Both the position numbers and the translations under genes were made by a program. Of a stretch of DNA of 38,301 bases, positions 1 to 38,301 are shown piece after piece. Numbering within the stretch: position 1 is the stretch's first letter; each line of letters begins with the position of its first letter. The stretch spans positions 1 through 38,301 of the forward strand of contig CAXGBD010000003.1 of assembly GCA_964008355.1 (NCBI GenBank), written 5' to 3'. The stretch comes from an uncultured Gammaproteobacteria bacterium. Lineage in GTDB: Bacteria > Pseudomonadota > Gammaproteobacteria > Steroidobacterales > UBA11654. The notes under the pieces are model-generated. The model was not told where the DNA came from and ran no database searches. It saw nothing but the letters and a program-made list of their open reading frames with translations.

Positions 1-296
1 CCAAGTTGCTCAATTAAATAGAATTCTATTGCAGAATGACAATCCTCAAATTCAGCTGTTAATTCAAATGAACCATTCTCAAAATCTTTAGAAAGTAATT
101 TGAGAGACTTAAGCAACTTATTGAGTTCACTGCTACTAAGTACTCCTATAGACTCAAGGCCTTTAATATGAGCTGAAGTTGCTTCTATATCAAAAATGAA
201 CAAGTCTTTGTCCAGTACAATATCTTCTTCTATTAAGAATTTATCTATTTGGTTTGAAGTTTCAGCTTCTTTGGTTTTCCATAGTTTCTTAGTCAT
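1..296 (-). CDS. argH: Argininosuccinate lyase, N-terminal part (runs off window edge)
   Basis: Not in the ORF track. Manual translation from ATG at 296 gives MTKKLWKTKE...EDIVLDKDLFIFDIEATSAHIKGL...FEDCHSAIEFYLIEQLG, with the ArgH N-terminal LW and EDxH motifs. Start overlaps the argC stop. Confidence 0.92.
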   Translation of the reverse strand, partial: MTKKLWKTKEAETSNQIDKFLIEEDIVLDKDLFIFDIEATSAHIKGLESIGVLSSSELNKLLKSLKLLSKDFENGSFELTAEFEDCHSAIEFYLIEQL

Positions 297-1236
297 AATT
301 AATCCCAGCTTCTTCGTTTAATTGAAAAGAATAATTTAGATTTTGAATGCATTGAGTGGCTGCTCCCTTTAATAGATTGTCTAGGGTACAGCAGATGACT
401 AAATTTAACCCTGAGTCATCAATATCAAAACCTCCAATGGATGCATGATGTTGCATAACATTGTCTGCAACTAGAGGAATAGATTTGGTTATTTTAACGA
501 GAGGTTTATTTTGATAAAAATCTTTGAATAGTTTAAGAATTTCGGATGAATCACTCGGCTCTTTAAGTCTTATATGCGTTGTCATCGAGATGCCTCTAAA
601 AAAATCTGCAACATGAGGTGTAAATGAGGATTTTTTATAACAATGGGCTCTAACCTCTTCTTGATGGAGATGATTAGCCAGTGAGTACGGTAAAATATTC
701 TCACGAAGTGTATTTTTATCATTTTTATTATTTGGGTTTGATCCTGCTCCACTGTATCCAGAGATGCCAAAAGAGGATGTCTTTCCAACTAATAAATCTT
801 TAATTGGCTCAATGGATAACTGTATTGCAGTAGCGTAACAACCCGGGTTACTTAAAAACTTTGAATTTCCTGAGTCCTTTGATATTTCAGGTAATCTATA
901 TAACCAATCTGGGTTAAATCTATTATCAGAGCTTATATCAATGACAGTAATTTCCTGATTAAGCTTTAAAATAAATTCCATATAATCTTTAGCATCTCCA
1001 TTTCCCAATGCAAGGATAAGGGCTTGCAAAGAAGAATCTAATTCGAATGAACTCTTACCCAATGGTAAGTACTTTAAATTTGGATTCTTAGGATATCCAC
1101 TGATCAATGAACCTGCTTGAGATCTTGAGAATGCTTGTTTTAGATTAAAAGTTGGATGCTTATTTATAAGCTTTACAAGCTCTTTACCAACATACCCTCT
1201 TCCACCTATGAGTCCAATGTTAATGGTTTTATTCAT
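289..1236 (-). CDS. argC: N-acetyl-gamma-glutamyl-phosphate reductase
   Basis: GGRGYVG Rossmann motif, catalytic SNPGCYAT, SGYSGAG, LDNLLKGAATQ. Start moved to ATG 1236 (MNKTINIG), which overlaps the upstream stop; the ORF track extends to 1272. Confidence 0.95.
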   Translation of the reverse strand: MNKTINIGLIGGRGYVGKELVKLINKHPTFNLKQAFSRSQAGSLISGYPKNPNLKYLPLGKSSFELDSSLQALILALGNGDAKDYMEFILKLNQEITVIDISSDNRFNPDWLYRLPEISKDSGNSKFLSNPGCYATAIQLSIEPIKDLLVGKTSSFGISGYSGAGSNPNNKNDKNTLRENILPYSLANHLHQEEVRAHCYKKSSFTPHVADFFRGISMTTHIRLKEPSDSSEILKLFKDFYQNKPLVKITKSIPLVADNVMQHHASIGGFDIDDSGLNLVICCTLDNLLKGAATQCIQNLNYSFQLNEEAGINYD

Positions 1237-2539
1237 AATTAATTGTTTGTTCATAATTGTAAGCAGACTCAATGCACAGGGTCAGTTGTTTAAGGTCAGA
1301 AATGCCTATCCAATAAATATTCCAGCCACCATATTTCTGAAAACCATCACACACAGAAAGATAAAAATCATTAATAGAATTAGTGGATCTAGATCTCCAA
1401 AATAGTTGATTATGAGTTTGTCTCATTTTGTTCCATATTGCTGATCCAAGACCTTCTCCCCTTGCGGAATCTACTACAGCAAATTTATCCATATATGGAA
1501 TTTCATTTTCATGAGAAACAATGATGGCAGCTCTGTTGCAATCACTTATATAGAATGATCTTGGAGCATTATTATTAAAGTAGGTCTTGTCTAGCTTTCC
1601 ATTAAAGGCACTTTCCATAATGACGGTAATATTTTTTTCTTTTACTTTATCAATAGATTCAAAGTGATTTACCAAATGCCCCTTTTTAATTAATGTTCCT
1701 GAGCCAGCATCTGTGAATAGTTCTCTGGGTAGATGGAGTGGTTTGGTTATGGAGACAGATGTTGATGATGGAAGAAAATCTAGTAATCTCTTAATTTCCT
1801 CTAACTTTAATTTCATTCCAGAATGTAACCATTTATGACCCATTAAATCATCAAATTGCTCCTTTAGATCAATTGAAGAAATTAGATTATTTTGTTGGTC
1901 ATAAATCCCTCCAACTTCACTTAGAAAAATAATCTTATAAGCCTCTATCTCTTTTGCAATGGAGATCGCTGCAGAATCAGCATTTAAATTTAACAACTGC
2001 CCATCAGTCGTCTGACCTACAGAAGCGATAACTGGGATGTATTGATTATCTAGAATGTTTTCTATTGTTTTAATATCGGTTGAATGAACCTCGCCGACAT
2101 AGCCCAACTTAGGGTTTTTAATTGTGCATTCAAAAATATTTTTAGTGACAGAAACAGCTGCTACATCATAGTCCTGAAGTGCTTTAACTAATTTAGTATT
2201 TTCTTCTCTAAAGATAGTTAACGCTTCATGAAGCACTTCTGAACTAGTAACACGCTGGCCATCTAAAAAATCAAAGTTAATGTCTTTCTTTTTTAAAGAG
2301 CTAGATAACCTGGGCCCTGCTCCGTGGATCACAATAGGTTTTAAGCCCACTTGATTTAAAAAAGATAAAGATGAGACAAGATTATCCAGATCATTTTGAA
2401 TAATTGCTCCACCAACTTTTATAATTACAAATCTATGATCAACATTAGAAAACTTTTCAATATATTTTCTAATTTCCTTCTCACTACTGATACTGCTAAG
2501 AAGGGTTAAGATAGTATTTTTTACAGAATTATTTTTCAT
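1229..2539 (-). CDS. argB: Bifunctional-type N-acetylglutamate synthase/kinase (AAK domain + C-terminal DUF619/NAT domain)
   Basis: IKVGG, IHGAGP, NLNAD kinase motifs; ELFTDAGSGT linker; NAT domain YMDKFAV..ARGEGLG..LFWRSR..N.IN.FY, as in Xanthomonas and vertebrate-like NAGS. Confidence 0.9.
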   Translation of the reverse strand: MKNNSVKNTILTLLSSISSEKEIRKYIEKFSNVDHRFVIIKVGGAIIQNDLDNLVSSLSFLNQVGLKPIVIHGAGPRLSSSLKKKDINFDFLDGQRVTSSEVLHEALTIFREENTKLVKALQDYDVAAVSVTKNIFECTIKNPKLGYVGEVHSTDIKTIENILDNQYIPVIASVGQTTDGQLLNLNADSAAISIAKEIEAYKIIFLSEVGGIYDQQNNLISSIDLKEQFDDLMGHKWLHSGMKLKLEEIKRLLDFLPSSTSVSITKPLHLPRELFTDAGSGTLIKKGHLVNHFESIDKVKEKNITVIMESAFNGKLDKTYFNNNAPRSFYISDCNRAAIIVSHENEIPYMDKFAVVDSARGEGLGSAIWNKMRQTHNQLFWRSRSTNSINDFYLSVCDGFQKYGGWNIYWIGISDLKQLTLCIESAYNYEQTINYE

Positions 2540-2569
2540 AAAGAGTCACTGAGTGTTTATTCAAAGGAT

Positions 2570-3760
2570 TTATTTGTTATTGATCTCTTTCCATGTAGCT
2601 GAACTTTGACCCAAGAGCTTAATAAAGCCTATCGACTCTCTCATACCCCATGAAGCGGATTGAGCATAGATTGCATCTTTACTGATGAGTATCTTTCCTG
2701 CATCAACAGATACAGCATCTGCATTTCCTGGAGATAATAAAATAGTTACCTCCCCATTCACATTGGTTTGAATATCCTTTAAGAAGTTTTCCAAATTTCG
2801 AGCAAGAGGGTCAAAATAGAATCCCCCATAAATTAAATCAACCCATTGTTGACCAACTTTAGGCTTAAAGAAATTTTGCTTATCCGTAAAAATTGCTTCT
2901 TCCAATGCCCTATGAGCTCTAAATAGTACCTCTATAGCAGGGGCTTCAAATAATAGTCTCCCCTTTATCCCAATAATCGTATCATTTGCAGTGATTTCTC
3001 TTCCAACACCATACTTGCCTGCAGTTTTATTCAGATATCGCATCAGTTCTGGTCCTTTGACCTTTTTGCCATTTAGCAGAACTGCCTCACCTTTTCTGAA
3101 CCCAATTCTTATTTTTTTGTTTTTTGTAGGATATTTTTCTGGTTTTGAACACAAAGTATAGCTTTCATCGGAAGGTGCATCCCAGGTATCAATTTCAGAT
3201 CCAGAAACTGTAACTCCCATTAAATTTTCATTTATGCTGTATTTATTATTAAGAGAAGAAACTTTAAAACCTCTGTCTTCAAGATATTCCTTTTCATATC
3301 CCCTAACATCATTGACCGTATTCTGGATTTCTCTGATGGGTGTAATGATGTTAAATATGCCTAGCGCCTGAATTGATAAATCAAATCTGACTTGATCATT
3401 TCCCATCCCAGTACATCCATGTGCAATATTTTTTGTTTTTAGAGTCTTACATAGTTTTACGGCTTCTTTTACAATCAAATATCTATCTGAGCATAGGGCG
3501 GGATACTTATTCTGATAAGAGGAACCTGACCAAATCAATGGTTTAATTATTTGAGACCAAAATGATTGCTCTACATTCACATTTACGTGCTTTGTAGCCC
3601 CTAATTCATTTGCTCTGCGGGTAATTTTGGTTTCCTCTCTAGGAGAAGTGCCGCCTGTATTCACAAAAACAGTATGAACCTCAAAACCTTTTTCGATTAG
3701 GAAAGGAATGCAGAAACTAGTATCTAGACCACCTGAAAATGCTAAAACAATTTTTTTCAT
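2570..3760 (-). CDS. argG: Argininosuccinate synthase
   Basis: LAFSGGLDTS PP-loop, AHGCTGMGNDQVRF, YSINENL, GIKGR motifs. Confidence 0.96.
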   Translation of the reverse strand: MKKIVLAFSGGLDTSFCIPFLIEKGFEVHTVFVNTGGTSPREETKITRRANELGATKHVNVNVEQSFWSQIIKPLIWSGSSYQNKYPALCSDRYLIVKEAVKLCKTLKTKNIAHGCTGMGNDQVRFDLSIQALGIFNIITPIREIQNTVNDVRGYEKEYLEDRGFKVSSLNNKYSINENLMGVTVSGSEIDTWDAPSDESYTLCSKPEKYPTKNKKIRIGFRKGEAVLLNGKKVKGPELMRYLNKTAGKYGVGREITANDTIIGIKGRLLFEAPAIEVLFRAHRALEEAIFTDKQNFFKPKVGQQWVDLIYGGFYFDPLARNLENFLKDIQTNVNGEVTILLSPGNADAVSVDAGKILISKDAIYAQSASWGMRESIGFIKLLGQSSATWKEINNK

Positions 3761-3761
3761 C

Positions 3762-4763
3762 TTATTTATCCTTAAGTAATTTAGTTAGTAATGATTTTTG
3801 TACATGTTTTCTATTGCTAGCTTCCTGAATTGCTACACAATAATCGGCATCCATCACACCATCAGTAGCTTTAACATTTCTTCTTAATGGCAAACAGTGG
3901 CTAAAAATCGCATTATTTGTTTTTGCCATTTTTTCTTCGTCAACAATAAAATGTTTATTTTTATGCCTTTGTATCAATTCTTTCTCTACGTCACCATAGT
4001 GCAATAAGGATCCCCAACTTTTTGCATAAACTATGTCTGAATCTGAATAGGCCTGATCAATATCATGAGTGATAGAGAACTTGGTCTCATTTTCTTCACA
4101 ATTTTTTTTGGCTTGCTCAAGATATTTCTCATGCAAGTTATAGTTTGGCGATGGACATAGAAGTTTTACATTCATTCCAAACTTACTCGCAATTAGTATG
4201 CTTGAATTCGCAACGGCGGTATTAAGCGGTTTTGGATGATAAGTCCATGTAAGGAGGTAGTTTTTACCTCTTAAGTTGCCCAAGTTCTCTTGGAGAGTGA
4301 GTATATGTGCCAATTCTTGACATGGGTGTGTGATGGTCTCCATATTAACAATAGGGACAGTTGCATACTGAGCAAAACTATTGATCACTCTGTCTTCAAA
4401 ATCCTCCTCTAGATTTATAAATTTCGGGAAGGCTCTTACCGCTATAAGGTCACAATAGTTGGATAACACTCTTGCGACTTCTTTGATATGCTCTTCAGGG
4501 TTTTCATTCATAATGACTGCAGGCTCAAATTCTATGGGCCATGCATCACTACCTGGATGCAAAACAACTGCGTAGCCCCCAAGCTCCTGAATACCTAATT
4601 CAAAACTAACCTTAGTTCTCATGGAGGGATTAAAGAACAATAAGGCCACAGATTTATTCTTTAATAGATCTTGAAACTTATTTTCCTTTAAGTTTTTTGC
4701 ATAGTCTAAAATTTCTTGAAGATCCTGCTTGGACCAATCTTGAGTTGTAATAAAGTTTTTCAT
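3762..4763 (-). CDS. argF: N-acetylornithine carbamoyltransferase (AOTCase, ArgF')
   Basis: FFNPSMRT carbamoyl-phosphate motif, WPIEF, EEHIKEVARV, HPCQEL, LTWTYHPKPLNTAV and HCLPLRRNVK are signatures of Xanthomonas-type AOTCase rather than canonical OTCase. Confidence 0.92.
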   Translation of the reverse strand: MKNFITTQDWSKQDLQEILDYAKNLKENKFQDLLKNKSVALLFFNPSMRTKVSFELGIQELGGYAVVLHPGSDAWPIEFEPAVIMNENPEEHIKEVARVLSNYCDLIAVRAFPKFINLEEDFEDRVINSFAQYATVPIVNMETITHPCQELAHILTLQENLGNLRGKNYLLTWTYHPKPLNTAVANSSILIASKFGMNVKLLCPSPNYNLHEKYLEQAKKNCEENETKFSITHDIDQAYSDSDIVYAKSWGSLLHYGDVEKELIQRHKNKHFIVDEEKMAKTNNAIFSHCLPLRRNVKATDGVMDADYCVAIQEASNRKHVQKSLLTKLLKDK

Positions 4764-4777
4764 ATTTTCATTCAGAT

Positions 4778-4806
4778 AAAAAAAAACCCAGCTATTATGC
4801 TGGGTC
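4778..4806 (-). terminator. Intrinsic terminator (candidate attenuator 3:4 hairpin) just upstream of argF
   Basis: Minus strand reads G-ACCCAGC-ATAATA-GCTGGGT-TTTTTTTT: a perfect 7-bp stem, 6-nt loop and U tract ending 14 nt before the argF ATG. Confidence 0.88.
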
Positions 4807-4838
4807 TATTAATTATTTTAGAAAAAAGCAGACGCCAG

Positions 4839-4886
4839 CTAGAATGCCGGTCTCCTGTTACCTTCTTCTCTAATTAAATTAAACAT
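4839..4886 (-). CDS. Putative arg-operon leader peptide MFNLIREEGNRRPAF (or 20 aa from the in-frame ATG at 4901)
   Basis: Short ORF ATG TTT AAT TTA ATT AGA GAA GAA GGT AAC AGG AGA CCG GCA TTC TAG with three Arg codons, two in tandem. It overlaps the 1:2 hairpin and ends about 30 nt before the terminator. Confidence 0.65.
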   Translation of the reverse strand: MFNLIREEGNRRPAF

Positions 4887-4892
4887 AGTGTC

Positions 4893-4920
4893 ATTATTCA
4901 TATCGCTATCAGTTTGTAAA
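4893..4920 (-). promoter_or_regulatory. Candidate sigma70 promoter for the arg leader
   Basis: TTTACA(4920-4915)-N16-AATAAT(4898-4893), then 6 nt to ATG 4886. This would make the leader peptide leaderless, consistent with the lack of an SD sequence. Spacing and -10 are imperfect. Confidence 0.35.
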
Positions 4921-4989
4921 GGTTTTATCTTATTTTGATGAATATATATTTCTTATTGATTCGTCTGGTAGTATTTTTTAATATCTTTC

Positions 4990-6129
4990 TTACTTCCACC
5001 GCGATTTTTTTAAAAAGTATTCGCCTGCTTCTTTGAGTCCTTCAGGGAGATATTTCAAAAATCCATTAGGTCCGTATCTAGAAACGTACTGATCTGTTAA
5101 ATGGGTAATTAACTCATAATGGATATCAGGTGTTTTGTGTCCATCTCTAAAGCTTTGCATTGGTATTGTATGAGTTACAATTTCTTCGTGATGAGTTTCT
5201 GCTTCAGCTACACATTTGCCCCAAGGCTCATAGATTGAGGTTCCACCTCCTCCTGCATCTTCTATGAAGCTTCTGTTGTTAGGAGACACGGAATTATTCA
5301 CTAGGCCTGTGTAGACTTTGTTTGCTTGGGCCACTGCTGCAGCATCAATTCTATTGGAGCCACCCGACGCTGTTTTAATGATAAGTTCTGCTCCTTTCAT
5401 GGCCATGCCTCTGAAGATTTCGGGTTCCATGACACAGGGCGTGATGGTGATATTGCCAATATCAGTTTTGGCAACTGGCAACACTGCATCCCAGCCGTAC
5501 ATTTCAACATAGCGATCTAGGACGTCATACACTGTTGTTGTGAACAGCTCGAATCCCACAAAGACCCCATGAATATTTCTAGCTTTCCATTGTTCAGATA
5601 TGATTTCACCCTTAGGGTTGATGATCACAGATACACTCATGATATGACGTGGCCAGTCTTTGTATTGTGCATAGGTGCCGAAACTAATATAGCAATTATG
5701 CTCTATGGCTTTTTTGCCAATGGCTTCAGTCTCAGGTCCAGGAAGCCTCAGAGCAAATCCCAGTATCTCTTCCCTACTCCATTGGTCCCAACCTGTAATT
5801 GGAAATTCATGAAAGGCTAAGTAATCTTTATGGCCGCCGTAGCCTTGGGCAGCATCAATAAGAAATAACATGTGATCCAGGTTTGATTTAATTCCAGGTT
5901 TTGGGTTCTTCCCATCCACAGGGGTTACCTCACTTTGCACGAGACACAGGTTGACTGCTTCTTGTTTTAGGGCAACGGTATCGTAGGTGCCTGAGTTTCC
6001 GACAAGTTTTGGAATATCTTTCTTTATTGTCTTTGATGGGTCTGCATTTGCTAGTATGGGGAAACCGGCTAATAAGGATGCCCCATAACTGAGAAATTCT
6101 CTTCGGCTTTCTTTGGTTTTCTTGCTCAT
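4990..6129 (-). CDS. Nitrilase-superfamily carbon-nitrogen hydrolase with Tat signal peptide
   Basis: Glu-Lys-Cys triad candidates FHEFP / EQWKAR / GNITITPC, followed by PEIFRGMAMKGAELI. N-terminus SRREFL + hydrophobic stretch + ANA cleavage site. Confidence 0.8.
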   Translation of the reverse strand: MSKKTKESRREFLSYGASLLAGFPILANADPSKTIKKDIPKLVGNSGTYDTVALKQEAVNLCLVQSEVTPVDGKNPKPGIKSNLDHMLFLIDAAQGYGGHKDYLAFHEFPITGWDQWSREEILGFALRLPGPETEAIGKKAIEHNCYISFGTYAQYKDWPRHIMSVSVIINPKGEIISEQWKARNIHGVFVGFELFTTTVYDVLDRYVEMYGWDAVLPVAKTDIGNITITPCVMEPEIFRGMAMKGAELIIKTASGGSNRIDAAAVAQANKVYTGLVNNSVSPNNRSFIEDAGGGGTSIYEPWGKCVAEAETHHEEIVTHTIPMQSFRDGHKTPDIHYELITHLTDQYVSRYGPNGFLKYLPEGLKEAGEYFLKKSRWK

Positions 6130-6152
6130 GGTTTTACCTAACTAAGTTTATA

Positions 6153-8207
6153 TTAAAAGGGTTGTATCATGGGATACTCATGTTTCATATTGTCTATTTG
6201 TTGCTCTTCACCAAAATATTCTGCAAACAAATGACCTGAATAAACGGCATGGTATAGGGCGCCCGGTGCATCAGCATCACCAATCTTAATAATAGATTTG
6301 ATTTTAGAACTCTTTGCTTTTATTAATTCATGATAAATTTTATCTCTGGGTTTACGTGTGCCAACAATGACTACTGTTGATGCCTCCAGAGATGATTGAT
6401 CTTTGTTAAAACGATTAATAATTTCAATAGAACTATTGTTACTGGATAACATCCGACTATCAGTATGAATAGTTACATTCTTCTCATTTAACCTGAGTTT
6501 AATTTCATTTAATTCATTACTCATAAAACTCCATGGGGAAATGTTTTCAAATGGCGTGACCATATTTACTGTATGACCTTGTCCTGAAAGGAACTCAGCA
6601 ATTAAACCTCCCATGTAGTAATAGTCAAAATCATATATGACCACAGGACCGTTCACTTTAGCACCATTTAAAATATCATCAGGGGTTAAACAATTGCTGT
6701 TTTCATTAGTGTTAATAGGGATCGCTTTATCATCAATGGTTGTTAATTCCCAAGATGAGCCGGATGCAATAACCACATGATCAAATTCCATATCAATAAC
6801 ATCTTCTACTTTCATTTGATTATCGAGGAATACATTCACACTTTCTAACTGATCGATTTGATGAGTTCGATAATCCTTTACTCTTGAATAAGATGACATA
6901 CCAGGAAGTTGTATTTCTTTATTGATTCTGCCACCCAGCTCCTTCTCTTTCTCTGCAAGAGTGACTTCATAACCTCGTTTACCAAGACTCATAGCTGCTT
7001 CCAGTCCTGCAGGTCCGCCACCAATAATAAGAATGTTCTCATCTGAGGTTTTATTCTTTATTTTTTCAGGGTGCCAGCCCCTCCTCCATTCTTCCCCCAT
7101 GGTAGGATTCTGGGTACATCTGACAGGGATCCCTTGGTTGTAACAGGAGGCACAAATATTACAGCCTATACATTCTCGTATATCATCTTCATTGCCTTCA
7201 AAGATTTTATTAGGAAGAAATGGATCAGCTATGGAGGCTCTTGCAGAACCTACAAAATCAAGAATTCCTCTGTTGATTTGACTAACCATGTTATCCGGTG
7301 ATGTGAACCAACCTACACCAACGACTGGTTTTGAGGTTAATTGTTTTACAAAGCCATTATAAGGTTCCATAAAGCCTGATTCAGCAAATCTTGAACTTGG
7401 ACATTCTTTTGTCCATTCAGAGAGTTTTATATCCCAAAGATCAGGAACTTCACCTATTAGGTCAAATAATTCGTGAGCTTCAGACTCATGATTATCACTT
7501 TTAAAGCTGAGGAGTTCATCCGTTGAAATTCTCACAGCTATCGCTGCCCGATCCTCAACTAGTTCTTTCATATCAGTGATGATTTCTTTTAATAGTCTTG
7601 ATCTATTTTCCAAACTACCGCCATATTCATCATTTCTTTTATTAAATTGTGGATGAAGAAAGTGATACGGCAAAAACCCCATACCGGCATAACAATAAAT
7701 AATATCGAAACCAGCTTTTAGTGCTCTTTTTGTCGCATCAATGTGCCATTGCCTCAATTCTAGAATATCATCTTTAGACATTTCTCTGGGGGCTTGTAGG
7801 GACATGGTTTCAATTTCACTCGCCCTTTGTTGAATCCCTGAAGGAGAGATAGCTGTTAATCTGCTATGACGATTAGGCGCATATGCTCCCCCGTGGAAAA
7901 ATTCTATGCCAGCTAAGGATCCGTGCTCATGTACTGCCTTGACCATAGGGACATGTGAGTCTATATCTTGATCGGACCACAGCCTTGCAAATGGTAGCGG
8001 TCTATCATCGGAGCTTGGATGTATGGAACAATAACCGGTATTAATAACTCCCCATCCTCCTTCTGCCTTGATCCCTCTTTGAGCGGCTCTAGTGTTGGGC
8101 ATGTCGTTACCTGCACCCATTGCATGAGGCACTTGATAAAACCTATTTTTTGCCGTGACTGGTCCGATCTTTACAGGTTCAAACAGAATTTTGTATCTAG
8201 GATTCAT
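6153..8207 (-). CDS. Trimethylamine/histamine-dehydrogenase-like Fe-S flavoprotein (OYE family)
   Basis: LFEPVKIGP..KNRFYQVPH, KAEGGWG, 4Fe-4S motif CIGCNIC-x11-CTQN, IIGGGPAGLEAA ADP-binding motif. Start placed at ATG 8207 (MNPRY). Confidence 0.85.
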   Translation of the reverse strand: MNPRYKILFEPVKIGPVTAKNRFYQVPHAMGAGNDMPNTRAAQRGIKAEGGWGVINTGYCSIHPSSDDRPLPFARLWSDQDIDSHVPMVKAVHEHGSLAGIEFFHGGAYAPNRHSRLTAISPSGIQQRASEIETMSLQAPREMSKDDILELRQWHIDATKRALKAGFDIIYCYAGMGFLPYHFLHPQFNKRNDEYGGSLENRSRLLKEIITDMKELVEDRAAIAVRISTDELLSFKSDNHESEAHELFDLIGEVPDLWDIKLSEWTKECPSSRFAESGFMEPYNGFVKQLTSKPVVGVGWFTSPDNMVSQINRGILDFVGSARASIADPFLPNKIFEGNEDDIRECIGCNICASCYNQGIPVRCTQNPTMGEEWRRGWHPEKIKNKTSDENILIIGGGPAGLEAAMSLGKRGYEVTLAEKEKELGGRINKEIQLPGMSSYSRVKDYRTHQIDQLESVNVFLDNQMKVEDVIDMEFDHVVIASGSSWELTTIDDKAIPINTNENSNCLTPDDILNGAKVNGPVVIYDFDYYYMGGLIAEFLSGQGHTVNMVTPFENISPWSFMSNELNEIKLRLNEKNVTIHTDSRMLSSNNSSIEIINRFNKDQSSLEASTVVIVGTRKPRDKIYHELIKAKSSKIKSIIKIGDADAPGALYHAVYSGHLFAEYFGEEQQIDNMKHEYPMIQPF

Positions 8208-9492
8208 CGCTGCCTTCACTATAGTCAATCATTAGAAAAAATATAATGCCAATTAATGCGAAAACAGCTCCACTAGATAATGCGATTATCCATCCAAATT
8301 TAGAAACTAGAATTGGTATCAGTGGAGTTGAAATTACTCCCCCGAGGTTACCACCTGTATTCAAAATACCGCCGGCTGCTTGGGCACGTTTTCTAGAGAC
8401 AAAGTTTATACTTGACCAATAGGGTCCTTCAGTCATCTCAATGAATCCGAAGCAAAGAGAAAGGTAGATCACTGCAACAACAGGATCCTCAGTTAAGGCG
8501 CCTAAAATTAAGAAGATTCCTGATGGAATAAGCCCCAAAATAATGGGCACACGATGGCTAAAGCTCGTGCTATATTTTTTCTGTAGCTGGTCACATAATA
8601 GCCCACCCAAGCCTGCACCCAGAGCACCAGCAAGAAATGGTAAACTTGCAAAAAAACCACCTTCCAGAAGTGAAAATCCTTTTTCATTAACAAGGTAGAT
8701 ATATATCCAAGAGAAGAAAATATAAAAAGTATAATTCATACAAAGATAACTGAGCCCTAGAAGTAGAACATTCTTATCTTTAGCAACTTTTTTAATCTGT
8801 GGCCATTTCATTGGAGAAATCTTTGGCGGTTTCCCAATATGATTTAATTCTTCTTGATTTACCTTAGGGTGCTCATTGGGCCAGTCAGTTGAATACCTGT
8901 GCCAAAACCAGGCAGTTAATATTCCTAGAATAGAAATTAGAAAAAATGACGATTGCCAGTCAGTGTAATATATGATCCAAGTGATGATTAGCGGAGTAAA
9001 CGAGGCCCCTATTGCTATGCCTGTTGATGTTAAACCTAGAGGAAAAGCCCACGATCCTTTCGGAAACCATCTCCGGACCACGCCACCCCCCAAGGCAGGC
9101 ATTAATGGTCCTTGAGAAACCCCAATAAAGAAACGACTCATCATTATTAATCCAATTAAATAAATGATAGAGATGTCACTAAATACCAAAAGACCAGCTA
9201 GAATGGTTGCGAGTGTGCTGCCGATCATTGAAAGTGTTACGGTTTTTTTCGGTCCAATGATTTCAGCTAAGATTCCACCTGGAAATTGGAATATCGTATA
9301 ACCCCAAATAAAAGCTGAAAGCATCCAACCCATTTGGATTTGGGTTATTTCTAGATCTTGCATCATAAAATTACCAACAACTGATAAATTTGTCCTCAAG
9401 ACATAGGCTGTAAACCCACAAAAAATAATTGCAGCAAGAATTTTCCAGCGGGTATTGCTGGGTTTTATGATACTGTCCAAATTAATATCCAA
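8197..9492 (-). CDS. MFS transporter, anion:cation symporter (ACS; DgoT/GudP-like) family
   Basis: Y.LRTNLSV, SAFIWGYTIFQFPGG, RWFP, NTGGNLGG; about 12 hydrophobic segments; TTG start. Confidence 0.85.
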   Translation of the reverse strand: MDINLDSIIKPSNTRWKILAAIIFCGFTAYVLRTNLSVVGNFMMQDLEITQIQMGWMLSAFIWGYTIFQFPGGILAEIIGPKKTVTLSMIGSTLATILAGLLVFSDISIIYLIGLIMMSRFFIGVSQGPLMPALGGGVVRRWFPKGSWAFPLGLTSTGIAIGASFTPLIITWIIYYTDWQSSFFLISILGILTAWFWHRYSTDWPNEHPKVNQEELNHIGKPPKISPMKWPQIKKVAKDKNVLLLGLSYLCMNYTFYIFFSWIYIYLVNEKGFSLLEGGFFASLPFLAGALGAGLGGLLCDQLQKKYSTSFSHRVPIILGLIPSGIFLILGALTEDPVVAVIYLSLCFGFIEMTEGPYWSSINFVSRKRAQAAGGILNTGGNLGGVISTPLIPILVSKFGWIIALSSGAVFALIGIIFFLMIDYSEGSDES

Positions 9493-9499
9493 TTTTTAT

Positions 9500-9529
9500 T
9501 AATTGATCAATTATACTCATGTGAAGTAT
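9500..9529. promoter_or_regulatory. Adjacent palindromes in a 44-bp divergent intergenic region
   Basis: Perfect 14-bp palindrome TAATTGATCAATTA (9500-9513) abutting ATACT-N7-AGTAT (9513-9529); overlaps a minus-strand TATAAT at 9515-9510. Confidence 0.4.
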
Positions 9530-9536
9530 CTTTTTA

Positions 9537-10283
9537 GTGGTGGATTCAAAACAAAAATTAAATATCTTGCTACTCCAGATCAGAGATGATCAGGAAGTTC
9601 GTTTTGAGGAGCATGAAAGTTTTGCTAACTATAGCAATCTGGATATAAACCAAATTGACATTCTGAATGTCTTTGACACACCTGCATTCAAGGTTGATGT
9701 GGTCAAAGATTATGATGCCCTATTTGTCGGTGGGGCCAGTGAGGCAAATGTTTTGCAACCAGAAATATACCCATTTATCCAAGACTCTATTAATTTGATT
9801 GAATATTGTGCACAACAGAAAATCCCTACTTTTGCATCTTGTTTTGGTTTTCAGCTGGCAGTTCTGGCTTTCGGTGGAACAGTTCTGGATAAGGACAGGG
9901 ATTATGAGCTTGGTACGGTAAATATTACTCTGACCAGCAGCGCTGGTTCTGATCCTGTGTTTGAAGGGATTGATAATGAATTTTTTGCAGTATCGGTACA
10001 CCGGCAATATTCCAGAAATGTTCCGGGTTGCCTGGAGGTTCTTGCTTATACGGATCAGTGCATACATAGTTTTAAACATAAAGAGGCTCCTTTGTGGGCC
10101 TTTCAATTTCATCCTGAGGTAGACAGAGAAACTCTGGTAAAACGATTAACTATTTTCAGTCACAAATACACTGAGAACAAAGCCCATTTAAAAAAAGTTC
10201 TAGATTCAGCTGTAGAAACTCCTGAATCAAATTATCTAGTGCAAAACTTTGTTAACAATGTTTTGCAAAAAAATAAACCGTGA
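9537..10283 (+). CDS. Stand-alone class I glutamine amidotransferase (GuaA-like GATase1)
   Basis: Nucleophile elbow ASCFGFQ and FQFHPE (Cys-His-Glu triad); no synthase domain. Confidence 0.85.
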   Translation: MVDSKQKLNILLLQIRDDQEVRFEEHESFANYSNLDINQIDILNVFDTPAFKVDVVKDYDALFVGGASEANVLQPEIYPFIQDSINLIEYCAQQKIPTFASCFGFQLAVLAFGGTVLDKDRDYELGTVNITLTSSAGSDPVFEGIDNEFFAVSVHRQYSRNVPGCLEVLAYTDQCIHSFKHKEAPLWAFQFHPEVDRETLVKRLTIFSHKYTENKAHLKKVLDSAVETPESNYLVQNFVNNVLQKNKP

Positions 10284-10654
10284 CAGATTGGAAAAACAAT
10301 GGAGTCATTTATTTCTTTGTAAAGACCTATGATGCCTTTCTAAACTCTTTAAGAGGAATATTTAGGGCGCTTAAGGAGGAATACGCTTTCCAAGTGGAGT
10401 TCATTCTTTCTCTTTTCTTAATCCCAGCGTCTTTTTTTATTGGCAAAGATATTTTGGAAATTGTTCTTTTAATAGGAAGTACACTTTTGATTTTAATTGT
10501 TGAATTACTCAATACTGCCATTGAGACGATTCTGAATAGAATTAGTGTAGAAGAGAATGATCTGACTAAGTATGCTAAGGATGCAGCATCAGGAGCAGTT
10601 TTATTTTCCTTAATCCTCTGGCTAATTATATGGTCACTGGTTTTGATTTATTAG
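10280..10654 (+). CDS. dgkA: Diacylglycerol kinase
   Basis: E.AFQVE, VELLNTAIE, AKDAASGAV; three TM helices; GTGA overlap with the upstream gene. Confidence 0.92.
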   Translation: MTDWKNNGVIYFFVKTYDAFLNSLRGIFRALKEEYAFQVEFILSLFLIPASFFIGKDILEIVLLIGSTLLILIVELLNTAIETILNRISVEENDLTKYAKDAASGAVLFSLILWLIIWSLVLIY

Positions 10655-10668
10655 AACAGATAAAGTTC

Positions 10669-11727
10669 CTAGCCTGAGATTTCTTTGATTAATTCTAAGG
10701 CTGTTTTATCACAATCAGGTAAGGCTGCATCTGATGTTTTAATTGATGTTACTTTAGAACCCCAGTCGATAACTGCTGCAGCTCCAGTAAGACCTCCTCC
10801 GAATGCCAATAGAAGTATTTTTGAATTAGGCTTAACTTGACCTTTTTCAATCGCTTCTGTTAAAGCAATCGGTATTGAGCCAGCTGATGTATTGCCATAT
10901 TTCTGAAGATTTATAATCATTTTTTCCATTGGAAAATTACACTTTTTAGCTGTAGCTTCTAGAATCCTCAAATTAGCTTGATGTGGGATGCAAAGGTCAA
11001 TATCTTCAATTGTAAGATTTGCCTCTGTCAACGCTTCTTCTGCAAGTCTAGCCATGGTTTTGACAGCATTTTTGAAAACTTCTTGGCCAGCAAAACTGAT
11101 GCCAAAAAAATAACCCTCTTTAGGATCTTTTAGTTCCATACTAGAACCAAAGTTGGTGACCATCAATGCTTCACCAAGAAATGGATTACAGGTTAATTTT
11201 GATGAATGAAGCTTTGAATCAGTCTCTACTGATTCAATCAGTACAGCACCTGCTCCATCACCAAACAACACAGCAGAGTCTCTTTCCGTCCAGTCCAGAA
11301 AGAAGCTGACTTTTTCTCCACCAACAAGCAGTATATTTTTCATTACTCCTGAGTTAATTAATGAATAAGCTGTTGTCAGACCATAAACAAAACCTGAACA
11401 GGCTGAATTAAAATCGAAAGCAGCTGCAGTTTTATTTCCAATATTTTTCTGAATTCTTGAGGCTGTGCTTGGAACGATATACTCTGGTGTGCAAGTGGCC
11501 ATCATCACCGCTTCGATGTCTTGAGGATCTTTGTTAGCACTTGCGAGGGCATGCTGAGCAGCGACAGTGCCCATATCACTTATACTTACATGAGCAATTC
11601 TTCTTTCTCTGACACCAGTTCGAGAGGTAATCCATTCATCATTGGTATCGAGGATAGTTGACAAATCATCGTTTGTTAATATTGAAGGCGGGACGCACTT
11701 ACCCCAACCTGTAACTTCTATCCCCAT
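10669..11727 (-). CDS. fabH: 3-oxoacyl-ACP synthase III (long form with C-terminal extension)
   Basis: DTNDEWITSRTG, NSACSGF (Cys), FGDGAGA, PHQAN (His), YGNTS (Asn), AFGGGLT. Confidence 0.92.
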   Translation of the reverse strand: MGIEVTGWGKCVPPSILTNDDLSTILDTNDEWITSRTGVRERRIAHVSISDMGTVAAQHALASANKDPQDIEAVMMATCTPEYIVPSTASRIQKNIGNKTAAAFDFNSACSGFVYGLTTAYSLINSGVMKNILLVGGEKVSFFLDWTERDSAVLFGDGAGAVLIESVETDSKLHSSKLTCNPFLGEALMVTNFGSSMELKDPKEGYFFGISFAGQEVFKNAVKTMARLAEEALTEANLTIEDIDLCIPHQANLRILEATAKKCNFPMEKMIINLQKYGNTSAGSIPIALTEAIEKGQVKPNSKILLLAFGGGLTGAAAVIDWGSKVTSIKTSDAALPDCDKTALELIKEISG

Positions 11728-11756
11728 GTATTTTTCCTCTAAAGAAGTTACTTATA

Positions 11757-12815
11757 CTACACTGATTCTTTTAATACTCCCAAACGTTCTTGCAACTTCG
11801 TACTGGTAGTAGAATATTGAACATGAACCTTTTTTCCTGGTTCAATGATAGCCTTAGCGGCAAAGGCAGCCATGGCAGCTTCATGGCAACCACTTAGTAT
11901 CAATTTCTTTTTGCCTGGATATTTGGCTATATCGCCAATTGCAAAAATACCATCCTGATTTGTTTGACAATTCTCTGGATTAACATTAATTGATTTTTTT
12001 GTTATCTCCAGTCCCCAATTTGCTATTGGTCCTAATTTTGCAGAAAGACCAAAGAACACTAGCAGTTGATCTGCATCTATATTGATTTCTTTGTCTGGTG
12101 TAGATATGACAATCGAATTTAATGAATCTTGATTAGAATCAAAACTTTTCAATGTCCCAAATTCTATAAGATTGAGTTGATTCGATGCTTCCAATTTTTT
12201 CATCTTATCAATTGAATGTTGAGCACCCCTGAAAGTTGCAGAACGATGAACCAAGGTCACTGTTCCACCAGAGTTCTGAAAATCTTTTGAGGATACAAAA
12301 TCTATAGCCCAATCAAGCGCTGTATCCCCTCCTCCAAATATTACAAGTTTTTGTCCTAAAAAATTGTCTTTTTCCCGAATTTTATAGTGGAGCCATTTGT
12401 CTTCAAATTGCTCAATGTTCTCCAACGCCATTTTTTTAGGTTGGAAGGAACCTACCCCACCAGCGATGAAAATAGTCTTGGTTACAAAACAGCTATCTCC
12501 GCTGGTCGTGATTTTGTAACCTTCTTCATTTTTCTCAACCATGGTTACTTCCTCACCTAACTCTACAGTGGGATTGAACGGTTTTATTTGAAGATAGAGT
12601 TGGTCAACTAGTTCTTGTCCAGTACACTCAAGAATTCCAGGCATGTCATAGAGTGGTTTATCTGGATAGAGTTCTGCACACTGACCTCCAATATTTGGAA
12701 GACTGTCAATCAGGACTGAGTTTACCCCCAACAGTCCTAATTCAAATACCTGAAAAAGGCCACAAGGGCCTGCACCGATAACGACTGCATCTGTTTTCTG
12801 TAACGTTTCATCCAT
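11757..12815 (-). CDS. TrxB-like ferredoxin-NADP+ reductase (YumC type)
   Basis: IGAGPCG, GGQCAELYPDKP.YD, GGGDTALDW, IFAIGD, YPGKKKLILSG; no CxxC, so not a true thioredoxin reductase. Confidence 0.85.
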   Translation of the reverse strand: MDETLQKTDAVVIGAGPCGLFQVFELGLLGVNSVLIDSLPNIGGQCAELYPDKPLYDMPGILECTGQELVDQLYLQIKPFNPTVELGEEVTMVEKNEEGYKITTSGDSCFVTKTIFIAGGVGSFQPKKMALENIEQFEDKWLHYKIREKDNFLGQKLVIFGGGDTALDWAIDFVSSKDFQNSGGTVTLVHRSATFRGAQHSIDKMKKLEASNQLNLIEFGTLKSFDSNQDSLNSIVISTPDKEINIDADQLLVFFGLSAKLGPIANWGLEITKKSINVNPENCQTNQDGIFAIGDIAKYPGKKKLILSGCHEAAMAAFAAKAIIEPGKKVHVQYSTTSTKLQERLGVLKESV

Positions 12816-13788
12816 GTTGCATTAATCCATTGAGTTCAGAGTATATAGGGGTTAGCAAGTTATTAATTTGTAAATTCCAATTCAGACCTTTTCCCTTTAA
12901 TAAATGCTGTCTCATATTAGCTATTTCGTTTAAATAATTGAAACACTTTTCATAATTAAGTTTGGAATCAATAAATTGTTCTAAGGATTGAGGGATATAT
13001 TTTTCTTCGATCTCTGTCTTGATTAATGATCTGGTGATTAAATTTGATATTAAAACATAGAGAATTTTTAATGCAATTTCTAAGTCTGCTTTTACCCATA
13101 TTGTTGCAATCTCTGAGGGTTTAGATTTTTTTAGTATCAAGGCATTAATATCCTTGATAGTGCTATTGATCTTTGCATTTAAAAATTCATAACCAAGTTC
13201 ACTGAATAAGAGAGGAAGCGAACCAAACAAGTCAATAATTTCTTTCCAATTCTCCTCGGTTTGATTGTTATTTAGCCATTGGATTGTTTCCTCAGCAGTT
13301 GGTTTTTTTACATTATGATTTTGCATCCTACTAACAACAGTATCAGGTAGCTTTTTTGCAGATTCTGTTATTAAAATCAACAGTGTTTCATCTGGAGGTT
13401 CTTCTAGAATCTTCAATAAACTATTTGCAGCAGACAAGGTCATGGATTCTGCAGGATAAATAATACCCACTTTTCCATTACCTTGGTGACTAGTTAGTTC
13501 TAGAGAGGATTTTAATGATCTTATTTTATCGATGGAAATACTTGTTTTATTCTCTTCAGGGCAGATCAAGTTGCAATCTGGATGAAATATGTCCAATTGA
13601 TTTTCCTGATTTATTTTGATTTTAAGTTTGTCCGTATTTAGAAAATCTCCTGCTAATTCAAATGCCATTATTCTTTTTCCGATTCCGGGAGGACCAATCA
13701 GCAGGATGCCATGGGCATTGTCATGTTTCTTTACTAGACTGGATAATTTTTGATAATCCGGAAAAAGCCATGTTAGCGTATCAATCAT
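12808..13788 (-). CDS. holB: DNA polymerase III delta-prime subunit
   Basis: GPPGIGK, HPD, I.IDKIR, AANSLLKILEEPP, LPDTVVSR; directly downstream of tmk. Confidence 0.9.
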   Translation of the reverse strand: MIDTLTWLFPDYQKLSSLVKKHDNAHGILLIGPPGIGKRIMAFELAGDFLNTDKLKIKINQENQLDIFHPDCNLICPEENKTSISIDKIRSLKSSLELTSHQGNGKVGIIYPAESMTLSAANSLLKILEEPPDETLLILITESAKKLPDTVVSRMQNHNVKKPTAEETIQWLNNNQTEENWKEIIDLFGSLPLLFSELGYEFLNAKINSTIKDINALILKKSKPSEIATIWVKADLEIALKILYVLISNLITRSLIKTEIEEKYIPQSLEQFIDSKLNYEKCFNYLNEIANMRQHLLKGKGLNWNLQINNLLTPIYSELNGLMQHG

Positions 13789-14407
13789 GATGGTTAATTA
13801 TTGCCTTTAAGTATTTTTTTATTTCAAGCTGGACATCTTCCAAAGGTTTTGAAGCATCAATTACTTTGATCCTATCATTATAACGGCGTGCAGTATCAAG
13901 GTAGCCGTTTCTAACTTTCTCAAAGAAATCAGTTGTCTCAGATTCAAATCGATCATTTTGATTTAGTTTTTTTCTGCTTCGTATGATCTTCACAGGAGCA
14001 TCTAACAAGAAAGTAATATCGGGTTCAAAATTTTTTAGGATAATTTCTTTAAAATTCTCAACACACTGGTAACCTAGTTCTCTGCCAAATCCTTGATAAG
14101 CAATGCTAGCATCAGTGAAACGATCACAAACGACCCAAGTCCCTTCTTTTAATGCAGGTTTAATTACTTGTTCGGTATTGGCTTCTCTTGCAGCAAATAG
14201 TAGGAGTAACTCAATTAAAGGAGTGATATTTTTTTTCTCCTCAAATAATAGCATGTTTCTTATTTTCTCTCCTAAGACCGTCCCTCCGGGTTCTCTAGTT
14301 TGATGGGTTTTGATTCCATATTTGCTGAGATATTGAACAATAAACTTTGCATTGGTGGTTTTACCAACACACTCAATTCCTTCAATTGTTATAAAAAAAC
14401 CCGACAT
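13781..14407 (-). CDS. tmk: Thymidylate kinase
   Basis: ITIEGIECVGKTT P-loop, TREPGGT, CDRFTDASIAYQG, DRFE. Start placed at ATG 14407 (MSGFF). Confidence 0.95.
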   Translation of the reverse strand: MSGFFITIEGIECVGKTTNAKFIVQYLSKYGIKTHQTREPGGTVLGEKIRNMLLFEEKKNITPLIELLLLFAAREANTEQVIKPALKEGTWVVCDRFTDASIAYQGFGRELGYQCVENFKEIILKNFEPDITFLLDAPVKIIRSRKKLNQNDRFESETTDFFEKVRNGYLDTARRYNDRIKVIDASKPLEDVQLEIKKYLKAIINHHD

Positions 14408-14443
14408 ATCTTTTATCTTCTTGCGGAACACTTACCAAGGCAT

Positions 14444-14471
14444 ACCAATCCTATCATACGAATGGATTGGT
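14444..14471. repeat. Inverted repeat downstream of acpP
   Basis: ACCAATCC-N12-GGATTGGT, an 8-bp perfect stem; no U tract on the coding (minus) strand. Confidence 0.5.
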
Positions 14472-14528
14472 TATCTGTAGATAAAAGTGATTGGCTTTGA
14501 GAGTTTTTTAGTCAGACAAGATACTGGA

Positions 14529-14759
14529 TTAACTGTTAGCACTAACGAAATCAATTGCAGCTTGAACAGTTGCAATTTTTTCTGCATCGTCGTCAGGTAT
14601 TTCTATATCAAATTCTTCTTCTAGAGCCATTACAAGCTCGACAGTATCAAGTGAATCTGCACCTAAATCATCTATAAAACTGGACTCGTTAGATATTTCA
14701 TCTTCACCTGATCCAAGTTGTTCGGCAACGATTTTTTTTACCCTTTCTTCAATGCTCAT
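14529..14759 (-). CDS. acpP: Acyl carrier protein
   Basis: [16 protein letters not shown]...[20 protein letters not shown] with the phosphopantetheine Ser; start at ATG 14759. Confidence 0.97.
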
Positions 14760-14847
14760 AACTTTCATTCCTCTAAAATTAAAAATTTGGTGTATTCTAT
14801 GCTAATCATACATTTTCTTAAACTATTTTATTTAAAAAAATTTATAG

Positions 14848-15612
14848 CTAAGACATATGCATCCCGCCGTTGATGTGGATTGTTTCACCTGTGATGTAAG
14901 AACCTGAAGATGATGCCAGAAAAAGAGCTGCATTTGCTATATCAATGGGTTCACCAAATCTTTCTAATGGTATTTGTTTCAGTAGAGATTTATTTATTTC
15001 ATCACCAATGTCTTTTGTCATATCGGTGATGATATAACCCGGTGCAATGGTATTGACTGTGACCCCTCTGGAGCCCACTTCTCTAGCTAATGATTTTGTT
15101 AAACCAACGAGTCCTGCTTTAGCAGCACTATAATGTGCGTGACCAATAGCCCCTGTTGTTCCTTGTATTGAGCCAATGTTTATAATCCTTCCATGTCTCT
15201 TTTTTAGCATAGGGCCAATGACGGCTTTGCACAGAAAAAACGCAGAAGATAGATTAGTTGAAATCATTTTCTCCCAATCTTCGTCTTTAATTCTCATTAA
15301 AAGATTTTCCAAACTAATTCCAGCATTATTGACTAGAATGGATGGCATTAAGTCTAATTTCTTAAGTTCTTTTATTTGATTCGATATTTGTCCTGATTGA
15401 GAAATATCTAGAACGATTCCGTGGCCTTTTAGGCCAACATTGGAAAGATTTGTTGTAATTCTTTCCGCACCTTCCTGTGTAGTGGCTGTTCCTATGACTA
15501 TTGATCCAGCTCTTGCAAACACTTCTGCAATACTATTACCAATTCCTCTAGTGGCACCAGTAATCAAAGAGATCTCACCCTTGAGATTTAGGTTTTTATT
15601 AGTATTTGTCAT
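14848..15612 (-). CDS. fabG: 3-oxoacyl-ACP reductase
   Basis: TGATRGIG, LVNNAGI, YSAAK, TVNTIAPGYI.TDMT, YITGETIHINGG; directly upstream of acpP. Confidence 0.92.
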   Translation of the reverse strand: MTNTNKNLNLKGEISLITGATRGIGNSIAEVFARAGSIVIGTATTQEGAERITTNLSNVGLKGHGIVLDISQSGQISNQIKELKKLDLMPSILVNNAGISLENLLMRIKDEDWEKMISTNLSSAFFLCKAVIGPMLKKRHGRIINIGSIQGTTGAIGHAHYSAAKAGLVGLTKSLAREVGSRGVTVNTIAPGYIITDMTKDIGDEINKSLLKQIPLERFGEPIDIANAALFLASSSGSYITGETIHINGGMHMS

Positions 15613-15634
15613 CAGTAAATTATAACTATATCAG

Positions 15635-16906
15635 TTACCGGTTATCCTCAATTTCCTGGTCATCAATACTGAGAAGTGAAGATGATAGCAAGGCTATGAT
15701 TAATAATAAGCTAATGACGATGAATGGAGTTAAATATCCTTCTGTGCGGTCATATAAGTATCCAGTTAAGAATGGTCCTAATCCACCACCAAAGGTATCC
15801 AATATATTTATAACACCCATAATCTTACCTAAAGATGCAATTCCAAATAAATCTGCACTGAGTAATTGAATCAACGTATATAAACCACCCCAACCAAAAC
15901 CATAAAACCCAAGCCCAATCCAGACAAATAAAGGATTACTATAAAGCAGAGCCAAGACAATGAAAATAGAACCCATCAGCATTATGCCTACACCCGATAG
16001 CAAAATCTTTTTTCTACCATAGGTTTCAGCTAATTGACCACTGATCACTTTCCCAATAAAACCACCTAGAAAAATCATTGAAACGCCTGTAGCTGCAACT
16101 TGTGGTGCATAATTTTCTTCTCTTAGCATCAAGAAAACATGGCCAGTCATAGCTAGAATTGAGTAAAAAGTACAGAAAGCCATCAATGATAATAACCAGA
16201 AATTCTTAGCCTTTAATGCTTGTAATAGTGTAAAACTCTTTCCTGTATGGCTTTCTTTACTTTCTTGATCAGTTATTTCCTCAGTGGTGGCTTGTAATTC
16301 TTCGGGACTATCTTTTACAAAAGTTAGTAACAAAGGAATCAAACATAATGGAATATAACTCAACCAGATCATGACTTCTCTCCAGTCCCCTAAAGATAGA
16401 AGATAGGTATTGATTTGAGGAAACAAACCATTTCCTGTACTAGTTCCTGCTAGTAGAATGCCAATGGCAAGTCCTCTACTGTTATTGAACCATCGTGAGA
16501 TCAAGATAACATTGACCAACATTCCTGCAATACAAAGCACTAGGCCCATAAAAATATGAATGATGTACATTTGATTTAATGAGATTGCTTGACTGTATTG
16601 CCAGAAACACAATGAAAGTAAAAGGAGTCCAGAGATCATTAATTTCTTAACGCCGATTTTATCTGCAATCACACCTGCAAAAAAACCAAAAAAAGCGGTT
16701 GACCAAAGGAGGATCGCATCTCTTAATTTAAGATCTGCTCTGAGAACACCCTCCCCTGTGATCTCGCTAAGAGAATTAATAAGTTCTTCTTCAAAAACGT
16801 ATAGTCCACCAAGTGTGAGTCCATTGGTGATAGTGATCAGTAAAAAAGACATCACTAAAATTATCCAACGGTATTTAAGTGGATCTTTAGGTAAGATACT
16901 GCTCAT
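15635..16906 (-). CDS. MFS transporter (OFA/monocarboxylate-like)
   Basis: G.IADKIG.K motif A, SRWF..SRGLAIG, DLFG..SLGKIMG; about 12 TM segments. Confidence 0.82.
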   Translation of the reverse strand: MSSILPKDPLKYRWIILVMSFLLITITNGLTLGGLYVFEEELINSLSEITGEGVLRADLKLRDAILLWSTAFFGFFAGVIADKIGVKKLMISGLLLLSLCFWQYSQAISLNQMYIIHIFMGLVLCIAGMLVNVILISRWFNNSRGLAIGILLAGTSTGNGLFPQINTYLLSLGDWREVMIWLSYIPLCLIPLLLTFVKDSPEELQATTEEITDQESKESHTGKSFTLLQALKAKNFWLLSLMAFCTFYSILAMTGHVFLMLREENYAPQVAATGVSMIFLGGFIGKVISGQLAETYGRKKILLSGVGIMLMGSIFIVLALLYSNPLFVWIGLGFYGFGWGGLYTLIQLLSADLFGIASLGKIMGVINILDTFGGGLGPFLTGYLYDRTEGYLTPFIVISLLLIIALLSSSLLSIDDQEIEDNR

Positions 16907-16951
16907 AAATTATTAAATCCTTTTTAACTTTAATGAAACATACATTATTCT

Positions 16952-16993
16952 ATTATTACAAGGAAGTATTTTATAATCAGTGTTTGTAATAAT
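16952..16993. promoter_or_regulatory. 10-bp inverted repeat flanking a TATAAT box
   Basis: ATTATTACAA(16952-16961)-N22-TTGTAATAAT(16984-16993), with TATAAT at 16972-16977, in the divergent region between the MFS and the VOC-like gene. Confidence 0.45.
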
Positions 16994-17005
16994 TAGGATC
17001 CGTTA

Positions 17006-17893
17006 ATGTTGAAATCAATCATGATGGTTACCATGCTGGTAACCAATTTAAATACGATCGAGGAAGCTTATGATACTTACCTGGGTTACCAAGTGGTCGA
17101 GGAAGGACTGATCGATCGTTCTTTGGGATCAACATGGGGTGCAAGAGGCATGAATAAGCACCCATACATCATTATGCAACCCAGTAGTGGTGAAGAAGTT
17201 TATCTTCGGTTTATTGAAGATAAATCGATGACAAATTATAAACCTATGGGTACTCATGGCTGGAATTCTACAGAAATTCTAGTAGAAGACCCTGATGCGC
17301 TAGCAATGGAATTATCCAACTCAAGCTTCAATATTATTGGTCCACCCTATGATTTGTACCCAACTCCAAATGCCCCTAGAGCAATGCAAGTACTTGGACC
17401 ATCTAATGAAATTCTATACTTGACCAGGATTATTCCTGAGGGTTCAGGATTTAATTTAGGCAGTGCACAATCGTTTGTAGATAGGGTCTTTATCATGGTG
17501 GTAGGTGGTCCATCCATGAAAGCACTACAAGAATTTTATAAAGAGACGCTAAATATGCCAGTTAGCGAAGCTTCCGATTGGACAATTGGAGTCATATCAA
17601 GACTCAATGATCTTCCAGAAGATACAACCTATCCCCTTGCCATAGCCAGTTTTAAAAAGAATTTTCTAATAGAGTTGGACGAATACCCTCCTATTTTCTT
17701 ACCCAGAAAACGTGCAGTCAATCATCTTCCATTTTCAACATCAGTTGTTTCTTTTTTAGTTGATTCTTTGGATGATTTTGATATCGAGTGGCGTCGACCA
17801 CCTAGATTGATCCAAGATTTCCCTTACAATGGAAGGAAGGTTGGGGTAACCATTGGACCTGCAGGTGAATGGATCGAGTTAATTGAAGAATAG
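17006..17893 (+). CDS. Conserved hypothetical protein, probable two-domain VOC/glyoxalase fold (paralog 1)
   Basis: Y...LGY motif, MQVLGPSNEILYLT and C-terminal GPAGEWIELIE resemble VOC beta-alpha-beta-beta-beta repeats; clear similarity to 36462-37337. Confidence 0.6.
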   Translation: MLKSIMMVTMLVTNLNTIEEAYDTYLGYQVVEEGLIDRSLGSTWGARGMNKHPYIIMQPSSGEEVYLRFIEDKSMTNYKPMGTHGWNSTEILVEDPDALAMELSNSSFNIIGPPYDLYPTPNAPRAMQVLGPSNEILYLTRIIPEGSGFNLGSAQSFVDRVFIMVVGGPSMKALQEFYKETLNMPVSEASDWTIGVISRLNDLPEDTTYPLAIASFKKNFLIELDEYPPIFLPRKRAVNHLPFSTSVVSFLVDSLDDFDIEWRRPPRLIQDFPYNGRKVGVTIGPAGEWIELIEE

Positions 17894-17909
17894 TTTGGAG
17901 GAAAATTAA

Positions 17910-18203
17910 ATGTCAGTAATCGTTATATTAACATTAAAAGCAAAACCAGATAGTTACGATCAACTTGGCTCTATGCTCAAGGAGATTTTGTCAGATACAG
18001 CCTCATTTGAGGGGTGTAAAGGACTCTATGCATGTGGTGATCAGAACAGTCAAACTTTTTTACTGTATGAGGAATGGGAATCAGTTGAGCATCAGCAAAA
18101 ATATTTAGAGTGGAGAACACAAAGGGGGGATCTTGATGCATTGGGTACAATGCTACGTGAACCACCACTTTTTGAAACCAGAGATTTTATATTTTCTAGC
18201 TAA
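17910..18203 (+). CDS. Antibiotic-biosynthesis-monooxygenase (ABM) family protein
   Basis: 97 aa; L.AKP, T..FEGC, FLLYEEWES.EHQQ.Y pattern; strong GGAGG RBS. Confidence 0.8.
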   Translation: MSVIVILTLKAKPDSYDQLGSMLKEILSDTASFEGCKGLYACGDQNSQTFLLYEEWESVEHQQKYLEWRTQRGDLDALGTMLREPPLFETRDFIFSS

Positions 18204-18286
18204 GGATAATGACCGCATAAATGAGAATTAATAGAATAATTGTTACTTAGAAGCTGATCGTTCTAACCGCAATTGAGGAGAATTTT

Positions 18287-19135
18287 ATGACTTACAGTTG
18301 TTTTGAATATGAATTAAGAGATCACATAGCGCATATCTCTATGAGCAGAGGAGATAAGTTCAATACCATGACCAAGGCATTTTGGTCTGAATTGCCAGAA
18401 TTAGTGGATAAAATATCAGATGAAGCTGAAGCGAGAGTCATTGTACTTTCAGCTCAAGGTAAGCATTTTTGTGCCGGAATGGATCTTGCTAATTTTCAAG
18501 ATAATGGTGAAATACTTGGCACTGATGCTAAAAAAGTTAGTCAAGGTAGAAGAGGTGAAGCTCAATTTAGATTGACGCGTGAGTTGCAATACACCATTAG
18601 CTGTTTAGAAAAAGCTAGAATACCTGTGATTGCGGCCATTCAAGGTGCTTGCATAGGTAGTGCAGTTGATATGGTTACTGCCTGTGACATTAGGTATGCC
18701 ACCAAAGATGCCTTTTTTTGTATCCAAGAAATTAATATAGGAATGGCTGCTGATGTAGGCACCCTACAGAGACTTCCTTATTTAATTCCAGAAGGCATTG
18801 TCAGGGAGCTCGCCTATACAGGCAGGAAATTCTCTGCAGATGAAGCATTGAGGTATGGGCTTATAAATGCTGTTTTAGATACCCATGAAGCAGTCATTGA
18901 TCACGCACTTGATGTAGCTGGTGAAATTGCTAATAAAGCCCCACTGGCAGTAACAGGTGCTAAAGAAATACTGAATTATAATCGTGATCATAGTGTTGAA
19001 GAATCCCTTAATTACACTGCACTTTGGAATTCAGCTATGAATTTCTCAGATGACATGATGGAGGCTTTTAAATCCAAGGTCGAGAAAAAAGATCCAGAAT
19101 TCCAAGGCTTGGTAAAAAGAAAAAAGCATCTATAA
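18287..19135 (+). CDS. Crotonase-family enzyme, delta3,5-delta2,4-dienoyl-CoA isomerase (ECH1)-like
   Basis: HFCAGMDL, CIGSAVDMVTACDIR and QEINIGMAADVGTLQRLP carry the Asp/Glu/Asp set of dienoyl-CoA isomerases; GAGGAG RBS. Confidence 0.82.
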   Translation: MTYSCFEYELRDHIAHISMSRGDKFNTMTKAFWSELPELVDKISDEAEARVIVLSAQGKHFCAGMDLANFQDNGEILGTDAKKVSQGRRGEAQFRLTRELQYTISCLEKARIPVIAAIQGACIGSAVDMVTACDIRYATKDAFFCIQEINIGMAADVGTLQRLPYLIPEGIVRELAYTGRKFSADEALRYGLINAVLDTHEAVIDHALDVAGEIANKAPLAVTGAKEILNYNRDHSVEESLNYTALWNSAMNFSDDMMEAFKSKVEKKDPEFQGLVKRKKHL

Positions 19136-19160
19136 GGACAAGGTTTTTATAACAACTAGT

Positions 19161-19895
19161 TCAGGATGATTTCAATTCCACTAGCTCGTAATATGTTTGC
19201 ATGTACCCACCAACCGAGCCTTTTAAGAAGAGATAGTCTTCATCATTGGTACACCAAATATCGTAGGGGGGATGTTCTTGAGGTAATCCAGGGGTTCCAA
19301 CAAACTGAAAATGTAAGGCATCGAATGTCCCTGCTTTAATGGTAACTGATTCTTCTCCAAGGAAATCTATTGTCGAAGTAATTGAGAATAGCATTGGGCC
19401 GGTCGCTCCTCTATGATCGGGTGAAGAAAGGAGCATTTCACCTATGTTTTGTGGACCTTTTTTAGACCTGTCATACAATCGCAAATGCCAGGCATCACAA
19501 GCAATGGCGTGGTTCTGAAATGTTTTCAAACGACCTTTGGTTTGCATCTTTTGACTATTTCTGCCATCGAGCAATGTATTTGCTTCACATTCTGCATAAT
19601 CATCACCAAAATTAAACCAACCAGAGCCCATGAACTGATCGTTGACAGAAATTCTGACAAAACAATCCAAAGGCAACCAATTTTCATCTAGGCTATAGGT
19701 TATATCCCTCATTACAGCTGGTCGATCATCAATCTCACAGTGAGCAACAATTTTTCTATGACCGTTAGCATGTTTGTTGATTATGAAATATTCTCTACCT
19801 CTCTCTTGGCCTTGACGGTCTTCTTTTTCACTGAGGTAAATAATTTTTCCAGCAACAGTCTGGTGATCTTTCTGCAAGATACTTTCTTTATTCAT
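19161..19895 (-). CDS. Conserved hypothetical beta-rich protein
   Basis: Long ORF coupled to the upstream lipoprotein stop (start ATG 19895, MNKES). G.ESVTIKAGTFDA motif recalls DUF3108-like proteins; no confident function. Confidence 0.65.
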   Translation of the reverse strand: MNKESILQKDHQTVAGKIIYLSEKEDRQGQERGREYFIINKHANGHRKIVAHCEIDDRPAVMRDITYSLDENWLPLDCFVRISVNDQFMGSGWFNFGDDYAECEANTLLDGRNSQKMQTKGRLKTFQNHAIACDAWHLRLYDRSKKGPQNIGEMLLSSPDHRGATGPMLFSITSTIDFLGEESVTIKAGTFDALHFQFVGTPGLPQEHPPYDIWCTNDEDYLFLKGSVGGYMQTYYELVELKSS

Positions 19896-20412
19896 TGTTG
19901 TCATTTTCTTGGTTGTCGGTTTCACTTAATTCTCTTGTAATTTCTGGTGATGTCTCTTTATCAGGTTCAACCACCTCTAAGGGATCACCTATACCAAAAC
20001 GCAGCAAAAGATTGTAATGTGCAATGTCATCCAACTCATTAACGGCAATAATAGAATGTCGTTCTGAAAAAATACTATCAGGAATAATTAACTCATCACC
20101 AGCAAAACCACAAATTCTGCCAGTTCTCGAATTAAAATAGATGGAATCTGAGCTTCTAATAGATGCTGGTGGGGTAATTTGTAAGTGATATGATCTTGAT
20201 TTAGGTCTTCCATAGATAACCAAATTGGACCGGTCAAGTACTCTGTAATCTTGAATGGTGTCTTTGTTAAAACAACTCGACCCTAGTCTTACATTGTATC
20301 CAGTGCTAGTGGATCGTTCATTTTTTAATTGCTCTTCTTGCGTACATCCACTGAGTACTAATAGGCATTGTAAAAATATAACCAAATAGAATTTTCTATT
20401 TATAGAAATCAT
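19888..20412 (-). CDS. Hypothetical lipoprotein (DUF6491-like)
   Basis: Signal peptide with lipobox LSGC; CF....I.....D and ICG..GD pattern. Family assignment is from memory and unverified. Confidence 0.6.
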   Translation of the reverse strand: MISINRKFYLVIFLQCLLVLSGCTQEEQLKNERSTSTGYNVRLGSSCFNKDTIQDYRVLDRSNLVIYGRPKSRSYHLQITPPASIRSSDSIYFNSRTGRICGFAGDELIIPDSIFSERHSIIAVNELDDIAHYNLLLRFGIGDPLEVVEPDKETSPEITRELSETDNQENDNNE

Positions 20413-20523
20413 AGATATTTTTTTAAAATATTCTGTATATTATTTTTTATTTAGGTCAGAATAGCACATTAAATTATATATCCCTCGACAACTAAAACAC
20501 AAAATTAGATCCAATGAACCCCT

Positions 20524-21276
20524 ATGAATAAGATTCTTGTCTGCATCAAAAGAGTTATTGATTACAATATTAAAATCAGGATTAACTCTGATGAGTCCGG
20601 CGTCGTCACAGAAGGGGTTAAGATGAGTATTAACCCTTTTGATGAAATCGCTCTTGAGGAGGCTTTAAGAATTAAAGAATCTGGAAAGGCCAATGAGATT
20701 ATCGTTGTTTCCATTGGATCAGAAGATTGTCAGCAGCAGCTTAGGACCGGGCTTGCTATGGGAGCAGATCGTGCCATATTAGTCGAACATCAAGAACAAG
20801 CAGAACCTCTAATCGTTGCCAAGTTATTGTATGAAATTGTTCAGCAAGAAAAGCCAGAACTTATTTTGCTTGGTAAACAAGCTATTGATGATGACTGTAG
20901 CCAAACAGGACAAATGCTTGCTGAACTTTGTTCTTATGCCCAAGCTACTTTCATATCCAAGCTTGATATTGAGGGCAATGTCCTCACAGTCACCCGTGAG
21001 GTGGATCAAGGCCTTGAAAGTTTAGAAATAGACCTCCCTGCAATAGTGACAACTGATCTTAGGTTAAACGAACCAAGGTATGTGAAGTTGCCTGATATTA
21101 TGAAAGCTAAAAAGAAACCATTGGATGTTATGAATTCATCAGAATTCAATGTTTCTACAGATGCATTCTTTAAAGTCATCAAAGTTTCAGCACCACCACC
21201 CAGGCAGAGTGGAATTATGCTAACTAATGCTGATGAGGCGTTTGATGCACTTAAAACCAAAGGTTTTTTTGATTAA
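20524..21276 (+). CDS. etfB: Electron transfer flavoprotein beta subunit
   Basis: KRVID, INPFDEIALEEA, LAMGADRA, GKQAIDDD, DLRLNEPRY. Confidence 0.95.
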   Translation: MNKILVCIKRVIDYNIKIRINSDESGVVTEGVKMSINPFDEIALEEALRIKESGKANEIIVVSIGSEDCQQQLRTGLAMGADRAILVEHQEQAEPLIVAKLLYEIVQQEKPELILLGKQAIDDDCSQTGQMLAELCSYAQATFISKLDIEGNVLTVTREVDQGLESLEIDLPAIVTTDLRLNEPRYVKLPDIMKAKKKPLDVMNSSEFNVSTDAFFKVIKVSAPPPRQSGIMLTNADEAFDALKTKGFFD

Positions 21277-21293
21277 TTAATGCAGAGATCAAT

Positions 21294-22232
21294 ATGAATG
21301 TCTTAGTCATAGCTGAACACAACGATGGTTTGATCAATGTAAGTACTTCTAAAACATTGTCCTGTGTGTCTGATTTATCTTCACAACAAACAGATCTGTT
21401 AGTGTTGGGAAACAATTCAGAATTAGCAACCCAAGCTGCTCTGTTTCAGAATGTCAATTCTGTTCTGTATCTAGAAGATCAACGTTTTGATCATCAGGTC
21501 GCAGCCGTTATGTCCCCAGTCATTGCTCACCTTGCAACTGAATATGATTGTGTGTTGTGTCCTTCGACGACTTTCGGTAGAGATTTGATGCCACGTGTAG
21601 CAGCATTACTTGATGTGGGACAGATGACAGACATCATGGCTGTAACTGGACCATTGACTTTTGAGAGACCTATTTATGCTGGAAACGCCATTCAAACCAT
21701 AGAAGTAACAGACAAAGAAAAAATTGTTGGAACGGTCAGGCTTGCTTCATACAAAGAAGTAGAGATGAATAATCAAGCCAACATAAAACATATTGAACTA
21801 CCAGAAATTGAATTGCCACTACATTCCCGTTTCTTAGGAATTCAATCAGAGACAAACGAACGGCCAGATCTTCAAGTTGCCAAAATAGTTATTTCTGGGG
21901 GAAGAGGATTAGGCAGTTCTGAGAATTTTAATTTACTGTATGATCTCGCTGATAAAATGGGAGCCGCTGTGGGAGCCTCCCGTGCAGCTGTTGATGCTGG
22001 TTATGTTTCAAACGATATGCAGGTGGGTCAAACCGGTAAAATTATTGCCCCTGATCTTTATTTTGCATTTGGAATATCAGGTGCTATTCAACATCTGGCT
22101 GGGATCAAAGACGCAGGAACTATTGTTGCTGTAAACAAAGACCCCGATGCTCCTATCTTTGAAATAGCTGATATTGGAATTGTTGCAGACTTGTTTAATT
22201 TTATCCCTGAATTCATAGCTAAAATCAATTAA
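21294..22232 (+). CDS. etfA: Electron transfer flavoprotein alpha subunit
   Basis: RPIYAGN, SGGRG, GASRAAVDAG, QVGQTGK, GISGAIQHLAG, NKDPDAPIF. Confidence 0.95.
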   Translation: MNVLVIAEHNDGLINVSTSKTLSCVSDLSSQQTDLLVLGNNSELATQAALFQNVNSVLYLEDQRFDHQVAAVMSPVIAHLATEYDCVLCPSTTFGRDLMPRVAALLDVGQMTDIMAVTGPLTFERPIYAGNAIQTIEVTDKEKIVGTVRLASYKEVEMNNQANIKHIELPEIELPLHSRFLGIQSETNERPDLQVAKIVISGGRGLGSSENFNLLYDLADKMGAAVGASRAAVDAGYVSNDMQVGQTGKIIAPDLYFAFGISGAIQHLAGIKDAGTIVAVNKDPDAPIFEIADIGIVADLFNFIPEFIAKIN

Positions 22233-22238
22233 AATTAA

Positions 22239-23441
22239 ATGAAAGCAAAAATGCCTCCAATTTTATTGCTGGGCATTGCCAGCGGTATCTCCCCTTTTGC
22301 CATGGCGATAGTTGTTCCTACTTTGGAAGTTTTTGCACAAAAATATCAAGCCCCCTACTCAACCGTCCAGTTCATTATTTCTGCCTATTTGTTTGGTTTG
22401 GCTGTTGCTCAACCGATCGTAGGTTTTGTGTCTGATAAAATAGGAAGAAGACCAGTGCTAATTACTGGATTTCTCCTATATGTGGTAGCTTCAATAATTT
22501 GTGTCACCACTGAGAGTATTAATGCTTTAATAATTGCAAGATTTCTTCAAGGAACAGGGGGCAGCGTCGGTAGTGTTATTTCCAGAGCTATCATCAGGGA
22601 TACCACCAGTCCCGAGCAGTCTGCCAAAGCTTTATCAAGAGTAACCGCAATCATGGGTAGCGCACCTATGATTGCTCCAGTTATAGGTGGTCTTGCATAT
22701 CAATTTTTTGGCAATCCCAATGATATTTTTATTATTACGGCTATTTTTGGGATAGTTGTACTGGTTCCGATATTTTTTAAAATACCAGAAACAAAAGAAA
22801 CAAAGAAAGATGATCTAACACAAACAGTTCAAAAAGACACTTGGCTTGAAAAATACAAATATTTACTCAGTTCAAAAATCTTTTTAGGTTCATCATTCAT
22901 TTATGCATTCACCACCGGTGGTTTTTTCTCATTTCTAGCCGTCGGTTCAACTGTTTTCTCTAAGGAATTGGGAATTGAAGCAACAGGTTTTGGTGTGATG
23001 TGGAGCTTGATGACCATTTTATATTCCTTGAGTTCATTCATTAGTGGTAATTTGTCAGAGAAATATGGATTGATGAAAGTTCTCTTGAGCGGTGTAATAA
23101 TTAATCTGGCCGCAGGTAGTTTATTTTTTTTGCTGTTTTATATCGCCGGCTTCACTTATTTGACAATAATATTGCCCCTAGTGTTGATGTTTTTTGGACA
23201 TGGATTCCTGGTTCCTATGTCTACAGCAAATGCAGTCAGTGGAAAGCTTGCTGTAGCTGGGGCCAGCTCAGGTCTATACAGTTCTATTGGTTTAACGATA
23301 GGAGGACTCTTTAGTATTTTATCCGGTGCGATTTATGATGGGAATTTTTCACCCATCGCTGCCATCATCATGATTTCAACAATGCTTTGTGCTCTAAGTT
23401 ATCTACTGGTTCGAAGTGGTGAGAGATCACGCTTTGATTGA
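22239..23441 (+). CDS. Bcr/CflA-family MFS efflux transporter
   Basis: VQ..ISAYLFG, SDKIGRRPVL, ARFLQG, SRAIIRD, AP.IAPVIGG. Confidence 0.88.
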   Translation: MKAKMPPILLLGIASGISPFAMAIVVPTLEVFAQKYQAPYSTVQFIISAYLFGLAVAQPIVGFVSDKIGRRPVLITGFLLYVVASIICVTTESINALIIARFLQGTGGSVGSVISRAIIRDTTSPEQSAKALSRVTAIMGSAPMIAPVIGGLAYQFFGNPNDIFIITAIFGIVVLVPIFFKIPETKETKKDDLTQTVQKDTWLEKYKYLLSSKIFLGSSFIYAFTTGGFFSFLAVGSTVFSKELGIEATGFGVMWSLMTILYSLSSFISGNLSEKYGLMKVLLSGVIINLAAGSLFFLLFYIAGFTYLTIILPLVLMFFGHGFLVPMSTANAVSGKLAVAGASSGLYSSIGLTIGGLFSILSGAIYDGNFSPIAAIIMISTMLCALSYLLVRSGERSRFD

Positions 23442-24111
23442 CTGATTCACTGCCCGGTTTAATGACGCCGATGGCAGCTTCAACCAATAATATTGCCCAG
23501 ATTGTCAATACAAAAACTCTGCATTTAGATAGACTATCAGCCATGGCTTTATTTTCTTGATCATTAATCGAGCCGCTTGCAATTTTGTGAATACCTTGGG
23601 CAAACCCACCTATGTATTTTCGAATCATGATGCCACAAAATATTAAGGCAGCAAACAAGAGTAACTTGGCTCCAATCCATGGTTCTGAGTCCAATCTCCC
23701 ACTAGTCCAGTCCATCGTTACAGAAATAATAATTGCGAACATCATCACCCATCTAAAAATATAATCGATTCGAGTGATTCTTTTTACCAGATCGGTTCCC
23801 TCATTAAAATGAATATAGAGCAACACACTGAACCAAACAGGACCTAGAAGTATTATTCCTAATCTGAATAAAGGATCATGCTCTATGCCATAACTCTCTG
23901 AAAGGATTCCACCAACAGTTAACATCAAACTCAGACAAAGTCTGGGAACCAAGTCCAGATTGATCATAATTTTCCCTGCAATTTTCCTTGCTTCTATTGA
24001 ATGGTTACTATTAATAGCAAATCCACTGGAATAAAAAACACCGATATCTCCACCCAACCAGTAGGCAAAAAGCAATAAGTGCAATATAAGTGTTACATCT
24101 TGTACTGACAT
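23368..24111 (-). CDS. Hypothetical integral membrane protein (about 6 TM)
   Basis: Hydrophobic ORF with LHLLLFAYWLGGDIGVFYSS and D.VPR motifs; GAGG RBS upstream; last gene of the minus-strand run. Confidence 0.7.
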   Translation of the reverse strand: MSVQDVTLILHLLLFAYWLGGDIGVFYSSGFAINSNHSIEARKIAGKIMINLDLVPRLCLSLMLTVGGILSESYGIEHDPLFRLGIILLGPVWFSVLLYIHFNEGTDLVKRITRIDYIFRWVMMFAIIISVTMDWTSGRLDSEPWIGAKLLLFAALIFCGIMIRKYIGGFAQGIHKIASGSINDQENKAMADSLSKCRVFVLTIWAILLVEAAIGVIKPGSESVNQSVISHHFEPVDNLEHKALLKS

Positions 24112-24127
24112 TTTTCTAACCTCTCAT

Positions 24128-25126
24128 TTATTTTAACGTAACAATGGCTTTGCCAAAATTCTCGCCCCTCATTAATCTGCAAAAAAGTATTGGAGCTTGA
24201 TCAAGTCCAAAAACTTCATCTTCCTTATATTTTATTTTACCCTCATCTAGCCACTTGGATGCAAGTGAAATAAATTGTTCTTGTTTATCATAGTGATCAT
24301 AAACTACTACACCCTTAATGGTTGCTCTTGCTCCTACTACCGGTGCTAAATTCGGTCCTGGTGGTGTAGTTTCTGAATTATATTGTGTCATAAATCCACA
24401 AAGAACAATTCTTGCGTGCATCGCAAGATTATTGGTCATGGTTTCCAGTGTTTGACCTCCGACATTATCAAAATAAATATCAACTCCATTTGGACAAAGT
24501 TGTTTTATTCTCTGATCCAAGTTTTCTGTCTTATAATTAATACATTCAAAGAAACCAAATTCTTCTTTGACCAGCGAACACTTTGCCATACTCCCTGCAA
24601 TTCCTAATGCTTTGGCACCAGATATTTGAGCAATTTGTCCTACCATACTTCCCACTGGACCACTGGCTGCAGAAACAACTACAATGTCGCCATCCTTGGG
24701 TTCTCCATAGACCAACAAGCCTGCATAAGCGGTTAAACCAGGCATGCCCAGAATACCAAGTGCTGTAGTAATCGGGGCTTGTTCCGGGTTGAGTTTACGA
24801 ACACCCTCTCCATTAGTTACCGCATATTCTTGCCAGCCGTTAGAGCAAACAATGATCTCACCCTCATTGAAGTCATCATTTTTTGACTTGATAACTTCTC
24901 CAATAGTGCGGCCAGCAATCACATCTCCTATGTTTATTTTCTCTGCATAGATGTGTTTTCCTGTAATAAGTCCACGAATATAAGGATCAAGAGAAATATG
25001 GATTGTTTTTGTCAGTATTTGATTCCTAGCAATATTGGGTATTGGTGTATTGATCAGACCAAAATCTCTAACTTCAGGAATGCCTCGAGGATTTCTTTTT
25101 AAAATAATTTGATTATTAGTACTCAA
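24128..25126 (-). CDS. NADP-dependent oxidoreductase (CurA/YncB, prostaglandin-reductase-like MDR)
   Basis: SLDPY.RG, LG.LGMPGLTAY.GL, VSAASGPVG, CPNGVDIYFDNVGG, G.NFGK. Start uncertain (TTG 25126 or 25147). Confidence 0.88.
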   Translation of the reverse strand: MSTNNQIILKRNPRGIPEVRDFGLINTPIPNIARNQILTKTIHISLDPYIRGLITGKHIYAEKINIGDVIAGRTIGEVIKSKNDDFNEGEIIVCSNGWQEYAVTNGEGVRKLNPEQAPITTALGILGMPGLTAYAGLLVYGEPKDGDIVVVSAASGPVGSMVGQIAQISGAKALGIAGSMAKCSLVKEEFGFFECINYKTENLDQRIKQLCPNGVDIYFDNVGGQTLETMTNNLAMHARIVLCGFMTQYNSETTPPGPNLAPVVGARATIKGVVVYDHYDKQEQFISLASKWLDEGKIKYKEDEVFGLDQAPILFCRLMRGENFGKAIVTLK

Positions 25127-25133
25127 GTGATAT

Positions 25134-25616
25134 TTAAATTTGACCAAGCATAAATTCGCAACTACTTACTCTAAATTCTCCTCCTTCTTCAATATTTAAG
25201 GTTTCAATAACACCATTATTAGTAATTAAAGAAAAACGCTGCGATCTTGTTCCCATACCATATCCTGAAGCGTCCAATTCTAGACCAAGTGCTTTAGTGA
25301 ATGCTCCGTTTCCATCTGCAAGCATCAAAACTTCTTCATCGGCTCCATGACTTTTACCCCAAGCATTCATCACAAATACGTCATTGACCGACATGCATGC
25401 CACAATATCAATACCCTTTTCTTTTAATTGTTGAGCTTGACCTATGAAACCTGGTAAATGCTGTTGAGAACAAGTGGGAGTAAATGCTCCTGGAACTGCA
25501 AACAAAGCTACTTTTTTGTTTGCAAATAAATCCTCATATGTCACCGCAGAGGGTCCTTCCTTATTCATGGTTGTGAGTTCAATATTTGGGATCTGATCTC
25601 CTATAGCTATAGTCAT
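25134..25616 (-). CDS. Peroxiredoxin, Prx5 subfamily
   Basis: VPGAFTPTCS..HLPG, SVNDVFVM.AW, LADGNG.F, RSQRF; start ATG 25616 after an AAGGA RBS. Confidence 0.93.
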   Translation of the reverse strand: MTIAIGDQIPNIELTTMNKEGPSAVTYEDLFANKKVALFAVPGAFTPTCSQQHLPGFIGQAQQLKEKGIDIVACMSVNDVFVMNAWGKSHGADEEVLMLADGNGAFTKALGLELDASGYGMGTRSQRFSLITNNGVIETLNIEEGGEFRVSSCEFMLGQI

Positions 25617-25684
25617 AATATTTTCCTTGTGTTTTATTCTAAATTGTATCTGATGATTCAATTAAATCTATTTTCACCATAATC

Positions 25685-26944
25685 TTATTCAACCATAAAT
25701 AAAGCAATTTTAGGAATGAATGAGACCAACATTAAACCGGTTATCATGATAATTAAAAATGGTATTGTTGATTTACAAACGGTCCAGAACTTCTCTTTAA
25801 AAACTCCCATTGCCACAATTAAATTTAACCCCAATGGAGGGGTCAGATAACCTATTTCTAAATTCATAACCATGATAATACCAAAGTGGATGGGGTCAAT
25901 TCCTTGTGAAATAGCAATGGGGCCAAGCATTGGAGCCAAAATAAGGATGGCAGATCCTATGTCAATTAGACAGCCAATAATTAATAAAAAGAAATTGATT
26001 GATAACAATGCAGTAATTGGATTATCAATGCGTTGACTGAGCCAAGACACTAGGTTTTGTGGTACTTCTTCATAGGTTAGAAAGACATTTAAACTTAGTG
26101 CAATCATAAGTACAGGGAATAATGATCCCAGCAGTTTTGTGGTCTCAGAAATGACTTCAAATAGAACCTCCCATTTCATTTCTTTATGAATGAATGTTTC
26201 AACAATGATCGCATAGACTACCGCGACCGCAGCTGATTCTGTTGCTGTAAAGTACCCAGTATAAATACCCCCTAATATAATAATGGGCATCAGCAGTGCC
26301 CAAATTCCATTCTTTATAGATTTGAAAATATATCCTATGTTCCAACTGCCTTCTCTATGGCTAAAATTCTGCATCATTGCATAACCCAGCATCAACATAG
26401 TAAGCAATAAAGCAGGTCCAATACCTGCAATGAATAAGTCACCAATGGATGTTTGCGTCATAATTCCATAAAGGATCAGCGGAATACTCGGTGGGACAAC
26501 AATACCTAAAGTACCTGCTGCACAAAGTGCACCCAGTGCAAAACTTCTAGGATAACCAGCATCGATCAATGCAGGATACATAAGTGTTCCAATGGCTAAC
26601 AAGGTTACAGTTCCAGATCCAGAGACGGCAGCGAAGGCGGCACAAGAAAGGATAGTCGCAATGGCTAAACCACCTGGAATCGGAGCGGTCAGTGCTTTCA
26701 TCAGGTCTATTAATCTAGATGCCATACCTCCTTTTGACATGATATTTCCTGCCAATATAAAAAGAGGAATTGAAAGCAGGATATCCTTGTTTGCCGCATC
26801 CCAAGCATCAACCACTATATTGCTTATAACTCCATCTCCAAAAGCCCAGTATGCGTAGGCTGTGGCAATCCCGAGTACGACAATTAGGTTTTGCCTTAAC
26901 ATGAATAAGACAATGACAATAATTGGAAGAAAAACTGCACTCAT
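25685..26944 (-). CDS. dctM: TRAP transporter large permease
   Basis: IPLFILAGNIM, FAAVSGS, GTLGIVVPPSIPLILYG, FTATESAA, GIDPIHFG, LTPPLGLNL. Confidence 0.92.
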   Translation of the reverse strand: MSAVFLPIIVIVLFMLRQNLIVVLGIATAYAYWAFGDGVISNIVVDAWDAANKDILLSIPLFILAGNIMSKGGMASRLIDLMKALTAPIPGGLAIATILSCAAFAAVSGSGTVTLLAIGTLMYPALIDAGYPRSFALGALCAAGTLGIVVPPSIPLILYGIMTQTSIGDLFIAGIGPALLLTMLMLGYAMMQNFSHREGSWNIGYIFKSIKNGIWALLMPIIILGGIYTGYFTATESAAVAVVYAIIVETFIHKEMKWEVLFEVISETTKLLGSLFPVLMIALSLNVFLTYEEVPQNLVSWLSQRIDNPITALLSINFFLLIIGCLIDIGSAILILAPMLGPIAISQGIDPIHFGIIMVMNLEIGYLTPPLGLNLIVAMGVFKEKFWTVCKSTIPFLIIMITGLMLVSFIPKIALFMVE

Positions 26945-27453
26945 CTTTGTTCGCCTTCTAGTTCATCACTGCTCTCAACTGTGGGTCTATTCTTTGGATC
27001 AATGGTGTAGAGAAAATGTCGAATTGAGGTCATGAAAAAGGCTAAAGGTATCACTGCCTGAAATGGCCAAATGACTATTCTTAATACCACCGATTGAACA
27101 TCATCATGAAAGGTTTCTATGACCACTTGGGAAGCAATTATGGCAAAGCATAAGCAAAACAATGACATGATGCCTTCTTGCACTCTGATCAGAACCGGAT
27201 CCCAATTTTTTGGTAACCATGCGTCAGCAAATTTGGGCCTCAAGTGGGCACCTTCAGATGAAGCAACCCCTAAGCCAAACATCACCACAAATAAATTGGC
27301 ATAAACCCCAAGTTGCCTTGACCAATGCAAACCAGCTCCTGTGAGCTCTCTGATAGCAACATCGGTGAACATAACAACCACCAGTACTGCAAATGCAATG
27401 AAAGTAATGCCTTTTTCGAATCGAGTCATTACAGTTAGAGCTTTTTTAATCAT
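26941..27453 (-). CDS. dctQ: TRAP transporter small permease
   Basis: Four TM segments, V.IR...G..L.WS pattern, G.HL motif; ATGA overlap with dctM. Confidence 0.85.
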   Translation of the reverse strand: MIKKALTVMTRFEKGITFIAFAVLVVVMFTDVAIRELTGAGLHWSRQLGVYANLFVVMFGLGVASSEGAHLRPKFADAWLPKNWDPVLIRVQEGIMSLFCLCFAIIASQVVIETFHDDVQSVVLRIVIWPFQAVIPLAFFMTSIRHFLYTIDPKNRPTVESSDELEGEQR

Positions 27454-27547
27454 GTGGTTTTTATTTTTTATTAATATGGGGATAAATCTTATTTCATTGT
27501 AAACTATGATTTAACAGAAATTTAAAATGGATTAAAAAAAGGTTTTT

Positions 27548-29053
27548 ATGGCAAACAATGAACAGATTTCTATTTCTGAGGAAGTAAAAAGATTTCTTAA
27601 CTCAGATCACCAACTTCTCATTGATGGAGAGTGGGTTTCTTCATCTTCTGGGGAAAAAATCCCGGTTTTTGATCCAGCTACTGAAGAACAACTAACTGAA
27701 GTAGACTCTGGGAACCAAACTGATATTGATGCCGCAGTTACTGCTGCTCGTAAAGCACTTACTGGTGAGTGGTCTAGAATCAACTCTCATGATCGTGCAC
27801 AGTTGCTGAATAAATTGGCTGATGATATAGAGGCAAATTTTTCAGTTTTGTCAGAAATGGAGGTTTTGGACAATGGCATGCCCCTGGCTTTGGCACAATA
27901 TTCCATTGCTGGCCATGGGGTGACTTTATTACGTTATTATGCCAGCTGGGCGACCAAGATCCATGGGGATACTATTCCCGTTTCTCCAGGCGGAGCCGCT
28001 AACGGAGAATCAATTACTTATACAAGAAAGGAGCCGATTGGAGTGGTTGGTGCCATCATTCCATGGAACTCTCCCTTAATTTTCGCTATTTTAAAAATAG
28101 CTCCCGCATTAGCAACAGGTTGTACAGTGGTTCTCAAGCCAGCTGAATTAACTCCTATAACTGCATTATTTTTAGGTAGTTTGATTCAAAACTCTGGAAT
28201 TCCAAAAGGAGTTGTGAATATCGTGACAGGATATGGAGAAACAGCAGGAACTGCCCTAACCCACCATGATGATGTTGATAAGATTGCGTTCACAGGTTCA
28301 ACTGAGGTGGGTAAGAAAATTGTAAAAGCTTCTGTTGGAAATCTAAAAAAGGTCACGCTTGAATTAGGTGGCAAAAATCCTGTTGTTGTTTTTCCAGATG
28401 CTGATTTAGAAAAAGCGATTCCAGGGGCTGCAAGAGCTTGTTTTTTTCTTCAGGGACAAAATTGTATGGCTGGTACCCGACTATTTGTGCACAAAGATAT
28501 TTATCAACCAGTCATTAATGGTGTAAAAGCAATGGCAGAAGCTTTCACCATTGGACATGGCTTGATTCCAACAAATGATTTTGGTCCTCTTATTTCTGAG
28601 ATACAAAGAGAAAGAGTGATGTCTTATATACAACTAGGTCAGGACGAAGGAGCTGAGTTGTTAACGGGAGGTGAAAGCATTGGTGATAAGGGTTTTTTTG
28701 TTAAACCCACAATTTTCTCTAATGTTAGAGGAGATATGAGAATTGCAAAAGAGGAAATATTCGGTCCAGTTTTATGTGCTCAATCTTTCGAAAATGAGGA
28801 TTTGGAAACTATAGCCCAACAAGCCAATGACACCTCCTATGGACTATCTGGGAGTGTTTGGACACAAGATATCTCAGTTGCTCATAAAATGGCCATGCTG
28901 ATTGATGCAGGGCAAGTGAGTATTAATTGTCATGCAGCTGTGGATCCAGCTATCCCATTTGGTGGCAATAAACAATCAGGTTGGGGAAGAGAGTTTGGCA
29001 AAGAAGGCTTGGAGCCCTACCTTAAAACCAAAGCTACATCTGTTATTTTTTAG
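27548..29053 (+). CDS. NAD-dependent aldehyde dehydrogenase (phenylacetaldehyde-dehydrogenase-like)
   Basis: EPIGVVGAIIPWN, LKPAELTP, FTGSTEVG, TLELGGK (Glu), QGQNC (Cys), EEIFGPV, PFGG.KQSG.GRE. Substrate not determinable. Confidence 0.9.
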   Translation: MANNEQISISEEVKRFLNSDHQLLIDGEWVSSSSGEKIPVFDPATEEQLTEVDSGNQTDIDAAVTAARKALTGEWSRINSHDRAQLLNKLADDIEANFSVLSEMEVLDNGMPLALAQYSIAGHGVTLLRYYASWATKIHGDTIPVSPGGAANGESITYTRKEPIGVVGAIIPWNSPLIFAILKIAPALATGCTVVLKPAELTPITALFLGSLIQNSGIPKGVVNIVTGYGETAGTALTHHDDVDKIAFTGSTEVGKKIVKASVGNLKKVTLELGGKNPVVVFPDADLEKAIPGAARACFFLQGQNCMAGTRLFVHKDIYQPVINGVKAMAEAFTIGHGLIPTNDFGPLISEIQRERVMSYIQLGQDEGAELLTGGESIGDKGFFVKPTIFSNVRGDMRIAKEEIFGPVLCAQSFENEDLETIAQQANDTSYGLSGSVWTQDISVAHKMAMLIDAGQVSINCHAAVDPAIPFGGNKQSGWGREFGKEGLEPYLKTKATSVIF

Positions 29054-29064
29054 ACTGGGTTTAA

Positions 29065-29775
29065 CTACCAGGGTACGTCGTTTCCGAATCGGTCTAAGAA
29101 TTTTCCATTGTCGGATGCAGTCAGAGATTCAAACATTTTTTGTTGTTGTTCAACGCTGTCTCCAGGGTCAATTTCTGCTTCTGCTCCGCCAAGATGTGTT
29201 CGACACCAGCCTGGTGCAAGTGAAACAACAATGATGTTTTTCCATTCATTAGACATCCCTTTGGCAATAACATTCAGTCCAGACTTACTAGTTCGGTAGG
29301 AGTATAAGCCGCCAAAATTATTTTGATATACAGAGCCTAAATCACTAGACATCATGATGAGGATTTTCTTATCGCTAATTGAAATTTGTTTGTAAAAGGA
29401 TGTTGCCACTTTAAAAGGTGCAAGCAAGTTTACCTCCAAGATCTCTCTCCATATCTGATAATCCATATTATCGATTTTTTGGTAGTCCATTGCCGTAGGC
29501 ATTCCTACAGGACCTCCTGTACCAGCGTTGTTGATTAAAATATCAATTGCAGTGTTTTTATACTTATTTGCAAGTTCATCGATTTGTTTGTGATTGGTGA
29601 CCTCAAGTTCTTCAATGACGAAGTTTGTTCCATATTGATCTTGTAGTTGCAATAACTCTATTGCTTTTTCTGGTTGCCTTGTACAGGCGATGACTGTCCA
29701 TTTCTTCTGAGCATATTGAGCAACATGTTCATAACCAATGCCCCGATTAGCGCCTGTTACCAAGACTGTTGGCAT
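29065..29775 (-). CDS. Short-chain dehydrogenase/reductase (CsgA/C-factor-like)
   Basis: TGANRGIG, LINNAG, SS.LGS, YSYRTSK, PGW.RT.LGG. Confidence 0.88.
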   Translation of the reverse strand: MPTVLVTGANRGIGYEHVAQYAQKKWTVIACTRQPEKAIELLQLQDQYGTNFVIEELEVTNHKQIDELANKYKNTAIDILINNAGTGGPVGMPTAMDYQKIDNMDYQIWREILEVNLLAPFKVATSFYKQISISDKKILIMMSSDLGSVYQNNFGGLYSYRTSKSGLNVIAKGMSNEWKNIIVVSLAPGWCRTHLGGAEAEIDPGDSVEQQQKMFESLTASDNGKFLDRFGNDVPW

Positions 29776-29861
29776 AATCTTTCCCTCGTATTGCTATTGA
29801 CTTTAAATAGAACATAATATCAAAATAGTTTTTATCATTTTCAAAAAAAAGAGGTCTAATA

Positions 29862-30446
29862 ATGTCTCAACCCAATTATATTTCTGCACTTGATCTTCAT
29901 CAGAATCCTGAAATAAAAAATCTAAAAAAAGAAACACAAGACTACTTTGACGAATGTATTGAAAAATTAGGTTTTGTTCCTAATGTTCTTTTGGCTTATG
30001 CATTTGATGAAACTAAACTGGATCAGTTTATGGGTTTCTATAACAATCTTATGTTGGATGATTCTGGTTTGTCAAAATTAGAAAGAGAAATGATCGCGGT
30101 TGTAGTTTCTTCATACAACCGTTGTTATTACTGTATGGTTGCTCATGGAGCAGCAGTTAGACATATTTCAAAGGATCCAATGCTTGGTGAGGTTTTATGT
30201 ATGAACTATAAAGTAGCCGAATTATCTTCAAGGCATCGAATTATGTTAGATTTTGCATGGAAAATGAGTGAATCTCCGATGTTAATTGAAGATGCAGATC
30301 GTCAGAATTTAAGAGATAATGGATTTGATGATAAGGATATTTGGGATATTAGTGCGGTTGCATCCTTTTACAATATGACTAATCGAATGGCTTCTGCAAT
30401 TAATTTAATGCCAAATCCAGGTTATCACAAGAAGGCAAGAGGATAG
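29862..30446 (+). CDS. AhpD/CMD-like peroxidase-related enzyme
   Basis: LGFVPNV, LSKLEREMIAVVVS..NRCYYC..AHG, FYNMTNR. Confidence 0.88.
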   Translation: MSQPNYISALDLHQNPEIKNLKKETQDYFDECIEKLGFVPNVLLAYAFDETKLDQFMGFYNNLMLDDSGLSKLEREMIAVVVSSYNRCYYCMVAHGAAVRHISKDPMLGEVLCMNYKVAELSSRHRIMLDFAWKMSESPMLIEDADRQNLRDNGFDDKDIWDISAVASFYNMTNRMASAINLMPNPGYHKKARG

Positions 30447-30461
30447 ATTGCTATTATAATT

Positions 30462-30470
30462 TGCTATAAT
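30462..30470 (+). promoter_or_regulatory. Extended -10 promoter element for mscS
   Basis: TG-C-TATAAT is a perfect TGnTATAAT, 40 nt upstream of the mscS ATG. Confidence 0.5.
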
Positions 30471-30510
30471 TCTCAGATATAAAAAATAAACTCAAAATCA
30501 TCAATAATTA

Positions 30511-31356
30511 ATGGAAACAACTGAACTTACAAATTCTATAACTCAAATTTTTACTGATCTAGCAGGTCCTCTGGCAACTTTTGGTAAACGCATCCTTTTT
30601 GCAGTTTTAATCATTGTGGTAGGTCGATGGGTGGTTAAGCTACTTTTAAGAATCATCAATACTGCTCTTGAGAAGACAACCATTGAAGAAACTGTGAGGA
30701 TTTTCGTAGGCAATCTTCTCAGAACCTTATTCATGATAGTTGTTTTTATTGCTGCAATTAATCAATTAGGCATAGAGACTACCTCAATAATTGCAATGTT
30801 AGGAGCAGCTGGTTTGGCTATTGGTTTGGCCCTACAAGGATCATTAGCAAACTTTGCTGCAGGAATTCTGATCGTAACTTTTCGACCCTACAAAGTGGGT
30901 GATTATATTCAAGCAGGTTCTGCATCTGGTACGGTTTTAGATATTCAAATTTTCTCAACCGTCCTAAAGACACCTGATAACAAGGTGATTGTCATACCCA
31001 ACGGAACGATCATGGATGGCAGCATCACCAACTATTCTGAGCAACCTACACGCCGTGTGGATATAGTCGCTAGTTGCGGCTACGAAGATGACATTGATAA
31101 AGTTAAGCAATTATTGACTGATATTATCAATCAGGATGACAGGGTACTTGATGAGCCAGAACCACTTGTGGCTTTATCTGAGCTGGCTGATAACAGCATC
31201 AATTTTGTTGTCAGGCCTTGGGTTAATTCTTCTGATTATTTTCCTGTTTATTATTCTCTATTGGAGCAAATTAAGAAGAGATTCGACAAAGAGGGGATCT
31301 CAATTCCCTATCCTCAAAGGGATATCCATATCTACAATCACGAAAATAAAAACTAG
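30511..31356 (+). CDS. mscS: Small-conductance mechanosensitive channel
   Basis: LGAAGLAIGLALQGSLANFAAG TM3 motif, RPYKVGD, IPNG, TRRVD, ISIPYPQRD. Confidence 0.93.
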   Translation: METTELTNSITQIFTDLAGPLATFGKRILFAVLIIVVGRWVVKLLLRIINTALEKTTIEETVRIFVGNLLRTLFMIVVFIAAINQLGIETTSIIAMLGAAGLAIGLALQGSLANFAAGILIVTFRPYKVGDYIQAGSASGTVLDIQIFSTVLKTPDNKVIVIPNGTIMDGSITNYSEQPTRRVDIVASCGYEDDIDKVKQLLTDIINQDDRVLDEPEPLVALSELADNSINFVVRPWVNSSDYFPVYYSLLEQIKKRFDKEGISIPYPQRDIHIYNHENKN

Positions 31357-31383
31357 CTTCCTGATTCCTTTTTTACAGTCGGT

Positions 31384-33261
31384 TTAAGCTTGCATCCATT
31401 TTTGGAACTTTGGAGTTGCTGGAGGCTCAAGTCCGGTTTCAGCTTTGCAACGCTTCTTGAGTTCACTAATACTTGAGAACCCTTTATCGAATAGTTTTGT
31501 TTTGCCTCTTGCTTTAGCCATCTCCTTTCTTAATTTAGTTGTAGCAGAATTGTTTATCTTCAATTCCTTACTGAGTACGACACCATAATTTTTCTTAGCA
31601 CCTTTTCTAGTTACTAAGCCGGCATCAACATCGAAGGCAACTCTTTCAGCAGGTCTTGTTAATGGGTCACCCCATCCTCCTCCACCCCAAGTTACGTGGT
31701 AGAGTACATCGTCCTCTTCAACTTTAATTCGATCACATTTTGATTGGAGTAATTCAGTATCTCCATTGCTTCTTACCAATGTTTTTGTACTGCGTGCACC
31801 TGGATGACCTCCATTGACACCCCAAGGATAAGTAAGCCATCGGTCATCATGTATAGAGACCTCTCCGGGCTCTAAGAATCGATAAGTAGTGCAAAGAGCA
31901 TTACCACCTCGATGATGTCCTGCTCCACCGCTATCAGGTACCGTGTAGTATTCTTCAATAATAAGTGGGAAGTAACTTTCTAAAAACTCATTTGGGACAT
32001 TGGTGAAGCTAGGCCAAAGTGAATGACCATCTGGACCATCACCCATTGGTTTTCCTGGCACTCCTCCAAATCCAATCATATAGAGCTGATACCATTCACC
32101 TTTTTTGTCATATCCTGAATACATTAGATGGGGACTATCAGAAAATCCAGCAGCACAGAGAAAGTCAGGAGATCCTTGACCTAGGAGACCACCTAGTATG
32201 TCAAAAATTCTACCTAAAGCGTGTGTTCTGCATGATAAGGCAGCTGGATGTAGGGGTTTCAAAAGGGTGCCTTCTGGAATTCGAACGTCCATCAAATCGT
32301 AAAATCCGTCGTTGAACATAATTGCTGGATCAAAAACCATAATCATGTAAACGCCACAGAACATTTTGAACATTTCCTCATTGAGATAAAAATTGACTGA
32401 GCTGATTGATTGTGGATCAGTGCCCTCAAAGTCAAAAATTACTTTTTTACCCTGCCTCCACATGGCGCATTTAATTTTATAAGGACCCATCCCAAGACCA
32501 TCGTCACAGATATAATCTTCGAAATACTGTTTTTCAGTCGGTACCGTATTTGTGATGAGTTTACCCATGGCAGTTTTATTTCTATCCAAAAGTTCTTCAA
32601 GAGCAGAATAATAGATATCGTCACCAAATCGTTCAGCCATTTCCAAGACTCGTTTCTCTGCCATTCTTATCGCAGCAACGATGGCATTAAAATCACTTCT
32701 ATTCCAATGGGGTAGACGGCAGTTGTTTAAGATTAACTCCAAAATTTCTTCCTGGAGTTCATCATTTTTATAAATTTTTATTGGTGGGACTCTGATTCCT
32801 TCTTCAAATATTTGACTTGCATCTGTTGGAAGGCTACCTGGGACTTTACCACCTACGTCGGTCATATGACCAAACATGGCTGCATAACTGATGAGTCTGC
32901 CGTCCTTATATATGGGTCTGAGCAACAACCAATCATTGACATGACTAATGGCACCATTGCATGAGTACGGATCAGTAGTAAGGAACATGTCACCCTCTTC
33001 CATAGTTCCATCGTAGGCTTCCATAAAACCATAAATAAAACTTCCAAATTGTCCTACAACCATTTTTCCGTCTAAGTTTGCAATCATTGGAAATTCGTCA
33101 CCTTGTTCCCGAATACCTGGAGACATTGCCGTTCTAAATAGAACTGCATCCATTTCCCAGCGAGCTGAGAACATTGAATTTTCTATAACATCCAAGGTAA
33201 TGGGGTCAAGCTTGACCCGTTTAAAGGGTTTATTATTGGTCTGAATTATCTTTGTTGACAT
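31384..33261 (-). CDS. Hydantoinase B / 5-oxoprolinase family subunit
   Basis: DPITLDVI, RTAMSP.IRE, TDPY....SHVND, GHMTDVGG.VPGS, EEG, DSGGAG.HRGG, GGGGWGDP. Confidence 0.9.
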   Translation of the reverse strand: MSTKIIQTNNKPFKRVKLDPITLDVIENSMFSARWEMDAVLFRTAMSPGIREQGDEFPMIANLDGKMVVGQFGSFIYGFMEAYDGTMEEGDMFLTTDPYSCNGAISHVNDWLLLRPIYKDGRLISYAAMFGHMTDVGGKVPGSLPTDASQIFEEGIRVPPIKIYKNDELQEEILELILNNCRLPHWNRSDFNAIVAAIRMAEKRVLEMAERFGDDIYYSALEELLDRNKTAMGKLITNTVPTEKQYFEDYICDDGLGMGPYKIKCAMWRQGKKVIFDFEGTDPQSISSVNFYLNEEMFKMFCGVYMIMVFDPAIMFNDGFYDLMDVRIPEGTLLKPLHPAALSCRTHALGRIFDILGGLLGQGSPDFLCAAGFSDSPHLMYSGYDKKGEWYQLYMIGFGGVPGKPMGDGPDGHSLWPSFTNVPNEFLESYFPLIIEEYYTVPDSGGAGHHRGGNALCTTYRFLEPGEVSIHDDRWLTYPWGVNGGHPGARSTKTLVRSNGDTELLQSKCDRIKVEEDDVLYHVTWGGGGWGDPLTRPAERVAFDVDAGLVTRKGAKKNYGVVLSKELKINNSATTKLRKEMAKARGKTKLFDKGFSSISELKKRCKAETGLEPPATPKFQKWMQA

Positions 33262-33273
33262 GAGGTACTCCTT

Positions 33274-35334
33274 TTAAGCATCTGGGGTAATCAGAATATT
33301 ACCAAATTTATCAATCCGGCCTGAGTGATCAGGCAAGATTACAGTGGTTGAATCCATTTCTAGCACAATGGCTGGTCCTTTGATTATATTCCCTTGTTTT
33401 AATTTTGATCGTTCATAGAGAGAAGCAAACCTGTTTTTGCCCTCCATAAAAACTTTAGTTTTAGAGATGAATGCTCCAGAGGGATTGTAATTTCCTCTGG
33501 GGACAGATGGTGCTTTAACGTTTAGAGCTTTGTCTCTGACAACTGCTCTTAAATTCACTAACTCTTTTTCTGCTGGCAGAGCGAACGTGAATAGTTGTTC
33601 ATGCATTTCATCAAATGTGTTGCCAATAGCATTGAGTCCTTTTCTTCTGAGTTCACTCAAGTCAAAATCAACTGTTAGCAATAAACCTTGTCCGTGGTAT
33701 CGAATGTCCACTTGATAAGTAGTAGTTCGATTCTTCTTTGCTACACCCTCTGCATCAAGTGTCTTTGAAGCTTTTTTTGAGAGATCGGTAAATATTTGGA
33801 CTACCTCTTTCTTGTTGGTGTCGCTAAATCTTCTAATAAAGGACATTGAAGCTTCATCTTGAATCGTTGTCGTTACATCTCCATAAGCACACAATACCCC
33901 AGGTCCAGGTGGAATGATGACCGGCCATGAATTGGTAAGTTTTCCAAGTGCGTTTGCATGCAGTGGTCCTGCGCCTCCGAAACCAATTAAGGCAAAATCT
34001 CTAGGGTCAAATCCTTTCTCAACAGAAACCAATCTTAGGGCTCCGTACATATTTTCATTGACAATATCATAAATTCCAGCGGCTGCTGCCTGAACAGAAA
34101 GACCCAAAGGATCTGCAACTGTTTTAACTGCATCCACTGCAAGATCTTTTCTAATTTTCATATCTCCACCCAAGCGAACATTGGGTGGCATATATCCAAG
34201 AGCTACGTTTGCATCAGTTACGGTTGGCTCGACTCCGCCTTTATCATATGCTGCTGGTCCAGGTTCTGCTCCCGCACTTTGAGGACCAACTCTTAATGCT
34301 CCTGTGAGTTCAGGGACATGAGCAATTGATCCACCTCCAGCCCCTACTGTTCTGACATCCACTGATGAGGCTCGAACTGTTACATCTCCAACAGTGGTTT
34401 CACGACTCTGTGCTGCCCTGCCATTCAAGACTAGTGAAACATCAGTAGATGTTCCTCCCATGTCAAACGTCAACAGATTGTTATAGCCTGCTTGTTGAGC
34501 AATCCAGATTGCACCCGATACTCCTCCTGCAGGTCCACTCATTAATACATTTATAGGCGAGTTTTCTGAGGCCTTTGCAGAAGCTAGTCCTCCGTCCGAT
34601 CTAAGGATATGCAGTTTGACATCATTCATACGCCTCTTAAGTCCTTTTTGTAGGTTCTTAATATATTCAGAGACTTTAGGACGAACGTAAGAATTTGCAA
34701 CCGTGGTAATCGTCCTTTCATATTCTTGCATTTCTGGAACGATCTCTGATGAAAGAGAGACTGGAACTCCAGGTAAGAGTTTTTTCTTATTGATAATTTT
34801 TTTTATTTCTTTTTCATTAGCATCATTGGCAAATGAATTGATTAATGAAACCGTTAGAGCCTCAATGCCTCTTTTAGAGAGAGCTTTGAGGTCTTTTTCA
34901 AGTTTACCTTTTTTGACTGTTCTTAAAATTTCCCCAGATGCTGAGGTTCTCTCATCTGCTTCGATAGTCAATGCCAGTGGTGCCAATGGGTCGCTTTTAT
35001 TATAGATAACCCAGCCACCTAAACCACCAGGGACAAAGGATCGTGCAATTTGTAGTATCTGGCGATAGCCTTTTGTAGTAACCAATCCTACTTTAGCACC
35101 GGTTCCCGTTAAAACGGTGTTAGTTGCAACTGTTGTGCCATGCATGACAGAGGCAATTTCAGCAGGGTCAATGCCTGCATTATCACAGACTCTTTTAATT
35201 CCATTAAAAACACCTTCTGAAGAATCATCCGGTGTGCTGGGGACTTTTGCTGTGTATAATTTTCCTGATTTTTCATCTACAAGAAGAAGGTCTGTGAAGG
35301 TTCCTCCTACATCTACGCCTAGTCGATAACTCAT
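33274..35334 (-). CDS. Hydantoinase A / 5-oxoprolinase family ATP-binding subunit
   Basis: GVDVGGTFTD, HGTTVATN, EYERT.TT, SGPAGG, DMGGTSTD, GAGGGSI, GP.SAGA.PGP, PTVTDAN, FGGAGPLH. Confidence 0.92.
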   Translation of the reverse strand: MSYRLGVDVGGTFTDLLLVDEKSGKLYTAKVPSTPDDSSEGVFNGIKRVCDNAGIDPAEIASVMHGTTVATNTVLTGTGAKVGLVTTKGYRQILQIARSFVPGGLGGWVIYNKSDPLAPLALTIEADERTSASGEILRTVKKGKLEKDLKALSKRGIEALTVSLINSFANDANEKEIKKIINKKKLLPGVPVSLSSEIVPEMQEYERTITTVANSYVRPKVSEYIKNLQKGLKRRMNDVKLHILRSDGGLASAKASENSPINVLMSGPAGGVSGAIWIAQQAGYNNLLTFDMGGTSTDVSLVLNGRAAQSRETTVGDVTVRASSVDVRTVGAGGGSIAHVPELTGALRVGPQSAGAEPGPAAYDKGGVEPTVTDANVALGYMPPNVRLGGDMKIRKDLAVDAVKTVADPLGLSVQAAAAGIYDIVNENMYGALRLVSVEKGFDPRDFALIGFGGAGPLHANALGKLTNSWPVIIPPGPGVLCAYGDVTTTIQDEASMSFIRRFSDTNKKEVVQIFTDLSKKASKTLDAEGVAKKNRTTTYQVDIRYHGQGLLLTVDFDLSELRRKGLNAIGNTFDEMHEQLFTFALPAEKELVNLRAVVRDKALNVKAPSVPRGNYNPSGAFISKTKVFMEGKNRFASLYERSKLKQGNIIKGPAIVLEMDSTTVILPDHSGRIDKFGNILITPDA

Positions 35335-35392
35335 GTTCTCTCCTAATTTTTATCTTTTATCAAAATGAATTTTCATCTTCATTGAGTGAAAC

Positions 35393-35421
35393 ATTGTATA
35401 ACGAAGAGTAAATTCTGTGAA
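35393..35421 (-). promoter_or_regulatory. Candidate sigma70 promoter for the hydantoinase A/B pair
   Basis: Minus strand TTCACA(35421-35416)-N17-TACAAT(35398-35393); AGGAG RBS downstream. Confidence 0.55.
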
Positions 35422-35453
35422 TAGTTGAATTGGTTTTATAGAATAATAATTTA

Positions 35454-36365
35454 TCAAAGATTGATATTGGCATTTTCTGGAAAAATTCCAGCTTTGGGAA
35501 CCATTGCTGGAACATTCCTGTCTAATATTTCCTCTAACCACTGTGTGGTTTGAACAACATCATTGAGATTTACACCTGTTTCAATATTAGAGCGATCAAG
35601 CATATACAACAAATCATCTGTCGGAATATTACCTGTTGCTTTAGGTGCAAAAGGGCATCCACCAATCCCACCAGTGGAAGCATCAATAATTGAGACTCCT
35701 GAATCAATCGCAGCTGCAGCATTAGCTAAACCGGTATTTCTTGTATTGTGAAGATGAGTTCTCAAAGGAATGTCTGGATTAAGTTCTTTAATTAGAGAAA
35801 AAACATTTTTAACTTGATTTGGAACAGCGACCCCTACACTATCAGCTAAGCCTAAAATATCAGGACTCCCTTGCAAGGCTTTTTCAGCAATTTCTACAAT
35901 CTTTTCAGGATCCACCTCCCCTTCATATGGACAACCAAAAGCACAAGCAATCACAACATTGGTTTTAATTCCTGCTGATTGGGCTTCAGATGCAATTTCC
36001 AACCAATTGTCAATCGATTGTTGAGTGGTAACACCTTGATTCCTCATGTTATAGGTATCGGTACTGACAATCACCATACCTACTTCTTGAATACCACAGT
36101 TTTTTGCACGTTCAAAACCCTTTTGGTTCATGATGAGTCCTATGTAGCTGACATCATCATAATCAGGAAGACTTTCAACGAGTTTTTCGGCATCAGCCAT
36201 TTGAGGCACTTTTTTTGGATGAACAAAGCTGGTGACCTCTATTTTTTTTATCCCAGCATCTACTGTTCTCACGATAAATTCTTTCTTTATTTCAGTAGGC
36301 ATAATTTCAGGCTCACTTTGGAGCCCGTCTCTTGGACCTACTTCAAGTATTGAAACTTTGTTCAT
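35454..36365 (-). CDS. Hydroxymethylglutaryl-CoA lyase family (DRE-TIM)
   Basis: EVGPRDGLQ, SFVHPKKVPQMAD, AFGCPYEG, HLHNTR, GGIGGCPFAP.ATGN. Exact acyl-CoA substrate unknown. Confidence 0.9.
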   Translation of the reverse strand: MNKVSILEVGPRDGLQSEPEIMPTEIKKEFIVRTVDAGIKKIEVTSFVHPKKVPQMADAEKLVESLPDYDDVSYIGLIMNQKGFERAKNCGIQEVGMVIVSTDTYNMRNQGVTTQQSIDNWLEIASEAQSAGIKTNVVIACAFGCPYEGEVDPEKIVEIAEKALQGSPDILGLADSVGVAVPNQVKNVFSLIKELNPDIPLRTHLHNTRNTGLANAAAAIDSGVSIIDASTGGIGGCPFAPKATGNIPTDDLLYMLDRSNIETGVNLNDVVQTTQWLEEILDRNVPAMVPKAGIFPENANINL

Positions 36366-36395
36366 AATTCAATTCCATCCTTCTTTTGAGATTTA

Positions 36396-36425
36396 AATAT
36401 TTGTGACTCAGTGTATACAAATATT
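36396..36425. promoter_or_regulatory. Operator-like inverted repeat in the divergent lyase/VOC region
   Basis: AATATTTGT(36396-36404)-N12-ACAAATATT(36417-36425), overlapping the palindrome TGTATACA (36412-36419). Confidence 0.45.
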
Positions 36426-36461
36426 GTGATATTCTCTATCTTTTACAAAACAAGGTTTGTC

Positions 36462-37337
36462 ATGAATTTAGGAAGAATCTCAACCGTTACAATTGGTTCG
36501 CATGATCTAGATTCAATGGTTGAAGCCTATAGAGATTATTTAGGCTACCGTCTTACCAAGACTGGAAAAATTACAAAACTGGAAGCCACCCATTGGCAAG
36601 CTAAAAACATAACTAATTCAGAGTACGTTATTTTGCAGCCAGAAAAATCAGATGATTTTTCATTTAGGTTTATCCAGCAACCCAATCAACCTGACTATAT
36701 TCCTTTTAAAAGTGAAGGATGGAATGCAGCTGAGCTAATTGTCCAGAACGTAGATAAACTTTCAGAAGAATTAATAGATTCTCCATTTGAAATAATTGGG
36801 CCTCCAGCAGACCTATCTTTTAATAAGAACATAAGAGCAATGCAAGTAATCGGCCCGGCAAAAGAAATACTTTATTTGACCGAGTTTAAAAAGAAAATTC
36901 CCGAATTCGATAGCCCTGTTCCTAGGTGTTTTGTTGATAAGACCTTTATCGTGATTCTGGCAGGAAAATCTCTAGAATCCATGCAGATTTATTTTCATGA
37001 TGATTTTATGATAGCTAAAGCCCCAATAATAGAATCAAGGATTCGTTCCATTTCAAGAGTATTTGACCTTCCAGAAGAAACTCAATATCCAGCAGCTGCT
37101 TTAACTTTGAAAGACCAATGCTTCATTGAACTTGACGAATTACCTAAAGAGGGTATCAGCAGAGTTTGTATTGATGGTTACCTTCCTTCGGGTATTGCAA
37201 TGGTGAGTTTCCTTTGCTACAAGGAGTCAAAGTACATCAATAATTTGTATCCATCATCTTTACCTGGTTATAAATCTAATTTTTGTTCAATGGAGCAAGG
37301 CAGCGTCGAAGAATTGATTGAACTTATTTATTGTTGA
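36462..37337 (+). CDS. Conserved hypothetical protein, probable two-domain VOC/glyoxalase fold (paralog 2)
   Basis: Shares GWN..E..V...D, F.IIGPP.DL, RAMQV.GP..EILYLT, FVD..FI and F.IELDE.P with 17006-17893. Start placed at ATG 36462 (MNLGRIS) after AAGG. Confidence 0.6.
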   Translation: MNLGRISTVTIGSHDLDSMVEAYRDYLGYRLTKTGKITKLEATHWQAKNITNSEYVILQPEKSDDFSFRFIQQPNQPDYIPFKSEGWNAAELIVQNVDKLSEELIDSPFEIIGPPADLSFNKNIRAMQVIGPAKEILYLTEFKKKIPEFDSPVPRCFVDKTFIVILAGKSLESMQIYFHDDFMIAKAPIIESRIRSISRVFDLPEETQYPAAALTLKDQCFIELDELPKEGISRVCIDGYLPSGIAMVSFLCYKESKYINNLYPSSLPGYKSNFCSMEQGSVEELIELIYC

Positions 37338-37450
37338 GACAATATCTACTTTATTCAATGAATTACTATGAAAATTTTATTGTTTAGAAATATCTTTTTT
37401 AATGTAGAATCTTTTAGGTCAATTTAATATTTTATTTCTTAATATTAGTT

Positions 37451-38272
37451 GTGGAAACAATAATAAATAACAGTCTTATAGGTTTGGTTTTATTAACCTT
37501 AGTTGCTGGCGGTATTGCAGGTATATTGGCTGGATTATTGGGAGTCGGTGGCGGGATCGTTATTGTCCCCCTGCTCTATTATATTCTTACATTCCTAAAC
37601 TATGATCAATCCATCATAATGCATGTTGCTGTAGGTACTTCTCTGTTTGTTATTGTTCCCACGAGTATCCGTTCTGCCATGCAACATAAGAAACACGATG
37701 CATTTGATGCACGTATTTTTAAGAAATGGTTTGTTCCAATGGTTGCCGGTACTATCATTGGATCAATTATTGCTAACTATGCTTCTTTCAAAGCTCTAAC
37801 GGGTTTGTTTGCATGTATTGCACTTATCGTTTCTCTGCAAATGTTTTTAAACAGACAAAAAATTAATAGAAATATTAAGATACCTAAATTTTTGTATCTT
37901 ATTTTTCCGTGTTTCATTGGCTTAATATCGGTCATGATGGGCATCGGCGGAGGCACTATGAGTGTTCCTGTGATGAATCATTTGGGTGTTGAAATGCGAA
38001 AAGCTGTTGGAACCTCAGCTTCTTTTGGAACTGTAATTGCAATACCAGGAACGGTAGGATTTATAGTTGGTGGGATGGGAAATCCATTATTGCCTCCCCT
38101 TTCATTTGGCTATATAAATATCATGGCATTCTCTCTTATTGTTCCTGCGACATTATTGACAGTTCCAATTGGTGTTAACTATGCTCACCAAATCTCACAG
38201 TTAAAATTAAGAAAGTTATTTGCTTCGTTTTTAGGTATAACCGCTATAAAAATGTTGAGCGATCTATTTTAG
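37451..38272 (+). CDS. TauE/SafE (TSUP) family membrane protein
   Basis: AGLLGVGGG.VIVP, AVGTSL, second repeat MGIGGG..SVP and AVGTSA. Confidence 0.88.
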   Translation: METIINNSLIGLVLLTLVAGGIAGILAGLLGVGGGIVIVPLLYYILTFLNYDQSIIMHVAVGTSLFVIVPTSIRSAMQHKKHDAFDARIFKKWFVPMVAGTIIGSIIANYASFKALTGLFACIALIVSLQMFLNRQKINRNIKIPKFLYLIFPCFIGLISVMMGIGGGTMSVPVMNHLGVEMRKAVGTSASFGTVIAIPGTVGFIVGGMGNPLLPPLSFGYINIMAFSLIVPATLLTVPIGVNYAHQISQLKLRKLFASFLGITAIKMLSDLF

Positions 38273-38301
38273 AAAGTAATAGTTGAAGATTCTTTGCTTT
38301 T

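What the first reader, a model, noticed from the sequence alone, without database searches (positions are those of the whole stretch)
4778..4901. Complete trp-style attenuator architecture in front of an arginine biosynthesis operon
Seen in sequence (minus strand): a 15-aa leader ORF (4886-4839, MFNLIREEGNRRPAF) has Arg codons AGA...AGG AGA. Segment 1 AGACCGGC (4853-4846, overlapping the last Arg codon) can pair with segment 2 GCUGGCGUCU (4839-4830). Segment 2 can alternatively pair with segment 3 AGACCCAGC (4807-4799), 9 bp with one bulge, forming an antiterminator. Segment 3 otherwise forms the terminator ACCCAGC/GCUGGGU + U tract ending 14 nt before argF. These GC-rich complementary blocks stand out in an AT-rich spacer. 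Established: this is the geometry of trp/his/leu/thr attenuators, whereas bacterial arg biosynthesis genes are classically controlled by ArgR; I know of no well-characterised Arg-codon transcription attenuator for such an operon. Inference: stalling at AGG-AGA under Arg limitation masks segment 1, frees 2:3 and allows read-through, giving regulator-free arginine sensing in a streamlined genome.
Basis: partly seen in the sequence, partly recalled or inferred. Interest (0 to 1): 0.85.

Follow-up and report, generated by a model that had tools for sequence, protein, structure and literature searches.

The report
Arginine-codon leader attenuator before arg operon
A tiny upstream reading frame with arginine codons, followed by a switchable terminator hairpin, appears to let this marine SAR86 bacterium and many relatives turn on arginine synthesis genes when charged arginine tRNA runs low, without the usual arginine repressor protein.

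Summary
On the minus strand there is a 15-codon ORF (4886..4839, Arg codons at 4871-69, 4856-54 and 4853-51). It is followed by alternative pairings 1:2, 2:3 and 3:4, and by a U9 terminator that ends 14 nt before argF'.

The element is conserved. Of 91 argF' loci from SAR86, Kangiella, Xanthomonadales and other lineages, 74 have the same CCCRGC/GCYGGG terminator within 150 nt upstream. Of 67 distinct leader tails, 61 carry Arg-Arg, and the leader stop codon abuts the antiterminator strand.

Ribosome-masked folds behave as the attenuation model predicts in 9 of 9 SAR86-type leaders.

The ArgR domain was found in 0 of 11 genomes that have this operon type, and in 9 of 9 same-order genomes that have a classical OTC.

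In Xanthomonadaceae the same leader is filed in Rfam as the sRNA Xoo5.

In the SAR86 group the leader ATG lies 6-8 nt after the -10 box, so the leader is probably translated from a leaderless mRNA.

Ten paper searches found no described Arg attenuator for arginine biosynthesis.

Verdict: a real element, most likely a trp-style attenuator with a new amino-acid specificity. No experiment was possible.

The parts
4915..4920 (-). -35 hexamer TTTACA of the leader promoter
   Evidence: Promoter scan, 10 of 12 matches. Invariant in 10 of 10 aligned SAR86-type loci.
4893..4898 (-). -10 hexamer AATAAT, 16-nt spacer from the -35; the leader ATG starts 6 nt after it
   Evidence: In the relatives the -10 box is followed by 6-8 nt and then the ATG.
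4839..4886 (-). Leader ORF of 15 codons plus TAG (MFNLIREEGNRRPAF). The predicted transcription start is at or within 1-3 nt of A4886 (inferred), so it is a leaderless leader peptide.
   Evidence: ORFs of 14-15 codons are conserved in 10 relatives of the SAR86 short type.
4851..4856 (-). Regulatory Arg codons AGG AGA (codons 11-12), three codons before the stop. A further AGA is at 4871-4869.
   Evidence: Arg-Arg lies 3-4 codons before the stop in 10 of 11 SAR86 short-type loci, written as AGG AGA or AGA CGG. L043 has one Arg.
4846..4855 (-). Segment 1 (GGA..CCGGC), which pairs with segment 2; it overlaps the Arg codons
   Evidence: MFE structures.
4829..4840 (-). Segment 2 (AGCUGGCGUCUG), overlapping the stop codon. 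It pairs either with segment 1 or with segment 3 (antiterminator, 10 bp with one bulge).
   Evidence: The homologous GCYGGG segment is found in relatives.
4820..4869 (-). Whole 1:2 hairpin including the outer stem 4869-4860/4829-4820 (anti-antiterminator, possible pause hairpin)
   Evidence: No-ribosome fold of the nascent RNA: -23.1 kcal/mol.
4799..4807 (-). Segment 3 (AGACCCAGC), the 5' arm of the terminator and partner of segment 2
4778..4792 (-). Segment 4 (GCUGGGUUU) and the U9 tract: 3' arm and tail of the intrinsic terminator
   Evidence: The motif is unique in the genome.
3762..4763 (-). argF' (N-acetylornithine carbamoyltransferase), first structural gene of the controlled operon
   Evidence: NF003384, E 1e-155.
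3..3760 (-). Rest of the operon: argG 3760..2570, long argB 2539..1229, argC 1272..289, and the argH 5' part 296..3, cut by the contig end

Best explanation
This is a ribosome-mediated (leader-peptide) transcription attenuator that senses charged tRNA-Arg. It controls the operon argF'-argG-argB-argC-argH.

Proposed mechanism:
1. Transcription starts from TTTACA-16-AATAAT, at or next to the leader AUG. The 15-codon leader is therefore probably translated from a leaderless mRNA.
2. When Arg-tRNA is plentiful, the ribosome runs to the UAG at 4841-4839 and covers segment 2. Segment 3 then pairs with segment 4, and RNA polymerase terminates at the U9 tract 14 nt before argF'.
3. When Arg-tRNA is scarce, the ribosome stalls with AGG or AGA (4856-4851) in the A site. 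Its front edge stops just short of segment 2. Segment 2 pairs with segment 3 as soon as segment 3 is made, the terminator cannot form, and the operon is transcribed.
4. Without any ribosome, the 1:2 hairpin holds segment 2 and termination occurs.

What is shown: the parts, their conservation, the co-variation, the fold behaviour, and that no ArgR domain was found. What is inferred: the start site, leaderless translation, stalling, and arginine-dependent read-through.
For: 1. Anatomy and fold statistics.

2. All 10 relatives from the same family and order that have a 56-95% identical ArgF' carry an upstream short ORF with Arg runs and the same terminator. Examples of the Arg runs are RRRR, RRRRR, RRRRRRR and RRRLRRRR.

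3. Of 91 loci (11 and 80), 74 have the terminator within 150 nt of argF'. Of 67 distinct ORF tails that end beside segment 2, 61 contain Arg-Arg. Mean Arg count in the last 16 codons is 3.5, against 2.0 in the other two frames. In the 25 loci below 50% GC it is 3.2 against 1.0.

4. The Arg codons change synonymously between lineages (AGG AGA, AGA CGG, CGC/CGT runs) while the other leader residues vary. Selection therefore acts on Arg codons, not on one RNA sequence.

5. Three-way co-variation. Segment 2 reads GCCGGG almost only where segment 3 is CCCGGC and segment 4 is GCCGGG. L050 changed all three segments (GCCAGG / CCTGGT / GCCAGG).

6. On alignment A2 (61 sequences), 2:3 is 86.9% paired, against 19-56% when slid. 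Column pair 15-80 is UA 26, CG 16, UG 11, other 8, and 1 of 500 shuffles reaches the observed score. 3:4 is 96.9% paired.

7. Nascent-RNA folds with a 28-nt ribosome mask, on 9 distinct SAR86-type leaders:
   - Last Arg codon in the A site: 2:3 is the MFE in 9 of 9.
   - Ribosome at the stop codon: segment 2 is masked and segment 3 is free in 9 of 9.
   - No ribosome: segment 3 is free in 6 of 9, including the window.

8. ArgR N-terminal domain PF01316:
   - 0 of 20 genomes of the family.
   - 0 of 7 same-order genomes that have this ArgF' type.
   - 9 of 9 same-order genomes that have a classical OTC (33-36% identity), each with argR about 5 kb from argF.

9. The promoter-to-ATG spacing is conserved.

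10. In Xanthomonadaceae the homologous leader matches Rfam RF02242 Xoo5 (L106 115 bits, L110 75, L060 54, L078 53). Xoo5 was defined from a short transcript of X. oryzae seen on Northern blots (~130 and ~100 nt), whose 5' end was mapped by 5' RACE (PMC3039613, passages). The model consensus begins 2 nt before the leader AUG. A short leader transcript that starts at the leader ORF therefore exists in a relative.

11. Precedent: two consecutive Arg codons suffice for arginine-dependent ribosome pausing in Salmonella orf34 (PMC6386406, abstract).
Against: - There is no experimental evidence for this organism, which is an uncultured SAR86 MAG.
- The window's leader has only two adjacent Arg codons plus one earlier. 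AGA is the commonest Arg codon of the genome (46% of Arg codons; AGG 14%), so sensitivity to starvation is not obvious. The relative L043 keeps only one Arg codon.
- At equilibrium the full-length leader keeps the terminator even with a stalled ribosome in 10 of 11 sequences. The switch therefore works only if 2:3 forms kinetically before segment 4 is made. This is true of the classical attenuators as well, but it is untested here.
- The leader has no Shine-Dalgarno sequence, and leaderless translation in SAR86 is unproven.
- One contig of an RNA library (X1, 4646-4931) reaches 45 nt upstream of the predicted start site. It may reflect read-through from the upstream gene or DNA carry-over. Contigs cannot show transcript ends.
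- The co-variation rests mainly on one column pair and on few independent lineages, because the sequences are related.
- 17 of 91 loci showed no terminator within 150 nt under my strict rule. These include Porticoccaceae and Planctomycetota MAGs and a second SAR86 leader type with an imperfect hairpin.
- The assembly is 82.7% complete, so 'no ArgR found' in G000 alone is weak. The family-wide result of 0 of 20 is stronger.
Confidence: 0.8

Rival explanations
1. The element is mainly a gene for a trans-acting small RNA, as its Xanthomonas counterpart Xoo5 is filed. It ends at its own terminator, and the short ORF and Arg codons are incidental.
For: Rfam classes RF02242 as 'Gene; sRNA'. A discrete ~100-130 nt RNA was detected in X. 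oryzae (PMC3039613, passages). Terminated attenuator RNAs can act in trans, as with rnTrpL of Sinorhizobium (PMC7968998, abstract in the listing).
Against: The element is always directly upstream of, and co-oriented with, argF'. The ORF frame and its Arg codons are conserved through synonymous changes. Segment 2 overlaps the stop codon and co-varies with the terminator arm, which an independent sRNA does not need. A trans role could exist in addition to the cis role.
Confidence: 0.07
2. The hairpin is only the terminator of the upstream CN-hydrolase gene, and the short ORF is a chance feature.
For: The terminator lies about 200 nt downstream of the CN-hydrolase stop on the same strand, and no other terminator lies between them. 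The RNA-library contig X1 extends upstream of the predicted promoter.
Against: The upstream neighbour differs in relatives: another ORF in G011, and tRNA-Leu directly upstream of the leader in L032, L033 and L043. The promoter, ORF, segment 2 and terminator nevertheless stay with argF'. A conserved -35/-10 pair sits between the CN-hydrolase gene and the leader. Arg-Arg in the last six codons occurs in only 1.5% of comparable short ORFs.
Confidence: 0.03
3. A protein or small-molecule sensor, rather than ribosome stalling, chooses between terminator and antiterminator. Candidates are an RNA-binding protein, a riboswitch-like fold, or a nascent-peptide arrest that senses free arginine.
For: In Xanthomonadales the leader peptide is conserved at the residue level (..SARMAAGMTSRARRP..AG*). 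This could point to a peptide-specific role. The full-length equilibrium folds favour the terminator.
Against: In the SAR86 group only the Arg-Arg pair, the stop-codon position and the pairing segments are conserved. No Rfam family reaches its gathering score in the window. An arrest peptide that stalls at high arginine would antiterminate at high arginine, which is the wrong sign for a biosynthetic operon (inference). The Xanthomonadales peptide conservation overlaps helices of the Rfam model, so it may be an RNA-level constraint.
Confidence: 0.07

Closest known systems
Classical leader-peptide attenuators of amino-acid operons (trp, his, leu, thr, ilv, pheA of Proteobacteria; Rfam Trp_leader, Leu_leader and others)
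   Same: Both have a short ORF with codons of the cognate amino acid, a 1:2 / 2:3 / 3:4 arrangement, an intrinsic terminator just before the first biosynthetic gene, regulatory codons a few codons before the stop, and a stop codon next to segment 2. The E. coli trp leader is described as 14 residues with two Trp (passage of PMC4007540). The window has 15 residues with two adjacent Arg.
   Different: The amino acid sensed is arginine. None of the paper searches found an attenuator of a biosynthetic operon for arginine. Arginine control is classically by ArgR. There is no Shine-Dalgarno sequence, and the leader ATG sits 6-8 nt after the -10 box. Rfam Leu_leader and Trp_leader score far below their gathering scores on the window (20.3 against 50, and 18.8 against 41).
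Rfam RF02242, Xanthomonadaceae sRNA Xoo5 (sRNA-Xoo5; Liang et al. 2011, PMC3039613)
   Same: It occupies the same place, directly upstream of argF', in Stenotrophomonas, Thermomonas, Luteimonas and Lysobacter loci. It contains an Arg-codon ORF (..MTSRARRP..AG*) and the GCUGGGU segment complementary to the downstream terminator arm. Its 5' end lies 2 nt before the leader AUG.
   Different: It is filed as an sRNA gene, not as a cis-regulatory leader. The paper's main text has 0 occurrences of 'arginine' or 'leader'. The model stops before the terminator. The leader is about 32-33 codons with a conserved peptide. The window does not match the model even at E up to 10.
Salmonella speF leader ORF orf34 (PMC6386406)
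   Same: Two consecutive Arg codons in an upstream ORF make ribosome progress report arginine supply and select between alternative mRNA structures (abstract).
   Different: It controls polyamine synthesis (speF), not arginine synthesis. It acts through Rho-dependent termination, ribosome-binding-site occlusion and RNase G sensitivity, not through an intrinsic terminator.
Leaderless sensory short ORFs: mycobacterial polycysteine sORFs (10.1101/834739) and the 14 predicted leaderless leader peptides of Deinococcus deserti (PMC4007540)
   Same: The sensory ORF begins at the 5' end of the transcript, and ribosome stalling at codons of one amino acid controls downstream biosynthetic genes (abstract; passages).
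   Different: They come from other phyla and sense other amino acids. The mycobacterial case acts on translation (ribosome-binding-site sequestration) rather than on an intrinsic terminator. 'Arginine' has 0 occurrences in the D. deserti main text.
ArgR repressor / ARG-box control of arg genes
   Same: Same regulated pathway, and the same logic of shutting off when arginine is abundant.
   Different: ArgR is a protein-DNA repressor. Its domain was not found in any of the 11 searched genomes with the leader, but was found in 9 of 9 same-order genomes with a classical OTC.

Membership tests
Leader-peptide (ribosome-mediated) transcription attenuators | Short ORF upstream of a biosynthetic operon, enriched in codons of the amino acid that the operon makes | tested here: met
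   A 15-codon ORF with 3 Arg codons, two of them adjacent. Arg-Arg is present in 61 of 67 distinct homologous leader tails. The base rate of a terminal Arg-Arg in short ORFs of this genome is 1.5%.
Leader-peptide (ribosome-mediated) transcription attenuators | Intrinsic terminator between the leader ORF and the first structural gene | tested here: met
   A 9-bp stem plus U9 at 4807-4778, 14 nt before argF'. Present within 150 nt in 74 of 91 loci.
Leader-peptide (ribosome-mediated) transcription attenuators | Antiterminator pairing that is mutually exclusive with the terminator, supported by conservation or co-variation | tested here: met
   2:3 is 10 bp with one bulge. 86.9% of cells are paired in 61 sequences, against 19-56% when slid. 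One strongly co-varying column pair. Triple change in L050.
Leader-peptide (ribosome-mediated) transcription attenuators | Geometry: a ribosome at the regulatory codons leaves segment 2 free, and a ribosome at the stop codon covers it | tested here: met
   There are 10-13 nt between the last Arg codon and segment 2 in the SAR86 type, and the stop overlaps segment 2. Masked folds behave as predicted in 9 of 9 leaders. This is a model with an assumed footprint.
Leader-peptide (ribosome-mediated) transcription attenuators | The leader ORF is translated, and read-through rises when the cognate tRNA is uncharged | not testable with these tools
   Only contigs of RNA libraries were available. They cannot show transcript ends or regulation.
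Rfam RF02242 Xoo5 | Match to the covariance model at or above the gathering score (50 bits) | tested here: not met
   There was no match in the window at gathering score, and Xoo5 is not among the 34 matches at E up to 10 in 4600-5100. Xanthomonadaceae loci do match. The window's element is therefore a functional and positional counterpart, not a sequence member.
Leaderless mRNA | The transcription start coincides with the start codon (5' AUG) | tested here: inconclusive
   The spacing from the -10 box to the ATG is 6-8 nt in all 10 aligned SAR86-type loci, and there is no Shine-Dalgarno sequence. The Xoo5 model starts 2 nt before the AUG. There are no 5'-end data for SAR86, and contig X1 extends further upstream.

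The most novel reading that the evidence does not exclude
Arginine biosynthesis in a large, scattered set of Gammaproteobacteria that use the acetylornithine-carbamoyltransferase (argF') operon is controlled by a so far unrecognised class of Arg-tRNA-sensing leader-peptide attenuators, not by ArgR. The set includes SAR86, Kangiellaceae, Xanthomonadales and others. These attenuators are translated from leaderless or nearly leaderless transcripts. The published Xanthomonas 'sRNA' Xoo5 is simply the terminated leader transcript. Arginine would then join Trp, His, Leu, Thr, Ile/Val, Phe and Cys as an amino acid sensed by ribosome stalling for control of its own synthesis.
Probability: 0.55. Interest if true: 0.8.

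Novelty: new variant of a known kind. Interest (0 to 1): 0.72.

Why it matters
Arginine is the textbook case of repressor control (ArgR). It is missing from the usual list of amino acids whose operons are governed by leader-peptide attenuation.

If this reading holds, it has four consequences:
- It adds a new specificity to one of the best-understood regulatory mechanisms.
- It explains how ArgR-less lineages regulate arginine synthesis. These lineages include abundant ocean SAR86 bacteria and the Xanthomonadales.
- It re-annotates an orphan Rfam sRNA family as a cis-regulatory leader.
- It gives a compact natural arginine sensor of about 110 nt, with a likely leaderless sensory ORF in Proteobacteria, that can be tested directly with reporters.

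The perfect complementarity between this leader and argR in the genomes searched also makes a clean case of non-orthologous replacement of a regulator by an RNA device.

Tried and rejected
**Rfam.** No family reaches its gathering score in the window. The weak matches in 4600-5100 are terminator-driven and all far below their gathering scores.

**Other attenuators in the same genome.** A crude scan for a strict terminator, an upstream short ORF and a downstream long ORF gave 14 candidates. None had a convincing amino-acid run other than the arg leader. The terminator motif is unique in the genome.

**Expression.** 16 runs hold part of the stretch, all kept as contigs. Four RNA-library runs from three studies were laid on it.
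- One contig (X1, 4646-4931) bridges leader, terminator and the argF' 5' end. It carries two strain variants, one of which turns the last leader codon into the Ile codon seen in G011.
- The other contigs are short pieces.
- Contigs cannot give transcript ends, strand or level, so this neither supports nor refutes the start site or termination. Gaps in cover are not evidence.

**Equilibrium folds.** Folding the full-length leader under a stalled-ribosome mask does not flip to the antiterminator, except in L034. I therefore used nascent-transcript folds.

**Frame picking.** My automatic frame picking failed for three Kangiella loci (L044, L047, L048) and probably for L077. Their Arg-run frames are visible, but they are counted as misses.

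**Literature.** Ten searches and passages of PMC8632094, PMC3039613, PMC3300014, PMC4997734, PMC2965389, PMC5343134 and PMC4007540 found no Arg-codon attenuator of arginine biosynthesis. The library lacks most subscription journals. The proteobacterial attenuator surveys I recall (Vitreschak et al. 2004; Lopatovskaya et al. 2010) could not be read. Supplementary tables of Naville & Gautheret 2010 and of Liang et al. 2011 were closed. An earlier mention cannot therefore be excluded.

**Unpublished genome.** G035 was among the 41 genomes.
Full report
**What is there.** On the minus strand of the window a CN-hydrolase gene ends at 4990. After a 226-nt spacer comes an arginine operon:
- argF' at 4763..3762 (N-acetylornithine carbamoyltransferase, NF003384, E 1e-155)
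- argG at 3760..2570
- a long argB at 2539..1229
- argC at 1272..289
- the first ~98 codons of argH, cut by the contig end

- a 15-codon ORF, 4886..4839 (MFNLIREEGNRRPAF), with Arg codons AGA (4871-69), AGG (4856-54) and AGA (4853-51)
- a GC-rich block inside the ORF (segment 1)
- a block overlapping the stop codon (segment 2, 4840-4829)
- a terminator hairpin, AGACCCAGC / GCUGGGUUU (4807-4799 / 4792-4784), with nine U that end 14 nt before the argF' ATG

The 132-nt stretch folds to -35.8 kcal/mol. That is 4.15 s.d. below shuffles, and 0 of 200 shuffles fold as well. The terminator scan finds the hairpin on its own.

The genome is a 1.40-Mb, 39% GC assembly of 140 contigs, 82.7% complete. By its nearest named relatives it belongs to the SAR86 cluster.

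**More than chance.**
- Strict terminators are rare in this assembly, with 29 on both strands.
- The CCCAGC..GCTGGG+T motif occurs once.
- Only 115 of 7785 (1.5%) ATG ORFs of 12-18 codons in this genome have Arg-Arg in their last six codons.

**Conservation.** I searched 41 genomes of the family and order with ArgF'.
- Within the family only 4 of 20 genomes have this gene: G000, G011 at 95% identity, G008 at 69% and G014 at 68%.
- Seven same-order genomes have a 56-62% identical protein.
- All ten relatives carry, upstream of argF', a short ORF with runs of Arg codons. They also carry a GGCUGGG-like segment near its stop codon and the same terminator. Examples of the ORF tails are ..VVRRRRIG....IRRRRRD....CRRRRRRRV.. 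and ..TRRRLRRRRSR...

A scan of one genome per species gave 80 more loci with names: SAR86, Kangiella and Kangiellaceae, Elongatibacter, many Xanthomonadales/Lysobacterales, and a few MAGs labelled otherwise.

Over all 91 loci:
- 74 have a perfect-stem terminator with the core CCC[AG]GC / GC[CT]GGG within 150 nt of argF'.
- 3 have such a terminator only farther away.
- 14 have none under my rule.
- Among the 74 there are 67 distinct ORF tails ending beside segment 2, and 61 contain Arg-Arg.
- Three of the six misses are Kangiella loci where my script took the wrong frame. Their RRRSR and RRRRR frames are seen.
- Arg is enriched in the leader frame over the other two frames of the same nucleotides: 3.5 against 2.0 per 16 codons overall, and 3.2 against 1.0 in the 25 loci below 50% GC.

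In the SAR86 short type (window, G011, G008/G014, L031-L035, L043) the peptides share little beyond this pattern. Arg-Arg lies 3-4 codons before a TAG that overlaps AGCUGG or GGUUGG. The Arg pair is written AGG AGA in some and AGA CGG in others, and L043 keeps one CGG. That is the signature of selection on Arg codons and on the geometry, not on a peptide or on one RNA sequence.

**Alternative pairings.** In the window, segment 2 pairs with segment 3 over 10 bp with one bulged C, using the whole 5' arm of the terminator.

Across loci, segment 2 follows segment 3. Where the terminator core is CCCGGC/GCCGGG, segment 2 is GCCGGG or the wobble-compatible GCUGGG. GCCGGG opposite CCCAGC, an A-C clash, occurs once or twice. 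L050 changed all three segments together.

On a sequence-based alignment of 61 distinct leaders (A2):
- The 2:3 helix is paired in 86.9% of cells, against 19-56% when the partner is slid by 1-3 columns.
- The variable column pair shows UA 26, CG 16, UG 11, other 8.
- 1 of 500 shuffles reaches the observed score.
- The terminator is paired in 96.9% of cells.

Two caveats apply. The sequences are related, so the number of independent changes is small. A few rows are misaligned by one column, which counts against the structure.

**Does the geometry work?** I folded each SAR86-type leader as a nascent RNA, cut before segment 4. A 28-nt stretch was made unpairable to mimic a ribosome, running from 15 nt upstream to 12 nt downstream of the first A-site base.
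- With the last Arg codon in the A site, 2:3 is the minimum-energy structure in 9 of 9 distinct leaders. The window gives -13.2 kcal/mol.
- With the stop codon in the A site, segment 2 is covered and segment 3 is unpaired in 9 of 9.
- With no ribosome, the 1:2 hairpin forms and leaves segment 3 free in 6 of 9. The window gives -23.1 kcal/mol, extended by an outer stem 4869-4860/4829-4820.

On the full-length RNA at equilibrium the terminator wins even with a stalled ribosome in 10 of 11. The switch must therefore be kinetic, as is accepted for the classical attenuators. This step is inferred.

**Promoter and a likely leaderless leader.** TTTACA-16-AATAAT lies at 4920-4893. The leader ATG begins 6 nt after the -10 box. 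In all 10 aligned SAR86-type loci the -35 box is invariant, a TAnAnT-like -10 box follows at 16 nt, and the ATG follows after 6-8 nt. There is no room for a Shine-Dalgarno sequence. The upstream in-frame ATG at 4901 lies inside the -10 box.

I infer that transcription starts at or within a few bases of the leader AUG. Precedents are the 14 predicted leaderless leader peptides of Deinococcus deserti (PMC4007540, passages) and the leaderless polycysteine ORFs of mycobacteria (10.1101/834739, abstract).

**A link to a published RNA.** In Stenotrophomonas, Thermomonas, Luteimonas and Lysobacter loci the region upstream of argF' matches Rfam RF02242 'Xoo5' at 53-115 bits, against a gathering score of 50.
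- The aligned consensus starts 2 nt before the AUG of an ORF that reads ..MTSRARRP..AG*.
- It contains the GCUGGGUA segment.
- It stops just short of the terminator hairpin.

sRNA-Xoo5 was reported as a 124-nt RNA of X. oryzae. Its 5' end was mapped by RACE, its 3' end came from a clone, and Northern bands appeared at ~130 and ~100 nt. The main text of that paper has no occurrence of 'arginine' or 'leader' (PMC3039613, passages). Potential start sites for its homologue were also seen in X. campestris pv. vesicatoria (PMC3300014, passage).

I read Xoo5 as the terminated arg leader transcript. I could not check that its flanking gene in X. oryzae is argF'. The inference rests on the four related genera.

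The window itself does not match the Xoo5 model, even at E up to 10. It is a counterpart, not a sequence member.

**No ArgR found where the leader is.** The ArgR N-terminal domain (PF01316) was not found in G000 or in any of the 20 genomes of the family, several of which are more than 90% complete.

Among the 21 same-order genomes:
- The 7 with this ArgF' type and the leader have no match.
- The 9 with a classical OTC (33-36% identical to ArgF') all have argR, each about 5 kb from argF.
- Five have neither gene.

The groups were defined by the carbamoyltransferase type, and ArgR was counted afterwards. Kin are not independent, but these are 21 different families. The search control found the domain in 9 of 14 well-known genomes.

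**Expression data.** Only contigs of RNA libraries were on hand. One contig bridges leader, terminator and argF', and it reaches 45 nt upstream of the predicted start. Nothing can be concluded about transcript ends.

**Mechanism and rivals.** The best reading is a trp-style attenuator that senses charged tRNA-Arg (confidence 0.8). Two adjacent Arg codons are enough for arginine-dependent pausing in the Salmonella speF leader ORF (PMC6386406, abstract).

The rivals are a purely trans-acting sRNA, a mere terminator of the upstream gene, and a protein, ligand or peptide-arrest sensor. Each is contradicted by the fixed position before argF', the varying upstream neighbours, the conserved promoter, the codon-level conservation or the sign of regulation. 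A secondary trans role of the terminated RNA is not excluded.

**Novelty.** Leader-peptide attenuation is a known kind. An arginine-codon attenuator governing arginine biosynthesis, apparently standing in for ArgR and probably leaderless, was not found in ten full-text searches or in the passages read. The limits of that search are listed under Tried and rejected. I rate it a new variant of a known kind.

The main addition is that the device is widespread, and that a transcript from its Xanthomonas counterpart has already been observed, though under another label.

Noticed in passing
L038, L040, L042 (upstream of argF'); L037, L041: A second SAR86 leader architecture. A ~40-codon ORF ends ..RRRRSI*, ..RRRRSV* or ..KRRLRSI*, with an imperfect hairpin and U run directly after the stop and about 35 nt before argF'. 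In L037 and L041 a similar C-terminal motif (..QR[LI]RSL*) sits at the end of the upstream long ORF, as if the leader were fused to that gene.
   Followed up: partly
L056-L110 (Xanthomonadales loci), about 100-250 nt upstream of argF': The leader peptide is conserved at residue level (..[IL]TSARMAAGMTSRARRP-5 residues-AG*) across many genera, unlike in the SAR86 leaders. The conserved stretch overlaps helices of the Rfam Xoo5 model, so the constraint may be on the RNA, on the peptide, or on both.
   Followed up: partly
G000-G019; L002 versus the window: The arg operon is patchy in the family: ArgF' in 4 of 20 genomes, and none in the two other genomes of the window's own genus (88-90% complete). 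The copy in G011, placed in another genus, is 95% identical but has a different upstream neighbour. This suggests loss in most lineages, or transfer of the operon together with its leader.
   Followed up: no
L031:1520-1604, L032:2252-2336, L033:2252-2336, L034:1029-1113, L043:2222-2306: A tRNA-Leu (anticodon TAG) gene lies upstream of the arg operon in five SAR86 loci. In three of them (L032, L033, L043) it lies directly before the leader promoter. tRNA genes are common island insertion sites.
   Followed up: no
Whole assembly G000: Only 29 strict intrinsic terminators were found in 1.4 Mb (perfect stem of at least 6 bp with at least 4 G-C pairs, then at least 5 T). A crude scan found no other leader-peptide attenuator (his, trp, leu, thr).
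   Followed up: partly
L045, L046 (Porticoccaceae / SAR92 MAGs); L052, L054, L057, L071, L074 and others: Some genomes with a 61-65% identical ArgF' show no terminator or Arg-run ORF in the 350 nt upstream. Their mode of arginine control is open.
   Followed up: no
window 4764-4777 (-): argF' has no clear Shine-Dalgarno sequence between the U tract and its ATG. The terminator U run ends only 14 nt before the start codon, so the hairpin could also affect translation initiation of argF'.
   Followed up: no
window 4815 and 4844 (run X1): A contig of an RNA library carries two differences in the leader. One changes the last leader codon from Phe to Ile, the residue found in G011. The last codons are therefore free to vary between strains.
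   Followed up: no
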